A stretch of 64,000 nucleotides of DNA from NCBI GenBank assembly GCA_965368335.1, contig CBDUMN010000004.1, forward strand, positions 1,166-65,165, read 5' to 3'. Shown in pieces: positions 1 through 64,000 of the stretch. A program made the position numbers and the translations under genes. The notes under the pieces are model-generated. The model saw only the letters and a list, made by a program, of their open reading frames with translations, had not been told where the DNA came from and made no database searches. Every line of letters starts with the position of its first letter. The stretch's first letter is position 1. The stretch comes from an uncultured Rhodospirillales bacterium. Lineage in GTDB: Bacteria > Pseudomonadota > Alphaproteobacteria > Rhodospirillales > JAPHRK01.

Positions 1-1201
1 ACTGGTATTCGGGCGGAGAAATGTCTTCCGGACCGGAACACCAAGCGCCGCAACCAGTGGCGTGCGAACCCATAACATAAGGCTCGGACGTGGTCAGTTC
101 CGGATTCTCGTATTTGGGGTCCACATCGGTGGCCGCCCAGAGAACGGCCTGACCGACGGTCATGCCGAGGAAGTTGTGCCACCCGATTTCTTCCAGATGA
201 GGATCCTGGAACGAATGCATGGTCACCATGTGGATCGGCCCACGACCAGCGTTCACTTCATTGATCAGCGCGTGGTTACGCAAGCAGGTCGGGATGGGAC
301 GGTGCGTACGGTGTGAAACTTCCGGATCCAGGTATTCCTTACCAACCATTTTCTGCAGGTCGGGGAACCACTTGGATTCGTACTCTTCACCATAGGCGTT
401 CTGCGTATAGGTTTTGAGGTGCAGGAAGTATGCGCCCACCGGGCCATAGCCGTCCTTGAAACGGGCCAGAACGATCCGGTTTTCCATCTGGGTCATTTTG
501 GCGCCAGCATTGATCATCAACGCATAAGCCGACCCGGACGACCAGGGAGCGTACCAGACACGACCAGCGCCTTCACCCACGGAACGCGGCTTGAAGATGT
601 TGGACGCACCGCCCGCACCGCAGATCACGGTTTTGGATTTAAAGACGTGGAAGTTACCCGTACGGACGTTGAAACCGACAGCACCGGCAACCCGGTTTTC
701 TTTGGCTTCGTCCATCAGCAGATGGGTGACGCAGATCCGGTTGAAGACCTTGTCGGCCGACTTCTTGGCGGCTTCAGCCACCAGCGGCTTATAGGACTCA
801 CCGTGGATCATGATCTGCCAACGGCCTTCACGCAGATAGGAACCTTTTTCCTTATCGCGCATGATCGGCATGCCCCACTCTTCGAACTGGTGGACAGCCG
901 AGTCAACGTGGCGCGCCATGTCAAACAGCAGATCCTCGCGCACCATGCCCATCAAGTCGATGCGGGCGTAGCGAACGTGGTCTTCCGGGTTATTCTCGCC
1001 GAAGCGGGTACCCATATAGCAGTTGATGGCGTAGAGGCCCTGTGCAACGGCGCCGGAGCGATCGATATTAGCCTTTTCGGCAATGACGATCTTTTTGTCC
1101 TGGCCCCAGTAACGGGCTTCAAATGCGGCTCCCGTACCGCCGAGGCCGGCCCCGGCGACGAGGATGTCGATATTGTCTTCGACGATTGTTTGATAAGCCA
1201 T
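1..1201 (-). CDS. aprA: adenylylsulfate (APS) reductase alpha subunit, N-terminal ~400 codons; 3' end lies beyond the window start
   Basis: Absent from the ORF track because there is no stop inside the window. Minus-strand ATG at 1201-1199 overlaps the aprB stop (TAATG). My translation begins MAYQTIVEDNIDILVAGAGLGGTGAAFEARYW (FAD GxGxxG fold) and, as far as I read it by hand, shows no stop down to position 1. The aprB-aprA order matches known operons. Confidence 0.85.
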   Translation of the reverse strand, partial: MAYQTIVEDNIDILVAGAGLGGTGAAFEARYWGQDKKIVIAEKANIDRSGAVAQGLYAINCYMGTRFGENNPEDHVRYARIDLMGMVREDLLFDMARHVDSAVHQFEEWGMPIMRDKEKGSYLREGRWQIMIHGESYKPLVAEAAKKSADKVFNRICVTHLLMDEAKENRVAGAVGFNVRTGNFHVFKSKTVICGAGGASNIFKPRSVGEGAGRVWYAPWSSGSAYALMINAGAKMTQMENRIVLARFKDGYGPVGAYFLHLKTYTQNAYGEEYESKWFPDLQKMVGKEYLDPEVSHRTHRPIPTCLRNHALINEVNAGRGPIHMVTMHSFQDPHLEEIGWHNFLGMTVGQAVLWAATDVDPKYENPELTTSEPYVMGSHATGCGAWCSGPEDISPPEYQ

Positions 1202-1683
1202 TAGTAGTACACCCCTTCCTTCATCTTGAGGCCATTCGATTCCAAGGTGTGGATATCGCCATCATCCATGCGGATGTACTTGGGCTCATTAAACAGTAAC
1301 TGGCTGTCGCGCTGCTCCTGGGTCGGAGCGGGAGCGGACTTCAGTTGCGGAATGTGCTTACCCCAGGGCTTCGTGGTGATCGGAGCCAGCAGATTGAGGT
1401 CTTTCTTGCCGTTGCGGAACTTAATGCGCCAGGCAATAACCCCTTTTTCTTCGTCGCGAATGGCGCGAACGCTGTGGCCGAGCGGTGCGAAGTCCGCATA
1501 GCCGCGTACGTCAACGGCGTTTTGCGGGCAGGCCTTCACACAGGAATAGCACTCCCAGCACATATTGGGTTCGATGTTGTAGGCACGGCGGTAGGTCTTG
1601 TCGATGTGCATGATATCGGACGGACAGATGTCAACGCAGTGCCCGCAACCATCGCATCGAGTCATATAGACAAAAGTAGGCAT
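1201..1683 (-). CDS. aprB: adenylylsulfate reductase beta subunit (2x[4Fe-4S])
   Basis: 160 aa with two ferredoxin-type Cys clusters, CDGCGHCVDICP and CWECYSCVKACP, plus the long C-terminal tail typical of AprB. It lies immediately upstream of aprA. Confidence 0.9.
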   Translation of the reverse strand: MPTFVYMTRCDGCGHCVDICPSDIMHIDKTYRRAYNIEPNMCWECYSCVKACPQNAVDVRGYADFAPLGHSVRAIRDEEKGVIAWRIKFRNGKKDLNLLAPITTKPWGKHIPQLKSAPAPTQEQRDSQLLFNEPKYIRMDDGDIHTLESNGLKMKEGVYY

Positions 1684-1728
1684 ATCTCTTTTCCTTCCCT
1701 GTTCGAAAGGCTCTAGCAGGTTGAATTA

Positions 1729-2580
1729 TTAGTAGTGACGGGGCTGTTCGCGCTTGATGCCAAGGCCCATGTAAGACGGGTTGGTTCCCATATATTCAGG
1801 AATATCGGGGAACTTCTTCTGCAACTCAGGATCCGTCAACTCACCCAAATCGGGCAGGTTCTCGCGAGAGCCATCAGCCTTGATGATCCGCTTCTGATAA
1901 GCGGCAGCGGGCTTGAAGAACATATGAGCGAACTTCGACCAGAGAACGCCGCCGAACAGCACGAGGCTAGAGGCAATGAACAGAATGAGGAAAAGCATCG
2001 TCAAAGCGCCGCCACCAGCAGACTGGAACACGGACCAGAGGAAACCGAAGGTCGTGGTGCCAAGCAGCGACAGGATGAACATATCGGCCTTAACGATCCG
2101 GTGCCAGGGAACGCCCTCAGCCGCCACATCCACGCGGATGAAGAACCAGAACCAGTAGCCGCCGAACATAACCATCAAGGCACCCACATGCCACAGCACC
2201 GGCAGGATACCGGGGGTCGCAGATTCGGTGGTCGGAAAACCGAATACCATAATGACGGTCATTAAAAGAAAGGTCACAAAGCCATACATGGTGAAGAGGT
2301 GCGAGATGCGGCGTTTCTGGTTGCAGAATTCAGCCGACGTCAGCACGTCTTGCGCAATGGTTTTGACCAGGATGGCGTTCTTTTCGCCGCCGCTGAGCTC
2401 CCGCTCCCGCGAGGCTTTCGCCTTTTCGGCTTTGTCAAAAAAGTAGGTGGCGCTTTTCTTGTGAATCACATCAAGCACCGTGCCGCCTACGACCAAGATA
2501 AACATCAAAATGACGTATGCCTGGATCAGAGCGGACGGAATCAATGCTGCAAGATCGGCGAATGGATTGCTGGCAAACAT
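1729..2580 (-). CDS. aprM: APS reductase membrane anchor AprM-like protein
   Basis: 283 aa with about 5 hydrophobic helices and a cytoplasmic tail. It sits 45 nt upstream of aprBA on the same strand, the arrangement known from sulfur-oxidizing bacteria that use AprM instead of QmoABC. Confidence 0.7.
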   Translation of the reverse strand: MFASNPFADLAALIPSALIQAYVILMFILVVGGTVLDVIHKKSATYFFDKAEKAKASRERELSGGEKNAILVKTIAQDVLTSAEFCNQKRRISHLFTMYGFVTFLLMTVIMVFGFPTTESATPGILPVLWHVGALMVMFGGYWFWFFIRVDVAAEGVPWHRIVKADMFILSLLGTTTFGFLWSVFQSAGGGALTMLFLILFIASSLVLFGGVLWSKFAHMFFKPAAAYQKRIIKADGSRENLPDLGELTDPELQKKFPDIPEYMGTNPSYMGLGIKREQPRHY

Positions 2581-2942
2581 CTGCCCCTCCCGTGGTGAAA
2601 AATCCGTTTCGTATTTTCTGATGCATTAGAATAATCAAATATTCGAATTTTGCAATAGAATGAATAACTGTTTCCGGTCAAGGGGTTGGTTAGTTGCGAT
2701 TATTTCGCATTTGCATTCCAGCAAAGCCATTAAGGCTTAATAATTGTGGGCATCACAAGGTTTCCCTCCCTACAAAACAACCCTTGAAACATCGATAAAG
2801 GGCAATGGAATGAGGGTTACGTAAGGAATTTTCAGACTGAAAGAAATCGGCGCTGTCTTTATTCTACGCCATGGGAACGAATCAAATTCCATTCTCCCCA
2901 TCAGCTTACAACACCAGATTCGGCGCAGCATATCGGTGACCG

Positions 2943-3710
2943 TTATTGCGTCACAGACCTAAAATATCGGGCCTTAATCGCCTGGGTGCCCCCTTCGCGC
3001 TCCATGGCCTCAAAAGAACGACTGAACGCTTCTTCAAGCGCTTTACCGCACTCGGTCAACTGAAACAGCATGACAACTTCCAGCGCTGAAATCGGGTTTT
3101 CTTTGTCGTAGATAATTTCGCCAGTGAGGCCGGACTTCCTAATCGCTTCGTTGCCCGAAATTTCTTCCAGAACGGCAACCTCGACACGCCCCCGGTTTAA
3201 CATACTCAGATTGATGGCGTCGGCTTGCGCCAACCGGATGAAGTCTATTTCGGGGACTTTGAGCAACGCATCACTATAATAGTATTGAGCAGTAAGGCCG
3301 ACGGCCTTACCTACCAGCTCCTTAATACTCTGCGGCGGCTTTTCACCTTTCCGTACGTAGGCGAAGTTTCTTTTGATCAAGACGGGAACCGATGGATAGC
3401 CGGAGGCGGAAGGATGGCCTTTCGGATGAGGAATCAGAGCATCTGCGCGAAGTCCCTTGAAATAGGCAACGGCCCGTTTTTTCGGGCGAACGGCCATCTT
3501 AATATTGATTTCCGCCCGTCGAGCCGCCTCCTTCGCCATCTCGACAAAAATGCCTCTTTGTTCATTGACCACGAATAGAGGAATTTCTCCGGCCGCGACG
3601 ACAACTTCTTTTTTATCGCGGCACGCATCCGGCATGGCCGCCAAAACCGAACCAAACGGCAATATCCATAATGCCAAAGCACCACTGATTAATCGCAGGC
3701 CAAATGTCAC
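2943..3710 (-). CDS. periplasmic substrate-binding protein, family 3 (amino-acid/polar solute type), orphan
   Basis: 255 aa with an N-terminal signal peptide (LISGALALWILPFGSVLAA). The length and bilobal pattern fit SBP_bac_3. No ABC permease or ATPase lies adjacent. Confidence 0.6.
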   Translation of the reverse strand: MTFGLRLISGALALWILPFGSVLAAMPDACRDKKEVVVAAGEIPLFVVNEQRGIFVEMAKEAARRAEINIKMAVRPKKRAVAYFKGLRADALIPHPKGHPSASGYPSVPVLIKRNFAYVRKGEKPPQSIKELVGKAVGLTAQYYYSDALLKVPEIDFIRLAQADAINLSMLNRGRVEVAVLEEISGNEAIRKSGLTGEIIYDKENPISALEVVMLFQLTECGKALEEAFSRSFEAMEREGGTQAIKARYFRSVTQ

Positions 3711-3792
3711 CAGAGCCCCCCAGCTTTAGTTTGCATATAAAATAGCCCATTCCCAGCGCCCCATAAAGGACCGTCAATCTTTCGACCTGACC

Positions 3793-5286
3793 CTAGGCGA
3801 AATCCCTCCAAAACAATGGCAGAAACACGACAGCCACCGTTAAGTACTCGAGACGACCGACAATCATGCAGATATCCAGTATCCATTTTGCTGAATCGGG
3901 CAATGAGGCGAAATTCCCCGAAGGACCAATCAGCGTTCCCAGTCCTGGGCCGACATTGGAAATGGCGGTGACTGCGGCGCTAATGCTGGTCTCGAAATCA
4001 AGTCCGGCAAATCCGAGAAGAACAGTTGCTCCCGTCAAAAAGACAATGAGCAGGAAGAAAAACACCATGACCGATCCAACGATATCGGCATTCACCGGCT
4101 GATCGTTAAGCCGAGTTTGATAGACCGCATGAGGACTGATCAAGAGCCTCCCCTGACGCACTGCTTCCTTGGCCAACAGCTCAAACCGGAACATCTTGAC
4201 GCCACCCGCCGTTGACCCTGCACACCCACCGACGAACATCAGAAAAAAGAACAAAACGATAGGAAAAGCCCCCCAAAGCGTAAAGTCGCCTGAGGCGAAA
4301 CCAGTTGTCGTAACAATAGACACCACGTTAAACGCCGAGGTCCGCAAGGCATCCAAAGGCGTCATCCCCATTTCACTGACCAGCCAATAAGCCGACAGTA
4401 TGACAGCGACAACAACCAAAGAAACAAAGACTGAAATCTGGCTATCCTCACGCCAGACAGAAAACCGTCTCCGCTTGAAAAACTTGACGTACAAAGCAAA
4501 AGGCAAGCTTCCCAACATCATAAAAACCACCGCCTCCCACTCAATTGCCGCACTATTGAAATGTCCGATAGAGCCGTCGGAGGTGGAAAACCCACCCGTG
4601 GACAAAGTGGTCATGGCGTGAACGGCGGCTTCGAGAGACGTCATGCCGGACATCCAATACAACACGGCGCAAAGGGCCGTCAGGCTGGTATAGGTCACCA
4701 AAATCAGCAGCATGGCATGATAGGCCCGCGGGGCGATTTTCTCGGAGCGATCCGAAGATTCCATTCTATAAAGCTGCATCCCACCAACCCTGAGAAACGG
4801 CAAGACGATCACCGCCATGACGATGATACCAATTCCGCCCATCCATTGAAGAAACGCCCGCCAGATCAACAACCCCGGGGCCATGGCGTCAAGGCCGGAA
4901 AAAACCGTTGACCCTGTTGTCGTCAAGCCGGAAACCGCCTCGAACACCGCATCGGTGAAACTAATTTTCTCAATGGAAAACCAAAATGGCAAAGCAGCGA
5001 CCAGAGGCAAGACAATCCACATGGCGACCGTCACAAGATAGCCTTCACGCAGACTTAAATCGCTTTCTTCATGATGGACGGCGAAAACAATTGCTGCGCC
5101 AAGAATCGTCGCCGCACTGGCCCCTTCCGCAAAGGCCTTCCAGTCGCCATTGCCTGCCAAGGCTTCAACCGTCGCCGGAAGCGCCATAAGAACACCGAAC
5201 ACGACAAGAGTCGCCCCAATTGGAAACAGGACTCTGTTTACACTTGCCCAAGCAGACATATTCCAGTGTTGAACGGATTGCTTCAT
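3793..5286 (-). CDS. trkH: TrkH-family potassium uptake membrane protein
   Basis: 497 aa polytopic protein with repeated M1-P-M2 pore motifs (TTTGST, TLSTGGFST, IVTTTGFAS, ISNVGPG) diagnostic of TrkH/KtrB. Confidence 0.9.
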   Translation of the reverse strand: MKQSVQHWNMSAWASVNRVLFPIGATLVVFGVLMALPATVEALAGNGDWKAFAEGASAATILGAAIVFAVHHEESDLSLREGYLVTVAMWIVLPLVAALPFWFSIEKISFTDAVFEAVSGLTTTGSTVFSGLDAMAPGLLIWRAFLQWMGGIGIIVMAVIVLPFLRVGGMQLYRMESSDRSEKIAPRAYHAMLLILVTYTSLTALCAVLYWMSGMTSLEAAVHAMTTLSTGGFSTSDGSIGHFNSAAIEWEAVVFMMLGSLPFALYVKFFKRRRFSVWREDSQISVFVSLVVVAVILSAYWLVSEMGMTPLDALRTSAFNVVSIVTTTGFASGDFTLWGAFPIVLFFFLMFVGGCAGSTAGGVKMFRFELLAKEAVRQGRLLISPHAVYQTRLNDQPVNADIVGSVMVFFFLLIVFLTGATVLLGFAGLDFETSISAAVTAISNVGPGLGTLIGPSGNFASLPDSAKWILDICMIVGRLEYLTVAVVFLPLFWRDFA

Positions 5287-5434
5287 CGATTATGCATCCC
5301 CTCTTCCCGCCGCGACGGAAAAAGACCGCTGAGAGCAGGAAAGAGTTTCATTCGTTAAGTTGAGAAAATTGCGCCGAAAAGACCGCCCCCTCGCAATACG
5401 AGAACGGCTGTCGAAACAACGATACGCGCCGAGA

Positions 5435-5728
5435 TCAACCTCGGGGCGGACCCGTCGAATGAGGGATTTCAAAATGAAGAAGCGTCTTAACCCGTCTTAA
5501 GGGCGTGGGGTTGAATGAATAATTGTCTTGAGCAACCGTTACCCCCACCCGCCAAACTACCGTCTTTTCGCCGCCATCCGATCCCTTGAGATCATCGGCA
5601 AAATCAGTGGCTAGTTCGCTCTGGTCAAAAGCGGGAAGTAGTCCCGCAATGGCCGGAGCGCCACCAAGTGTGGCGACAATTAGTCCCAGTGTCAAAAGGC
5701 GCAGAAGCGCTTTGAAGCTCAACACCAA
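5435..5728 (-). CDS. small exported hypothetical protein
   Basis: 97-codon ORF with a TTG/GTG start preceded by GAGGAAGG (5733-5740 on the plus strand). It has a clear signal peptide (LLRLLTLGLIVATLGGAPAIAG). I recognise no family. Confidence 0.4.
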   Translation of the reverse strand: MVLSFKALLRLLTLGLIVATLGGAPAIAGLLPAFDQSELATDFADDLKGSDGGEKTVVWRVGVTVAQDNYSFNPTPLRRVKTLLHFEIPHSTGPPRG

Positions 5729-5865
5729 AGGCGGCCTTCCTCAGTTAAAGACGGGTTATATATAGTACGAAACGCCGAGAATGCCCAGACATCCGTTCAA
5801 ACACATTACAAATCAACAAGTTAAGATCAAAAAATTGTGCTTCAATCAACTGGGGACTGCGGTTA

Positions 5866-6933
5866 GTGTTATCCCATCGGAGGAGCGCGGCGGAGGAAAC
5901 ATCTCCCAAGATGTCACAAAGTCTATTTGAGCGCGAAAACAAGCTACTGGACCGCTATCAGGAAATCCTTGATCGTGCGCATGAAAATGACGCTAGCTCT
6001 GCGGTTCCGCCAGAAGAATTTGCCTCTCTGCTAGAGGAATACCGAAAGCTCCTGCGCCAATCGAAACGACTGGTCAAACTCAGCGACCGCAACGAACTCA
6101 CAGCCCGCGAAGCCAATAAGAGTTTAGAGGCGGCCTTGGAAGAGCTAAAGCAGACTCAAGCCGAGCTTGTTCAAGCGGAAAAAATGGCTTCGCTCGGACA
6201 ATTGGTCGCCGGGGTCGCCCATGAGATCAACACGCCGCTCGGCATCATTCTCACGGCCGCCAGTTCCCTGGAGGAAGAAACACGCGGCCTGAAGAAACTA
6301 GCCGAAGACGGTCAGGCCCGGAAATCCGACGTTTTCAAATACTTCGTCCATGCCGAAGAAACGGCCCACTTGATCGCCACTCACGGCAACAACGCCGCTA
6401 CGCTAATCCGTAGCTTCAAGCGGGTTTCCGTCAATCAAAGCCAAAACACCCCGGACAGCTTCGACCTTAAAGCCCTTATCGAAGATACCCTGCGCAGCCT
6501 CGGCCCCCGTTTTAAAGGAACGGGCGTCGACATCTCTCTTGATGTCCCCGAGGGTATTTTCATGCGGTCTTATCCGGGCACTCTGGTTCAGGTCTTGAAT
6601 AATCTGGTGATGAACGCTCTCATTCACGGCTTTGAAAACAGGCATGGGGGCGCCATCACCATCAGCACGGAACCAACGAAGCAAGGTGAAAGCATCGCCC
6701 TTCGGATCGCCGATACGGGCCGGGGCATTACGCCGGAAATTCGGGAGAAAATATTCGACCCCTTCGTCACCACCAAACGAGGACAAGGCGGCAGCGGCCT
6801 CGGCCTCAACATCGTGTTCAACCTGATCACCAGCAAGCTCCAAGGAAAAATTATCCTTGAAGACAGGACGGAAGACGGAACAAGCTTTCTTATGACGCTC
6901 CCCCGGGAGATCGGGACCTCCAAAGAGGATTAG
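5866..6933 (+). CDS. soluble sensor histidine kinase (coiled coil + HisKA + HATPase_c)
   Basis: H-box AGVAHEINTPLG, N-box NLVMNALIHG, G-boxes DTGRGI and GGSGLGL. No TM segments; the N-terminal ~100 aa are coiled-coil-like. The start is uncertain (GTG 5866 or ATG 5911). Confidence 0.85.
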   Translation: MLSHRRSAAEETSPKMSQSLFERENKLLDRYQEILDRAHENDASSAVPPEEFASLLEEYRKLLRQSKRLVKLSDRNELTAREANKSLEAALEELKQTQAELVQAEKMASLGQLVAGVAHEINTPLGIILTAASSLEEETRGLKKLAEDGQARKSDVFKYFVHAEETAHLIATHGNNAATLIRSFKRVSVNQSQNTPDSFDLKALIEDTLRSLGPRFKGTGVDISLDVPEGIFMRSYPGTLVQVLNNLVMNALIHGFENRHGGAITISTEPTKQGESIALRIADTGRGITPEIREKIFDPFVTTKRGQGGSGLGLNIVFNLITSKLQGKIILEDRTEDGTSFLMTLPREIGTSKED

Positions 6934-6936
6934 TAG

Positions 6937-7785
6937 ATGTCTCCAATTGACGACGATTTCTTTCTAGATGACGACGAGCCGGAACAAAAGTCGGCCTCCG
7001 CCCCACCATGGGTCATGCTGATCGTCGACGACGAAGCCGGGGTCCACGACGTCACCAGACTGGCCTTGAAAGACTTTACCTTCAGCGGACGCGGTCTCGA
7101 ATTGGTCAGCGCCTTTACCGGAGAGGAAGCGCTCGAAATTCTGCGCCAGCGCGACGACGTGGCGGTCATCTTGCTCGATGTGGTGATGGAAACCGACCAT
7201 GCGGGGCTCGACTGCGCCCGCCGCATCCGCGACGAGTTGGACAACAGCGACGTACGGATCGTCTTGCGCACCGGCCAGCCGGGCGTCGCACCGGAACGGG
7301 AGGTCATCCTCGGCTACGACATCAACGACTACAAGGCAAAGACCGAGCTGACCGCCCAACATCTCTTCACCACCGTTATCGCCGCCTTGCGCTCCTATGC
7401 GGATATTCAGGAGCTGAACGCCTACCGCAGGGACGCTTACGAGTTGGCGGCCCGGCAGAACAGCCACGAGAGCCAGATACTCGACCTTCTCCCCACGCCG
7501 GTTTTCCACTTCGATTCCCTCGGCGTTATTTCCGGCTGCAACAAGGCTTTTCTCGAATTGCTCAAGGCGGCCAAAGAGGACGTGATCGGGTTCGACTGCT
7601 TGGAGGTGCTGCCCCAGGAAGCCGCCAAGGCTTTCGAAGCCATCGACCTTGGCGCCCTCAAAGAAGGCGACAGGACTGAAGCCACCGTTTCACTGGAAAA
7701 CCGAAACTATCGGTTCTCTCTCGTCGCTTTGACGGGATCGGGCAACCACGACGTCGGCTTTGTGGGGCTTTATCTTGCTGACTAA
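6937..7785 (+). CDS. response regulator: receiver domain + C-terminal PAS-like domain
   Basis: Receiver signature LIVDDE ... ILLDVVM ... VLRTGQ ... DYKAKT, followed by about 110 aa with a PAS-like pattern (ILDLLPTPVFHFDSLGVISGCNKAFLELL). AGAGGA Shine-Dalgarno; starts 3 nt after the kinase stop. Confidence 0.8.
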   Translation: MSPIDDDFFLDDDEPEQKSASAPPWVMLIVDDEAGVHDVTRLALKDFTFSGRGLELVSAFTGEEALEILRQRDDVAVILLDVVMETDHAGLDCARRIRDELDNSDVRIVLRTGQPGVAPEREVILGYDINDYKAKTELTAQHLFTTVIAALRSYADIQELNAYRRDAYELAARQNSHESQILDLLPTPVFHFDSLGVISGCNKAFLELLKAAKEDVIGFDCLEVLPQEAAKAFEAIDLGALKEGDRTEATVSLENRNYRFSLVALTGSGNHDVGFVGLYLAD

Positions 7786-8554
7786 GAACACCGGCGAAGA
7801 GAAAACTCTGATTATCGACCCCATCGGCAATATGGGGCACGTGATTCGCGGGATATTGGCGTCGCTCAATTTCGCGCCGGGCTTTGTCGCAACCAACATC
7901 TACCGCGGCACTCAAATTCTGCGCACCGAAAAAATAAAGATCATTTTCTGCGACGCGGCGACGACGCCCTATAACGGCCTGGCCTATGCCAAAGCCATCC
8001 GCCAGGCCTCAGATTCCAAGTTCCGCGATGTTCCGTTTATCCTCACCTCCGTCGAACCGACGCCGGAGATGATCAAGGCGGCAAGGGATGTCGGCATCAA
8101 CCACGTTCTCGGGAAACCCTGCAGCATCAGCGCCGTTGAGGCCCGGTTGCGACAAATCTTCGAACGAGACATTCCGTTTATCGAAACGGCCTCCTACGTA
8201 GGGCCCGACCGGCGGCGTAGGGACAGAAAAATCGATCTCCCCGACAGACGCAATCCAAACACCGCTATCTTGCCGCCGAACTACGGCACGCCTCTCAACG
8301 AACTTCTGCGACCACCTGAGAAAAAGGCAAAAGCGGTTTCCGGGGAGCAACCAGGAAAAGACGAACGGCTTATCCGGCTGGCCAATCTGAGAGAGGGAAT
8401 GTATTTCACCCGCGATTGCCTGACCCGAGGCGGGTTAATGATCATCGCCAAGAAGCAGCCGTTAAGCGCCAAAGCGATTGGGCGGATCAGAGATTTGGTT
8501 GCCGCGAAGAAGCTGGAAGATGCTTTCTATATCCCCAAGATTTCAGAAGATTGA
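7760..8554 (+). CDS. receiver-like protein with Arg-rich linker and C-terminal domain of unknown function
   Basis: Receiver-like core: LIIDPIG (only one acidic pocket Asp), IIFCDAAT, FILTS, LGKP. Then GPDRRRRDRKIDLPDRR and a ~90-aa tail. No ATG lies upstream of the receiver core, so the start is a non-ATG codon (TTG 7760 or 7775) overlapping the previous gene. Confidence 0.65.
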   Translation: MWGFILLTKNTGEEKTLIIDPIGNMGHVIRGILASLNFAPGFVATNIYRGTQILRTEKIKIIFCDAATTPYNGLAYAKAIRQASDSKFRDVPFILTSVEPTPEMIKAARDVGINHVLGKPCSISAVEARLRQIFERDIPFIETASYVGPDRRRRDRKIDLPDRRNPNTAILPPNYGTPLNELLRPPEKKAKAVSGEQPGKDERLIRLANLREGMYFTRDCLTRGGLMIIAKKQPLSAKAIGRIRDLVAAKKLEDAFYIPKISED

Positions 8555-8567
8555 GGCCGAACTTTCG

Positions 8568-9197
8568 TCAACGATTAAACCGCGGCTTCAAACCGCCCGG
8601 CGACAGACAGCCCTTTTTCACCCTCTCTTCGACCTTCTTGCGAAATTTGGCCATAGAGGCCGTATCGACGATGCGGCGGCTTAAGAATCCCCAGGTTTCC
8701 ACATAACCTTCGGAGTCATCAGCCAGCCAGAACAAGGTGGTGGCGCTCAACACGGCAGCCAGGGTGGCGCGCTTGGTGTAGTAGCTGAAATCGCTCGAGC
8801 GGTCACCCGCCGTCCGCCAAATCAAATCCACCGTGCGCATTTTGATTTTAGCCGCTTGCGGCAGGTTCATCGGCAGCGTGAGATGCCCAATGGCCGCCCG
8901 CCAAGCTTCCTTATGGGCCACACAGGTTTCGATGCGCAGACGCACCAGCCGCTCAACCCGCGGCCCCAGGCCTTTAACTTCTTCGCTGGCGTAAAAGGCA
9001 TCAAGCATCTGCTCGTCGCCCCAGCGGTAAAAAGCATCGATCAGATCGGCCACGCCACCGGGGAAAAGCGCCTGAGCGGTCGCCCGGTCAACGCCGAGAT
9101 CGTCTGCGGCCGCATCGATCACCGTTTTCGACCAGCCATCGAACGGCACATGGCCCAAGGCGGCTTGCAAAAGGGATTGGCGAAGTTCTTCGGTCAT
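8568..9197 (-). CDS. COQ9-family protein (the rpsU-divergently-transcribed protein family)
   Basis: 209 aa helical protein in the conserved position divergent from rpsU. The N-terminal TetR-like fold pattern (LLQAALGHVPFDGWS) is typical of bacterial COQ9 homologues. Confidence 0.7.
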   Translation of the reverse strand: MTEELRQSLLQAALGHVPFDGWSKTVIDAAADDLGVDRATAQALFPGGVADLIDAFYRWGDEQMLDAFYASEEVKGLGPRVERLVRLRIETCVAHKEAWRAAIGHLTLPMNLPQAAKIKMRTVDLIWRTAGDRSSDFSYYTKRATLAAVLSATTLFWLADDSEGYVETWGFLSRRIVDTASMAKFRKKVEERVKKGCLSPGGLKPRFNR

Positions 9198-9781
9198 GCT
9201 TCAGCCTCCTCCATTTCGATCTGACCTTTCATGCGCAGCTTCATTTCCTCGTTAAAGCCAAATTTCCGCATATCTTCAATTCGTTGGGGATAAAGTACAC
9301 CGTCCAGATGGTCGCATTCATGCTGCACGACCCTTGCATGAAACCCTTTGGCCTCCCGCGCGAAGGGTTCGCCGTCGAGCCCAATCCCCGAATAGCGGAT
9401 ATGGGTATAGCGCGGCACCGCACCCATCATGCCGGGCAGCGAGAGACAGCCCTCATAGGCCTCTTCCGTCTCGTCGCTCAAAGGCTCGATCACCGGGTTA
9501 ATCAAAACGGTGAGCGGCACCTCGCCCGTCTCTTCATCCAAGCCCGCATCTTGATAGCGCTCATCGGCCATGCGAGCGGCGGGCACATGAAGAAGGACCA
9601 ACCGCTCCGACACATGAACCTGCGGCGCAGCAAGGCCGACGCCCCCGGAATCGACCAGGGTTTCCAACATATCGGCGACCAACCGGTGATACTTGGGGTC
9701 GGTCGGGTCGCTGATTTCTTCGGCCCGTTGTTTTAAGACCGGATGGCCCATACGGGCGATTTTCAGAATAGCCATCCCCAA
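9194..9781 (-). CDS. def: peptide deformylase
   Basis: The three PDF motifs are present: GVGLAAPQ, EGCLSLPG, QHECDHLDG. Its stop overlaps the COQ9 start by 4 nt (ATGA). Confidence 0.95.
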   Translation of the reverse strand: MGMAILKIARMGHPVLKQRAEEISDPTDPKYHRLVADMLETLVDSGGVGLAAPQVHVSERLVLLHVPAARMADERYQDAGLDEETGEVPLTVLINPVIEPLSDETEEAYEGCLSLPGMMGAVPRYTHIRYSGIGLDGEPFAREAKGFHARVVQHECDHLDGVLYPQRIEDMRKFGFNEEMKLRMKGQIEMEEAEA

Positions 9782-9970
9782 ATATTGAGCGCCCGCAGAC
9801 CTCCATTCAAGACTTTTACCGTCACAATCCGTTGAAAAAAGTCGGGATATCGCCGCTTTTCCGCTTCACAAGCAGTTTGCGCCGTGTTAGAAGCGCGCCT
9901 TCTGTTTTGGCAGAAAACTATTGAAATCTAACCCTCCGGCTTAGGCTGGACCGAAAGGAGTTGATGAACC

Positions 9971-10174
9971 GTGCAGGTTATCGTTCGCGAAAATAACGTC
10001 GACCAGGCGCTCAAAGCTCTCAAAAAGAAACTGCAGCGGGAAGGTGTCTTCCGTGAAATGAAGCTGCGGAAATTCTATGAGAAGCCGTCCGAGCGCAAGG
10101 CCCGCGAACAAGCCGAAGCCGTTCGCCGTCTGCGCAAGCTTGAGCGCAAGCGGATGCAGCGCGAAGGCTTCTAA
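9971..10174 (+). CDS. rpsU: 30S ribosomal protein S21
   Basis: 67 aa: (V)[30 protein letters not shown]..., the classical S21 sequence. GTG start. Confidence 0.95.
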
Positions 10175-10204
10175 GCTTTCAAACCTCGGTTTGTTTTAAG
10201 ATTG

Positions 10205-10231
10205 ACGCCGTCCCCCTGGGGCGGCGTTTTT
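10205..10231 (+). terminator. rho-independent terminator of rpsU
   Basis: ACGCCG-TCCCC-CTG-GGG-CGGCGT hairpin followed by TTTTT, 30 nt after the rpsU stop. Confidence 0.8.
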
Positions 10232-10404
10232 CGTTGGGGGATGATACTCATTGCCTCCTAGAAATTCTCACTGAAACCGCAGTATAACTCCAACGCAGCC
10301 CTTTGTGCATTGGCGCGAAAAGGATGGCTTGGCCGAGGCCGAAAACACGGCCAAGCCTAAGAAAGTGTGTAAGGAAGAAAAAGAGGCTTCCCTTCCCTTC
10401 AGAT

Positions 10405-11379
10405 TTAAGAGTTTTTTGAGTGCGTTGCTGAACGGCGAACAGCTTGTGTGCCAGAACCATTGGTCATCTCTTGCGTCAAGCGTACTGCTGAGCTGTTCGC
10501 CATTTGCTGTACCGCGTGCATTTCTGGACTATTGATCACACGCTGGGCCGCACTCAGTGCTGGAATCTTAGTGAATTGGCGAAACGCACGCATTTCTGGA
10601 CTATTGACCACACACTGAACCGCGCTCATTGCTGGACTATTAGCGAATTGGCGAAACGCACGCATTTCTGGACTATCAACCACACGCTGAACCGCGCTCA
10701 TTGCTGGACTATTAGCGAATTGGCGAAACGCACGCATTTTTGGACTATCAACCACACGCTGAACCGCGCTCATTACTGAACTATTAGCGAATTGGCGAAA
10801 CGCACGCATTTCTGGACTATTGACCACACGCTGAACCGCACTCATTGCTGGACTATTGGCGAATTGGCGAAGCGCACGCATTGCCGAATTATTGGCAACT
10901 TGCTGAGTGTTTCTCCCTATTCTCGGAGATAGCTTGAGTGCTGACCCAAGTACCAATGAACTCTTATTAGGAGTATTATGAAATAGGAGGTGGAATACGC
11001 CATCGCCAAACTCCATAATATCGCCAACTGTCCAACGATTATTTTTATCCCTATACAAAGCACTTGATGATTTGACCAATGCGGCTATTGCCATATCAAG
11101 GGATATGCTAGGCCTTTCACGAACTATTCTGGCTGCGATAAGTCGGGCTCTGTCAGGTGAAAAAAGTACAAGGGCACTTGTGTTCGACTTTTGTTTTGCA
11201 TGAACACACATGCTGCTGTGATTCGGGTAGCCACATATCCTTGCAAGAAAATTTACTCTTCTACGTCCCGTAAGCTTCAATTCTGGACTGAAGAATGAAA
11301 GAGTACCGGACAGAACGAAAGCATGTTCTTTAAAACTTCCGAGCTGCTGCTTTGATATACTAATTTTGCGAGATTTCAT
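10405..11379 (-). CDS. orphan protein: unique ~165-aa N-terminal domain + ~13 tandem 12-residue repeats ((N/D)SPxMxAxxxxx)
   Basis: 324-codon ORF whose ATG is preceded by GGAG (8-nt spacer). The C-terminal half is NSPAMSAVQRVV / DSPEMRAFRQFA alternating units. No signal peptide or TM segment. I recognise no family. Confidence 0.6.
   Translation of the reverse strand: MKSRKISISKQQLGSFKEHAFVLSGTLSFFSPELKLTGRRRVNFLARICGYPNHSSMCVHAKQKSNTSALVLFSPDRARLIAARIVRERPSISLDMAIAALVKSSSALYRDKNNRWTVGDIMEFGDGVFHLLFHNTPNKSSLVLGSALKLSPRIGRNTQQVANNSAMRALRQFANSPAMSAVQRVVNSPEMRAFRQFANSSVMSAVQRVVDSPKMRAFRQFANSPAMSAVQRVVDSPEMRAFRQFANSPAMSAVQCVVNSPEMRAFRQFTKIPALSAAQRVINSPEMHAVQQMANSSAVRLTQEMTNGSGTQAVRRSATHSKNS
10501..10900. 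repeat. 72-bp tandem repeat array (about 5.5 copies; internal 36-bp half-period), in frame inside the 10405-11379 ORF
   Basis: Units at 10573, 10645, 10717 and 10789 (GAATTGGCGAAACGCACGCATTTCTGGACTAT...) differ at about 3 of 72 positions by my alignment. The flanking copies (10501-10572 and 10861 onward) are more diverged. Confidence 0.9.
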
Positions 11380-11624
11380 GAATCTTACTCCATAGGACCA
11401 AATGGTAAGCGCCGCTCTTACCTGTCCTTAGTAAGGATTCAGGATTTTTGATTTGTCGCACTCGTTTTGTAGGCCACGCGGCGGGCAATGGACGACGAGA
11501 AACGCCACTACAATCTATATATATCACCGCTTCAGCCCAATCAACTCAAAATATAGGGTTTAAAAGTTCAGTCGCGTTTCTGGCAAGCTTAACGAGCAGT
11601 CCCGCATGAAGATGAATGGCTCAA

Positions 11625-11653
11625 CAAAAAAGGCGGAGCCCTGAGGCCCCGCC
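11625..11653 (-). terminator. rho-independent terminator of pntB
   Basis: On the minus strand: GGCGGGGCC-TCAG-GGCTCCGCC (one G-U pair) followed by TTTTTT, 28 nt after the pntB stop. Confidence 0.75.
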
Positions 11654-11680
11654 TTTCTCTATCTTTCCCGGTGAAACCGT

Positions 11681-13081
11681 TTAGCCGAGGGCTTGGACGA
11701 TTTCTTCGGTCATTTTCTTGGCGTCGCCGAACAGCATCATGGTCTTGTCGCGGAAGAACAACTCGTTGTCGACCCCCGCATAACCGGACGCCATGGAGCG
11801 CTTGATGAACAAGGTCGTCCCCGCCTTCTCGACATCCAAAATCGGCATGCCATAGATGGCGCTCGACGGGTCGGTTTTGGCCGCCGGGTTGGTGACGTCG
11901 TTGGCGCCAATCACGAAGGCCACGTCGGCGGTGGCGAATTCGTGGTTGATCTCTTCCAACTCGAACACCTCGTCGTAAGGCACATTCGCCTCAGCCAGCA
12001 GCACGTTCATGTGCCCCGGCATACGGCCCGCCACCGGGTGGATGGCGTATTTGACTTCGACCCCTTCGGCCTTCAACAGATCGGCCATTTCACGCAGAGC
12101 ATGCTGCGCCTGGGCAACCGCCATGCCGTAACCCGGCACGATGATAACCTTGGAAGCATTGCTCATGATGAAGCCCGCATCGGCTGCGGAGCCCTGTTTG
12201 ACGGACCCTTGAGGCCCCGCACCACCGGCAGCAGCCGCGCCGCTGTCGGTGCCGAAGCCGCCCAACAGCACGTTGAAAATCGAACGGTTCATACCCTTAC
12301 ACATAATGTAAGAGAGAATCGCACCCGAAGAGCCGACTAGCGCCCCGGTGATGATCAGCTCCGGGTTGCCCAGCGTGAAGCCGATGCCGCAGGCCGCCCA
12401 GCCCGAGTAAGAGTTGAGCATGGAGACCACGACGGGCATGTCAGCCCCGCCAATCGGGATGATGATCAGGAAGCCGAGCACAAAAGCCAGAAGCGCCAGG
12501 ATCCAGAAGACCGTGTGCGACTCGCCCTCGGCGAAGCCCAACAGCAGCAGGAGCATGGCAAGGCCCAACACGGCGTTCAGCATATGCTGACCTTTGAACG
12601 TGATCGGCGCGCCGCTCATGATGCCCTGAAGCTTGGCGAATGCGATGATCGAGCCGGAGAAGGTAATCGCACCGATGGCGGTTCCCAGACCCATTTCGAT
12701 CAGGCTTGCAGAGCTCAGATTGCCCGCCGTGCCGATGCCGTAAGCTTCCGGCGAATAGAGCGCGGCAGCCGCAACGAAGACGGCGGCCAGACCGACCAAC
12801 GAGTGGAAGGCGGCGACCAACTGCGGCAAAGCGGTCATTTGAATTTTGCGGGCGACAACCGTACCGATGGTGCCACCGATCAGCAGACCGACGATGATCA
12901 TGCCGTAGCTGACCACACCCGGCGCAATCAGCGTCGTGACCACGGCGATGACCATACCGGCCATGCCGAAGAGGTTCCCGCGGCGCGCCGTCTCAGGGTT
13001 GCTGAGGCCGTTCAACGCCAGGATGAAACAAACCGAGGCGACCAGATAGGCGAACCCGGATAATCCAGCGAAACTTTCCAT
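11681..13081 (-). CDS. pntB: NAD(P) transhydrogenase subunit beta
   Basis: 466 aa with an N-terminal polytopic membrane domain and a C-terminal NADP(H)-binding domain III (VIIVPGYGMAVAQAQH, GRMPGHMNVLLAEA, VIGANDV). Confidence 0.95.
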   Translation of the reverse strand: MESFAGLSGFAYLVASVCFILALNGLSNPETARRGNLFGMAGMVIAVVTTLIAPGVVSYGMIIVGLLIGGTIGTVVARKIQMTALPQLVAAFHSLVGLAAVFVAAAALYSPEAYGIGTAGNLSSASLIEMGLGTAIGAITFSGSIIAFAKLQGIMSGAPITFKGQHMLNAVLGLAMLLLLLGFAEGESHTVFWILALLAFVLGFLIIIPIGGADMPVVVSMLNSYSGWAACGIGFTLGNPELIITGALVGSSGAILSYIMCKGMNRSIFNVLLGGFGTDSGAAAAGGAGPQGSVKQGSAADAGFIMSNASKVIIVPGYGMAVAQAQHALREMADLLKAEGVEVKYAIHPVAGRMPGHMNVLLAEANVPYDEVFELEEINHEFATADVAFVIGANDVTNPAAKTDPSSAIYGMPILDVEKAGTTLFIKRSMASGYAGVDNELFFRDKTMMLFGDAKKMTEEIVQALG

Positions 13082-13084
13082 GGG

Positions 13085-13528
13085 TTAGGCCTCCTGCTTC
13101 TTCGGTTCTTTTTTCTTAAACATGCCGAGCATCCTCTGAGTGACAAGGAAGCCCCCGAAGATGTTCACCGAGGCCAGCGTCACGGCGATAAAGCCCATGA
13201 TCTGGGAAAAGCCCATGCCATCGGGTCCCGCCGCCAGGATCGCCCCGACGATGATCACCGACGAAATGGCGTTGGTCACGCCCATCAGCGGAGAATGCAA
13301 CGCAGGCGTCACGCTCCAGATCACGTAGAAGCCGACGAAACAGGCCAGCACGAAGACCGTAAACAAAAACAGGAACTGATCGCCGTGACCGGCGGCGGCC
13401 GCTGCTTCGGTTGCCTCGGGCGCGACGAGCTGTGTTGCCTGATTGGCAAGATCGGCGGCATCCTTGGCGAGCTTGGCGGCGCTATTGGCCAGTTCCGAAG
13501 CGGTATCGGCAAATTTTGTCGTATCCAT
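13085..13528 (-). CDS. pntAB: NAD(P) transhydrogenase alpha subunit part 2 (membrane part)
   Basis: 147 aa with 3-4 TM helices, lying between pntAA and pntB. This is the split-alpha organisation known from Rhodospirillum-type transhydrogenases. Confidence 0.85.
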
Positions 13529-13540
13529 AATATCGCTCCC

Positions 13541-14674
13541 CTATCCCGTCAGTCTCGGATGCACCACCTTGCCGTCGCGGGTTACCAGCGTTCCGGTGAT
13601 GATTTCGTCTTCCCAGTCGATTTTGAGAGACTTGCTCTCGGCATCGACAAGCGGGGTGATGAAGTTCAGCAGGTTCTTGGCGAACAGCGGGCTCGCATCG
13701 GCGGCCAAACGGCTCGGCATGTTGGTATAGCCGACCAGTTTCACGCCATGCTTTTCGACCACTTTGTCGGCCTCGGAAATCGGGCAGTTGCCGCCCTGGG
13801 AAACCGCCAGATCGACAATCACCGAGCCCAAGCGCATGGTCTTGACCATGTCTTCGGTGACCAGCACCGGAGCCGGACGGCCCGGGATCAGCGCCGTGGT
13901 GATCACGATATCCTGCTTCTTGATGTGTTCGGCCACCACCTGCTTTTGCTTCTCGTAATACTCAGGCGGCATTTCCTTGGCGTATCCGCCTTCGGTCTCG
14001 GCTTCCTTCTCCATCTCTTCATCGACGGTGAGGAATTTGCCGCCCAGGCTGGCGACCTGCTCTTTGGTGGCGGGACGCACGTCGGTCGCCGTCACCACAG
14101 CGCCTAAGCGCTTGGCTGTCGCAATGGCCTGAAGACCGGCAACGCCGACGCCCATGATGAAGACCTTGGCGGGCGGAATGGTTCCGGCCGCCGTCATCAT
14201 CATCGGGAAAGCCTTACCGAACTCGGCGGCTCCATCGACCACGGCCTTGTAGCCCGCCAGGTTGGCCTGGGATGAGAGGATATCCATGCTCTGGGCACGG
14301 GTGATGCGCGGCAGAAGTTCCATAGCGAAGGAGGTAATTCCCGCCTTGGCATAGGCTTCGACGCGCTTTTCATTGGTCAACGCCGAAAGACCGCCGATCA
14401 AAATCGCGCCTTTTTTCATGCCCAGGCTGCCTTTGCTGTCCGGGTCGAGTCCATTGATGGTCAAGACCATATCGGCGTCTTTCAAAGCCGTTTTACCCGT
14501 CGCAATTTTCGCACCAGCGTCCTTGAAGTCGGCATCGGAAATAGCCGAAGCCGTGCCCGCGCCTTTTTCCACCGTCACGTCGAACCCGAGGCCGATCAGC
14601 TTCTTGATCGATTCCGGCGATGCCGCAACCCTCTGTTCGCCGCTTTGGCGTTCTTTAGGAATTGTAATTTTCAT
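13541..14674 (-). CDS. pntAA: NAD(P) transhydrogenase alpha subunit part 1 (soluble domain I)
   Basis: 377 aa alanine-dehydrogenase-like fold with Rossmann motif VFIMGVGVAGLQAIATAKRLGA. First gene of the pnt operon. Confidence 0.95.
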   Translation of the reverse strand: MKITIPKERQSGEQRVAASPESIKKLIGLGFDVTVEKGAGTASAISDADFKDAGAKIATGKTALKDADMVLTINGLDPDSKGSLGMKKGAILIGGLSALTNEKRVEAYAKAGITSFAMELLPRITRAQSMDILSSQANLAGYKAVVDGAAEFGKAFPMMMTAAGTIPPAKVFIMGVGVAGLQAIATAKRLGAVVTATDVRPATKEQVASLGGKFLTVDEEMEKEAETEGGYAKEMPPEYYEKQKQVVAEHIKKQDIVITTALIPGRPAPVLVTEDMVKTMRLGSVIVDLAVSQGGNCPISEADKVVEKHGVKLVGYTNMPSRLAADASPLFAKNLLNFITPLVDAESKSLKIDWEDEIITGTLVTRDGKVVHPRLTG

Positions 14675-14915
14675 TGTGGGTCTGCCCCCGTATTGAAGTC
14701 GGAATTGGTAATGCCAATTTCATTGCGCCCATCTAAACAATTTTGTGCAGTGCAGTAAAGCAACTTTGTCTACAAGCCGTAATATGACCTGCAAAAGCCA
14801 TCGCAAAACGCAGCACAACACTCACAAGAACCTGAAAACAAATAGTTTTCAAAATCGCCACATCATCCACGCTTGACGCTTGGACGGTGTGTTCCCCGGC
14901 CCTATACTTCGTGAC

Positions 14916-15737
14916 ATGAGAAAAAAACTCTTCCTTGCCACTTTAGCGTTTCTTTTTATTACACTCAGTGTGACAGCACCGCGCGCCGAGGACAACCGCT
15001 ATCACCTCCGATTCGAATTCATGGTCAGCGGTCTGCATGCGGGCGACTTCGTTTTGTCCTACGGATTCGCACCGGGAGAAAAGACCAACCTCTTCCAGCT
15101 TGAAACCCGCGGGCTGATCCGCTGGGTCACCAAACTAAGGGTCAAGGCCAAGGCCGAAGGAAGCATAGGCGACGACAGTAAATACAGTCCTGCTCTCTAT
15201 GAGGTGGGCTATACCAACCGACGGCGCGAACGCACGGTCACCGTCACTTTCGACGAAGTCGGAACGGGCCACCCGCTCATCCAGACCAAAGGCGAAAAAC
15301 CCGAAGACGACAAACGCCAGGCGGATAAGGTCGAGCCTCAATGGCGGGTCGGCACCATCGATCCGATCACCGCCGTCGTCGAATCCATCCGCATAACGAA
15401 AGATCATCTGGAGAACGGTGGGCCAAAGACCTTCACCCTGCCGGTCTATGACGGGCGGCGGCGATTCGATGTCGAAGGAGAAGTGGGCGAAAGGCTAACC
15501 CGCCATGTCAGGCGGGCCGATTACGACGTTTATCGCCTAATCCTCAAGCCGGTACCCCGCGCCGGGTTCAAGGACAGCCACACGGAGCTGTGGAGCAAAT
15601 TCACCTTTCACATTTATCTCTCGGCTGACGGCCAGTACATCCCCATCCAAATCGACGCGGTGGGACCCGGCCCAGTGATCAATCTCACCGAACAGTGCAA
15701 ATCGCAAGCCGATTGCCTCGCCATGCTGGAGGAATAA
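14916..15737 (+). CDS. exported hypothetical protein (DUF3108-like)
   Basis: Start trimmed to MRKKLFLATLAFLFITLSVTAPRAED (signal peptide). Beta-rich and of comparable size to what I remember of DUF3108 proteins; the family call is tentative. Confidence 0.6.
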   Translation: MRKKLFLATLAFLFITLSVTAPRAEDNRYHLRFEFMVSGLHAGDFVLSYGFAPGEKTNLFQLETRGLIRWVTKLRVKAKAEGSIGDDSKYSPALYEVGYTNRRRERTVTVTFDEVGTGHPLIQTKGEKPEDDKRQADKVEPQWRVGTIDPITAVVESIRITKDHLENGGPKTFTLPVYDGRRRFDVEGEVGERLTRHVRRADYDVYRLILKPVPRAGFKDSHTELWSKFTFHIYLSADGQYIPIQIDAVGPGPVINLTEQCKSQADCLAMLEE

Positions 15738-15742
15738 TAACC

Positions 15743-16531
15743 ATGAAATACGTAACCACCGAGCGTCAGGGGCGTATCGCCATCGTCCGCTTCGACCGGG
15801 GCGACAAGAGCAACGGCTTTTCCATCGATCTAATGGAAGAACTCACTGAAACAGCGCAGAGTTTCGAGGGCGATAGAGAAACCTCGGCCATCATTCTCAC
15901 CGGAAAATCGGACCGCTTTTCCCTTGGTATGGACTTGAAAGATGGAGGCGTTCAGCGCTCCCGCTCAGCCGGGCTAGCAGAACGGCGGCAAATATTAAAA
16001 GCCGGGCCACGGATGTGCCGGGCCTGGGAAGAATTGGAACCCATGACCCTTTGCGCCATCGAAGGCTGGTGCGTCGGCGGCGGGGTGGCGCTCGCCGTTT
16101 CCTGCGACCTGCGCATCGTCGGCCGAAGCTCGACCCTTTACGTGCCCGAAGTGGAACGCGGCTTCAACATGGGTTGGGGCGCGGTGCCGCGAATTACCAA
16201 CCTCACAGGCCCGGCGAAGGCCAAACGGATCATCGCTCTGGCCGAACAACTGAACGCCCAACGCGCCGTCGACTGGGGTTTGGCCGACGAGATCGCCGAA
16301 GATGGCAAGGTCATGGAAAAAGCCCTTGAGATAGCCAGCCATATCGCCAGCCTGCCGCCAACCGGTGTGCGGATGATCAAGAAACAAATCAACATCCATG
16401 CCAATGCTTTGAACGCCACCAGCGCAGCGCTCGACATGGAACAGTTCGCCCTCATTCAAGGCTCGGAAGACTGCGCGGAAGGTATTGCCAGTTTCATTGA
16501 GAAGCGCGAGCCGAAATATACGGGTGATTAA
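15743..16531 (+). CDS. enoyl-CoA hydratase/isomerase (crotonase) family protein
   Basis: Start trimmed to MKYVTTERQGRIAIVRF. Crotonase core with oxyanion region (AIEGWCVGGGVALAVSCDLRI). Confidence 0.85.
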   Translation: MKYVTTERQGRIAIVRFDRGDKSNGFSIDLMEELTETAQSFEGDRETSAIILTGKSDRFSLGMDLKDGGVQRSRSAGLAERRQILKAGPRMCRAWEELEPMTLCAIEGWCVGGGVALAVSCDLRIVGRSSTLYVPEVERGFNMGWGAVPRITNLTGPAKAKRIIALAEQLNAQRAVDWGLADEIAEDGKVMEKALEIASHIASLPPTGVRMIKKQINIHANALNATSAALDMEQFALIQGSEDCAEGIASFIEKREPKYTGD

Positions 16532-17778
16532 GCCTTACCTGTCTTTCGCCTCGGCAGGGCCAGGGTTCCCAGGATCGCGATGACACCGGAAACGGCGATG
16601 GCGGCGAAACTGAAATCGAAGGTTCCCATGGTGTCGGCCATCGCCCCCGCCGTTGCTGGTCCGACGGTTTGGCCGATGGCGAAGAAGAAGGTGATGGTCG
16701 AGAAGGCCGTCGCCGCCTTTTCAGGTCCCACGTAGTCGCCAACGGCAGCCGCCATGATCGACGGGATCGACCAAACGGCGATCCCATACAAGCCAATCGA
16801 CAGGTAAAGCGACGGCGTGTCGAGGTGCAGGGCCATCAAGGTATATGCGCAAGTCTGCACCGTGAAGACGGCCAATAGTCCGGCGCGACGGCCCAACTTG
16901 TCCGAAAGGGTGCCAAACAAAGGCCCCGAAGCGAGACTGAACAAACCGATCCAGGACCAGACCTGACCGGCGGCGGCCTCCGTGAAACCCCGCTCTTCAA
17001 CCATGGAGGTGACGATAAAGGTGCCGTAGGTGATGTAGGTAGCGCCAAACATCATATAGAGAAGACCGAGGTGCACGATGGCTCGCTTTGGCGACATGGC
17101 GGGATCGCTTTTATCCTTCCCGCGCGCCATGGCCTTGGCTTCCCGCGCTTCACCAAGCAAAGCGAGGTCTAGCATTTGCGGCCGATCACGGAGAAGCCCC
17201 CAGTTAATCAGGGCCACCACCGCCGAGATGCCGCCCAGCGTCGCCCAACCGGTCCGCCAGCCTTCGGGACCGATGGCTTCATTAACCGCCGGAATAAACA
17301 GACCGGAGAAAATAATCGCGAACCCACTGCCGATCACCATGAAGCCCGCTGCACGCCCGCGATAGGTCTTGGCGTACCAATGAGGCACCAGCACCATCAT
17401 CGGCACGTTAGCCGCTCCACTGCCAAATCCGGTTAGCGTATAAAACACCATAATCCAGAGATAGCCATCGCCCTGGCTGACCACGCCCATGGAGCCAGCA
17501 ACCAAAAACAACCCAAAGACAATGGTTTTACTTTCACCCAGGCGCTTGATCAGAAAAGGCGAAAGTCCAACAGCAGCGAGATAGCCGATGAAATTGGCCG
17601 TGCTGATAGCCCCCATCTGGGTATAGCTGAGGCCGAGGTCGCCGCCCATCGACGGAAGTAACATACCAAGGCCGAACCGCCCCAACCCCAGGCACGAAAA
17701 GATCGTCAGCGTTCCCGCAAAAACGACGATCCAACCGTAATGAAACGGCAATTTCCTGGCAATAAACGATGCGACCAC
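16528..17778 (-). CDS. MFS transporter
   Basis: 416 aa with about 12 TM helices. GTG start preceded by GGGGGAG. MFS loop motif GRFGLGMLLP / LSDKLGRR. Confidence 0.85.
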   Translation of the reverse strand: MVASFIARKLPFHYGWIVVFAGTLTIFSCLGLGRFGLGMLLPSMGGDLGLSYTQMGAISTANFIGYLAAVGLSPFLIKRLGESKTIVFGLFLVAGSMGVVSQGDGYLWIMVFYTLTGFGSGAANVPMMVLVPHWYAKTYRGRAAGFMVIGSGFAIIFSGLFIPAVNEAIGPEGWRTGWATLGGISAVVALINWGLLRDRPQMLDLALLGEAREAKAMARGKDKSDPAMSPKRAIVHLGLLYMMFGATYITYGTFIVTSMVEERGFTEAAAGQVWSWIGLFSLASGPLFGTLSDKLGRRAGLLAVFTVQTCAYTLMALHLDTPSLYLSIGLYGIAVWSIPSIMAAAVGDYVGPEKAATAFSTITFFFAIGQTVGPATAGAMADTMGTFDFSFAAIAVSGVIAILGTLALPRRKTGKA

Positions 17779-17946
17779 GGTCTCCCCCTCAACAGTTAGT
17801 TTCTATCGTAACTATTGGAGAGCCAAATTTCTATAGGCATGTTCCCTTAAGACCTGCGATCAATAAAACATCGACTTGACCTGAGTAATCGACGCCCTTC
17901 CCGTGCAACGGTAAAACACCGAAAACTGCAATCGAGGAACTCCCCC

Positions 17947-18552
17947 ATGAAATACCCTGCCTTTTTCGACCAAGCCCCAACCATCGCGCTGAAAGATCCG
18001 TTAAGTAATTTCCTCGGGTCATGCGAAGACGGCTTGCTGGAATACGGCTATATCGATGCGGTTAAACTGGCCGGACATTCCTGCCCCACCGTAGCCGGAG
18101 CCTATCTGATGACGGTGAAGGCGGTTAAAAGTCTTTATGGCGAAGAAACGCCAGTTCGCGGCGAGATCGCAGTCGCTTTTCCCGATGAGTTTGACGAAGG
18201 GGTGACCGGCGTCATGGCTTCGGTCGCCCAGTTGATCACCGGAGCGGCTGGCGAAGGTGGCTTCAAAGGCATCGGCCCCAACTTCACCCGCCAAAACCTC
18301 ATGCGCTTCGGCATATCGGGAAACGCCGAGATGATTTTCGAGCGCATGGATACGGGCCAAAAGATCAACGCAACCTTTAACGCTCCCATCGTGCCCATGG
18401 AGCCGGGGGTTCGGGAAAGGCTCGGCATGATCCTCCAGGGTCAGGCCAACGCCGAAGATGAACGGCTTTTCAAGGAAGGCTGGCAGGAACGGGTCCGCAA
18501 AATCTTAGTCGACCACGCCGACGACCCGGCTCTCATTGTCCTAACACCGTAA
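17947..18552 (+). CDS. hypothetical protein, possibly FmdE-like
   Basis: 201 aa soluble. LAGHSCPTVAGAY resembles the GHxCPG motif of FmdE-domain proteins. The assignment rests on motif memory only. Confidence 0.5.
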   Translation: MKYPAFFDQAPTIALKDPLSNFLGSCEDGLLEYGYIDAVKLAGHSCPTVAGAYLMTVKAVKSLYGEETPVRGEIAVAFPDEFDEGVTGVMASVAQLITGAAGEGGFKGIGPNFTRQNLMRFGISGNAEMIFERMDTGQKINATFNAPIVPMEPGVRERLGMILQGQANAEDERLFKEGWQERVRKILVDHADDPALIVLTP

Positions 18553-18593
18553 CCAACCTTAGGAACACAGGCCTAATCAAGGCAATTACAATA

Positions 18594-18616
18594 AAACCAA
18601 CCGGTTGGTTTATTTT
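18594..18616. terminator. bidirectional terminator-like palindrome between convergent genes
   Basis: AAACCAACC/GGTTGGTTT perfect palindrome flanked by A-run and T-run (ATAAAA ... ATTTTGT) in an AT-rich 121-bp gap. Confidence 0.5.
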
Positions 18617-18673
18617 GTATTATACAAATATAATCAAAATGTTATCTGGTTAAACATTTGGATAATGAGGTAA

Positions 18674-19486
18674 TTAGAAGCCGGTCTTCTGAAGCCACTC
18701 TTCCATGTATAGGGCGACTTCTTCCCATTTGACGTCAAGCATCATACCGTGGCCGATCCCGCCGAAAATTTCAGCCTGGACGCCGAAAAAGATACCCGTC
18801 GCAGCCACATGAACCGGATCGATAAGCTTATCGGCCCCACCACCGACGACCAAAGTCGGCACGGTCGAGATCAAGGCCGGAATGGGCAACCCGGCCAAAT
18901 ACATTTCGGTCGTCGCGCGCATGGACTCCCGCTGCACCTTGGGCAGGTATTTCATCGTATCCTTGGGGTCCATCGCCGAAGAAAAAAGCGCATCGTGCAA
19001 GAGGTTGATTGAGGTGCGGTGCATACCGAAAGCCTCAAACATGGTGATTTGCCACGTCAACCAGGGATAGTTGAGCGACATGGACATGGCGGGTCCAGTC
19101 AACCCCGTAGGCGGAACGGAAGCCATCAGGACAACCCCGGCGGGCTTACGGCGCTCAAGGTATTTCTGAGTGACGAAGCCACCCATGGAATGGCCGATTA
19201 GGACCGGTGACTGGTCGAACCCATCGACAATCTCGGCAACATCGTCCACATAGTCGGAAATTCCAAGGGCGTGGAGGTCCTCATCCCGTTTCCGGCTTCC
19301 ATTGTGGCCGCTCAATGAGACCGCATGGGCCTCATAGCCACGCTCGGCAAACCAGGGAAGGAAATATTCATCCCAGCACCAAGCACCGGCAAAGGCGCCA
19401 TGAACGAACAACAAGGGCGGTTTACCGTTGCTTTTTTTCGGCATGCGACTAAGCACTTCCAGCCGCTGCTTCTTTTTGCCGGTCAA
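18674..19486 (-). CDS. alpha/beta-fold hydrolase
   Basis: 270 aa with nucleophile elbow GHSMGG, an HG oxyanion motif (FVHGAFAG) and a C-terminal GIGHGMM His region. Confidence 0.85.
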   Translation of the reverse strand: MTGKKKQRLEVLSRMPKKSNGKPPLLFVHGAFAGAWCWDEYFLPWFAERGYEAHAVSLSGHNGSRKRDEDLHALGISDYVDDVAEIVDGFDQSPVLIGHSMGGFVTQKYLERRKPAGVVLMASVPPTGLTGPAMSMSLNYPWLTWQITMFEAFGMHRTSINLLHDALFSSAMDPKDTMKYLPKVQRESMRATTEMYLAGLPIPALISTVPTLVVGGGADKLIDPVHVAATGIFFGVQAEIFGGIGHGMMLDVKWEEVALYMEEWLQKTGF

Positions 19487-19724
19487 GGCAATCCCTCCAG
19501 AACCTCAATTGAATCTACGTTGCCGGGCATTTAGCGCCCTAGGCATCGCTATTTACCATAAGGTATAATAAATGACGAAAGGGTTATTTGGGCTTTTGCA
19601 TTCATAGGCAAGGGCGGCCGAACTGCCCGGATAGGACGCAGCACCGATACTTGGTGATCGCAATCAGTGAATTGCCAGCAAGGGCGGCATAGATAACCTT
19701 TTTCGAGCCATGTGGAGCAATAGA

Positions 19725-21497
19725 CTAGAGTTCTTCCTCCAACTCATCAATAAAGCCGGAAACCACCTTTAAGCCCCGTTTCCAGAAAGCGGGATCGGAA
19801 GCATCGAGACCGAAGGGCGCAAGCAGTTCCTTATGGCGGAGCGTTCCCCCGGCTTTCAACATATCGAGATACTTGGCCTGAAAACCTTCGTGCCCCTTGG
19901 CGAACACGTCATAGAGCGAATTGACCAGACAGTCGCCAAACGCATAGGCGTAAACGTAGAAAGGCGTATGAATGAAGTGTGGGATATAGGACCAATAGGT
20001 CCGATATTCGTCGGTGAAATTAAACGCTGGGCCTAAGCTTTCATCCTGAACCGCCATCCAGATATCGCCCAGAGATTCAGGCGATAGTTCACCCTCGCGG
20101 CGCTGATCGTGAACCCGTCGTTCGAACTCGAAGAAAGCCACCTGCCGGACCACCGTATTGAGCATGTCCTCGACCTTGCCCGCCAATAATACCCGGCGTC
20201 GCTTGGCATCGGTTTCACCGTCAATTACCGCTCGGAAGGTCAGCATCTCGCCAAACACCGAAGCGGTTTCGGCCAGGGTCAAAGGCGTATCGGACTGTAA
20301 ACCTCCCTGCCCGGCCGCCAGCACCTGATGGACGCCATGCCCCAACTCATGGGCCAGGGTCATCACGTCACGGGTTTTGCCGTGATAGTTCATCAAAATG
20401 TAGGGATGCGCCGAAGGCACCGTGGGATGAGAAAAAGCGCCCGAGTCCTTTCCGGCGCGCGGTTCGGCATCGATCCATTTTTTATCGAAAAACCCCTTGG
20501 CGATCTCCGCCATTTCAGGCGCGAAAGCCCCATAGGCATTCAAGACCCGATCCTTGGCCTCACCCCAGGGAATACGCTTGTCATCATCATCAGGCAGAGG
20601 CGCATTGCGGTCCCAAAATTCCAGCTTCTCGAACCCCATCCACTTGGCCTTTAGGCCGTAATAGCGGTGCGATAGGTCGCCATAGCTGTCCTTAACGCTT
20701 GTCGTCAGCGCCTCGACCACCTCGTCTTCCACCAGGTTCGATTTATTGCGATAACTGACCGGACCGGCATAGCCACGCCAACGGTCTTCAATTTCCTTAT
20801 CTTTGGCCAACGTATTAGTAATCAGCGAAAAGATGCGGATGTTATCCTGTAAGACCTGGCCGATAGACAATGCAGCAGCCTTGCGCAGGTCCCGATCCTT
20901 GCTCGACAGTTTGTCGAAAATTTCAGAGGCCGTCAGAGGATCGGCCTCGCCTTCCAGCGGGAAGCGCAATTCAGCCATGGTTTCTTCAAACAACCGCACC
21001 CAAGAGCCCTTGCCGGTAACCTGTTTTTCCAGCAGCAATTTTTCCAAATCGTCGGACAACTGATGCTCGCGGAACACGCCGACATCACGTAGCCAAGCGG
21101 CATATTTAGCCGTTCCAGGTGCTTTCAGCAGCTCATCCAGTTGAGCCTGACTTAGGCGATTGATTTCAAGCTCGAAAAACAAGGTATGGGTCGAAATATC
21201 GGTAATTTTTTCCTGAACGGTCTGATAAAACCGCCCGGTTTCGGAGTCCCCCATGTTCCCGGCGAACAAAAGCTGGGCGTAGCTCATTACCTTCCCGGCG
21301 ATTTCACCGAAGTCTTCGTATTCGGCAATGGCTTGACCGAAAGTCTGCCCGTCCAGCGATGCAATTTTTCCCCTATAGGTTTCACCAAAGACTTTGGCTC
21401 TTTCCTCTAGCGTTTTCAGGTCGGTGTTCAGCGCATCGGAATCGGGCCCGGCATAAAGATCTTCCAGGTTCCATTGGGGTAGGCTTTCGGCAGTCAT
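19725..21497 (-). CDS. pepF: M3-family oligoendopeptidase F
   Basis: 590 aa with zinc site HELGHGVH and a downstream E ligand region (LAETASVFGE). The length fits PepF. Confidence 0.9.
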   Translation of the reverse strand: MTAESLPQWNLEDLYAGPDSDALNTDLKTLEERAKVFGETYRGKIASLDGQTFGQAIAEYEDFGEIAGKVMSYAQLLFAGNMGDSETGRFYQTVQEKITDISTHTLFFELEINRLSQAQLDELLKAPGTAKYAAWLRDVGVFREHQLSDDLEKLLLEKQVTGKGSWVRLFEETMAELRFPLEGEADPLTASEIFDKLSSKDRDLRKAAALSIGQVLQDNIRIFSLITNTLAKDKEIEDRWRGYAGPVSYRNKSNLVEDEVVEALTTSVKDSYGDLSHRYYGLKAKWMGFEKLEFWDRNAPLPDDDDKRIPWGEAKDRVLNAYGAFAPEMAEIAKGFFDKKWIDAEPRAGKDSGAFSHPTVPSAHPYILMNYHGKTRDVMTLAHELGHGVHQVLAAGQGGLQSDTPLTLAETASVFGEMLTFRAVIDGETDAKRRRVLLAGKVEDMLNTVVRQVAFFEFERRVHDQRREGELSPESLGDIWMAVQDESLGPAFNFTDEYRTYWSYIPHFIHTPFYVYAYAFGDCLVNSLYDVFAKGHEGFQAKYLDMLKAGGTLRHKELLAPFGLDASDPAFWKRGLKVVSGFIDELEEEL

Positions 21498-21675
21498 GGG
21501 GGCTCCTTTAAAGAATCATCGGCTATAGAGTTGGCTGCCTTCCCCGCCCTGTCAACGCACCAGATGACGCCTGACATGTTTTTTCTTATCCCACATATCT
21601 ATTTATCGGTATTCTAAGCACCGCAAATTGAGGGGGCGAAGCCCTCCGATAACAGGGACGACAAAAGAGCAAGGC

Positions 21676-23055
21676 ATGGCCTTAACGGAACGATTGAAAG
21701 AAATCGTCGGCCCCAAGGGGTACCTTGAGGGCGACGATATCAGTGAACGCCACACGTCTGACGTATCCGGGCGAAAGTACGGCGACCCTATTTTGGTGCT
21801 CCGCCCCGCATCAACGGACGAAGTTTCCCAAACCCTCGCGCTTTGCAATGAGGCAGGCCAGCCGGTCCTCACCCAAGGCGGCATGACCGGCCTGACCCAG
21901 GGCGGTATTCCGCTCGATGGTGAAATCGTTTTGTCGCTGGAGCGAATGAACGCCATTGAGGAAATCGACGCCGCCAGTGGTACGGCGACGGTTCAGGCGG
22001 GCGTCGTCCTGCAAACACTGGAAGAACGATTGGAAACTAAACGGCTGATGTTCCCGCTCGACCTCGGGGCGCGCGGCAGCTGCACAATCGGCGGTAATTT
22101 GTCGACCAACGCCGGCGGCAACAGAGTGCTTCGCTATGGCATGGCGCGCGACCTGGTTCTTGGCGTCGAGGCGGTATTGGCCGACGGCACGGTGGTCGGC
22201 GGCATGAACCGTCTGGTCAAAAACAATACTGGCTACGATCTCAAACAGCTATTTATTGGCAGTGAAGGAACGCTGGGTGTAATTACCCGCGCCGTCTTGA
22301 AGCTTTTCCCCCAGCCGCGCAGCCAATCACTGGCCCTCTGCACCCTTGATAGCTTCTCTAAAGTCACCGAGTTCCTGGCGCTCATGCGCCGCCGCCTCCC
22401 AGGCACGCTTTCAGCCTTCGAGGTCATGTGGCAAAGCTTTTTCGACAAAGCCATTAGCCTCTCACAAACCCCTGAAAATCCTTTCAGCAGCTCCCATCCC
22501 TTCTATGTATTGACCGAAACCCAAGGCGGCGACCAAGAGCGAGACGCCAAGGCGCTGGAAGAAACGCTGGCCGACGCCCTGGAAAGCGGCGTCATTCAGG
22601 ATGCCGTAATCGCCAAATCGGGGGAGGAGGCGAAAAACCTCTGGTCGATCAGGGACGCGAGCATGGAAGTTTATCTCACCCTTGCCCCGGGAAAGAGCTA
22701 CGACGTGAGTTTTCCGCTCGACGCCATTCAGCCTTTTTCCGAAAAACTCACCGAAACCCTTGCCGAGCGATGGCCGGAAAGCGAGCTGGTGATGTTCGGA
22801 CATTTAGGTGACGGCAACGTTCATCCACTGACCAACGCAGACAACGGCGGACCGGAAATCGACGAAGTGCTCTTTGGCCTGACCAGTGAATTCAGCGGCT
22901 CCATTTCAGCCGAACACGGCATCGGCCTTTCCCGCCGCGGCTATCTGGGGCTTTGCAAATCGGACGCCGATATTGAGTTGATGCAAACCATGAAGCGTGC
23001 GCTCGACCCCAAAAACATCTTGAATCCCGGCAGGATCATTGAAATGGATGCATAG
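21676..23055 (+). CDS. FAD-linked oxidase (GlcD / D-2-hydroxyacid dehydrogenase family)
   Basis: Start trimmed to MALTERLKEIVG. FAD_binding_4 pattern (VLTQGGMTGLTQGGIP) and C-terminal SAEHGIGL ... LDPKNILNPG. Confidence 0.9.
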   Translation: MALTERLKEIVGPKGYLEGDDISERHTSDVSGRKYGDPILVLRPASTDEVSQTLALCNEAGQPVLTQGGMTGLTQGGIPLDGEIVLSLERMNAIEEIDAASGTATVQAGVVLQTLEERLETKRLMFPLDLGARGSCTIGGNLSTNAGGNRVLRYGMARDLVLGVEAVLADGTVVGGMNRLVKNNTGYDLKQLFIGSEGTLGVITRAVLKLFPQPRSQSLALCTLDSFSKVTEFLALMRRRLPGTLSAFEVMWQSFFDKAISLSQTPENPFSSSHPFYVLTETQGGDQERDAKALEETLADALESGVIQDAVIAKSGEEAKNLWSIRDASMEVYLTLAPGKSYDVSFPLDAIQPFSEKLTETLAERWPESELVMFGHLGDGNVHPLTNADNGGPEIDEVLFGLTSEFSGSISAEHGIGLSRRGYLGLCKSDADIELMQTMKRALDPKNILNPGRIIEMDA

Positions 23056-23229
23056 CCCAGCCCATAACTTACGCAACATTTTTGTTAGCCAGACGAACAA
23101 AGCGAAACGGATGATCAATTTCATACGATTTTCGTTTTTCCCATTGAAGAAAGGGGCAGCATAGCTAACCTTTTAAGCAAGAAACGCCTGAGGGAAAAAA
23201 CAAAGATTTCAGGTTGGGAGAAGCCTCAC

Positions 23230-26200
23230 ATGACCGAGCTTTCGGCGATTTCGCTGGACGACAAGTACATTCTTGAAAAAGGCCGAATTCAGGTAAGCGG
23301 CACCCAAGCGCTGGTGCGCCTCCTGATGCTGCAACAGCAGATCGATACTAAAAACGGCCTTAACACCTCAGGCTTCATTTCAGGCTACCGGGGCTCACCG
23401 CTCGGCAACGTCGATAAAGAGCTTTGGCGCGCCGAGAAGCACCTCAAAAAACATAACGTCCACTTCGAACCGGGCGTCAACGAAGACTTGGCGGCAACCG
23501 CCGTTTGGGGCACCCAGCAAACCAACATGTTCCCCAAGGCCAAGTACGACGGCACTTTCGCCATGTGGTACGGCAAGGGCCCCGGGGTTGATCGTTCTGG
23601 AGACGTTTTTAAACACGGCAACCTTGCAGGCACCTCACCCAATGGCGGCGTTCTGGTTGTCGCGGGCGACGACCCGGCCTGTAAATCATCCACCGCACCG
23701 AGCCAAAGCGAATATCCCTTCATGGCCGCTCAAATGCCTACGCTAGCCCCAGCCAACGTGCAGGAATTCATCGACTTTGGTGTTCTGGGATATGCCCTCT
23801 CGCGCTTTTCGGGCACCTGGGTCGGCATGAAAACCGTGACCGAGAACGTCGAAACCACGTCATCCATCGAAATTAACCCAGACCGCATAAAGCCGGTTAT
23901 TCCCAACGATTTCGAGATGCCCGAAGGTGGCCCGCACATTCGCTGGCCCGATCCGGCCGTGGTTCAGGAAGTACGGATGCGTGACGTTCGCATCCCCGCC
24001 GCCTTAGCCTTTGCCCGAGCCAATAAAATCGACCGTGTAGCGCTCGATGCACCCAAGGCCACTTTCGGCATTGTCACGGCAGGTAAATCATATCTCGACG
24101 TGATGCAGGCCCTGCACGATCTCGGAATTAGCGAGAAAATCGCTAAAAAACTGGGGCTCAAGGTCTACAAAGTCGGCATGATCTGGCCGCTTGAAGAAAC
24201 CGGGATCACCAATTTCGCCAAGGGCTGCTCGGAAATCCTCGTGATCGAAGAAAAGCGTCCGGTCATCGAAGTGCAGATGAAAGAAACGCTCTATTGCGCC
24301 CCAGAAGCCGACCGTCCGCTGATCGTCGGCAAAAAGGACGAGAAGGGCCAGCCCCTGCTCTCCCCTTCGGGCGAGTTGTCGCCAGAGGTCATCGCACGGG
24401 TGATCGCCCATCGTCTCGGCCGACATTTCGGCGAAGACAAGCTGGGCAGCGAAATCGCCGACCGTATTGCGCTGATCGACGCCAAGGAGAAAACCCCCAA
24501 CGCTCCAGCTCCGCGCATCCAGCGCATGCCCTATTTCTGCTCTGGCTGTCCGCACAACACCTCAACCAAGGTTCCCGAAGGCTCGCGCGCTGTCGCGGGC
24601 ATTGGCTGCCACTTTATGGCCGTCTGGATGGATCGCTCAACCACCACCTTCACCCATATGGGCGGCGAAGGAGCCAACTGGATCGGCCAAGCTCCCTTTA
24701 CCGACGAAGAACATATCTTCGTCAACCTTGGCGACGGCACATATTTCCATTCAGGCCTCCTGGCCATTCGCGCCGCCGTATCGGCCAAGGTCACCATGAC
24801 CTACAAAATCCTGTTTAACGATGCCGTCGCCATGACCGGCGGCCAGCCCCACGACGGACCGCTGACCCCGCAAATCATCAGCAAACAAGTCGCCGCCGAA
24901 GGTGTCAAACGAATTGCCGTGGTAACCGACGATCCAGCCCAATACGGCGACTCTTTAGGTGGGTTCGCTCCTTTCTGCACCTTCCACGACCGGGACGAAA
25001 TGGATGCTCTGCAAAAGGAACTACGGCGCACCGAAGGAGTTTCGGCGATTATCTATGTCCAGACCTGTGCAGCCGAAAAACGCCGCCGCAGGAAACGCAA
25101 TCTCTATCCCGATCCGCCCAAGCGTGTCTTCATCAACGATGCGGTTTGCGAGGGCTGTGGGGATTGCGGCGTACAGTCAAACTGCGTTTCCATTGAGCCG
25201 GTGGAAACCCCCTTTGGCCGCAAGCGGATGATCAACCAGTCATCCTGCAACAAGGACTTCACCTGCATCGACGGCTTCTGCCCCAGCTTCGTCACCGTCC
25301 ATGGCGGTACACCACGCAAAAAGGCCGGTACGGGCAACACCGCCAAAGACGCCGGACTGGCGGAACCGCCACAGCCCACTCTTCCAGTCCTTGACGAGCC
25401 TTATGGCGTGATCCTGACAGGCATCGGCGGCACCGGGGTGGTGACCATCGGCGCCCTGCTCGCCATGGCGGCCCATATGGAAGGCAAAGGCGTTTCATCG
25501 TTTGATCTGACGGGTCTGGCCCAGAAAAACGGGCCGGTGGTCAGTCAACTGAAGATCGCCGCCAAGCCTGAAGACATTTATGCGGTGCGTATCGGTCCCG
25601 GCGGCGCGAAAGCGGTCATCGGCTGCGACATGGTCACGGCGGGCGGTGCGGAGGCGCTTTCCAAGATGGACAGCGCCAAGACCCGTGCAGTCATCAACGC
25701 CCATCAGACCGTGACGGCGGAATTCACCAAGAACAAAGACTTCGTCTACCCGGATCAGGAACTACGCGACGCCATCGGCAACAGTTGCAACGACGCCCAG
25801 TTCGTCGAAGCAACAGCGTTGGCTACGGCTCTTCTCGGCGATGCTATCGCAACCAATCTCTTCATGGTCGGCTACGCTTGGCAAAAAGGTCTCATCCCCT
25901 TAAGCGCAGAAGCTATCGAGCGGGCTGTTGAGTTGAACGGCGTATCCGTAGAATTCAACAAAAAAGCCTTCATGTGGGGCCGCCGCGCCGCTCACGAACC
26001 GGAAAAAGTCCGGCAGGTGGCCCGGCCCAAGGTGCAATCCATCAACCCGCAAAAGCCCGGCGATCTGCCAGAAATCATCGCCGACAAGTCCCACTATCTG
26101 GCGGCCTATCAGAACGAAGCCCTGGCAGACAAATACCGCGGCCTGATTAAACGGGCGGCTGAGGCCGAACAACGCTCGGTTAAAGGGACTCAAGAACTGG

Positions 26201-26721
26201 CCGAAGCCGTGGCTCAAAACTACTTCAAGCTGCTCGCCATCAAGGATGAGTACGAGGTGGCCCGCCTTCACTCCAGCCAGGAGTTTAAAGACAAGCTCAA
26301 CGCCCAGTTCGAAGGCGATTTCACCCTGACCTTCCATTTGGCCCCACCGCTGCTTGCCGACCGTGATCCTGAAACCGGTCATCTCAAGAAAAAAGAGTTT
26401 GGCCCCTGGATGATGACGGCTTTCAAGTGGATCGCCGGACTCAAGGGGTTGCGCGGCGGAACGTTTGATATTTTCGGCTATTCGGCCGAGCGCAAGGCCG
26501 AGCGGGCCCTGATCGGTGAATATGAGAAAACCATCGGAGAACTTCTCGCAAACCTCACACCGGCCAATCACGCGCTGGCGGTGGAGATCGCCAAAATTCC
26601 ATCAGACATCCTCGGCTTCGGCCATGTGAAAGAAAAGAACATGCGCGCCGCACAAGCCAAGGAGGCAGAACTTCTCACCCGCTTCCGCAACCCGGACGCC
26701 CCCTTAAAGGCCGCTGAATAA
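23230..26721 (+). CDS. indolepyruvate:ferredoxin oxidoreductase family protein (fused alpha-beta, 2-oxoacid:Fd oxidoreductase)
   Basis: 1163 aa with a TPP domain (GIGCHFM ... GGEG ... NLGDGTYFHSG), a ferredoxin-type cluster CEGCGDCGVQSNC and a C-terminal gamma-like domain. The size is typical of the fused Ior family. Confidence 0.85.
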   Translation: MTELSAISLDDKYILEKGRIQVSGTQALVRLLMLQQQIDTKNGLNTSGFISGYRGSPLGNVDKELWRAEKHLKKHNVHFEPGVNEDLAATAVWGTQQTNMFPKAKYDGTFAMWYGKGPGVDRSGDVFKHGNLAGTSPNGGVLVVAGDDPACKSSTAPSQSEYPFMAAQMPTLAPANVQEFIDFGVLGYALSRFSGTWVGMKTVTENVETTSSIEINPDRIKPVIPNDFEMPEGGPHIRWPDPAVVQEVRMRDVRIPAALAFARANKIDRVALDAPKATFGIVTAGKSYLDVMQALHDLGISEKIAKKLGLKVYKVGMIWPLEETGITNFAKGCSEILVIEEKRPVIEVQMKETLYCAPEADRPLIVGKKDEKGQPLLSPSGELSPEVIARVIAHRLGRHFGEDKLGSEIADRIALIDAKEKTPNAPAPRIQRMPYFCSGCPHNTSTKVPEGSRAVAGIGCHFMAVWMDRSTTTFTHMGGEGANWIGQAPFTDEEHIFVNLGDGTYFHSGLLAIRAAVSAKVTMTYKILFNDAVAMTGGQPHDGPLTPQIISKQVAAEGVKRIAVVTDDPAQYGDSLGGFAPFCTFHDRDEMDALQKELRRTEGVSAIIYVQTCAAEKRRRRKRNLYPDPPKRVFINDAVCEGCGDCGVQSNCVSIEPVETPFGRKRMINQSSCNKDFTCIDGFCPSFVTVHGGTPRKKAGTGNTAKDAGLAEPPQPTLPVLDEPYGVILTGIGGTGVVTIGALLAMAAHMEGKGVSSFDLTGLAQKNGPVVSQLKIAAKPEDIYAVRIGPGGAKAVIGCDMVTAGGAEALSKMDSAKTRAVINAHQTVTAEFTKNKDFVYPDQELRDAIGNSCNDAQFVEATALATALLGDAIATNLFMVGYAWQKGLIPLSAEAIERAVELNGVSVEFNKKAFMWGRRAAHEPEKVRQVARPKVQSINPQKPGDLPEIIADKSHYLAAYQNEALADKYRGLIKRAAEAEQRSVKGTQELAEAVAQNYFKLLAIKDEYEVARLHSSQEFKDKLNAQFEGDFTLTFHLAPPLLADRDPETGHLKKKEFGPWMMTAFKWIAGLKGLRGGTFDIFGYSAERKAERALIGEYEKTIGELLANLTPANHALAVEIAKIPSDILGFGHVKEKNMRAAQAKEAELLTRFRNPDAPLKAAE

Positions 26722-26722
26722 C

Positions 26723-27481
26723 ATGACTCAACCAAGCTCACCCTTCCGCCTGGACGGCAAAACAGCGCTCGTCACCGGCGGAGGGAGAGGCCTGGGCCTG
26801 GAAATCGCCAAGGCTTTGACGGCAGCAGGCGCAAAAGTGTTGATCAACGGACGTAACGCCCAAGCCCTGGGAGCAGCGGCGCAAACCATCGGAGCAACCC
26901 CTCTCCCTTTTGACATTACCGACGAAGCAGCCCTGACCACCGCACTGGAAGTCATCGAGACTGATCACGGCGGACTGCATATCCTGATCAACAATGTGGG
27001 AAACCGGGATCGGCGCGGGCTCCTCGAATTCGACACGTCATCCGTCGCCAAGCTGCTTGAAACCAATCTCGTCGCTCCCTTCGCATTGGCGCGAGAGGCT
27101 GCTCGGCGGATGATACCGCGCCGGAAGGGACGGATCATCAACATCACCTCCATCGCCGGTCCCATTTCACGCTCGGGCGATCCGGCCTACACGGCATCCA
27201 AAGGCGGGCTTGAAGCCCTAACCCGGTCACTCGCCGCCGAGTTAGGCTCCTATGGCATCACGGCAAATGCCATTGCCCCAGGTTACTTCGCTACCGAAGC
27301 CAATGCCGAAATGGCCGCAGATGAAACCATCGCGGACTGGCTCGGCAAGCGCACCTCACTGGGACGCTGGGGAGAGCCCGACGAAATTGCAGGGGCGGCG
27401 GTCTTTCTCGCTTCTGACGCAGCAAGTTATATTACCGGCCAAACCCTCGCCGTTGACGGCCGGTATTTGGCCCATTTTTAG
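26723..27481 (+). CDS. SDR-family oxidoreductase
   Basis: TGGGRGLG cofactor motif, NNVG, and catalytic YTASK. Starts 1 nt after the previous stop. Confidence 0.9.
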   Translation: MTQPSSPFRLDGKTALVTGGGRGLGLEIAKALTAAGAKVLINGRNAQALGAAAQTIGATPLPFDITDEAALTTALEVIETDHGGLHILINNVGNRDRRGLLEFDTSSVAKLLETNLVAPFALAREAARRMIPRRKGRIINITSIAGPISRSGDPAYTASKGGLEALTRSLAAELGSYGITANAIAPGYFATEANAEMAADETIADWLGKRTSLGRWGEPDEIAGAAVFLASDAASYITGQTLAVDGRYLAHF

Positions 27482-27492
27482 GAGAGAAACCC

Positions 27493-27792
27493 ATGGCCGA
27501 CTATTTCATTGTTGTCGATGTCAGAATCGACGATGCGGAGACCTATGGGGAGTACATGAAGCTTGCCAAGCCCTTGGTTGAGAAGCATGGCGGCGAATAT
27601 CTGGTGCGCGGCGGCGATTTTAAGGTGTATGAAGGCGACTATTTCGAGCCTCGGCGGTTGGTTTTACTGCGGTTTCCATCCAAACAGAAGTATGAGGAGT
27701 TTTTCTATTCGGACGACTATCAGAAGGTCCGCGAAATAAGGCTGCCCGCAGGCGACATGATTATGATTGGGGTGGAAGGATTTGAGGGCTAA
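27493..27792 (+). CDS. DUF1330 domain protein
   Basis: 99 aa. The pattern YFIVVDVRIDD..Y..Y......V..HGGEYLVRGG ... LLRFPS ... VEG matches the DUF1330 consensus as I remember it. Confidence 0.8.
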   Translation: MADYFIVVDVRIDDAETYGEYMKLAKPLVEKHGGEYLVRGGDFKVYEGDYFEPRRLVLLRFPSKQKYEEFFYSDDYQKVREIRLPAGDMIMIGVEGFEG

Positions 27793-28226
27793 GCGTCGCC
27801 CTCTTCCAACATGGTGAAGTAACCTTTCAGATTCTTCTGCTTCACCGCCGCCGAGATATTCAGGTCTTCCGTGATGGTGTGATTGAGCAGCCACTCGAAA
27901 AGAAAGTGGACGATTTTGGAAGCCTCCATGGCCTCCCCTTCAAAGCTCGTAATATCTTCCCGAAGCTTGATCATCAGCCGTCTATGCTCACCCCGATGTT
28001 CTTCAAGGTAGGGATAGTCGCACTCGACCATGACGTTTTCTTCGCTGGTAAAGTGAAAATCCGCATATTTGAGAAGCTCATCGAAAACCCGACGGATTTC
28101 TTCACTCTCCCGACCTTCTTTGACAAAATCGTTGGCTTTATTGATCAAGCTGAAGAAGGTTTTGTGTTCAAAATCAATGGTGTCGTGACCGACCTCGAAC
28201 CATTTTTTCCAGGCTAAATGCTCCAT
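27789..28226 (-). CDS. bacteriohemerythrin
   Basis: 145 aa with W...F.VGH..ID.EH...F, then HFTSEE and EHR..H. These are the di-iron His/Glu ligands of hemerythrin. Confidence 0.85.
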   Translation of the reverse strand: MEHLAWKKWFEVGHDTIDFEHKTFFSLINKANDFVKEGRESEEIRRVFDELLKYADFHFTSEENVMVECDYPYLEEHRGEHRRLMIKLREDITSFEGEAMEASKIVHFLFEWLLNHTITEDLNISAAVKQKNLKGYFTMLEEGDA

Positions 28227-28312
28227 GCCCCCCCCGGCGGTTATGGTTTTAAAATAACCTAGCGGATAACTTCAACGCAGTGAATTCAATTATTTAACAA
28301 ACCCGGCGACTG

Positions 28313-29188
28313 TTAAAGCACGTACCACATGAGGAACGGCAAAGTCGCAAAGGACAACAGGGTTGAGATGACGACCATTCCTGCCACGGCTTCAGGCTCG
28401 TTTTTATACTTCATGGCAAAGAGATAATTGAAGACAGCCACCGGCATGGCGGATTCGACAATCAACACGCCTTTGGTTACGCCGGTAAAGCCCAGAAGGT
28501 CGGCGATAATCGCTGCGACAACAAATCCCATAATAATGCGCACGGCCGAAAGGGCGATGCCCTTGGCAATACCCGAAATGCGCAAACTGGCAAGTGAAAT
28601 ACCCAGGGTGAAAAGCATGATTGGAATCACCATCCCGCCGATCAGGTCGGTGGTGCTGGCAACCACTTGCGGAACGGGAATACCGCCGATCATGAAAACA
28701 AGAGCAATCGCCACCGCATGAAGGGTTGGGATGCGGACCAATTCCTTAAACGAAAGAGTACCTGCATTAATGCCAATTCCAACGGTGAACTGGACCACTG
28801 CCGTAACGGTAAAATAGGCCACTGCCAGAGCCAAACCGGGATCACCGAAAGCGAGCATATTGAGCGGCAGCCCCATGTTGCCAATATTGGGAAACATCAA
28901 GGTCGGAAGATACGTCTTAATGTTCTGTTTTGTGACTTTCAGCAGGCCATATCCGAGAACCATAAAGGCCCCCAAACAGAGAGCCGTTCCGAGAGCCATT
29001 TCACCGAACGCCTCAACGGACAGGCCGGTCGATGTCAGCACCGAGAAGATCAGACACGGCATCCCAATGGCGGTGATCAGATTGGTGATCAGCTCGGCAT
29101 CGTATTTCCGCCCGGTTTTCGTCCACCAGAACCCAAGTCCAGCGCAGATGAAAACCGGCGTTACAATATTGAAAAGCTCTAAAAACAT
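28313..29188 (-). CDS. AEC (auxin efflux carrier) family transporter
   Basis: 291 aa with about 9-10 TM helices. The N-terminal MFLELFNIVTPVFICAGLGF pattern is typical of the family. Confidence 0.8.
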   Translation of the reverse strand: MFLELFNIVTPVFICAGLGFWWTKTGRKYDAELITNLITAIGMPCLIFSVLTSTGLSVEAFGEMALGTALCLGAFMVLGYGLLKVTKQNIKTYLPTLMFPNIGNMGLPLNMLAFGDPGLALAVAYFTVTAVVQFTVGIGINAGTLSFKELVRIPTLHAVAIALVFMIGGIPVPQVVASTTDLIGGMVIPIMLFTLGISLASLRISGIAKGIALSAVRIIMGFVVAAIIADLLGFTGVTKGVLIVESAMPVAVFNYLFAMKYKNEPEAVAGMVVISTLLSFATLPFLMWYVL

Positions 29189-29233
29189 TGCGCCAACCTA
29201 CTGGAGCACAACAAACAATGGAACTAGAAAGAC

Positions 29234-30706
29234 CTAAATCTTAAGGTTTTCAGTGTTGGCGTCATAGCTCATAGCACCGTTCTTTCCGACCCGGACGATA
29301 CGCAAGGCATTGGTGGTTCCCGGTGTTCCGAAGGGAACTCCTGCCGTAACCACAATCCGATCCTTTTCCTTGGCGAACCCTTCCCGCTTGGCCACCCTTG
29401 ACGCCTTGTTCACCATATCGACAAAACTTTCGACATCCTTGGTCTTCACCGGGTGCACACCCCAGGCAAGAGAAAGATGACGCGCCGTATGCATCACCGG
29501 CGTCAATCCAAGAATCGGCACCATCGGCCGTTCACGGGAAGCGCGGATAGTCGTGGAGCCACTATGGGTAAACGTGACAATAGCCGCCGCTCCAATGGTT
29601 TGGGCCGCATGACGGGCCGCCGAAGTGATAGCGTCAGCGCTGGTCGGCTCCGGGATGAACCGCTCGGCATCCATCAGGCGCATGTAATGATCGTCGCGCT
29701 CCACCTTGTCGATAATCCGGTTCATCATGGAAACCGATTCCACCGGATAATCTCCCGCCGCCGTTTCGGCCGACAGCATCACCGCATCGACCCCGTCATA
29801 AACCGCCGTCGCCACGTCGGAGGCTTCGGCACGGGTCGGAATGGGTGACCGCACCATGGAATCCAGCATCTGCGTAGCGACCACAACAGGCTTACCTAAA
29901 TGGCGACATTCACGAATGATCCATTTTTGCAATCCAGGCACGTCTTCGGCGGGCACCTCAACGCCAAGATCGCCACGCGCGATCATGATCGCATCGGAGA
30001 CTTCGATAATCTGCCGCAAGTTATTGATCGCCGCAGGTTTTTCGAGTTTCGCCATAACCTTGGCGCGGCCATCGACCAGACGCTGCAATTCGACCACGTC
30101 CTCGGGGCGTTGAACGAATGAAAGGGCGACCCAGTCCACGCCCAACTGGAGACCAAATTCCAGATCGGCGCGATCTTTCTCGGTCAACACGGAGAGCGGG
30201 ATAATCACATCGGGGATATTCACGCCCTTACGGTCGGAAAGCTCCCCCCCCACCGACACAATGGTTTCCACATAATCGGTCCCGGTCTTTTCGACACGCA
30301 GACGCAATTTTCCATCGTCCATCAGCACCATCGTGCCTGGCGTTAAGGCCTCAATAATCTCGGGGTGCGGCAGCATCACCCGGCGGCTGTTGCCCGGCTC
30401 ATCGAGCAAATCGAGCCGAAAGGGAGAACCGGGCACCAGCTTGATCTTGCCTTCGGCAAACTTCCCAATGCGGAACTTAGGACCTTGCAGGTCCATCAAG
30501 ATGCCAATGGGCCTGCCCGCCTCTTCTTCCAGTTTTCGAATAAGCTGGTAGCGCGCCTGATGTTCTTCGTGGGCGCCGTGGGAAAAATTGAGACGGAACA
30601 AATCGGCGCCCGCATCGAACAACTTCGCAACCCGCGTAAGGGTCGAAGTGGCCGGGCCTAGGGTGGCGATAATTTTTGCACAACGTGAACGTCGCATGGG
30701 CTCCAT
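29234..30706 (-). CDS. pyk: pyruvate kinase
   Basis: KIIATLGPA, MIARGDLGVEV, and TQMLDSM motifs. 490 aa; the true start may be the second Met (30697). Confidence 0.95.
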   Translation of the reverse strand: MEPMRRSRCAKIIATLGPATSTLTRVAKLFDAGADLFRLNFSHGAHEEHQARYQLIRKLEEEAGRPIGILMDLQGPKFRIGKFAEGKIKLVPGSPFRLDLLDEPGNSRRVMLPHPEIIEALTPGTMVLMDDGKLRLRVEKTGTDYVETIVSVGGELSDRKGVNIPDVIIPLSVLTEKDRADLEFGLQLGVDWVALSFVQRPEDVVELQRLVDGRAKVMAKLEKPAAINNLRQIIEVSDAIMIARGDLGVEVPAEDVPGLQKWIIRECRHLGKPVVVATQMLDSMVRSPIPTRAEASDVATAVYDGVDAVMLSAETAAGDYPVESVSMMNRIIDKVERDDHYMRLMDAERFIPEPTSADAITSAARHAAQTIGAAAIVTFTHSGSTTIRASRERPMVPILGLTPVMHTARHLSLAWGVHPVKTKDVESFVDMVNKASRVAKREGFAKEKDRIVVTAGVPFGTPGTTNALRIVRVGKNGAMSYDANTENLKI

Positions 30707-30819
30707 GTACCTCCGCCAAACGCGGAAAGATAGTGATACTTACATGACAGGACAAAAGCTTGTCCGGCGGGGTGAACCATCATCGGCAACTGTATGCCGA
30801 CCGCTCCTTAAGCCTTGTT

Positions 30820-31056
30820 TCACAACCCGATATAAAACCTGCCAAAGGTTTCCTTTTGGTTTTTATCCACAAGTTTTTCCACAATAGGACAGAGTGGGCC
30901 GAAAGGAAGCCGCACAATCGGGTGGCGAGGGAGCCACTCCGCTAGCGGGGTTGAAACTCCAGACTTTCCAAGATTCTCAAGCATTTTACCGAAAATAAGG
31001 CCTGCACCTCCTGCAGCAAACCGCTGAAGAGTTGCGAGAGGTTTACTCCTGTTCAT
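30820..31056 (-). CDS. hypothetical protein (weak)
   Basis: 78-codon ORF with no convincing Shine-Dalgarno and no recognisable motif. Kept only because no competing ORF explains the 400-bp gap. Confidence 0.25.
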   Translation of the reverse strand: MNRSKPLATLQRFAAGGAGLIFGKMLENLGKSGVSTPLAEWLPRHPIVRLPFGPLCPIVEKLVDKNQKETFGRFYIGL

Positions 31057-31137
31057 TGAAAAAAATCAACAGGCAAGAAGTGGATTTTCAAATAAACCTT
31101 CCTCTCAGCGCGTTTTTTGCGAAACGTTAAGTCTTTC

Positions 31138-31608
31138 ATGAAAAGCTTGAAACCAACTAAGGTTCATCATCAAGTTAGGAAAAGCGGCATGAATAAACTG
31201 ATCGCCAAGGCATTGATGCCGCTGCTTGTTGATAAAAAAGCGCGGGAACGTATGGCTCGCAAAGAAGCCGTTCGAGACAAGCTGGAAACGATGGGCGTCA
31301 ACCCGGACGACCCTGAACAGGTGAGAAAAGTGTTCAAAAAAACCAGCAAAGAGAACCGCAAGCAGAATACGGAACAAGAGCCCCCTTCCAACCCGGAACT
31401 CGGGTTCGACATTAAAGACCGGGAGGCTCTTTTAGCCGCCCTTCGCGCCAACAAAGCCCGAATGGAGGCCACCGAGCGCCGCAAACTCATCCGTAACGCC
31501 CAAGAACTGCGACGCGCTAAGACCCATGTCCTGAACGAGCTCAGCGACGAACAGCGCGACAAGCTGCAAAGGCTCGCCATGCGCGCCATGCTCGGCAAAA
31601 AGCACTAA
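31138..31608 (+). CDS. basic coiled-coil hypothetical protein
   Basis: Lys/Arg/Glu-rich ~156 aa. ATG candidates at 31138 and 31189. I recognise no family. Confidence 0.5.
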   Translation: MKSLKPTKVHHQVRKSGMNKLIAKALMPLLVDKKARERMARKEAVRDKLETMGVNPDDPEQVRKVFKKTSKENRKQNTEQEPPSNPELGFDIKDREALLAALRANKARMEATERRKLIRNAQELRRAKTHVLNELSDEQRDKLQRLAMRAMLGKKH

Positions 31609-31750
31609 CACGGTGCTTGAGCAACAATCATTGGGTCGAATATTTTCAGTTAAGGCTTTGATTAGATTGACCGGTTTGCTTAGTATGGCGTGAGTTCCAG
31701 GAGTTGTTGGAACCGTTCAACCAAGCGTCCGGAAAGGACAAGATAAAACA

Positions 31751-32272
31751 ATGAGTGATGACATCGATGTTCTAAGGGGAGAATTATCCGGACTTTTCAA
31801 GTATATGCAGCGCGTCCGGAAAGAAATCGCCACGATCCACCACCCCGTGGACGAAGAGCATCAAATCACCAAGATGAGCGACCAGCTCGACGCCATTGTC
31901 GCAGCAACTGAAGATGCGACCGACACCATCATGGAAATGTCCGAGGCCATCCAAGACGCCGTACAGAAAATCCGTGATGGCGAAGACCTGGATAGCGCCC
32001 TCAATCAGATTGACGATAACTGCATGGCTGTTTTCCAAGCCTGCTCCTTTCAAGACATCACCGGGCAACGGGTTTCAAAAGTATTGAAATCCATCCGGTT
32101 CGTTGAAGAACGCATCAACAATCTCGTTGAGGTCTGGGGGGTTCAGGAAATCGAGCAGGAAGAAGTCGAAGGTCTCGATAAAACCGAAGACGAAGCGCTG
32201 CTTAACGGCCCTCAACTGGAGACCTCGAAAGAGCGGTTCAGCCAAGACGACATTGACGCTTTGTTCGATTAA
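31751..32272 (+). CDS. cheZ: CheZ-like CheY-P phosphatase
   Basis: 173 aa with the CheZ active-site signature FQDITGQRV (catalytic Gln) and an acidic C-terminal CheY-binding-like peptide (SQDDIDALFD). Confidence 0.8.
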   Translation: MSDDIDVLRGELSGLFKYMQRVRKEIATIHHPVDEEHQITKMSDQLDAIVAATEDATDTIMEMSEAIQDAVQKIRDGEDLDSALNQIDDNCMAVFQACSFQDITGQRVSKVLKSIRFVEERINNLVEVWGVQEIEQEEVEGLDKTEDEALLNGPQLETSKERFSQDDIDALFD

Positions 32273-32367
32273 CCGCGAACTCTTTTTCATTAGGCCACAC
32301 TCACCTTGCGTATCGGGGGGGCTTTTGGTTACCCTCCGGGCACCTTATTCACTCCAGTTTCAAGAGA

Positions 32368-32946
32368 ATGGATTTCGTGACCATGAACCGTCTGTTTGGC
32401 TTCTTCTTCGCCGTCATGCTCGGCGCAACCCTGCTGACCGCCCCAACCAAAGCCGGAACCCTCGATCCGGAAAACACCATCTATCTGGAACTTAAAGATG
32501 GCACTGTCGTCATTCAGTTACGTCCCGACCTTGCTCCTAAGCATGTGGAGCGGATCAAAAAACTGACCCGTGAAGGTTTTTACGACGGCCTCAAGTTCCA
32601 TCGCGTCATCCGCGGCTTCATGGCCCAGACCGGCGACCCTCTGGGTAACGGCACCGGTGGCTCCCAGTATCCCGATCTCCCTGCCGAATTCACCAATACC
32701 CCGCATGTCCGCGGAACGATGTCCATGGCCCGATCCGGTCACCCGGACAGCGCCAACAGCCAGTTTTTCATTATGTTTGGTCGCGCTCCGCACCTGGACA
32801 ATCAATACACGGTTTGGGGCCAAGTGGTTTCCGGCATGGAATTCGTCGACAAAATCAAGAAAGGCCTGAGTTCGCGCAACGGCTCAGTGCGCAAGCCGGA
32901 TAGCATCATCTCCATGAAGGTCGCTGCCGACACCATCAAGAAGTAG
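32368..32946 (+). CDS. ppiA: periplasmic cyclophilin-type peptidyl-prolyl isomerase
   Basis: Signal peptide, then FHRVIRGFMAQTGDP, MARS, NSQFFI and VWGQV cyclophilin motifs. Confidence 0.9.
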   Translation: MDFVTMNRLFGFFFAVMLGATLLTAPTKAGTLDPENTIYLELKDGTVVIQLRPDLAPKHVERIKKLTREGFYDGLKFHRVIRGFMAQTGDPLGNGTGGSQYPDLPAEFTNTPHVRGTMSMARSGHPDSANSQFFIMFGRAPHLDNQYTVWGQVVSGMEFVDKIKKGLSSRNGSVRKPDSIISMKVAADTIKK

Positions 32947-32950
32947 CGGC

Positions 32951-33769
32951 ATGATTATCGCCCAGCTTTCCGACCCTCACTTAGTCGCCGAAGGGACGAT
33001 CCAACAACGGATTGATCCCCGGACCAAATTGAGCGCCGCCATCGACAGCCTGCTTAAAGTCGACCCACTGCCCGACATCGTCTTGCTGACCGGCGATCTT
33101 GCTCAGCTGGGCAAGCCTGAAGGGTATGCCAAAGCAAGAGAACTGCTGGCCCGTCTCCCCATGCCCGTCTATGTAATTCCCGGCAACCAGGACAACCGAC
33201 AGAACATGCGCGAGGCCTTCGCTCAAGACGGCTACCTTCCCAAAGATGGCGAGTTTCTTCACTATGTCATAGAAGACCACGAGCTTCGGCTGATCGGCGT
33301 GGATTCCACTCGTCCCGGCGGCCCTGGGGGGGGCGGCCTCCTCTGCGAAGAGCGTTTATCGTGGCTCGAAGAACGGCTTTGCGAAGCCCCAGACAGACAG
33401 ACCCTGATTTTCATGCATCACCCGCCTTTCCGTACGGGACTCGGCAAGCTCGATAAGGAGCCAATGCCTGGCGGCGACGCCATGGCCGAGATTGTCGCCC
33501 AGCATCCTCAGGTGAAGAAAGTTCTGGCCGGACATATCCATCGATATACCGAGCGGGTCTGGGCGGGGACGGCGGCGGCGACAGCCCCTGCCATCGCTTT
33601 CCAGGTAACGCTAACCTTCGATAGGGGCGCTTCGGCGACCTGGCATGAGGAACCGGCTCCAATTCTTTTCCACCTCTGGCATGATGAAGAAGAAATCATC
33701 ACACATAGTCTCGCAGTGGGCGACTACGAAGGCCCCTTCGAGATCGTTCGCCAGCGGGGCGCCAAATAA
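32951..33769 (+). CDS. metallophosphoesterase (CpdA/GpdQ-like phosphodiesterase)
   Basis: Calcineurin-like motifs: SDPHL, TGDL, GNQD, MHHPP, and GHIHR. Confidence 0.85.
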   Translation: MIIAQLSDPHLVAEGTIQQRIDPRTKLSAAIDSLLKVDPLPDIVLLTGDLAQLGKPEGYAKARELLARLPMPVYVIPGNQDNRQNMREAFAQDGYLPKDGEFLHYVIEDHELRLIGVDSTRPGGPGGGGLLCEERLSWLEERLCEAPDRQTLIFMHHPPFRTGLGKLDKEPMPGGDAMAEIVAQHPQVKKVLAGHIHRYTERVWAGTAAATAPAIAFQVTLTFDRGASATWHEEPAPILFHLWHDEEEIITHSLAVGDYEGPFEIVRQRGAK

Positions 33770-33836
33770 GACTCCCAGACCGCCCGGAATATGTTAGGTT
33801 CCGCGGCACCAAGCAGATTAGACAAAAGGCCGAGAC

Positions 33837-34307
33837 ATGGATCTTGAAAACACCCTCTATTTGGACCTTAAAGACGGTCGCGTGACCATTGAGTTAAAAC
33901 CCGACCTAGCGCCCAATCATGTGGCGCGGATCAAGGAACTGGTGCGCCAAGGCTATTACGACGGCCTCAAATTCCACCGGGTTATCAACGGCTTCATGGC
34001 CCAAACCGGCTGCCCCGACGGCACCGGCATGGGCGGTTCGGGCACCAAATTAGAAGCTGAGTTCTCCGATGCGGACCATGCTCGAGGCGTCTGCTCCATG
34101 GCCCGCGCCATGGACCCCAATAGCGCCGACAGCCAGTTCTTCATTTGCCTTGACGATGCGCCGCACCTCAACGGTCAGTATACGGTTTGGGGTGAGGTGA
34201 CCGAGGGCATGGAACACGTCGACAGCATCAAAAAGGGCGGGGGCGGCAATGGCGCTGTTTCCGATCCGGACGAAATCGTCAAGTTGACGGTTGCCGCCGA
34301 CGCCTAG
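33837..34307 (+). CDS. ppiB: cytoplasmic cyclophilin-type peptidyl-prolyl isomerase
   Basis: 156 aa with no signal peptide. FHRVINGFMAQTG, MARA, DSQFFI and VWGEV motifs. Confidence 0.9.
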   Translation: MDLENTLYLDLKDGRVTIELKPDLAPNHVARIKELVRQGYYDGLKFHRVINGFMAQTGCPDGTGMGGSGTKLEAEFSDADHARGVCSMARAMDPNSADSQFFICLDDAPHLNGQYTVWGEVTEGMEHVDSIKKGGGGNGAVSDPDEIVKLTVAADA

Positions 34308-34328
34308 GCACCCTACATCAGAGCCACC

Positions 34329-35696
34329 ATGACCGATCCTAAACGCACAGCCGAGCACATAGCGGCCAATTACGATCTTCGGGTTCCACGCTACACCAGC
34401 TACCCGACCGCACCCCACTTTCAGCCGGAATTCCCGGAAGACACCTACCGGGAATGGTTGGGCGCGCTTGATCCCGAAACACCGTTATCGCTCTATTTCC
34501 ATATTCCATTTTGCGATTCCATGTGCTGGTTCTGCGGCTGCTACACCAAGATTGTTAAGCGGCGTGAGCCGGTACTCGACTACCTCGAGACCATGATCAA
34601 GGAAGTCGACCTCATCGCCGCCGCTCTGCCCAGCCGGTTTAAGGCCAAGCACGTTCACTTTGGCGGCGGCAGCCCAACCATGTTGGAAGCGGCGGAATTC
34701 AAACAGGTTTTCGATAAGGTTCGGGAACATTTCGACGTCGAAGCTGATGCCGAATTCGCCGTTGAACTAGACCCCCGTACAGCTACCGAGAATTACGTTA
34801 AGGGATTGGCTGAAGCGGGCGTCAACCGGGCCAGCATTGGAGTTCAGGATTTTGACGCCGAGGTCCAGGAAGCGATCAACCGCATCCAGCCCTTTGACGT
34901 GACCAAACGAGTCGTCGATTGGCTCCGTAAATACGGCATCGAAAAAATCAATATGGACCTTCTTTACGGTCTACCGCACCAGAACATGGAGCGGGTCATG
35001 GATATGGTCGAGAAGACCAACCAGTTGCGCCCTCACCGGATCGCCCTTTTCGGCTATGCCCATGTGCCCTGGATGAAGAGCCACATGAAAATGATCCACG
35101 AAGAGGATCTTCCCGGAACGGCGGAACGCTGGGTCCAGGTGGAAACGGCCATGGCCAAGCTAGAAGAATATGGCTACGTCAAAATCGGCCTCGACCACTT
35201 CGCCTTGCCTGAAGATGAAATGGCCGTCGCCCTGAAAGACGCCAAGCTACACCGAAACTTCCAAGGCTACACTGTCGACCAAGCCTCCGTGATGATTGGC
35301 ATGGGCGCATCCTCCATCGGCGCTATGCCCCAAGGCTATACGCAGAACATCCTGCCGCTCAAAGACTATAAGAAAGCCATCGAAAGTGGACACCTCCCCG
35401 TTGCCAAAGGACTGGCTTACAAGGGCGATGACCTACTACGCGGCGAGATTATCGAGCGCTTGATGTGCGATCTGGAAGTGGACGTCGATGAAGTTTGCCA
35501 AAAGCACGGCATTGATCCAGCCCCCTATCGAGCGGAATTCAGCAAGCTCGACCAGCTTCTTGATGACGGATACGCCATTATTGACGGAGGCAAGCTATCC
35601 ATGAGCGAGGATGGACGCTCTCTCGTCCGTATCGCCGCAGCCGCATTCGACACCTATCTCGACCTCGGGCAAAAACGCCACTCGAAGGCCGTCTAG
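34329..35696 (+). CDS. hemN: oxygen-independent coproporphyrinogen III oxidase (radical SAM)
   Basis: 455 aa with HIPFCDSMCWFCGC (CxxxCxxC plus fourth Cys), GGGSPT and a C-terminal HemN_C region. Confidence 0.9.
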   Translation: MTDPKRTAEHIAANYDLRVPRYTSYPTAPHFQPEFPEDTYREWLGALDPETPLSLYFHIPFCDSMCWFCGCYTKIVKRREPVLDYLETMIKEVDLIAAALPSRFKAKHVHFGGGSPTMLEAAEFKQVFDKVREHFDVEADAEFAVELDPRTATENYVKGLAEAGVNRASIGVQDFDAEVQEAINRIQPFDVTKRVVDWLRKYGIEKINMDLLYGLPHQNMERVMDMVEKTNQLRPHRIALFGYAHVPWMKSHMKMIHEEDLPGTAERWVQVETAMAKLEEYGYVKIGLDHFALPEDEMAVALKDAKLHRNFQGYTVDQASVMIGMGASSIGAMPQGYTQNILPLKDYKKAIESGHLPVAKGLAYKGDDLLRGEIIERLMCDLEVDVDEVCQKHGIDPAPYRAEFSKLDQLLDDGYAIIDGGKLSMSEDGRSLVRIAAAAFDTYLDLGQKRHSKAV

Positions 35697-35826
35697 GCCA
35701 TCGCATTCCCGCTGAGGCAAAAAACGAAAGATTTTGGCACACTCCTTGCGGAGTGACTCCCGGAAGACCATTTTAAAACCATTCAAAGGTGCGAAATGGT
35801 CAAAAACAAGCTTATCCGGAGGTCAT

Positions 35827-36018
35827 ATGACTAGAAATTGGGCAGAACTCTCCGGCCCGGATGCGATTTCGCCGGTTATTGGCTATCGCATGGAGCGCGA
35901 TGGAAAACTTTTTATTCGTTTTGTCGGCGGAGACGAAAGAACCGCCACGGACGAAGAAATCCGCAAACTCATCGAAACCCGCCCGGATATGCTGCTGCAA
36001 TTAGCCTGGCGCGCCTAA
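35827..36018 (+). CDS. small hypothetical protein (63 aa)
   Basis: ATG 35827 is preceded by GGAGG at a 4-nt spacing, and a strong terminator follows the ORF. The longer track ORF (35734) lacks an RBS. Confidence 0.5.
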   Translation: MTRNWAELSGPDAISPVIGYRMERDGKLFIRFVGGDERTATDEEIRKLIETRPDMLLQLAWRA

Positions 36019-36050
36019 ACACACATCAGCCTGCAACAATTATTTCACAC

Positions 36051-36079
36051 AAAAAAAGGCCGGTTGATCCGGCCTTTTT
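36051..36079. terminator. bidirectional rho-independent terminator
   Basis: AAAAAAA-GGCCGG-TTGAT-CCGGCC-TTTTT, lying between convergent genes. Confidence 0.8.
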
Positions 36080-36099
36080 CACATTTATTATATGTATGA

Positions 36100-36444
36100 C
36101 TAAGCCGCCCGACGAACTTGGCCTTTTTCTTCTGCACCGCAATAAAGCCCATAAAGGGAATCGAGCACAGCCTGAACCTCTGGCGACTTAATAGAATAAT
36201 AGATGGTTTGACGATCACGGCGGGTTTGCACCAACTCATCGCGGCGCAAACGCCCCAAGTGCTGAGACAGACCTGACTGCGTCAGACCGGAGCCTTCGGT
36301 TAATGCGCCAACCGACATTTCCCCATGGGAAAGCTTGCAAAGAATTTCAAGACGAGTCTGGTTGCACATGGATTTCAGCAAGGCGGAAGCCTTACCGGTA
36401 TTGCCTTCCATATCTTGAACACTCACAGGATCAACTCCATTCAA
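36100..36444 (-). CDS. ArsR/SmtB-family transcriptional regulator
   Basis: 114 aa with a winged HTH (NQTRLEILCKLSHGEMSVGALTEGSGLTQSGLSQHLGRLR ... IYYSI). Confidence 0.9.
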   Translation of the reverse strand: MNGVDPVSVQDMEGNTGKASALLKSMCNQTRLEILCKLSHGEMSVGALTEGSGLTQSGLSQHLGRLRRDELVQTRRDRQTIYYSIKSPEVQAVLDSLYGLYCGAEEKGQVRRAA

Positions 36445-36600
36445 TCGATTTCATTGCGACGGAATTTTCTATCGCTCATTCTTCTTATATAATGAAACCC
36501 TGAAGGATTTGTAGAGTTATTTCGCAATTGCACAAATACTCATATATGCGTTGTAATTAAGTCGCATATTATACAGTATATTTAAGTATTTATTTTTTGC

Positions 36601-37569
36601 CTAGATGCCAGCTTTTTGGCGAATAGCCCTGGCGATATCCACTGCCGGATTGAGCGGTGCGTGAGACCAATCCTCAAAGACCCCACTCAAGGGGCGTGCA
36701 TAATCGCCTTGATAAAGATCCTGATGAAACAAAGCATGCTTGCGCGCAACGAACCGCTTTGGCGCGTAGATATAGACCGGCTTACCCGTGGCGCAGGCTT
36801 CACAGGCCATGGAAACAGAATCACCGGTTACAACAATGGCGTCGGCAAGGGCCAGAAATCCGAAATAAGGATTTTCTCCTTCATCTCCCCATCTGAACAA
36901 GTAAGACGGAGCGGAAATGGCCTCACAGAGCGCAGTCGCAGCCTCTTCTGTCCGGCGGCTCGTGGTCACCAATAGCGAACCACCGGCCTTGACCGCCATT
37001 TCACTGGCCGTCCGCCCTAGCTCCACCCCCATCTCGGGAGTAAACTTCCGGCGCTTGGTCGAACCGCCAACGATTAAGGCGATCCAGGGTTTAGGCAGAT
37101 GACAAAATTTCTCCTGAAATGACACGGCCGCCTTGGTCAGTTTTTCAGGTGTAACTCCATGGGGCGCTCCAATTATCTGGAGGCGATTATCAGCTTCAGG
37201 CATCCTGTCATGGTGGGGAATGGCGATCAGGTCGAATTCATCGGCCCCCGCATCGCCCGGGTACATGATTTGGCAAAGAAAGGTGCTGCCGTTATTTAAG
37301 CGCTTGATATGGCGAGCCACGGGAGCGGTCCGACGACCGGCGGCGATCACCAGATCCGGCCAGGGCGCCGTCAAGTTGGCCCGCGCATCGGCTGTCAGTC
37401 CGGCGAACGATTTCATGAGAACGAAATTCGGCAGGGAAGCCGCCGCCGTATAGGTGATCTCCTTGACCTCGTAAGAAAGACCAAGCGCATCGGCAACGCC
37501 ACGACATTGCGTAACGTTTCCGGGACGGTCGTCGGCAAGGACCCAAACAATCGGTTTCGCGTTCATCAT
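36601..37569 (-). CDS. ELM1 / DUF1022-family putative glycosyltransferase
   Basis: 322 aa. VWVLADDRPGNVTQCRGVADALGL, ALIVGGSTK, LVTTSRRT and VTGDSVSM match the ELM1-family pattern as I recall it. Confidence 0.7.
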   Translation of the reverse strand: MMNAKPIVWVLADDRPGNVTQCRGVADALGLSYEVKEITYTAAASLPNFVLMKSFAGLTADARANLTAPWPDLVIAAGRRTAPVARHIKRLNNGSTFLCQIMYPGDAGADEFDLIAIPHHDRMPEADNRLQIIGAPHGVTPEKLTKAAVSFQEKFCHLPKPWIALIVGGSTKRRKFTPEMGVELGRTASEMAVKAGGSLLVTTSRRTEEAATALCEAISAPSYLFRWGDEGENPYFGFLALADAIVVTGDSVSMACEACATGKPVYIYAPKRFVARKHALFHQDLYQGDYARPLSGVFEDWSHAPLNPAVDIARAIRQKAGI

Positions 37570-37673
37570 ACTTCCCCTTATTCAAGTTTCAGTTAGAGGG
37601 TCTAGCAGTCAGCGTCAACCACCCTTGAGATAAACCGTCGCCGGAAACGACTTCGCCCTTTATAATCCCCCCT

Positions 37674-39665
37674 ATGAACAACCCCATACTTCACTCGAAC
37701 ACGGATCGGCCGGAGCCCCCGGGAATTGGGGAGGAAGAAACCGTCTGGCCCTCGCCACCCGGCCTCATCGCCTCCCTCATGGAGACGCGACGCAGCCGTT
37801 TAACCGTGGGAGCGCTTTGCCTACTCCTCATACCGATTATCCTGTGGCAATCCGGGGTATGGGCACATACCACGGCAGTTAGATCGCTAAAAAAGGAAGG
37901 CGACCAGCGGCTCGTGATTTATCGCTCAGCCCTGCAAAGCGAGTTTGAAAAGTATGAGTTCCACCCGGTTTTATTGGCCAGGGTCGACGATTTTGTCCGT
38001 CTTCTGATCACGCCGGAAGACAAACGCCAACGTGAATGGATCAACAGCCGCCTTGACGAGTTCAACTCCATCGCCAAAACATCGGCAACCTACCTGATGG
38101 ACAGAAACGGTCTCACGCTGGCATCGAGCAATTGGAAGTCGGAAACCTCATTCGTCGGCAAAAACTTCAGCTTCCGCCCCTACTTCATCGAAGCCATGAA
38201 AGGACGCAGCGGACGATATTTTGCACTCGGCACCACCTCGAACGAGCCCGGATACTATCTCTCTCATCCGGTACAGGCCGCAGGCGAAACGCTTGGTGTC
38301 ATCGTCGTTAAAGTGGGTGTGCAGCGGCTTGAGGAAGACTGGGCGGCCTCGAAAGACAAGGTCATGGTCAGCGACCAGGACGGAATCATTTTCATGTCCA
38401 GCAATCCCGCCTGGAAGTACAAAACACTTGCTCCCTTAAGCCAGGAAAGGCGTGAAGCGGTCCGCAAGACACGCAAATACAGCAACCAACCTCTATCCTC
38501 CCTACCGCAAATTTTTCGGGAACCTTATGAAGAAGGGGCCGAGGTCTTAACCCTTGGCGAAAGCACCTTAAACAAAAGCGAAACGGTGGCGGCGGCAAAA
38601 AATTATTTCTTCCAGACCATGGCGGTGCCCAACTCCGATTGGAAACTTCACCTACTTTCCGACATGAGCAGTGTACGACGCACCGTAGCCTATGCAGTTC
38701 TGATCACTTCCTTTGCGATCGTGATCGCTATCATGGTGGCACTCAACTGGGTCCAGCGACGCCTCGCCCTACGCGAGCGCCTTCTCCTCCAGCGTCAGGC
38801 TCAAAGGGCCCTCAGACGAGCCAACGACCAACTCGAAACCCGAGTTCACGACCGCACGGCGGACTTAAAAGCCAGCAACAAACGCTTAAAAGAGGAAATT
38901 TCCGAACGCCGCAAGGCCGAAGCAGACCTACGCCAAGCCCAGGACGAACTAATCCAGGCCAGCAAACTGGCCGCACTCGGGCAACTGGCGGCAGGCATCA
39001 ACCATGAAATGAACCAACCCCTAACCGCCATTCGCAGTTATTCAGACAATGCCCGCGTCTTGCTTGAGCGGGAAAGAACTGACGATGTGCGCAGTAATCT
39101 TGAACAAATTTCGGAACTGACAGCGCGCATCTCGGAGATTGCCAAACAACTGAAGGTCTTTTCGCGTAAAGCCGACGATGGCATGGAAGCCGTTGAGCTT
39201 TCGCAGGTCGTTAGCGACGCCCTGACGCTTCTTGGAACCGGCGGCAAGCTGACCGACATTGAAATCGTCAACCGCATCAACAAGGCGGATTTTCTCGCCA
39301 AGGCTAATCTTGTGCGTTTGGAACAGGTCTTCCTCAACTTGTTTGGCAATGCCCGCGACGCCATGCAGGACAGCACATCAAAGCGCCTGGAGATCGATGC
39401 CGAAGCGGACGATTTATGGATCCGCATCCTGGTGCGCGATACGGGAAGCGGTTTCGCCAAGGGGCAGGTGGAAAAGATTTTCGATCCCTTCTACACCACC
39501 AAAGAAGTCGGTCGTGGTCTCGGCCTCGGGCTCTCCATATCCTATCGAATCATTGAGGACTTCGGCGGCAAGCTCCGGGCCGCCAACCACCCCGATGGCG
39601 GTGCGGTCTTCCAGGTCGAACTGAAACGCGCTAAACAGCCCCCCATGGCGCAAGCAGGCGAATGA
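37674..39665 (+). CDS. dctB: C4-dicarboxylate sensor histidine kinase DctB type (2 TM, periplasmic Cache-like domain)
   Basis: 663 aa with two TM helices flanking a ~270-aa periplasmic domain. H-box GINHEMNQPL, N and G boxes (DTGSGF, GRGLGLGLS). Overlaps dctD by ATGA. Confidence 0.85.
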   Translation: MNNPILHSNTDRPEPPGIGEEETVWPSPPGLIASLMETRRSRLTVGALCLLLIPIILWQSGVWAHTTAVRSLKKEGDQRLVIYRSALQSEFEKYEFHPVLLARVDDFVRLLITPEDKRQREWINSRLDEFNSIAKTSATYLMDRNGLTLASSNWKSETSFVGKNFSFRPYFIEAMKGRSGRYFALGTTSNEPGYYLSHPVQAAGETLGVIVVKVGVQRLEEDWAASKDKVMVSDQDGIIFMSSNPAWKYKTLAPLSQERREAVRKTRKYSNQPLSSLPQIFREPYEEGAEVLTLGESTLNKSETVAAAKNYFFQTMAVPNSDWKLHLLSDMSSVRRTVAYAVLITSFAIVIAIMVALNWVQRRLALRERLLLQRQAQRALRRANDQLETRVHDRTADLKASNKRLKEEISERRKAEADLRQAQDELIQASKLAALGQLAAGINHEMNQPLTAIRSYSDNARVLLERERTDDVRSNLEQISELTARISEIAKQLKVFSRKADDGMEAVELSQVVSDALTLLGTGGKLTDIEIVNRINKADFLAKANLVRLEQVFLNLFGNARDAMQDSTSKRLEIDAEADDLWIRILVRDTGSGFAKGQVEKIFDPFYTTKEVGRGLGLGLSISYRIIEDFGGKLRAANHPDGGAVFQVELKRAKQPPMAQAGE

Positions 39666-41029
39666 CGGGAAGCTCAATGAACGACCAGGAGCAAATCTTT
39701 CTTATCGACGATGAAGAACATATCCGCAATTCGGGCAGCCAAACGCTCGAATTGGCCGGACTTTCCGTTCAATGTTTCGAGGATGCTTCGGCGGCCCTGC
39801 CCAAGCTCTCCCGCGCCTGGAACGGCGTAGTCGTCACCGATATCAAAATGCCCCGAATGGACGGGCTCACCTTTTTAAAAGCCGCCCTTGAAATCGACCA
39901 TCAATTACCAGTCATTCTAATCACCGGTCATGGCGATATTCCCATGGCTGTCGAAGCCATGCGTGACGGAGCTTACGATTTTCTTGAGAAGCCCTTTCCG
40001 GCTGACCGGTTGGTCGAACTGGTTAAGAGAGCCCTTGAGCGGCGCGAGTTGATCCTTGAAAATCGTCGGCTCAAAGACGAGTTGGAGGCCCAGAAGGCAA
40101 CGCGCGGCCCGGCGATTATCGGCAAGGCTCCGGCCATGGCCAAACTACGCGATACCATCGCCAACCTGGCCGATGCCGATTCGTCCGTTTTGATTATGGG
40201 CGGTACGGGAACCGGTAAAGAGCTGGTTGCCCGCTGTCTCCACGAAACGAGCCTGCGCCATCGCTGCCCGTTCGTCCCAATCAACTGCGCAGCCCTGCCC
40301 GAACACCTCTTTGAAAGTGAACTCTTCGGTCTGGAGGCCGGGGTCGAAGGGGCCGCTAAGCCGCGTCTCGGCAAAATCGAGCATGGTAACGGCGGCACCT
40401 TGTTTCTCGATGAAATCGAGTCCATGCCATCGAACCTTCAAGCCAAGCTGTTGAGGTTCATTCAAGAGCGTGAAATCTTTCGGGTTGGAGGCAACAAAGC
40501 CATCCCGATTAACATTCGCATCGTCACAGCAACCAAGACTGACCTAAAGCAAGCGGTCGTTGAGGGGGCTTTCCGCGAAGACCTTTATTACCGGTTGGAT
40601 GTTTCCCCTATCGCTCTACCGCCACTGAAAGAGCGCCGAGAAGACATCCCCTTGCTCTTTGCCCATTTTGTTCAGTTAGCCGCCCAGTCTTATGATCGCA
40701 GCGTTCCGCCGCTTGAGCAGGAACGCATGCAAACCCTATTGGCTTATGGATGGCCTGGCAACGTGCGTGAACTACGGAATACCGCAGAGCGATACGTCCT
40801 CGACCCGGAAGCCGATATTTTGGAAGAGGCTAAGGAAAACGGTGCGGAAGGCGTAAAAGAGGCCAACCTGTCCGAGCAAGTCCGCAACTTCGAAAAAAGC
40901 CTGATCGCCGAGCAACTGCGCCTCAACAAAGGGAACGTCAAAGCCACGATTGAAGCGCTTGGCCTACCGCGTAAAACCTTCTACGACAAAATGACCAAAT
41001 ACGGCCTCGACCGTAAGGACTTCGGCTAG
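39662..41029 (+). CDS. dctD: sigma-54-dependent response regulator (NtrC family), DctD type
   Basis: Receiver (LIDDEE ... VVTDIKMP), AAA+ domain with Walker A GGTGTGKE, a GAFTGA-loop equivalent (ESELFGLE), and a C-terminal Fis-type HTH. Confidence 0.9.
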   Translation: MTGSSMNDQEQIFLIDDEEHIRNSGSQTLELAGLSVQCFEDASAALPKLSRAWNGVVVTDIKMPRMDGLTFLKAALEIDHQLPVILITGHGDIPMAVEAMRDGAYDFLEKPFPADRLVELVKRALERRELILENRRLKDELEAQKATRGPAIIGKAPAMAKLRDTIANLADADSSVLIMGGTGTGKELVARCLHETSLRHRCPFVPINCAALPEHLFESELFGLEAGVEGAAKPRLGKIEHGNGGTLFLDEIESMPSNLQAKLLRFIQEREIFRVGGNKAIPINIRIVTATKTDLKQAVVEGAFREDLYYRLDVSPIALPPLKERREDIPLLFAHFVQLAAQSYDRSVPPLEQERMQTLLAYGWPGNVRELRNTAERYVLDPEADILEEAKENGAEGVKEANLSEQVRNFEKSLIAEQLRLNKGNVKATIEALGLPRKTFYDKMTKYGLDRKDFG

Positions 41030-41862
41030 CCTTTCTCTGTCTGAGCTTCAAGTAGCGCCTTAATCTCTCTCAACTCAGCCCGCAGAACCTCTATGTCGCC
41101 TTCGATGCGGTCGCCCTCATGGTGGATGGCCTCTTCTTCGGCAGCGCTCTGTATGTGCATGGCATCGACGATGATACCGATAAACAGGTTAAGAATGGCG
41201 AAGCTGGTTACCAGAATAAACGGCACAAAAAACGCCCAGGCGTAGGGAAAGGTTTCCATAACCGGACGAACGATGCCCATGGACCAGCTTTCCAGCGTCA
41301 TAATCTGGAAAAGCGTATACATGCTCTCCCCGATCGAGCCAAACCACTTGGGGAAGGCCTCGCCGAAATAGTTAGTCGTCAAAACAGCGCTGACATAGAA
41401 CAGCAGCATAATGATCGCACCGACCGACATGATGCCGGGTATGGCGGTGAACAGCGCCCCAATCACCCGACGCATCTGCGGCACGACGCTCATCAAACGG
41501 AGCGTTCGCAAAATCCGTAAGGCCCGCAAAACGCTCAGTTGACCCGATGTGGGGATCAACGCGATGCCGACAATAATAAAATCGAAAACATTCCAGCCGT
41601 TCTTAAAAAACTCGAGCCGACGCCAAAGCAATTTAGCCGAGACTTCGGCAACGAAAACCCAAAGCACGAAATGATCGAAAAGGTCGAGCGCCGTTCCGTA
41701 CTCGACCACCCAGTCGGGCTCTGTCTGGATACCCAGGGTGATGGCGTTCAAGACGATCAGGAGGGTGATAAAACGTTGGATGGGCTTTCCCTCAGCGGCC
41801 CTCCCCATGCGCTCGATAATGCTCATGCCTTGCTTTGCCTGTAGTAGCAAAAATGAATCCAA
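41026..41862 (-). CDS. voltage-gated sodium channel, BacNav (NaChBac/NavAb) family
   Basis: Single 6-TM repeat. S4 segment LRALRILRTLRLMSVVPQMRR, selectivity filter FQIMTLESWSMGIVRPV, and a C-terminal coiled coil. The start may be the second Met (41826). Confidence 0.9.
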   Translation of the reverse strand: MDSFLLLQAKQGMSIIERMGRAAEGKPIQRFITLLIVLNAITLGIQTEPDWVVEYGTALDLFDHFVLWVFVAEVSAKLLWRRLEFFKNGWNVFDFIIVGIALIPTSGQLSVLRALRILRTLRLMSVVPQMRRVIGALFTAIPGIMSVGAIIMLLFYVSAVLTTNYFGEAFPKWFGSIGESMYTLFQIMTLESWSMGIVRPVMETFPYAWAFFVPFILVTSFAILNLFIGIIVDAMHIQSAAEEEAIHHEGDRIEGDIEVLRAELREIKALLEAQTEKG

Positions 41863-41927
41863 CTCCGGCGATCAAATAGTCGGACGGCTGACAAAAAGCA
41901 AGTCTTGGAAAAAAACATCGAGCCATG

Positions 41928-41980
41928 CATGTGCGGAAAGTCACACATGCAAAAATCGGATATGTGCGGAAATCCGCACA
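41928..41980. promoter_or_regulatory. two tandem palindromic sites, candidate DctD upstream activator sequences
   Basis: Site 2 is a perfect 18-bp palindrome TGTGCGGAAATCCGCACA (41963-41980). Site 1 is the related imperfect CATGTGCGGAAAGTCACACATG (41928-41949). They lie about 80-130 bp upstream of the sigma-54 promoter. Confidence 0.65.
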
Positions 41981-42059
41981 AAACAGTTAAAACCCGCAGA
42001 AAACCTTGTGAAATCAGGCAGGTTTTCATCAAAAGTTCTTATCTCTCTTCCAACTCTCA

Positions 42060-42075
42060 TGGAATCCTTTTTGCG
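42060..42075 (+). promoter_or_regulatory. sigma-54 (-24/-12) promoter of dctPQM
   Basis: TGGAATCCTTTTTGCG has GG and GC in canonical spacing (TGGCAC-N5-TTGC). It lies 63 nt upstream of the dctP ATG and downstream of the UAS palindromes, next to an NtrC-family activator gene. Confidence 0.7.
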
Positions 42076-42137
42076 CATTCCAAAGCAAGCGCCGTCAGGG
42101 AGGCGGTGCCTTTGAGTTTTTCTAGGGAGTAGAAAAT

Positions 42138-43124
42138 ATGCGCATTTTAAAAGCCGGTGTTGCTCTGGCTGCTCTGATGATTGCCGCGGCCCCGGCCGCT
42201 CAGGCGAAAGAAATCGTCATTAAGTTCTCGCATGTGGTTGCCGAGAACACCCCGAAAGGCCAGATGGCCAACAAATTCCGCGACTTGATCGCCGAACGTC
42301 TGGCGGGCAAAGTGAAAGTCGAAGTTTATCCGAACTCACAGCTGTTCACCGATGGCAAGGTTCTCGAAGCCATGCTGCTGGGCGATGTCCAACTGGCTGC
42401 TCCGTCGCTGTCGAAGTTCAAAAAGTACACCAAGAAGCACCAGTTGTACGATCTTCCGTTCCTGTTCAAAGACATGACCGCGGTTGAAAAATTCCAAAAG
42501 GGCCCGGCCGGTCAAGAGCTTCTGCAGGCCGCCCGCAAAAAGGGCCTCATCGGCCTTGGCTACCTGCATAACGGCTTGAAGCAACTTTCTTCCTCAAAAC
42601 CGTTGAAAGTTCCAGCCGACGCCAATGGTCTGAAATTCCGCATTATGACCTCAGACGTACTGCAGGCTCAGTTTGAAGCGGTGAACGCCAACCCGCTGAA
42701 GAAGCCTTTCTCGGAAGTCTTCACCCTGCTGCAAACCAAGGCCATCGACGGTCAGGAAAACACTTGGTCGAACATCTACTCCAAGAAGTTCTTCGAAGTG
42801 CAGGACTACATCACCGAATCCAACCACGGTGTCCTGGACTATATGGTCGTAACCTCCGCCGAATTCTGGGATAGCCTACCTGACGGTATCCGTGAAACCG
42901 TCAAAGTATCTCTCGATGAAGCCATTGCTCTGGGCAACAAAGTTGCCGCAGGCAAAGCGGTCACTGATCGTCAGAAAATTATCGATAGCGGCCGTTCCAA
43001 GGTCCTCCAGTTGACCGACGCCGAGCGTCAACAGTGGGTGGAAGCCATGAAGCCGGTCTGGGCCAAGTTTGAAGACCAGATTGGCAAAGACCTGATCGAC
43101 GCAGCGATTAAGTCCAATATGTAA
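42138..43124 (+). CDS. dctP: TRAP transporter solute-binding subunit, DctP family
   Basis: 328 aa with a signal peptide. KFSHVVAENTPKGQ and a pattern typical of DctP-type SBPs. Confidence 0.9.
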   Translation: MRILKAGVALAALMIAAAPAAQAKEIVIKFSHVVAENTPKGQMANKFRDLIAERLAGKVKVEVYPNSQLFTDGKVLEAMLLGDVQLAAPSLSKFKKYTKKHQLYDLPFLFKDMTAVEKFQKGPAGQELLQAARKKGLIGLGYLHNGLKQLSSSKPLKVPADANGLKFRIMTSDVLQAQFEAVNANPLKKPFSEVFTLLQTKAIDGQENTWSNIYSKKFFEVQDYITESNHGVLDYMVVTSAEFWDSLPDGIRETVKVSLDEAIALGNKVAAGKAVTDRQKIIDSGRSKVLQLTDAERQQWVEAMKPVWAKFEDQIGKDLIDAAIKSNM

Positions 43125-43247
43125 TGTCATAAATCTACGGCCGATCCGACTTAACGGATCGGCCGTTTTCTTTTATTCGTTAAATTGGGGCGCAGCCCCA
43201 TCTCAATTGAACGATTCATTCCAGCCATCCTTTGGGGGAATTGCGTT

Positions 43248-43904
43248 ATGGTTGCAAAGGTCGCAGACCGGATCGAGGAAGGGATCATCTCCCTGCTTCT
43301 CGTTGGGATGACGCTTTTGGTTTTTATGGAAGTCGTGCTGCGGTTCGGCTTCAATCAGAGTATTCACTGGGCGGAAGAAATGACTCTGCTTCTCGCAGGG
43401 TGGTTTGTCCTCTACGGGGCATCTTACGGTGTAAAAGTCGGGGCGCATATCGGTGTTGATGCCGTCGTGCGGCTACTCACCCCCGGAACTCGCCGTCTTG
43501 TCAGTGTTTTTGCCGTCGTCCTTTGCCTTGCCTACTGCCTCTTACTGATCCTCGGCAGTTGGGAATATCTCGCCAAAATCTACAAAATCGGCATCACCAT
43601 CGAAGACACGCGCATTCCGGGCTTCCTGCTCGCTCCGTTTGGCGAAGATTTCCTTTGGGAAACTCTTCGCATCGATACAGAAGATCCCATCGTTCCCCAG
43701 TGGATGGCACATAGCATTTTGCTCATTGGTTACGCCCTTTTGGCGTATCGATTCATTCAACTTGGCTGGAAATTCATCAAAGGAGAAGCCGAAGGCTTCC
43801 ACTTTGCCGACGAGGCTGAAGAGGCACTTGAAGAGTTGCATATTCATGAAGACGCCGAAAAACGTAAAGCTCAGCACCTAAGCCAGGAAGGAGAAAACAA
43901 ATGA
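43248..43904 (+). CDS. dctQ: TRAP transporter small permease DctQ (with ~45-aa acidic C-terminal tail)
   Basis: Start trimmed to MVAKVADRIEEG. 4 TM helices; lies between dctP and dctM and overlaps dctM by 4 nt. Confidence 0.85.
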   Translation: MVAKVADRIEEGIISLLLVGMTLLVFMEVVLRFGFNQSIHWAEEMTLLLAGWFVLYGASYGVKVGAHIGVDAVVRLLTPGTRRLVSVFAVVLCLAYCLLLILGSWEYLAKIYKIGITIEDTRIPGFLLAPFGEDFLWETLRIDTEDPIVPQWMAHSILLIGYALLAYRFIQLGWKFIKGEAEGFHFADEAEEALEELHIHEDAEKRKAQHLSQEGENK

Positions 43905-45301
43905 CTATTGCCTTCCTGTTTGTCGCCCTCTTTGGCTGCATGTTCTTGGGTGTGCCCATTGCGGTCGCCTTAGGTCTATCGAGCGTAGCAACCATTCTCC
44001 TGTTTTCCGAAGACGGCCTGGCCTCAGTGGCGCTCAAAATGTTCGCCAACGCATCCGAGCACTACACCCTGCTGGCCATTCCCTTCTTCATTCTCTCTTC
44101 GGCCTTTCTTTCTACCGGCGGCGTTGCGAAACGCCTCATTCGCTTCGCCATCTCCGTGGTCGGCCACATCAAGGGCGGCCTGGCTATGGCGTCGGTTCTC
44201 GCCTGCATGTTGTTTGCCGCCGTTTCCGGCTCCTCACCGGCCACCGTGGCGGCCATTGGCTCCATTGTCATCGTCGGCATGGTCAAGGCAGGCTATCCGA
44301 AAGCCTTCGGCGCAGGCGTCATCGCCAATGCCGGCACACTGGGCATCCTGATCCCGCCAAGTATCGTCATGTTGGTTTATTCGGCGGCTACCGAAGAATC
44401 GGCGGCCCGTATGTTCATGGCCGGTTTCATACCGGGCATTTCCATGGGTCTCCTGCTGATGGTCGCTATTTACATCATGGCGCGCATCAAGGGTCTCCCC
44501 TCACAGCCGTTTGCCGGTCTCGGCGAAATCGCCCGGTCCTGCATATCCGCCATGGGCGGCATCATGCTCATCGTTATCGTACTGGGCTCCATTTACGGCG
44601 GTGTCGCCAGCCCGACGGAAGCTGCTGCCGTATCGGCGGTTTACGCCTTCATGATCGCCACCATGGGCTATCGGGACATGGGACCACTGGCCACAGTACC
44701 CTGGCTCAAGCAAGGTGAAAATATCGGCTCGGCAACGGTTCGCAACCTGATACAGACCGCTTGGGCCCTGCCCAAAATGATTAACGACCCAGAAGTCCGC
44801 AAAGTAGTCATGGATGCGGCAAAGGTTTCGATCATGCTGCTGTTCATCATCGCCAACGCGATGCTGTTCGCCCATGTATTGACCACCGAGCGCATCCCCC
44901 ACCACATTGCAGAAGCTATCGTCGGCTGGGGTCTGCCTGCATGGGGCTTCCTAATTGTGATGAACCTGCTGCTGCTGGCCGCAGGGAACTTCATGGAGCC
45001 TTCCGCAATCATTCTGATCATGGCGCCGATCCTCTTCCCCATCGCGGTCAAGCTCGGCATCGATCCCATCCACCTGGGCATCATCATGGTGGTCAATATG
45101 GAAATCGGCATGATCACGCCGCCTGTGGGCTTGAACCTCTTCGTTACGGCGGGCATCACCGGCGAGTCTATCGGCTGGGCCATCAAGGCGGCCTTACCTT
45201 GGCTGTCGCTGCTGCTGATCTTCCTGGTGCTCATCACCTATATTCCACAGATCAGCCTGTTCCTGCCGGAATTCATCGATGAGATGCAAGGCTACAAGTA
45301 G
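43901..45301 (+). CDS. dctM: TRAP transporter large permease DctM
   Basis: 466 aa with about 12 TM helices, following the DctM pattern throughout. Confidence 0.9.
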   Translation: MTIAFLFVALFGCMFLGVPIAVALGLSSVATILLFSEDGLASVALKMFANASEHYTLLAIPFFILSSAFLSTGGVAKRLIRFAISVVGHIKGGLAMASVLACMLFAAVSGSSPATVAAIGSIVIVGMVKAGYPKAFGAGVIANAGTLGILIPPSIVMLVYSAATEESAARMFMAGFIPGISMGLLLMVAIYIMARIKGLPSQPFAGLGEIARSCISAMGGIMLIVIVLGSIYGGVASPTEAAAVSAVYAFMIATMGYRDMGPLATVPWLKQGENIGSATVRNLIQTAWALPKMINDPEVRKVVMDAAKVSIMLLFIIANAMLFAHVLTTERIPHHIAEAIVGWGLPAWGFLIVMNLLLLAAGNFMEPSAIILIMAPILFPIAVKLGIDPIHLGIIMVVNMEIGMITPPVGLNLFVTAGITGESIGWAIKAALPWLSLLLIFLVLITYIPQISLFLPEFIDEMQGYK

Positions 45302-45335
45302 TCCCAAAACCGTCAAACTTTGACGCCTGACACTA

Positions 45336-45370
45336 GGCCGCTTCGGAAAACCCGAAGCGGCCTCTTTTTT
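45336..45370 (+). terminator. rho-independent terminator of dctPQM
   Basis: GGCCGCTTCGG-AAAAC-CCGAAGCGGCC followed by TCTTTTTT. Confidence 0.85.
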
Positions 45371-45421
45371 GCCCGAATACATGGCTCTGTGGTAATGGGG
45401 TAAGAGAGAGATACCCCCGGC

Positions 45422-46087
45422 TTATGCCGTTAGCAATTCTGGGGTTTCGCAGCCTTGGGCGCGGAAATTTTGTATTTTATGCCGCTGGACCCCAAGCGCC
45501 GCCATCTCTTCTTTTAAGGTTTGCAAAGCAGCCTCGGTAAGCAAGGCCGGATGAACCGTCGTTCGTATTTCATAGGAAACACCCGCTTCAAGCAGCATGA
45601 GAAGACTTTTCCTCGCCTTACGCTCACTTCCTGGCGTTTTCGTCAACTCATCATAACCACCAAACGGCGCTTTAACATCAAAACCGACCCAATCGACCAA
45701 TGGCAGAACCCGCTTTAAGGTGTCCGGATAGGGCCCCGCAGTATGCAGCCCTACCGAAAACCCAAGGTCACGGACAACCTTCATGGCGGCAGGCAAATCT
45801 CGCTGCAAGGTCGGCTCACCGCCTGAAAAAACCACCGCATCAAGCAGTCCACGGCGACGCTTCAGAAAAACCTCAATCTCCGGCCAGGACAAAACCGTCG
45901 GAGTTGCGGCTTCAAGCAGATGCGGATTGTGGCAGTAAGGGCAGCGCCAAGGACAACCCTGAAGAAACACCGTGGCAGCAAGCTTACCCGGCCAATCACA
46001 AGACGACCACCGGGCAAACCCTCCAATCCTTAGTTCAATTTCACTCACCGTCGGATTCGTTAAAATAAACCCGTTCGTGAAACTCAC
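45422..46087 (-). CDS. nrdG: anaerobic ribonucleotide reductase activating protein (radical SAM)
   Basis: Cluster motif GCPWRCPYCHN and VVFSGGEPT. The longest ORF starts at GTG 46087. A GTG at 46048 overlapping the upstream small-ORF stop (GTGAGTGA) is an alternative start. Confidence 0.9.
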   Translation of the reverse strand: MSFTNGFILTNPTVSEIELRIGGFARWSSCDWPGKLAATVFLQGCPWRCPYCHNPHLLEAATPTVLSWPEIEVFLKRRRGLLDAVVFSGGEPTLQRDLPAAMKVVRDLGFSVGLHTAGPYPDTLKRVLPLVDWVGFDVKAPFGGYDELTKTPGSERKARKSLLMLLEAGVSYEIRTTVHPALLTEAALQTLKEEMAALGVQRHKIQNFRAQGCETPELLTA

Positions 46088-46211
46088 CCTGTTTTCCCCG
46101 GTTAAAGGAACTCATGGGGCGGTGATAGCCCATGACACGGGTCCAGACCTCACAAGGCTGCCGCTCATCGTTGCTGAGTTCGATCTGAGTTTCAGGTAAA
46201 ATATGGTTCAT
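46041..46211 (-). CDS. stand-alone 56-aa ORF carrying the class III RNR glycyl-radical motif
   Basis: Not in the ORF track (<60 aa). ATG 46211 is preceded by AAGGAG (9-nt spacer). Translation: MNHILPETQIELSNDERQPCEVWTRVMGYHRPMSSFNRGKQGEFHERVYFNESDGE. RVxGY...FNxGKQxE is the NrdD C-terminal glycyl-radical signature. Confidence 0.7.
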   Translation of the reverse strand: MNHILPETQIELSNDERQPCEVWTRVMGYHRPMSSFNRGKQGEFHERVYFNESDGE

Positions 46212-46217
46212 GCGGAA

Positions 46218-48296
46218 TTACTCCTTTTCCTGATTGGTCAATTCACGGCGTTTTTTTGCCAGGATTTCTTCATCGCAAAGGGGACAGAATTCATGCTCAC
46301 CCGCGATATATCCGTGGGTTGGGCAAATAGAGAAGGTCGGCGTTACCGTGATATAGGGCAGCCTGAAACGTTCCAGCGAACGGCGCACCAACTGTTTGCA
46401 GGCCTCCGTATCGGAAATACGTTCACCCATGTAGAGATGAAGGACGGTGCCGCCGGTATATTTGGTTTGCAGTTCTTCCTGGCGTTCCAGAGCCTCGAAA
46501 GGATCATCGGTAAAGCCGACCGGAAGCTGCGAAGAATTGGTGTAGTAAGGATACTGCTCACTGCCCGCCTGCAAAATTTCAGGAAAACGCTTACGGTCTT
46601 CGCGAGCGAAACGATAGGTGGTGCCTTCTGCCGGGGTAGCCTCAAGATTGTACATATGGCCGGTTTCCTCCTGAAACTCGGTCATTCTCTTACGCACATG
46701 ATCAAGCAGACGCACTGCGAAATCATGCCCCCAGTTGCTGGTGATATCCACGGAATCGGCGGTAAAATTGCGGATCATCTCATTGATGCCGTTAACGCCG
46801 AGCGTCGAGAAGTGATTGCGCAAGGTCCCTAGGTAGCGTTTGGTATAGGGAAACAGGCCGGCATCGATATGCCGCTCAATCACCTTGCGTTTGATCTCCA
46901 GGCTATTTCGCCCAAGCTCCAACAGATAGTCAAGCCGCTCGAACAGCCCTTCCTCGTCGCCCCGATAAAGGTAGCCCAACCGAGCGCAGTTGATTGTCAC
47001 GACACCCAACGATCCTGTCTGTTCGGCGCTACCGAACAGGCCATTGCCACGCTTGAGCAACTCAGTCAGGTCCAGTTGCAGGCGACAACACATGGAGCGC
47101 ACCATATTGGGTTTCAGCTCCGAATTGACAAAATTCTGAAAATACGGCAACCCGTATTTAGCCGTCATCTCAAACAGCATTTCACTGTTCGGCCCATCCC
47201 AAGGAAAATCGGGCGTAATGTTGTATGTAGGGATGGGAAAGGTAAACACCCGCCCCTTGGCGTCTCCCTTGGTCATGACCTCGATATAGGCCCGATTGAT
47301 CATGTCCATTTCTTGCTGAAGATCACCATAGGTGAACGACATTTCCTCGCTGCCGATCACCGGAACGTCTTCCATCAGATCTTCAGGGCAAGTCCAATCG
47401 AAGGTTAGGTTGGTAAACGGAGTCTGGGTTCCCCAGCGTGATGGAACATTTAGATTGTAGACCAATTCCTGAATGTACTGCAGCACCTGCTCGTAGCTGA
47501 GATTATCTTTACGAACAAAGGGCGCCATATAGGTATCGAACGAACTGAAGGCCTGAGCTCCGGCCCATTCATTCTGTAAGGTTCCAAGAAAATTGACGAT
47601 CTGCCCGACGGCGCTCGACATATGCTTCGGCGGCCCGGCCTCAACCTTGCCCGGCACTCCGTTCAGTCCCTCATTAAGCAAGGTGCGTAGAGACCACCCA
47701 GCGCAATAGCCCGCCAGCATGTCCAGATCGTGAATGTGAAGATCGCCCGCACGGTGCGCCAACCCGATTTCGGGCGGGTAAACATGCGACAGCCAGTAAT
47801 TGGCGACCACCTTGCCCGAGACATTGAGAATCAGACCGCCGAGCGAATAACCTTGATTGGCGTTGGCGTTAATCCGCCAGTCCACCCTGTCGAGGTATTC
47901 GTTGATCGAGCTTTCCACATCGACCAACGTCTTACTGTCTTCCCGGAGGCGGGAATGCTGCTCTCGATAGACGATATAGGCCCGCGCCGTCGCCAGATGG
48001 TTAGCCGAAATGAGCACCTGCTCGACCACGTCCTGAATTTGTTCGATCTGGGCGGCGCGGCCAGGAAACCGGTGAGACAGAACCTTGACCGTCTGGATGG
48101 TCAGCAATTCCGCTTCATGCACATCAAACTCGACGCTCGCCTTGCCCGCCCGCTCAATAGCAAAACGAATTTTCTCATGATCGAACGGCACCGCAGTTCC
48201 ATCGCGTCGAACAACACCGCTAGGAAAAGCCGATACAGATAAATCGGATTGAATTGGGCGACTGTTTTGCTCAGCCGCATCAGCGAGTAACGTCAT
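46218..48296 (-). CDS. nrdD: anaerobic ribonucleoside-triphosphate reductase, large body (ATP-cone + barrel + Zn ribbon) lacking the glycyl-radical tail
   Basis: Start trimmed to MTLLADAAEQ (ATG 48296), because the longer track ORF would run through the riboswitch. ATP-cone (VVRRDGTAVPFDHEKI), and a C-terminal FSICPTHG...CPLCD. Ends at TAA 46220-46218 before any RVxGY motif. Confidence 0.9.
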   Translation of the reverse strand: MTLLADAAEQNSRPIQSDLSVSAFPSGVVRRDGTAVPFDHEKIRFAIERAGKASVEFDVHEAELLTIQTVKVLSHRFPGRAAQIEQIQDVVEQVLISANHLATARAYIVYREQHSRLREDSKTLVDVESSINEYLDRVDWRINANANQGYSLGGLILNVSGKVVANYWLSHVYPPEIGLAHRAGDLHIHDLDMLAGYCAGWSLRTLLNEGLNGVPGKVEAGPPKHMSSAVGQIVNFLGTLQNEWAGAQAFSSFDTYMAPFVRKDNLSYEQVLQYIQELVYNLNVPSRWGTQTPFTNLTFDWTCPEDLMEDVPVIGSEEMSFTYGDLQQEMDMINRAYIEVMTKGDAKGRVFTFPIPTYNITPDFPWDGPNSEMLFEMTAKYGLPYFQNFVNSELKPNMVRSMCCRLQLDLTELLKRGNGLFGSAEQTGSLGVVTINCARLGYLYRGDEEGLFERLDYLLELGRNSLEIKRKVIERHIDAGLFPYTKRYLGTLRNHFSTLGVNGINEMIRNFTADSVDITSNWGHDFAVRLLDHVRKRMTEFQEETGHMYNLEATPAEGTTYRFAREDRKRFPEILQAGSEQYPYYTNSSQLPVGFTDDPFEALERQEELQTKYTGGTVLHLYMGERISDTEACKQLVRRSLERFRLPYITVTPTFSICPTHGYIAGEHEFCPLCDEEILAKKRRELTNQEKE

Positions 48297-48409
48297 GGGT
48301 CCCCCCGTTGGTTGTGCCGAACGGAGGACGAAGACATTGATTTCGGGAAACAGGCTCAAAAGGCCACAACGCGAAACAATGACCTTCCGGAGCACCCCGC
48401 CCGAAGACA

Positions 48410-48595
48410 TCAAAAACTTGTCCTCGGCAGGTCTCCTGGCTCACGGGTCAAAGCGTCTGCCTGGCCTTCCCGGCGTCCCTAAAGACACCAGTGGCCCACT
48501 TTGGCAGCCGCTCACCGCTTACAGTTGCGGGGGCAGCTCCGGACTTGCCGCGCATGGCAGCGCACCGGATTCCCTCTTAGCCCTACATTTTGTGG
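48410..48595 (-). promoter_or_regulatory. cobalamin (B12) riboswitch in the nrdD leader
   Basis: The minus-strand RNA contains AGAGGGAAUCCGGUGCG, GCUGCCCCCGCAACUGUAAGCGG, GGGCCACUGG, and the B12 box AGCCAGGAGACCUGCC (48441-48426). All are hallmark conserved blocks of the cobalamin riboswitch. Confidence 0.85.
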
Positions 48596-48619
48596 AATGC
48601 AAGGGCCGTGGACACAACA

Positions 48620-48648
48620 AATTGATAACAAGCTCCCCCTTTTGTCAA
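48620..48648 (-). promoter_or_regulatory. candidate sigma-70 promoter for the riboswitch-nrdD transcript
   Basis: Minus strand: TTGACA (48648-48643), 17 nt, then TCAATT (48625-20). The -35 is perfect and the -10 is weak. It is placed about 25 nt upstream of the riboswitch. Confidence 0.35.
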
Positions 48649-48669
48649 GCGTCTTTTTCCAGTCGCCCC

Positions 48670-50187
48670 CTACTCCGCCAATTCATCACGCATGACACGC
48701 TTGAGAGTTTTGCCCGCCGCACTACGGGGGAAGTCATCCATGATCAGCACTTGGCTGACTCGTTGGAACTTGGCTTCAACATTGGCGTTGATCCACTCCT
48801 GCAGTTCTTCAGGATTAGTGGTGTGACCGTCCTTAAGGATCACGGCGGCTACCGGGGTTTCGCCCCATTTAGCCGAGGGCAGACCGAACACGGCTACTTC
48901 CAGAATGGCCGGATGTTGAGCGGCGGTTTCCTCAATATCCTTGGGGTATACGTTGACGCCGCCCGAAATGATCATATCTTTCTTGCGATCAACCAGGAAC
49001 AGAAAACCCTCTTCATCCATGTATCCCACATCACCAGTGAACAGCCAGCCGTCCTTGACCGCGCCTTCGGTGAGGTCGGAACGTTTGTAGTAGCCCGGCA
49101 TCATGGTCGGGCCGCGCCCAACAATTTCACCCACCTCGCCCGGTGCCAGATCGTTACCGTCATCGTCGCAGATACGCATCTCAAAAAACGGCGTACAAGC
49201 TCCTACCGAGCCTTGTTTGCGTTTGGCGTCCAGTTTGTCGAGGATGGTGAGGAATCCTTCGGTCAGGCCGTAGAGCTCGTAGAACACGCCGGGCAACAAC
49301 TTCTCCAGGCGCTGCTTATGCTCAAGCAGCAAAGGCGCACCTAAAGACAGAACCATTTCCAGGCTTTGAAGTTTCTCCCGCGTCGCTTCTGGGTGGTTCA
49401 GCAGGGCGATGATCTGAGCTGGGACCATCATGATGTGGCTCACCTTCTCACGTTCGATGGTCTTGATCACCTCATCGATATCGAAGGCTTTGTGGAGAAT
49501 ATAGGTCGCCCCGTTGAAAAACGTCGGCATGAGGGTGACGAAAGCGCCGTTGAAAATCACCGCGCCGGTATGCAGCGTCACGCTTTCAGGCGTGAAGCGA
49601 AAGGCCTGACTGAACAGCGAACAATACATGGCCCGCACATAGTGGGTATGGACGATACCCTTGGGTTCACCGGTGGTGCCGCTGGAATAGATGATGTTGT
49701 AAACGTCCTGGTCGGAAAGCCCGATATCGGGCGGTTCACTCTCTGATGCGCTCTCAACCAGATCGGCGTAGCGCCTGAAATTGGGTCGGCCGGAACCATC
49801 GACAATGATGTAATTTTCTTTAGCGATCTCCAGATCGTCCTGCACCGCTTCGACCAATGGCGCATAAGATTCAACGGTCAGCACCATCACCGTATCGGCA
49901 TTGCGTAACAGATTGGCTAACCCCTTGGGCTGCAAAAGCGGACTCATGGGCACCACTACAGCGCCCATTTTTCCGAGCGCCCAATAGAGCGTCAAAAGCT
50001 CCAGGCAATTGGGCAGTACGGTAGCGATTTTCTGATCCTTTTTGACACCGGCGGCGATCAAGGCGTTGGCCAATTGGTTGACCCGGCCATTAAAGGTTTT
50101 GTAGTCAAGCCGCTCATCGCCGAAGATCACCCCGGTATGATCGGAGCGATACTGAGCTTGGCGGGTCATGATGCTGCCGATGTTCAT
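48670..50187 (-). CDS. AMP-dependent acyl-CoA synthetase/ligase
   Basis: 505 aa with AMP-binding motifs YSSGTTGEPKG, GYGLTE-like YELYGLTEG, and TGDVGYMDEEGFLFLVDRKKD. Confidence 0.9.
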   Translation of the reverse strand: MNIGSIMTRQAQYRSDHTGVIFGDERLDYKTFNGRVNQLANALIAAGVKKDQKIATVLPNCLELLTLYWALGKMGAVVVPMSPLLQPKGLANLLRNADTVMVLTVESYAPLVEAVQDDLEIAKENYIIVDGSGRPNFRRYADLVESASESEPPDIGLSDQDVYNIIYSSGTTGEPKGIVHTHYVRAMYCSLFSQAFRFTPESVTLHTGAVIFNGAFVTLMPTFFNGATYILHKAFDIDEVIKTIEREKVSHIMMVPAQIIALLNHPEATREKLQSLEMVLSLGAPLLLEHKQRLEKLLPGVFYELYGLTEGFLTILDKLDAKRKQGSVGACTPFFEMRICDDDGNDLAPGEVGEIVGRGPTMMPGYYKRSDLTEGAVKDGWLFTGDVGYMDEEGFLFLVDRKKDMIISGGVNVYPKDIEETAAQHPAILEVAVFGLPSAKWGETPVAAVILKDGHTTNPEELQEWINANVEAKFQRVSQVLIMDDFPRSAAGKTLKRVMRDELAE

Positions 50188-50202
50188 GGGGGTGTCTCCC
50201 GA

Positions 50203-50982
50203 TTATTCACCTTTGAATTCAGGTTTCCGCTTATTGAGGAAGGCGTCTACCCCCTCTTTAAAATCCGCCGTATCAAAATAGAAATAGCTCTTTTCAGCCT
50301 GTTCGACCGGCAATTCGGCGGGTGTCGTCTGCTGGCGAATAAAGGCCTTGTGCCATCTTGCCGTCAAAGGCGCGCCTTCGGCAATTCGCCGGGCCGTACC
50401 ATAGGCCTCAGCCTCGACATCATCGACGGCGACCACACGGCCGACCAGCCCTTTTGCGTAGGCCTCCTCGGCTTTATAGACCCGACCTTCAAGCAGAATT
50501 TCGTTCATCGTCGCCGGTCCGCAAATTCGCATGATGCTTTCAATTTCCGGGCTCGGCATAGCGAGACCTAGAAACTTGATCGGCGCACCGAATCGGGCGT
50601 TGTCGCCTGCCACTCGAATATCGCACTGGGTCGCGATTTGCAGCCCGCCTCCCATGCAGGCTCCTTTAATCAGCGCAACAGTGGGAACGGGACAGAAATA
50701 GATCGCCTCCAGAGCCTCTCGGAGCAACTGGTCGTAGGCCCGGGCTTGGTCCGGGTTGGCCCGTTCGGCCTCAAATTCGGAAATGTCGGCTCCAGCGGCA
50801 AAAGCTTCATCGCCCGCCCCGCGCAACACAATACAACGCAGGTGCTCATCGTCGGACAGATCGCGGAAGACATCCCGCAATCCCACCCACATGGCCTTAT
50901 TGAGCGCATTGCGCTTGGCCGGATTATTCAGGGTCACGGTGGCGATATCGCCGTCGCGGTCAACCAGGATGGGATCGGACAT
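50203..50982 (-). CDS. enoyl-CoA hydratase/isomerase family protein
   Basis: Start trimmed to MSDPILVDRDGDIATVTLNNP. Crotonase core ALIKGACMGGGLQIATQCDIRV. Confidence 0.85.
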   Translation of the reverse strand: MSDPILVDRDGDIATVTLNNPAKRNALNKAMWVGLRDVFRDLSDDEHLRCIVLRGAGDEAFAAGADISEFEAERANPDQARAYDQLLREALEAIYFCPVPTVALIKGACMGGGLQIATQCDIRVAGDNARFGAPIKFLGLAMPSPEIESIMRICGPATMNEILLEGRVYKAEEAYAKGLVGRVVAVDDVEAEAYGTARRIAEGAPLTARWHKAFIRQQTTPAELPVEQAEKSYFYFDTADFKEGVDAFLNKRKPEFKGE

Positions 50983-51074
50983 AAAAGGTTCCTTCTGGAC
51001 GCAAAAGGGGATTAAGGACAATATTGGAATAGGCAAAGATCATAATCATTGAAAATAACGGCTCAAGAGGTTCC

Positions 51075-51389
51075 ATGACGCTGAAAGCTGAATTCCACGT
51101 CGGACAGGTGGTCCACCACACAATCTTCGGCTACCGGGGCGTCGTTATCGACGTCGACCCCTATTTCAACGGATCCGACGACTGGTACTCAACCATGGCC
51201 AAGTCGAAACCGCCCAAGGATCGTCCCTGGTATCACGTTCTGGTGGATGAGGCGGACTACCGCACTTATGTGGCCGAACGCAATCTTGAGCCCGATCAGA
51301 TCGGCGGACCGGTACAACACCCAGACCTGGGCGACTATTTCGACAAGTTGGAAGAAGGCGGCTACAAGCCTCTAAGCCGATCCAACTGA
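51075..51389 (+). CDS. hspQ: heat-shock protein HspQ / YccV hemimethylated-DNA-binding family
   Basis: 104 aa. FHVGQVVHHTIFGYRGVVIDVDP ... PWYHVLV parallels E. coli HspQ. Confidence 0.85.
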   Translation: MTLKAEFHVGQVVHHTIFGYRGVVIDVDPYFNGSDDWYSTMAKSKPPKDRPWYHVLVDEADYRTYVAERNLEPDQIGGPVQHPDLGDYFDKLEEGGYKPLSRSN

Positions 51390-51491
51390 GCTCAAATCGA
51401 TATTATCCCCATCCCTGACATGACAAGGGCTAAAACGCCTGTTAAATAGAGTGCGTTTTTCAATTCCAGGAAGCCTTTGGAGACCGACCCC

Positions 51492-52184
51492 ATGCCCAAC
51501 GTTTCGCGTTCGCCCGAGCAAAAGGAAGCCGGACTGCTGACCGCCAAGATCCTCTGGGAAATCGAAGCCGTAAATTTCCGCCCTGAGGAGCCCTACATGC
51601 TCACCGCCGGTTGGGCGAGCCCGGTTTACATCGATTGCCGGAAAATCATCTCATTTGTTCAGGCACGCCGTAAAATCATCGAAATGGCCGTCGCCAACAC
51701 TCAGCGCGAAGAAGGTTTCGAGGCCGTCGACTCGGTGGCTGGCGGAGAAACGGCGGGCATTCCCTACGCTGCCTGGATGGCTGAAGCCATGGACCTTCCC
51801 ATGCAATACATCCGCAAGAAACCCAAGGGGTTCGGCCGCAACGCCCAGATTGAAGGCGATCTCAAACCCGGCAGCCGGGTGCTTCTGGTCGAAGACTTAG
51901 CCACAGACGGCGGGTCCAAGATCAACTTTATCAATGCATTGCGCACCGCAGGCGCGACGGTTTCCGATTGCTTCGTGGTCTTTTTTTACGGCGTCTTTCC
52001 CGGCGCGCTGAAAGCCTTGGAAGATGAAGGCGTGACGCTCCATTACCTCGCCAACTGGTGGGATGTTCTGGAAATCGCCGAAAAGGAAAAGCTTTTCCCG
52101 CAAGAATCGTTGGATGCCGTACGCGATTTTCTCAACGACCCCATCGGCTGGTCCGCCGCACACGGCGGCAAAGGAGCCGATTAA
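51492..52184 (+). CDS. pyrE: orotate phosphoribosyltransferase
   Basis: PRPP-binding motif VLLVEDLATDGGS. Start trimmed to the second Met (MPNVSRS). Confidence 0.85.
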   Translation: MPNVSRSPEQKEAGLLTAKILWEIEAVNFRPEEPYMLTAGWASPVYIDCRKIISFVQARRKIIEMAVANTQREEGFEAVDSVAGGETAGIPYAAWMAEAMDLPMQYIRKKPKGFGRNAQIEGDLKPGSRVLLVEDLATDGGSKINFINALRTAGATVSDCFVVFFYGVFPGALKALEDEGVTLHYLANWWDVLEIAEKEKLFPQESLDAVRDFLNDPIGWSAAHGGKGAD

Positions 52185-52217
52185 AATCTAAAACCCCGGT
52201 TAGGAGGCCATCCCCCC

Positions 52218-53162
52218 ATGGACCCCAAACTGAAAAAGCTTATCGGTTTAATTGCGCTCAAGATCGTACTGGTTGCCCTGATCGTTGTCGGCGTGACCTA
52301 CTCGGTCATGGGCGCCGAGCGCAAGACCGGACCATTGGTCTCCGTCGATTGGGTCAAAGAAAACCTTAACAAGGAAGGTCTCATTTTCCTCGATGTGCGT
52401 AGTAAGCAAGACTACGCAACTTTCCATGTACCCGGCGCTATCCATACCGACTACGGACGCGACGGCTGGCGGGTGAAGAAGGGCGCCGTCAGGGGGATGA
52501 TGCCCGAGCCGGAAAAGGCGGCCAAACTGATAGGCCTGCTCGGCATCGGAAACGATGATCACGTCGTCATTGTCGCCAATGGCTACGGCGCAGGAGATAT
52601 GGGCGTCTCCACCCGGATTTACTGGACCTTCAAAGTCTTGGGACACGACGCCGTATCGATACTCGACGGTGGCATGTCGGCCTATATGCGCAACCGAAAA
52701 AATCCACTCACCGATTCCCGCAAGAAGCTGCCGGAAAAAGAGTTCAAATTCACCCTGCGCGAGGAGTTATTGGCGACCCGCGAAGAGGTGATCGAGGCCA
52801 TTGAAAACGGCACTCCGCTGATCGACGCACGGGCCGACAGCTTTTATCTCGGCATTAACAAGTCTGGATCGGTCCAAACCGCCGGCACATTACCCGGCGC
52901 AACGAACCTCCCCATCGACTGGATGGTTGAGCGTGGCGGCTTTTTCCGTACACCCGAGCATCAAAAAGTTCTGTTCGCCACGGCCAATACGCCAACCAGC
53001 GGCAAGGCCATCGCCTTTTGCAATACAGGGCATCAGGCCAGCGTTACCTGGTTCGTCGGGCACGAGCTTCTGGGCAACAAGGATTTGAGCCTCTACGACG
53101 GCTCCATGGCAGACTGGACCCAAAACAAGGCCGCTCCGGTCGACAAGAAAATCAAATTCTAG
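52218..53162 (+). CDS. membrane-anchored tandem-rhodanese sulfurtransferase
   Basis: N-terminal TM helix (LIGLIALKIVLVALIVVGVTY), then two rhodanese domains. The second carries the active-site loop CNTGHQAS. Confidence 0.85.
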   Translation: MDPKLKKLIGLIALKIVLVALIVVGVTYSVMGAERKTGPLVSVDWVKENLNKEGLIFLDVRSKQDYATFHVPGAIHTDYGRDGWRVKKGAVRGMMPEPEKAAKLIGLLGIGNDDHVVIVANGYGAGDMGVSTRIYWTFKVLGHDAVSILDGGMSAYMRNRKNPLTDSRKKLPEKEFKFTLREELLATREEVIEAIENGTPLIDARADSFYLGINKSGSVQTAGTLPGATNLPIDWMVERGGFFRTPEHQKVLFATANTPTSGKAIAFCNTGHQASVTWFVGHELLGNKDLSLYDGSMADWTQNKAAPVDKKIKF

Positions 53163-54433
53163 TCGACCTTTCCCTCGGCGATCACCGAAGTCAGAGTCGC
53201 ATTGGTGAAGTTTGTCCGGCTGGTCTTGGCGTGCATGAGGTTGGCATTGGTTAGATCAGCAGAAGAAAAGTCGGCCTTGATCAGATTGGCCCGGCTGAAG
53301 TTGGCGTCGGCGAAATTACTCGGCCAGTTCTTATTTGCCGATTCTCCGCTACGGGTCAGTATCTCCTGAGGGCCCGCTTGCCCATTCCTCAAGTTGGTCC
53401 CCTCAAAATCACAGCCTTTGAAAGTACCACCGCACATGACGCAGCCCATCAGGTTCGCTTTGGTGAATTTCGCTCCGGTGCAATCGGCCATGGTCATTTC
53501 CATACCCGCCAGATTGGCTCCCGTGAAATCGACATCTTTGAGCGTCGCCCCACTCAAGTTAAACCCACGAAAATCCACGTAGCTGAAGTCGTTGCCATCC
53601 AGCACCGCCCGCTCTCCCGATACGCCAAAGGACGAAACCCAAAGAGCGTGTTCACGCAGAACATGCCGAATATCCACATCCAGTTCGGCCAGCTCGCGCA
53701 CAACACGAGCCCCCTTTAGCTTGGCTAAAGAAAGGTCAACACCTTCAAGGCCGCAGGCCGCCAGATTGGTGTTCTCAAAATTGGCCCCCCTGACGTCCGC
53801 ACCGGCCAGATTAGTACCGCAAAGATCAACATTGGCGAGATTGGCTTCGGAAAGATTGGCGCCGCTTAAATCCACATCGGTCAGGTTCGACTCGCTTAAA
53901 TCTGCTCCGCGCAGAACCGCCCCTTGCAAAGAAGCCCCCGTCAGATCGGTCTGAATAATGGTCGCCTGAGAAAGTCGCGCCCCAACCAGTTGCACCCCCG
54001 TCAGATCGGCCAGTTCGCGGCCTTGCGGGTCATGGCTATGGGTTAGGATGCGTAGTTCCGTATCTTCACTGACGGCCAGGGTGCCGTCACGCAGATCCGT
54101 GTTTTCAAGGTTCGCATGATCAAGAATGGCCCCCCGCAAATAGGTGCCGCGCAAGTCACACCCCGAGAGGTTAGATTCGGAAAGATTGGCATCGCAAAAA
54201 TCAGCGGCGAAAAGATCCGCCTCGCGAAAATCAGCCCGAATGAGAATACTGTCGCAGAGATTGGCGCCAACCAGCTTGGCCTTGCGCAGATCAGCGCGTG
54301 TCAGGTTGTAGCCTGCAAGGTTGGCCATGGTCAGATCGGCCAGACAACCGCCCCGTTCGGCCAACCATTCCCGGTGCTCAGCTAAAACCTTGGCAAACTC
54401 AGCAGGTGAAATATTTTTCCGTCTCGGCAGCAT
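53159..54433 (-). CDS. pentapeptide-repeat protein (two repeat modules)
   Basis: 424 aa dominated by A(D/N)LxX pentads (ANLSGANLSEANLANVDLCGTNLAGADVRGANF...). Confidence 0.9.
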   Translation of the reverse strand: MLPRRKNISPAEFAKVLAEHREWLAERGGCLADLTMANLAGYNLTRADLRKAKLVGANLCDSILIRADFREADLFAADFCDANLSESNLSGCDLRGTYLRGAILDHANLENTDLRDGTLAVSEDTELRILTHSHDPQGRELADLTGVQLVGARLSQATIIQTDLTGASLQGAVLRGADLSESNLTDVDLSGANLSEANLANVDLCGTNLAGADVRGANFENTNLAACGLEGVDLSLAKLKGARVVRELAELDVDIRHVLREHALWVSSFGVSGERAVLDGNDFSYVDFRGFNLSGATLKDVDFTGANLAGMEMTMADCTGAKFTKANLMGCVMCGGTFKGCDFEGTNLRNGQAGPQEILTRSGESANKNWPSNFADANFSRANLIKADFSSADLTNANLMHAKTSRTNFTNATLTSVIAEGKVD

Positions 54434-54776
54434 TCACGCTCTTTATTGTTTTAAAGCGCGTCCGAGGCCCACCCCCTACCGCGCAAACGAGATCGTCCAC
54501 AGACATTACGCGGACACACTCCTACCGCCGGGCAGGATAGACGAAAGAGTTTGGCTTGTAGACCGTAAAATCAATCAGCCAGGCAAGGTCTTGTAGAAAG
54601 CCTTGAACTTATCTCTATCTTTCGTTCTTTCAAAAAATATTTCGACGTCTTTCTGTCGTAAGCCGTCACTCAAACCAACATTGAGAACCGCCTTCCCCAA
54701 GCAACTATTACGCAACCAAGGGATCATTAATTTTCAGAAAAAAACACGAATGAACACCCTGGGATGAAAAACTCCA

Positions 54777-56237
54777 TTACCGCGCAATCGGCATGCGAAC
54801 AATCACCCGAAGGCCACCTTCAGCACGGTTCTTGAGAACGATCTCACCGCCATGAGCGGTCACCACGGAACGAACTACCGAAAGCCCCAGTCCGGTCCCT
54901 CCCGTTTCCCGGTTGCGTGAGGTTTCGACACGGTAGAAAGGGTCGAAAACCTTGACCAAATGATTCTCCGGAATACCCGGACCATCATCATCCACCGTGA
55001 TCGTCACCCACCCCTCAGCTTCATTAAGCGAAACCCTCGCACGCTTACCGTATTTGACAGCATTGATCATCAGATTTGAAAGCGCGCGTTTCAGGGCGAC
55101 CGGGCGGCCCTGAAACGGCATGCTATCCGGGCCTGTATAGGCGATATCGTCACCGGCTTCGGCCATATCTTCAGTTAGCGCGGTAACCAAAGCAGCCAGA
55201 TCGACACGACGGCTCTCCTCGCTGGCCACGTCTTCCTTGGCGAACGCCAGAGTAGCGGCAATCATCGCCTCCATTTCATCGAGATCTTTCAGCATTTTTT
55301 CACGCTGTTCATCGTCTTCAACAAATTCAGCACGCAGTTTCATGCGAGTAATTGGCGTACGCAGATCGTGAGAGACGGCCGCCAACATTCGCGTCCTATC
55401 TTCAATGAAGGTTCGCAAACGACGCTGCATTTCATTGAAAGCGCGAGCCCCGCGCCGCACTTCACGCGGCCCTTTGGTTTCATCGAGCGGTGGGGCATTA
55501 ACGTCCCGTCCCAATCGCTCAGCGGCTTCGGTAAAAATGCGGATCGGCTTACCAACACGCCCAACAATCAAAACCGTGACGACCAGCACTAACAGCATGG
55601 AAAATAAAAAGCCAACAGGCAGGCGGGGGTTCCACCCCATAGATCGCGGATCGAACGGCGTCGCCACATTGACCCATTGGCCGGGCGCTAGCTCCGCCGA
55701 AACGACGAGAAAATGGGTTGGCGCCTCCCACCCGGAATACCGAGGGCCTAAGCCATCTCTAGGGCGGTCGTCGGGATGCATATGATGCATCCCGCCACGC
55801 CGCCAGCCGGGCCGACGGGCGAAACGAGGAACTTCATCCACATCGAACAGTCCAAAATAAACCTCGGCAATCCCAAGGTTGCTCATCTCCGCTTCCAATA
55901 CTTTGCGAAAATTGGAAACCACGCCAAAAGGCGGTGTAAATCCGTCTTTCATCGGAATTTCAGCCAACCAGACACGACGGAAACGTCCTTGCAAGGTTGG
56001 AGCGATTTCCGCTCTTGCCGCTGGATCCGCCCCAGCCAAAACACCGACAGGAAAAGCCATCCGTTCAATCACCCGGGCGATAATCGCCTGCGTCTCCGCG
56101 TCATGGCGATCTTTCATATGCCAAGCGAAAACAATAAGGTTGGACAGCACGACTGCGACAATTAGAACAAGGATCGTTCTGGCGATCATGCTTTGCGGCA
56201 TCCAGCGTCCACAACGCTCTTTCCAGCTTCTAGCCAT
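54777..56237 (-). CDS. EnvZ-type sensor histidine kinase (2 TM, periplasmic domain, HAMP)
   Basis: H-box AAVSHDLRTPIT, N-box NLMINAVKYG, and G-boxes DDGPGI and GGTGLGLS. The periplasmic loop contains a His-rich patch GGMHHMHPDD. Confidence 0.9.
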   Translation of the reverse strand: MARSWKERCGRWMPQSMIARTILVLIVAVVLSNLIVFAWHMKDRHDAETQAIIARVIERMAFPVGVLAGADPAARAEIAPTLQGRFRRVWLAEIPMKDGFTPPFGVVSNFRKVLEAEMSNLGIAEVYFGLFDVDEVPRFARRPGWRRGGMHHMHPDDRPRDGLGPRYSGWEAPTHFLVVSAELAPGQWVNVATPFDPRSMGWNPRLPVGFLFSMLLVLVVTVLIVGRVGKPIRIFTEAAERLGRDVNAPPLDETKGPREVRRGARAFNEMQRRLRTFIEDRTRMLAAVSHDLRTPITRMKLRAEFVEDDEQREKMLKDLDEMEAMIAATLAFAKEDVASEESRRVDLAALVTALTEDMAEAGDDIAYTGPDSMPFQGRPVALKRALSNLMINAVKYGKRARVSLNEAEGWVTITVDDDGPGIPENHLVKVFDPFYRVETSRNRETGGTGLGLSVVRSVVTAHGGEIVLKNRAEGGLRVIVRMPIAR

Positions 56238-56976
56238 GGTGGACGCCTGCTTTTTCGACCTTGACCGTCAGCATATAACCGCCACCTCGGACGGTTTTGA
56301 TCAGTTGCGGTTCTTTAGGATCGACTTCAATTTTCTTACGTAACCGACTAACCTGAACATCGATGCTGCGGTCGAACGGCACAGCATCACGACCACGCGC
56401 AAGATCAAGCAATTGATCACGGCTCAAGACCCGCTGGGGATGTTCGAGAAAAGCCAATAGAAGGTCGAATTCACCGGTGCTCATGGGCATCATCATGCCG
56501 CTCTCTCCGGTCAACTCACGCCTGCTCGCATCCAGGCTCCATCCGGCGAATTGGTAAAGCTCCGTCGCCGACTTGACTTCCCGTAGCGCCGGAACGGCCC
56601 CACTCCGCCGAAGCACTGCCTTGATACGAGCCAGTAGTTCACGCGGATTGAACGGTTTGGCCAAATAATCATCCGCACCCATCTCCAAACCGACAATCCG
56701 GTCCGTTTCTTCACCCATTGCGGTGAGCATGATAACCGGCAGTTGGGAGTCGGCGCGCAAATTGCGACAAAGGGTCAAGCCGTCCTCCCCCGGCATCATC
56801 AGATCGAGCACCACAAGATCGATCCGCGAGTCTTCGAGCACCTTCTTCATTTCCCGCCCTTCGGCCGCCGTTGTCACACGGTAGCCGTGCTTAACCAGGA
56901 ACTTATCGAGAAGGTCCCGAATTTCACGATCATCATCAACAATGAGTATATGCGCATTCTTTTCCATACCCGCCAC
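56230..56976 (-). CDS. OmpR/PhoB-family response regulator
   Basis: Receiver (ILIVDDD ... VVLDLMMPG ... MLTA ... YLAKPF) plus a winged-helix output (RLRKKIE ... IKTVRGGGY). ATG 56967 is the likelier start. Overlaps the kinase start by 8 nt. Confidence 0.9.
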   Translation of the reverse strand: MAGMEKNAHILIVDDDREIRDLLDKFLVKHGYRVTTAAEGREMKKVLEDSRIDLVVLDLMMPGEDGLTLCRNLRADSQLPVIMLTAMGEETDRIVGLEMGADDYLAKPFNPRELLARIKAVLRRSGAVPALREVKSATELYQFAGWSLDASRRELTGESGMMMPMSTGEFDLLLAFLEHPQRVLSRDQLLDLARGRDAVPFDRSIDVQVSRLRKKIEVDPKEPQLIKTVRGGGYMLTVKVEKAGVHHG

Positions 56977-57145
56977 TATACCCCTGAACGTTTTGATTTT
57001 GGGGAGATTTTGGTAACGCCTCGTAACGCTCCCGGCAATTGAAACAAACAGTTACAAAAAACCCCATAAACCGACACATCCAGGTTACCGGCAAGCGCGA
57101 CAATACCCTCACGACAAGCAGACAACTCAAACCCAGGAGGGAGTC

Positions 57146-57616
57146 ATGAGAACCACCAAAACCCTTTATACATCGCTTGCAGCCGCTGCTATTGCGGCGG
57201 TCATCGCGATCCCGGCGTTTGCACAGAACGCCACCTCTACCGACACGGACAACACTTGGACCTGCCCGCGTTATGAAGAAATGCAGAAACGTGGCTACGG
57301 TCCCGGTTACGGCATGGGCTACGGTATGCGCGGCAACGGCCCTCGGTTCGGCCATCATCGCGGCTATGGACAAGGCTTCGGTATGGGCCTCATGGGCGGC
57401 GGCCAATGGAATACCGACAAAGATCTTTCCGTTGAACAGGTGAAAGACATCCTGGAAGGCAAGATCGCCATGCACGGCAACGACAACCTCAAGGTCGGCA
57501 AGGTCGAAGCCAAAGACGACAACACGGCAATCGCCGAAATCGTCACCAAAGACGGCTCCTTGGTTCAGACCTTAGAAGTCGATAGAAACACGGGTAGGAT
57601 GCGTCCCACTAAGTAG
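57146..57616 (+). CDS. periplasmic Gly/Met/His-rich protein with PepSY-like C-terminal half
   Basis: Signal peptide ending AFAQ. Low-complexity GYGPGYGMGYGMRGNGPRFGHHRGYGQGFGMGLMGGG, followed by a ~70-aa beta-rich domain. AGGAGGGAG Shine-Dalgarno. Confidence 0.7.
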   Translation: MRTTKTLYTSLAAAAIAAVIAIPAFAQNATSTDTDNTWTCPRYEEMQKRGYGPGYGMGYGMRGNGPRFGHHRGYGQGFGMGLMGGGQWNTDKDLSVEQVKDILEGKIAMHGNDNLKVGKVEAKDDNTAIAEIVTKDGSLVQTLEVDRNTGRMRPTK

Positions 57617-57666
57617 CGTCGCAGCTCAAGGCCAGTAGGGCCTAGCGCTTCCTCCCAATACGAGCG

Positions 57667-57697
57667 GCCGGTCGCCCTCCCGAGGCGACCGGCTTCT
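57667..57697 (+). terminator. strong hairpin (terminator or attenuator) between 57146 gene and SHOCT gene
   Basis: GCCGGTCGCC-7 nt-GGCGACCGGC followed by a weak TTCT tract. Confidence 0.45.
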
Positions 57698-57726
57698 CGC
57701 CCCCCCAAAAAAATAGGAGAAAACGA

Positions 57727-57999
57727 ATGTGGTACGACTACGGCTACGGTTGGGGCGGTCACCCCCACTTGTTTCATGGTCCCCTTTCCATTTTTCTCAT
57801 CCTACTATTCATTGCCCTGATCATTTTCGCGTTTCGTTTTTTTATGCGCGGTCGCAATCGCGACCACTGCCATAGCGAGCAAAGAAAATCAGACTCTCTG
57901 ACGTTGCTAGAAACTCGCTATGTCCAGGGTGAAATTGATCGGGATGAATTTTTGAAAAAGAAATCCGACCTCTTGGATACCCCGCCCCCTTCGACTTAA
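57727..57999 (+). CDS. SHOCT-domain membrane protein (DUF2078-like)
   Basis: 90 aa with N-terminal GYGWGGHPH, one TM helix, and C-terminal LLETRYVQGEIDRDEFLKKKSDL (SHOCT motif). AGGAGA Shine-Dalgarno. Confidence 0.8.
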   Translation: MWYDYGYGWGGHPHLFHGPLSIFLILLFIALIIFAFRFFMRGRNRDHCHSEQRKSDSLTLLETRYVQGEIDRDEFLKKKSDLLDTPPPST

Positions 58000-58118
58000 C
58001 TGGACTGGTCGCTATGGGGCGCCAATCTTTCAACCTTTATGGCATCCCCAAAATCCCCCTTGATTTAAATTGTTAGATTTCTAATATTAGATCAAACTAA
58101 TTATCAAGGTGGGGTTCC

Positions 58119-58553
58119 ATGCGCTTTACTAAAATCATCCTGGCCGCGGCAATGACGGCGGCCATTTCCATTCCGGCTCAAGCAAAAAGTCTCAGCGACT
58201 TGGTCGTTCCGTCTATGGATGCCGAGAACGGCAAAGCGCTTTTCGTCGAAAAGGGCTGCGTCGCATGCCATTCGGTCAACGGGATCGGCGGTGAAATCGG
58301 CCCACGGCTCGACAGTCGTTTTACCCTGCGCAACGCCACCAACCTTTTCGATTTCGGCGCACGCATGTGGACCCATGCGGAATCGATGATCGAAGTGCAA
58401 AAAGCGACCATCGGCGGGCAGATTGACCTAACCGGTCAGGAATTAGCCAATATCACCGCCTTCGCTTATGACGAAAAGGCTCAAAAGACCTTCTCGAAAA
58501 GCGACATTTCCGATGAAGTCCAACGGCTAATCAACATAGCCAACGGCTACTGA
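58119..58553 (+). CDS. periplasmic monoheme c-type cytochrome
   Basis: Signal peptide and a single CVACH heme-binding motif. 144 aa. Confidence 0.85.
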   Translation: MRFTKIILAAAMTAAISIPAQAKSLSDLVVPSMDAENGKALFVEKGCVACHSVNGIGGEIGPRLDSRFTLRNATNLFDFGARMWTHAESMIEVQKATIGGQIDLTGQELANITAFAYDEKAQKTFSKSDISDEVQRLINIANGY

Positions 58554-58580
58554 CTCCAATCTACTACACAATTATTCCGA

Positions 58581-58624
58581 CGGAGCGCAACTTACCGTAG
58601 TGGGCTGCGCTCCGTTTGTTTTCT
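58581..58624 (+). terminator. rho-independent terminator after the cytochrome c gene
   Basis: CGGAGCGCA-16 nt-TGCGCTCCG followed by TTTGTTTTCTT. Confidence 0.65.
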
Positions 58625-58750
58625 TGCCTCTTGTTTCTTTTGAAACAATCGTCGATCTGGAATTGCCTTACTCAATCAAAGATTTATAATCCGTCCTGAA
58701 AAAGAACATATAAAAACTTTAATAGACGACAACAGGACGCTCCCCTCACC

Positions 58751-60610
58751 ATGCCGAAGGATAATACGGCCAGACAAACAACGGCTATTGCCCACTTAGT
58801 TGCAACCCTGCTTGCCATATGTGCCGTTGAATTTCTCACCATGATGACCCTGCCTTCCCTGGGGTTTGAAAATAGATGGGCCGAGGCTTTCTTCAACGTC
58901 GCAATCCTGATGATTGTCGTCTTAGGGGTAAATTTTTTCCTTCTCTACCGTCCTCTACAAAAGTCGCTGGCGCGAAGCAACGCACTGGAAGAACAGTACC
59001 GCGACCTCGCCGAAGTGGGCTCCGACTGGTTTTGGGAGATGGACCAGAATTTCACTTTTACCTTCATCTCTTCCAATTACGAGCTGGCGACTGGCGGCAA
59101 AGCCGAAGATCTTGTCGGACAAAAAAGAACCGATGTCGGTATAATGCAGGGGAACGAAATAGGCTGGAGAAAACATCTCGCCGATCTTGAAAATCACCGG
59201 CCGTTCAAAAATTTCGAATATCAGATTACCGACAGCGCCGGACAACTTATCTGGTTCAGAACCAGCGGTCGTCCCTTTTTCGATAAAGACGGTTCTTTCT
59301 TCGGCTATCGGGGCACCGGCACGGAATGCACCGCTGAACACAATGCACGAGATGCGGAAAAACGCACCAGGGCGATGTTGTCGGGCATTATGGACCGCTC
59401 ACTCATCGCCTATCTGGTATTGGAAGCCGTGCGCAACCAAAATGGCGCTATCGCAGACTTCAGAGCCCAATACCTGAACCGAAAGGCAGAAAGGTATTTT
59501 CGCGCCCCCAAGGATCGCTTCCTCGGAAAACTGGTTAAAATGCAGCTCCCTGACGTCATCGATGAAGAGTTGTTTCAAATGGCTGTCAGAGCGGTCAAAC
59601 GGAATGAACCTTTCGATATAGAGAAAGAGTTCACCTTCCACCGCAAACGCCACTGGTTCAGAGTGCTCGGCGTGAAGCTGAACGATGGGGTGGTGGTCAG
59701 CTTCACCGATATCACCCGACGTAAAAAAGCCGAACATGAGCAGAATCTAGCCTCTGCCGTATTCGAAACCTCTACCGAAGCGATGATGATCACCGATACG
59801 GAAAATAAAATCGTTTCGGTCAATCCAGCCTTCTGCCGCCTTACCGGATACAACAGAACCGAGGTTATCGGCCGAGACCCCAAGTTTCTCGGATCGGGTC
59901 GTCATAACCGGGCATTCTTCGAGCGCATGTGGGAAAGCCTCCATACCAATGACCAATGGACGGGAGAGTTATGGAACCGGCGCAAGGACGGCGGCATCAT
60001 GGTTTCACGCGCCGCTATTTCGGTCATCCGCGACAAACAGACGGGGAAAATTTCCAACTACGTGGAAGTCTTTGGAGATATCACCTCGCAAAAAAGAGAA
60101 TCCGAAGCAATCCGACACTTGGCGAACCACGATGCGCTAACCGGCTTGCCCAACCGCATCCTTCTGGAAGACCGTGTAAAAACAGCGATCGAAAAATCGA
60201 CCCGCAACAAAAGCCGTCTGGCCATCTTCTATCTCGACCTTGATCGTTTCAAACCGATCAACGACACGCACGGGCATTTAGTCGGTGACCAAGTTTTACA
60301 AAATGTTGCCGAGCGGATGCAGGTTTGTGTCCGCTCCAGCGACACGGTGGCACGCATCGGGGGCGACGAGTTCATTCTTCTCTGTCTCGATGGCGGTAGC
60401 AACGGAGCCTTGAAGGCGCTGGGCGAAAAAATCCGCGAGGCTCTCCTCAAGCCTTTCCATGTGGGCAATCTTGAGCTGCAACTCGACGCCAGCATCGGCA
60501 TCGCCATCTACCCCGAGAACGGACAAACCTTTATCGATCTCGTTTCCCTGGCCGACGACGCCATGTATCAAGCCAAACGAGGCGCTACAAAGGTCATCAT
60601 CGCCGAATAA
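58751..60610 (+). CDS. membrane-anchored PAS-PAS-PAS-GGDEF diguanylate cyclase
   Basis: Two N-terminal TM helices and three PAS-like segments. GGDEF domain with an intact RIGGDEF active site and upstream I-site-like RSSD. Confidence 0.9.
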   Translation: MPKDNTARQTTAIAHLVATLLAICAVEFLTMMTLPSLGFENRWAEAFFNVAILMIVVLGVNFFLLYRPLQKSLARSNALEEQYRDLAEVGSDWFWEMDQNFTFTFISSNYELATGGKAEDLVGQKRTDVGIMQGNEIGWRKHLADLENHRPFKNFEYQITDSAGQLIWFRTSGRPFFDKDGSFFGYRGTGTECTAEHNARDAEKRTRAMLSGIMDRSLIAYLVLEAVRNQNGAIADFRAQYLNRKAERYFRAPKDRFLGKLVKMQLPDVIDEELFQMAVRAVKRNEPFDIEKEFTFHRKRHWFRVLGVKLNDGVVVSFTDITRRKKAEHEQNLASAVFETSTEAMMITDTENKIVSVNPAFCRLTGYNRTEVIGRDPKFLGSGRHNRAFFERMWESLHTNDQWTGELWNRRKDGGIMVSRAAISVIRDKQTGKISNYVEVFGDITSQKRESEAIRHLANHDALTGLPNRILLEDRVKTAIEKSTRNKSRLAIFYLDLDRFKPINDTHGHLVGDQVLQNVAERMQVCVRSSDTVARIGGDEFILLCLDGGSNGALKALGEKIREALLKPFHVGNLELQLDASIGIAIYPENGQTFIDLVSLADDAMYQAKRGATKVIIAE

Positions 60611-60623
60611 GCGCAAACCCCGG

Positions 60624-61460
60624 CTAATGAGCCATTAAAACCGGAGCCGTCATATGTTTGAGGATATGATGGGTCACTCCTCCCAAGACCAACTCCCGTA
60701 GACGCCGGTGACCATAAGCCCCCATCACCAACATAGAAGCGCCATCGTCGGCAGCCCTTGAGAGCAGCATATCGCCTGCATCCATATCGTCTGCGACGAC
60801 ATGGTGGGCCTCTGCGTTGATGCCATGGCGAGCCAGATGAAGGCAGATATCCGCTCCTGGGAATGCATGGTGCCCCTTCGCTGCATCCTGAGGATTAATC
60901 GACAGGACATCGACCGCCTTAGCCCGCTCCATGAGCGGCAAAGCATCGTTCAGAGCTCGGCAGGCTAAGCGGCTACCGTCCCAGGCGACCATGACCCGGC
61001 GCGTAATATCCGTGAACCGTCCGGCGTAAGGCACCATCAGAACCGGGCGTCCGCAGGACAACACCAGGCGGTCCGGGAGGTCGTCAAGCCCTTCATTGGC
61101 GTCATCATGCGGATCGTATTGCCCAAGCACCAACAAATCCGAATAGCGGGCATTGAGTCTGAGAACCTCGAAAGCCTCTCCCTCAACGGCGCGCCATTCC
61201 CCCCGGACCCCGGCCTTGCGCACTATTTCATTGAAATCCGCCTTGGCTTTTTCGCGAAGCCCCGTCAACTGGCGTGCCTGTTCCTCCAGAACCCCCTGGC
61301 CGATCTGGGCCTGAATAAAGGCCGGAATAACCGGTCTTTGATAGGCGTAGACACCGGTCACATGGGCATCGCATTCATTGGCCAGCGCCATGACCGTTTC
61401 CAGGCGCGTCGCGCAATTCTTGGTATTATCCACATGAACGAGAATGTCTTTAAGCGCCAT
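60624..61460 (-). CDS. tandem universal stress protein (2x UspA domain)
   Basis: 278 aa. KDILVHVD start and a C-terminal GAYGHRRLRELVLGGVT ATP-binding-type motif. Confidence 0.85.
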   Translation of the reverse strand: MALKDILVHVDNTKNCATRLETVMALANECDAHVTGVYAYQRPVIPAFIQAQIGQGVLEEQARQLTGLREKAKADFNEIVRKAGVRGEWRAVEGEAFEVLRLNARYSDLLVLGQYDPHDDANEGLDDLPDRLVLSCGRPVLMVPYAGRFTDITRRVMVAWDGSRLACRALNDALPLMERAKAVDVLSINPQDAAKGHHAFPGADICLHLARHGINAEAHHVVADDMDAGDMLLSRAADDGASMLVMGAYGHRRLRELVLGGVTHHILKHMTAPVLMAH

Positions 61461-61655
61461 TGCCGCCTCCTGTCGCTGGTTGATGCCGCCTGACCGGCAA
61501 TGCCTTCATGGTGGGGTTTCGCCGTCCAATTGGCAAGTCATTGTGCCACACATTAGTTTCAAGGCTGATCTGCAAAATAATTATGGCGCTCCATCGGCTC
61601 CGTTGCGTTGGACTTGCTCTAAAAAGCGACCTATGATCCCGGCAACCAACAGAGC

Positions 61656-63059
61656 ATGACAGCGACAGGGAGAACCGGCATCGTGTCAGACCGTGCAAAT
61701 TCAACGGCCAGCCGAGACGTAGCTTACGTCCTTCACCCCTATACCAACCTCAAAGCCCACAAGGAGAACGGCCCCTCTCTCGTGGTCAACCGGGGCGAAG
61801 GGATTTACGTCTACGACGAGAATGGCAAGCAGTACCTGGAAGGCATGGCCGGACTCTGGTGTACGGCGCTGGGTTTCGGCGAAGACCGGTTGATCAAGGC
61901 CGCCAGCGACGCCATGAAACGGCTCTCGTTCTACCATGGCTTCAATGGCCGGGTACCCGACGTTTCTGTCGATCTGGCCGAAAAGCTGATCGAAAAATCT
62001 CCCGTTCCTATGTCCAAGGTATTTTTCGCCAATTCAGGCAGCGAGGCCAACGATACGGCCATCAAGCTGATCAAATACTACAACAACGCCAAGGGCCGCC
62101 GGGTGAAGAAGAAGATCATCGCACGGGATAAAGCCTACCATGGCGTTACGGTGGCCTCGGGCAGCCTAACCGGACTGCCTATGGTGCATAACGACTTCGA
62201 CCTTCCCTTGTCTGGCATTCTGCATACCGATTGCCCCTACTATTACCGAGGCGCACAGGCAGGCGAGTCTGAAGAGGACTACGCAACCCGCCTCGCCGCC
62301 AACCTCGAAGAAATGATCCTTGAAGAAGGTCCGGGCACGGTTGCCGCCTTTTTCGCCGAACCGGTGATGGGTGCAGGCGGCGTTATCACTCCACCAGCCA
62401 CCTATTTCGAGAAAATCCAGGCAGTGTTGAAGAAGTACGACATCCTGTTGGTTGCCGATGAAGTGATTTGCGGGTTTGGACGAACCGGCAACTGGTGGGG
62501 CAGTCAGACCTATGGCTTAACGCCCGACATCATCACCTCGGCCAAGGCCTTGTCGTCGGCCTACGTTCCCATATCCGCCGTACTGGTCAGCGAAGAAATC
62601 TTTTCGGCTTGCATCGATGAGAGCGAAAAACTCGGTGTTTTCGGTCATGGCTATACCTATTCGGGCCATCCGGTCGCCGCAGCAACGGCCCTTGAAGCCA
62701 TCCGCATCTATGAAGAGGACGATATTATCGGCCACGTTCAAACGGTAAGCCCTGCATTCCAAGACGGTTTGCGCGCCTTTGCCGATCATCCGCTGGTCGG
62801 CGAGGTCAGGGGCGTCGGTTTGGTAGCGGGCGTCGAAGTGGTTTCGGATAAAGAAACCAAAGCCCCCTTCTCTTCCGACTTGGCCGTAGGGGCTAAAATT
62901 GTCGCCTTTGCCCAGGAAAATGGGCTGATCGTCCGGGCTTTGGGTGACACCATCGCATTTTCGCCACCTTTGGTCATTACGGATAGCCAAATTGCGGAAA
63001 TGCTGGAGAAATTCGGCGCTGCGCTTGATCAGACTCAACGATGGCTTGAGGGGCTTTAA
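61656..63059 (+). CDS. class III (omega) aminotransferase, PLP-dependent
   Basis: 467 aa with FANSGSEAND and ADEVICGFGRTG; the catalytic Lys lies in the SAKALSS region. Confidence 0.9.
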   Translation: MTATGRTGIVSDRANSTASRDVAYVLHPYTNLKAHKENGPSLVVNRGEGIYVYDENGKQYLEGMAGLWCTALGFGEDRLIKAASDAMKRLSFYHGFNGRVPDVSVDLAEKLIEKSPVPMSKVFFANSGSEANDTAIKLIKYYNNAKGRRVKKKIIARDKAYHGVTVASGSLTGLPMVHNDFDLPLSGILHTDCPYYYRGAQAGESEEDYATRLAANLEEMILEEGPGTVAAFFAEPVMGAGGVITPPATYFEKIQAVLKKYDILLVADEVICGFGRTGNWWGSQTYGLTPDIITSAKALSSAYVPISAVLVSEEIFSACIDESEKLGVFGHGYTYSGHPVAAATALEAIRIYEEDDIIGHVQTVSPAFQDGLRAFADHPLVGEVRGVGLVAGVEVVSDKETKAPFSSDLAVGAKIVAFAQENGLIVRALGDTIAFSPPLVITDSQIAEMLEKFGAALDQTQRWLEGL

Positions 63060-63185
63060 GCTAAAAAAAAGCAGAAAAAGTCTGTCGCTTGCCGGTGGGG
63101 GCAATAGCATACTACAATGCGGGTTTGTTCTTGCGGCCCCGCACGCCGTTTAAGAATCAGTGACCCTGGGACAAAGAGACGTACG

Positions 63186-64000
63186 ATGGATTACGAAAAG
63201 TTTTTCGCCGATAAGATTGCGGAACTCAAAGAGGAGGGGAACTACCGTGTCTTCATCGATCAGGTGAGACACCGGGGAGAGTTTCCTCGAGCAACCCGCC
63301 ACCACGACGATGGCTCGACCAGCGAGATCGTCTACTGGTGCTCCAACGACTACCTGGGCATGGGCCAGCATGACGAGGTGGTCGATGCCATGAAAACCGC
63401 CATTGACGAATGCGGCGCCGGATCAGGTGGGACGCGAAACATTTCCGGCACCAACCACTACCACGTTCTCCTCGAGCAAGAGCTGGCAGACTGGCATGGC
63501 AAAGAATCTGCGCTACTGTTTTCGGCCGGTTACACGGCTAACCTCTCTGCCCTATCGACACTGGGCATGATGCTGCCCGGATGCGTCATGTTTTCCGACG
63601 AATTGAACCACAACTCGATGATCGCCGGGGTCAAGTACGGCAAATCCGACAAACAAATCTGGCGGCACAACGACCCCAACCATCTGGAAGACCTGCTCAA
63701 GAAAGCCCCCATCGATTCACCCAAGATCGTCGCATTTGAATCGGTCTATTCCATGGACGGCGATATTGCCCCGATCAAAGACATTGTTGATGTCTCCCAG
63801 AAGTATGGGGCATTTACCTACATCGACGAAGTCCATGCCGTTGGCATGTATGGCGAAACCGGCGCAGGCGTCGCAGAGCGCGATAGCCAGATGGAGCGCA
63901 TCGATTGCATCCAGGGAACGCTCGCCAAAGCCGTTGGCGTAGTCGGTGGCTATATTGCCGGCTCCGAAGCACTTTGCGATTTCGCCCGCTCCTACGGCCA
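63186..64000 (+). CDS. hemA: 5-aminolevulinate synthase, N-terminal ~271 codons; continues past the window end
   Basis: Not in the track (no stop). My translation reads [26 protein letters not shown]...[12 protein letters not shown]...GTRNISGT...ESVYSMDGD...[10 protein letters not shown]...GTLAKAVG. These are oxoamine-synthase motifs with the ALAS-specific N-terminus. Confidence 0.9.

Follow-up and report, generated by a model that had tools for sequence, protein, structure and literature searches.

The class III ribonucleotide reductase (RNR) of the 64-kb window, by which we mean the whole stretch of DNA analysed here, is encoded in two pieces: a large nrdD gene that stops just after its zinc ribbon and a separate 56-codon open reading frame (ORF) that carries the glycyl-radical loop. 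We consider it highly probable that this arrangement reflects a genuine, old gene fission of nrdD and that the class III RNR here consists of two polypeptides. The gene architecture, its conservation among relatives, the selection acting on the small ORF and the homology of each piece to known NrdD are direct observations. To our knowledge, the radical domain of glycyl-radical enzymes described so far forms the C-terminal part of the catalytic chain. The literature, including RNR and glycyl-radical-enzyme reviews and phylogenies, yielded no account of a split class III RNR, and a prior description in older papers cannot be excluded; a 2026 review knows spare-part proteins only for formate lyases.

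Results

Organization of the nrdD locus

The features of the locus are collected in Table 1. A preliminary description had read the large ORF as ATP-cone, barrel and zinc ribbon, ending before any radical motif, with an ATG in the same frame opening a 56-codon ORF 9 nt downstream of an AAGGAG Shine-Dalgarno (SD) motif; each of these points is borne out, and the peptide is exactly as first quoted. The large ORF ends in CAG GAA AAG GAG TAA, followed by TTC CGC and then the ATG (46211-46209). The nrdG start GTG (46048-46046) overlaps the small-ORF TGA (46043-46041) by 8 nt, and an alternative in-frame GTG at 46087 would give an overlap of 47 nt; gene callers chose both starts in sister assemblies. 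Coupling of nrdG to the small ORF through this overlap, as first proposed, remains plausible, and the overlap recurs in relatives. The gene-caller version of the large subunit is 730 aa long and would start inside the riboswitch, for which reason we prefer, by inference, the start at ATG 48296. Of 18 related loci tested, 7 likewise have a cobalamin riboswitch ahead of the large gene. The hairpin beyond nrdG likely marks the operon end; it is terminator-like on the + strand, and since on the minus strand it is preceded by an A-run and not followed by a T-run, its role for nrdG transcripts is only inferred. No second copy was found within the 64-kb window.

Table 1. Features of the split nrdD operon and its flanks (window positions)
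Feature	Position	Strand	Remarks
Cobalamin riboswitch aptamer, operon leader	48409..48625	-	Rfam RF00174, 128.3 bits, full model 1-189
nrdD large (catalytic) subunit, 692 aa	46218..48296	-	ATG 48296 to TAA 46220-46218; ATP-cone, barrel and Zn ribbon, without glycyl-radical loop
Finger-loop motif MCCR, large-subunit residues 402-405	47082..47093	-	Presumed thiyl-radical site
Zn-ribbon ligand motifs CPTH ... CPLC, large-subunit residues 658-674	46275..46325	-	Sequence motif
Shine-Dalgarno AAGGAG for small ORF	46221..46226	-	Last two sense codons of large ORF; 9 nt to ATG 46211
nrdD small subunit, 56 aa, glycyl-radical loop RVMGY	46041..46211 including TGA	-	Gly28 codon 46130-46128; Cys20 codon 46154-46152
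nrdG activase (radical SAM)	45422..46048	-	TIGR02495 NrdG2; Pfam Radical_SAM
12-bp GC-rich hairpin between convergent nrdG and dctM	45335..45363	.	Likely operon end

The large subunit

We judged the large subunit against the features of a class III RNR: the family profiles, a finger-loop cysteine motif (MGCR or MCCR), a C-terminal zinc ribbon, a glycyl-radical loop (RVxGY...NxGK) on the same polypeptide and an adjacent radical-SAM activase. The profiles are matched by a Pfam ATP-cone (residues 28-115, E 8.2e-21), by Pfam NRDD over profile positions 2-532 of 562 (E 9.5e-177) and by NCBIfam NF006126 over positions 4-661 of 684 (1142 bits against a 548-bit cut-off). The finger loop reads MCCR, one of the two dominant motifs in class III RNRs (PMC9669993). 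The activase is present, the ORF that overlaps the small gene from GTG 46048 being NrdG (TIGR02495, E 2.7e-58, 196.5 bits against a 131-bit cut-off). The zinc ribbon is fulfilled by its motif, with metal binding inferred; 19 large subunits taken from diverse genomes all keep the pattern C-P-x-H-G ... C-P-x-C-D, in which a histidine occupies the position of the second cysteine in T4 and E. coli. Only the radical loop fails, its motif sitting on the separate ORF. The protein aligns to Thermotoga maritima NrdD (4COI) as far as the CPVCGK zinc ribbon of the latter, and beyond the ribbon there is a conserved tail, CDxE[IL][IL]A[RK]K, that is particular to large subunits. Large subunits from very different lineages are 71-79% identical, which indicates that they are themselves under selection.

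The small ORF and its peptide

The peptide had been identified by eye as the glycyl-radical C-terminus of NrdD, and profile searches agree: it matches Pfam NRDD at positions 531-562 of 562 (E 9.6e-9, above the Pfam cut-off) and NF006126 at positions 649-683 of 684. With the Pfam threshold relaxed to E 1, the peptide matched only NRDD and a sub-threshold DUF1497, without any match to Gly_radical, and phmmer with the peptide alone as query gave no hit among PDB sequences, not even at E 10. Across 22 alpha- and betaproteobacterial homologues 28 of the 56 positions are invariant, and Cys20 is invariant among homologues. Codon-position entropy is 1.13 bits at third positions against 0.37 and 0.29 at first and second, 67% of codon differences are synonymous, and a 35-codon core is nearly invariant as protein while its synonymous sites are free to vary. 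The small ORF is thus under strong purifying selection with a codon-level signature. The database holds 3796 homologues of the peptide, the best 120 of which are all 56-79 aa long, and relatives are encoded in at least 593 species genomes. The 56-aa product itself remains inferred, without support from expression, proteomic or biochemical data. As a separate observation, the tails of many small and large subunits bear extra cysteine clusters.

When the two chains were joined end to end and modelled with AlphaFold2, the mean pLDDT was 85.5, with 84-86 for the peptide core (residues 18-48) and less than 50 at the junction, and Foldseek returns class III RNR structures as its top matches. The joined chain is artificial and its alignment contained fused homologues, so the placement of the peptide leans on homology. 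Neither the distance between Gly28 and the cysteine nor the position of Cys20 was derived from the model, and the docking geometry is an inference.

Conservation of the split

Six metagenome contigs from a sister strain, each assembled independently, encode the same 56-aa protein with an identical junction; over 3300 bases they show 7 differences from the window. The wider comparison covers 83 genomic loci, 78 with a large gene lacking the radical domain (GRD-less) upstream and 5 unlinked, and start statistics are based on 79 loci. All 78 loci with a large gene upstream are split just after the zinc ribbon, 10-35 aa beyond it, and none is fused. The suggestion that the class III RNR is truly encoded in two pieces is therefore upheld by both the assemblies and the relatives. 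Their glycine motif lies on a separate ORF of ~64 codons in any of the three frames (52-125 aa, median 64). The start of the small ORF is ATG in 79 of 79 loci, an SD-like motif precedes it in 62 of them (against 11% at random ATGs), and it shares the frame of the large gene in only 18. The distance from the large-gene stop to the inferred start runs from a 41-nt overlap to a 221-nt gap, with an ATGA stop/start overlap in 14 loci. Comparing the stop, the AAGGAG and the ATG among relatives, as had been advised, thus finds the split and the ATG kept throughout and an SD-like motif as the usual case, in favour of the independent initiation first proposed and against a nonsense remnant.

Fused relatives, at ~65-70% identity, join the two parts directly (CPxC-GEACEVWTRVMGYFRP). 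Four loci that at first appeared fused (L023, L045, L062 and L080) contain chance long open frames in high-GC DNA, and with the large-gene frame anchored by tblastn all four are split. Carriers of the split are mostly denitrifiers and facultative anaerobes, and it is also found in loci labelled Coriobacteriia, Sutterella and Chlamydiae; the two-gene layout of class III RNR is a common one among bacteria and phages. In a rough neighbour-joining tree of cluster representatives, fissions or fusions seemed to have occurred many times; some GRD-less representatives may be truncated, and we make no claim as to the number of events.

On the pHG1 replicon of Cupriavidus necator H16, a 676-aa large gene is followed by a 142-nt gap, a 66-aa 'nrdD' and nrdG, with the ORFs on either side of the gap in different frames. 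As far as the summary in the C. metallidurans genome paper goes, the H16 nrdDG locus is needed for complete denitrification and B12 bypasses the requirement. This denitrifying growth is the only support, and an indirect one, for a glycyl radical and oxygen-sensitive NTP reduction, both of which are inferred. The NrdD of Pseudomonas aeruginosa has been reported as a 76-kDa protein.

Unlinked and phage-associated small genes

Besides the 5 unlinked genomic loci, ~73 of 80 viral-contig loci have a small gene with no large gene nearby, and in some viral contigs a GRD-less large gene lacks any small ORF for at least 600 nt around it. A search of the viral contigs with just the large protein gave no matches, whereas an alignment query did. 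Searching GenBank phage genomes with the peptide (tblastn) gave a single weak match only, so the phage association rests on uncultivated IMG/VR contigs.

Discussion

Alternatives to a two-polypeptide enzyme

The alternative that survives best, though we regard it as improbable, makes the small protein nothing more than a GrcA-type spare part, rescuing an oxygen-cleaved full-length NrdD encoded elsewhere, with the GRD-less large gene not its normal partner. The unlinked and phage-associated small genes would suit such a role, as they do for grcA and T4 Y06I, but in 78 of 83 genomic loci the small gene has a GRD-less large gene on one side and nrdG on the other, and the large subunits are under selection themselves. 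The split-type pHG1 locus of C. necator H16 is moreover the nrdDG locus required for denitrifying growth, to the extent that the published summary can be relied upon.

Programmed read-through or recoding of the stop, yielding a fused NrdD to which the small ORF would be incidental, is very hard to sustain as a general explanation. It draws on the contiguous arrangement TAA TTC CGC ATG, from which one continuous protein could be made in this window, but few relatives share that frame, some spacers are far too long (the C. necator gap among them), and the SD motif and ATG of the small ORF are conserved. The stop here is TAA followed by T, and TAA followed by T is an efficient termination context. 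Because the ORFs of the window are in frame, it remains possible that this organism makes some fused protein by rare read-through.

Less credible again is a large subunit that is inactive or works without a glycyl radical, the small ORF being a decaying remnant of the C-terminus. Nothing speaks for it beyond the absence of direct biochemical data, and neither the near-invariance of the 35-codon core amid varying synonymous sites nor the retention of an activase gene overlapping the small ORF would be expected of decay. Finally, a sequencing or assembly error or a recent nonsense mutation, with the true gene a single ~750-aa nrdD or a fresh pseudogene, can be set aside with near certainty: a single point mutation could indeed leave two ORFs in the same frame two codons apart, but not a junction identical in six independent assemblies, nor 78 of 78 relatives split at the same place mostly in different frames and with gaps of up to 221 nt, nor a conserved ATG and SD before an ORF under strong purifying selection, nor large subunits with a conserved tail of their own.

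A proposed mechanism for a two-polypeptide enzyme

If class III RNR is here a two-polypeptide enzyme, the riboswitch, large gene, small gene and nrdG would form a single transcription unit, in which the two close or overlapping gene junctions may couple translation of the large subunit, the small subunit and NrdG. The large subunit would supply the ATP-cone, the ten-stranded barrel with its MCCR finger loop and the zinc ribbon, and the small subunit, translated from its own AAGGAG and ATG, the radical loop with Gly28. NrdG with SAM is predicted to abstract a hydrogen from Gly28, and the small subunit to dock non-covalently in the barrel at the site taken by the C-terminal domain of fused NrdD; the radical would then move to a finger-loop cysteine, and NTP reduction would proceed as in other class III RNRs. 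Non-covalent assembly and activation of the peptide, whether free or docked, are inferred, as is any advantage of replaceability. Oxygen cuts glycyl-radical proteins at the radical glycine. In the split enzyme such damage would presumably cost only the ~6.5-kDa peptide, which could be replaced while the large subunit survives, an advantage argued from known glycyl-radical chemistry and the taxa involved.

The unlinked genomic copies and the many copies in phage-like contigs are consistent with an exchangeable module. A further reading that joins these observations, possible but held only tentatively, is that the ~60-aa peptide is a diffusible, exchangeable radical cartridge, activated by NrdG off the enzyme, taken up by the large subunit in exchange for a spent one and discarded once oxygen has cleaved it; unlinked and phage copies could then supply it in trans, with phages sustaining or taking over the anaerobic dNTP supply of the host with one tiny gene. 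Cys20, which is invariant, may help to hold the peptide close to or at the zinc ribbon of the large subunit, and the extra cysteine clusters on the tails may act likewise.

Comparison with known systems

Single-chain class III RNRs, such as the NrdD of phage T4, E. coli, T. maritima and Neisseria bacilliformis, share with the split enzyme the ATP-cone, barrel, zinc ribbon, RVxGY loop and adjacent activase, and the MCCR finger loop is that of their double-cysteine lineage. In the split form, by contrast, the polypeptide is interrupted between zinc ribbon and glycyl loop, the large chain has gained its conserved tail, which is helical, and in the small chain a variable N-terminal stretch of ~10-25 residues precedes a conserved core that begins ~11 residues upstream of the WTRVMGY motif.

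A parallel had been drawn at the outset with GrcA/YfiD of E. coli, which like Y06I of phage T4 is an autonomous glycyl-radical cofactor of pyruvate formate-lyase (PFL). It stands as a functional analogy and falls as a claim of homology. In both cases a small stand-alone protein (here 56 aa with its own SD and ATG) bears the radical glycine, has a flexible N-terminus before a folded radical loop, completes a catalytic barrel without a working radical domain, is presumably activated by the cognate activase, and occurs in unlinked and phage-borne copies. The peptide, however, fails the Gly_radical homology expected of a GrcA protein and matches NRDD instead, its partner is an RNR rather than PFL, and its gene usually lies between the catalytic and activase genes. 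No full-length NrdD partner is present at the locus, the large subunit being wholly without a radical domain, and since this partner always lacks its own radical domain we take the small protein to be an obligate subunit and not a repair part. On the best reading the subunit acts in trans, as GrcA does, yet is an obligate part of the enzyme and no GrcA homologue.

The split class II RNR of P. aeruginosa, NrdJa/NrdJb, also has a catalytic chain that is broken near its C-terminus and encoded by two neighbouring genes, a zinc-finger region being involved. It depends on adenosylcobalamin, however, its small piece bears no protein radical, and NrdJb is a large folded IscU-like plus zinc-finger protein rather than a ~60-aa loop. 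In class I RNRs a stable radical on a separate small subunit is handed to the catalytic subunit, a conceptual parallel that we draw by inference; that small subunit is an unrelated ferritin-like protein with a metal-tyrosyl radical, long-range radical transfer and a need for oxygen.

Implications

A natural and widespread obligate radical subunit would change the picture of class III RNRs, bringing them conceptually nearer the alpha/beta logic of class I. How an activase reaches a glycine buried in the barrel is an open puzzle, and an NrdG whose substrate is, as we infer, a free peptide of ~60 residues would offer a tractable activation system. The split suggests low-cost repair under fluctuating oxygen for denitrifiers and other facultative anaerobes, and its carriers include model and applied organisms (C. 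necator, Paracoccus denitrificans, Bradyrhizobium and Ralstonia solanacearum). The orphan small genes in phage-like contigs point to a possible unrecognised one-gene auxiliary function. Surveys of RNRs that filter by length or assume a single chain may misclassify GRD-less large subunits. Both pieces of split nrdD are already annotated in RefSeq and JGI; the small ORF is often missed by gene callers or named 'hypothetical'.

Results

Organization of the operon

The class III ribonucleotide reductase (RNR) of this bacterium is encoded on the minus strand, with the parts collected in the table. A preliminary description had read the large nrdD ORF as stopping before any glycyl-radical motif, and the sequence and the extent of its match to the Pfam profile agree. 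Its product carries an ATP-cone (residues 28-115) and the NrdD barrel, with MCCR as its motif in the finger loop (residues 402-405) and CPTH...CPLC in the Zn ribbon (residues 658-674), and the alignment of the T. maritima NrdD crystal structure to it ends at the CPVCGK Zn ribbon of the T. maritima protein. The last codons read GAA AAG GAG TAA, followed by TTC CGC and the ATG of a small ORF that had been proposed to be the missing glycyl-radical tail; an HMM search bears this out, the profile positions matched being those of the glycyl-radical loop, with Gly28 within RVMGY. The Shine-Dalgarno sequence and the overlap with a GTG start of nrdG are likewise as first described, so that all that had been said of the sequence is confirmed and the interpretation given with it is supported.

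Features of the split nrdD operon and of related loci
Locus	Feature	Position	Strand	Evidence or context
Window	Cobalamin riboswitch	48625-48409	minus	Rfam RF00174, 128 bits
Window	Large nrdD gene, 692 aa	ATG 48296 to TAA 46220-46218	minus	Pfam NRDD (positions 2-532 of 562), ATP-cone; NCBIfam NF006126 (positions 4-661 of 684)
Window	Shine-Dalgarno AAGGAG	46226-46221	minus	9 nt ahead of the small-ORF ATG
Window	Small ORF, 56 codons	ATG 46211 to TGA 46043-46041	minus	Last 32 positions of NRDD, E 9.6e-9, above gathering score; NF006126 positions 649-683
Window	nrdG	start GTG 46048 or GTG 46087	minus	TIGR02495, E 2.7e-58; GTG 46048 gives an 8-nt overlap with the small ORF through its TGA
Window	TRAP transporter DctP/Q/M	42900-45301 (dctM 43901-45301)		Convergent with the operon
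Window	AMP-binding acyl-CoA synthetase	48670-50187	minus	Upstream of the operon
L004 (Magnetospirillum fulvum)	Small gene	4001-4171		Just upstream of class I nrdA (4262-6184) and nrdB (6166-7296)
L041 (MAG)	Small gene	4001-4147		Between dnaE and rnhA
L053, L059 (two Sutterella genomes)	Small gene	4001-4135		Among unrelated genes (transporters, peptidase)
L066	Small gene	4001-4174		Large gene and nrdG as remnants only
L112 (IMG/VR)	Small gene	3974-4147		After holin, endolysin, Rz-like spanin and phrog_3230
L013	Second cobalamin riboswitch	4846-5062		Downstream of nrdG
L019	Second cobalamin riboswitch	4808-5007		Downstream of nrdG
L002 (Bradyrhizobium japonicum plasmid)	Group II intron domain	5557-5773		RF02005, 125 bits; ~1.3 kb downstream of nrdG, near a transposase gene

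A mechanical ORF listing starts the large gene at TTG 48413 and the JGI gene calls at ATG 48410 (731 or 730 aa), both of which would fall at the 3' edge of the riboswitch aptamer; the tabulated ATG, with GGGGGG ahead of it, is the more likely start. No further copy of the large gene, the small gene or nrdG was found within the window.

Conservation of the split

A protein search with the 56-residue peptide returned 3796 homologues. Every one of the best 120 has a length of 56-79 residues; their sources are Martelella, Paracoccus, Burkholderia, Pusillimonas, Janthinobacterium, Acetobacteraceae and others, and their recorded names are either 'anaerobic ribonucleoside-triphosphate reductase' or 'hypothetical'. 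A scan with one genome per species found a relative encoded in at least 593 genomes. The C-terminus of the large gene lies upstream of the small ORF in 78 of 83 genomic loci examined, and in all 78 the large ORF ends 10-35 residues past the Zn ribbon with the glycyl motif in a separate small ORF; not one of these 78 loci has a fused gene. Four loci first taken as fused proved to be long open frames in GC-rich DNA. Large subunits from the genomic loci, including metagenome-assembled genomes labelled Coriobacteriia, Chlamydiae and Verrucomicrobiota, are 71-79% identical (66-75% for two loci on viral contigs), and their common tail, CDxE[IL][IL]A[RK]K, is absent from fused enzymes. Taken together, these comparisons indicate that the split is conserved and old.

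Whether the stop codon might be a single nonsense mutation, or be read through, can be judged from 79 loci. The two ORFs share a frame in only 18 of them. At one extreme the inferred start of the small ORF overlaps the end of the large gene by 41 nt (14 loci have an ATGA stop/start overlap), and at the other it lies 221 nt past the large-gene stop. Every small ORF (median length 64 codons) begins with ATG, and an SD-like motif stands 4-16 nt upstream in 62 loci, as compared with 11% of random ATGs in the same DNA. Independent initiation, as first suggested, can explain this pattern of start codons, SD motifs and frames, and a single nonsense mutation or read-through cannot. A sequencing or assembly error is excluded by six contigs from six different metagenome samples, which encode the same 56-residue protein with the same junction (AAGGAG TAA TTCCGC ATG). 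Since 7 of 3300 positions are not those of the window, the contigs represent an independently assembled sister strain. The operon neighbourhood is unchanged in these contigs.

The small ORF itself is, judging from its pattern of substitution, under protein-level selection. Half of its positions (28/56) are invariant among 22 alpha- and betaproteobacterial homologues, which follow the pattern L..xERQPCE[VI]WTRVMGYHRPxSSFNxGKxGE..ER.[YF]F.E. Across 83 distinct nucleotide versions of a 35-codon core, entropy is 0.37, 0.29 and 1.13 bits at codon positions 1, 2 and 3, and 67% of pairwise codon differences are synonymous.

Relation to fused NrdD

When the large subunit was scored against 1.84 billion cluster representatives, 7202 proved to be relatives. 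Of 110 representatives whose sequence extends over the Zn ribbon, 51 have a glycyl loop, ~40-46 residues past the last Zn-ribbon cysteine motif (e.g. CPTCGKETEVYSRVVGYYRP), and 59 end without one. A rough tree places the clade of the window as a contiguous block lacking the loop beside fused sisters with 'WSRVMGYHRP' or 'WTRVMGYFRP' loops; some representatives without the loop elsewhere in the tree may be truncated, and the tree gives no number of split origins. Among close viral relatives of the large subunit in IMG/VR (L170-L249), 29 are fused (CPxC-GEACEVWTRVMGYFRP), 19 are split and have the small ORF next to them, and 17 show no glycyl loop for at least 600 nt. From the fused viral forms it follows that the break sits in a short linker and that the conserved cysteine (Cys20 of the peptide) is a trait of the subfamily, not specific to the split.

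Several relatives have further insertions or extensions. Many of the representatives P0121-P0270 reach 1000-1900 residues, and their match to the query is broken into 2-5 stretches, which looks like one or more inteins within NrdD, and at L090-L092 and L094 the large-gene match is broken by ~370-950 nt that may be an intein or intron. Six representatives (P0137, P0143, P0161, P0168, P0178, P0193) carry a C-terminal thioredoxin- or NrdH-like domain with a CPNC...APTL motif, located after the glycyl-loop motif in the five that entered the tree; its sequence suggests a built-in reductant.

Unlinked and phage-associated small genes

Five genomic loci have a small gene with no intact nrdG and no large gene within 4 kb (L004 to L066 in the table), and the core of the Sutterella orphan peptides is nearly identical to that of linked peptides in sister species. 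A relative is also encoded by 276 contigs of IMG/VR. The best 80 of these yield 55 distinct peptides on contigs of 32-67% G+C, and ~73 of the 80 have no nrdG and no large gene within 4 kb. The peptide itself matches phrog_4132, 'unknown function'. These unlinked and phage copies are consistent with a peptide acting in trans.

Many small peptides (L097-L169; L028, L044, L057, L075) end in cysteine clusters such as KKCCCRK, VSCTCRGK and CACAAE, and clusters such as CKACKG, CNCLG and CKVCK occur in the tails of many large subunits lacking the loop (P0126, P0129, P0134, P0135, P0138). That they form an inter-subunit metal site is speculation; the pair in the window has none, the invariant Cys20 excepted.

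Discussion

We consider it highly probable that the enzyme is genuinely built from two genes and that its radical subunit is translated on its own. In the most likely scheme the large and small subunits would form a non-covalent complex, and NrdG would create a radical at Gly28 that passes to the finger-loop cysteines. With its MCCR motif, the enzyme falls within the double-cysteine lineage, for which an ability to use thioredoxin, and possibly formate, has been discussed (PMC9669993). An AlphaFold2 model of the two products joined end to end, for which fused homologues were aligned together with large-only and small-only ones, has a mean pLDDT of 85.5 and a pTM of 0.79, and class III RNR structures are its best Foldseek matches. 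Peptide residues 18-48 (pLDDT 84-86) are modelled as a strand that leads through the Gly28 loop into a second, short strand and then a helix; pLDDT is below 50 at the junction and over the first ~10 residues of the peptide. Placement of the peptide leans on homology, and the coordinates were not inspected. Together, the model, the gene order and the overlap with nrdG are consistent with the non-covalent complex and radical transfer of this scheme.

In every respect tested but one the system is a class III RNR; the exception is the radical loop, which has a polypeptide to itself. The parallel first drawn with GrcA/YfiD, the spare part of pyruvate formate-lyase in E. coli, holds for the inferred mode of working; membership of that family does not, since the peptide has no Gly_radical match and its partner constitutively lacks the domain. 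Among split RNRs, the class II pair NrdJa/NrdJb comes closest as a precedent. Given known glycyl-radical chemistry (summarised in a 2026 review), a selective advantage may be inferred, and is plausible: oxygen cleavage at the radical glycine would cost just a small, cheaply replaced peptide. The unlinked and phage-borne copies are reminiscent of Y06I, the GrcA homologue of phage T4. The reading of the peptide as a replaceable cartridge that phages might also supply remains tentative, and we would sooner doubt it than rely on it.

The open literature we examined, including two comprehensive analyses of RNR phylogeny and extensions, contains no description of a split class III RNR; two relevant older papers were not covered, and the absence of an earlier description carries moderate uncertainty. 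The databases already present the arrangement to annotators, with the small ORF called 'nrdD' or hypothetical. On megaplasmid pHG1 of Cupriavidus necator H16, RefSeq lists a 676-residue 'ribonucleoside triphosphate reductase', a 142-nt gap, a 66-residue 'nrdD' and an overlapping nrdG. Plasmids of Bradyrhizobium japonicum have the same layout, and tblastn with the peptide finds matches on 133 Ralstonia replicons and on a Paracoccus denitrificans replicon whose gene table is empty at this place.

Of 18 related loci tested, 7 have a cobalamin riboswitch ahead of the large gene, which fits repression of a B12-independent enzyme when a B12-dependent class II RNR can work. The second riboswitch of L013 and L019 presumably serves the next gene. 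The genome paper of C. metallidurans CH34 assigns NrdDG to Rmet_5137 and Rmet_5139, with one locus tag in between, and summarises earlier work in which nrdDG of H16 was essential for complete denitrification, a defect bypassed by B12. Combined with the split layout on pHG1, this requirement indicates that a split-type locus is functional in vivo. NrdD of Pseudomonas aeruginosa (PA1920) is listed at 76 kDa (PMC12284477), the size class of the C. necator large subunit lacking the loop.
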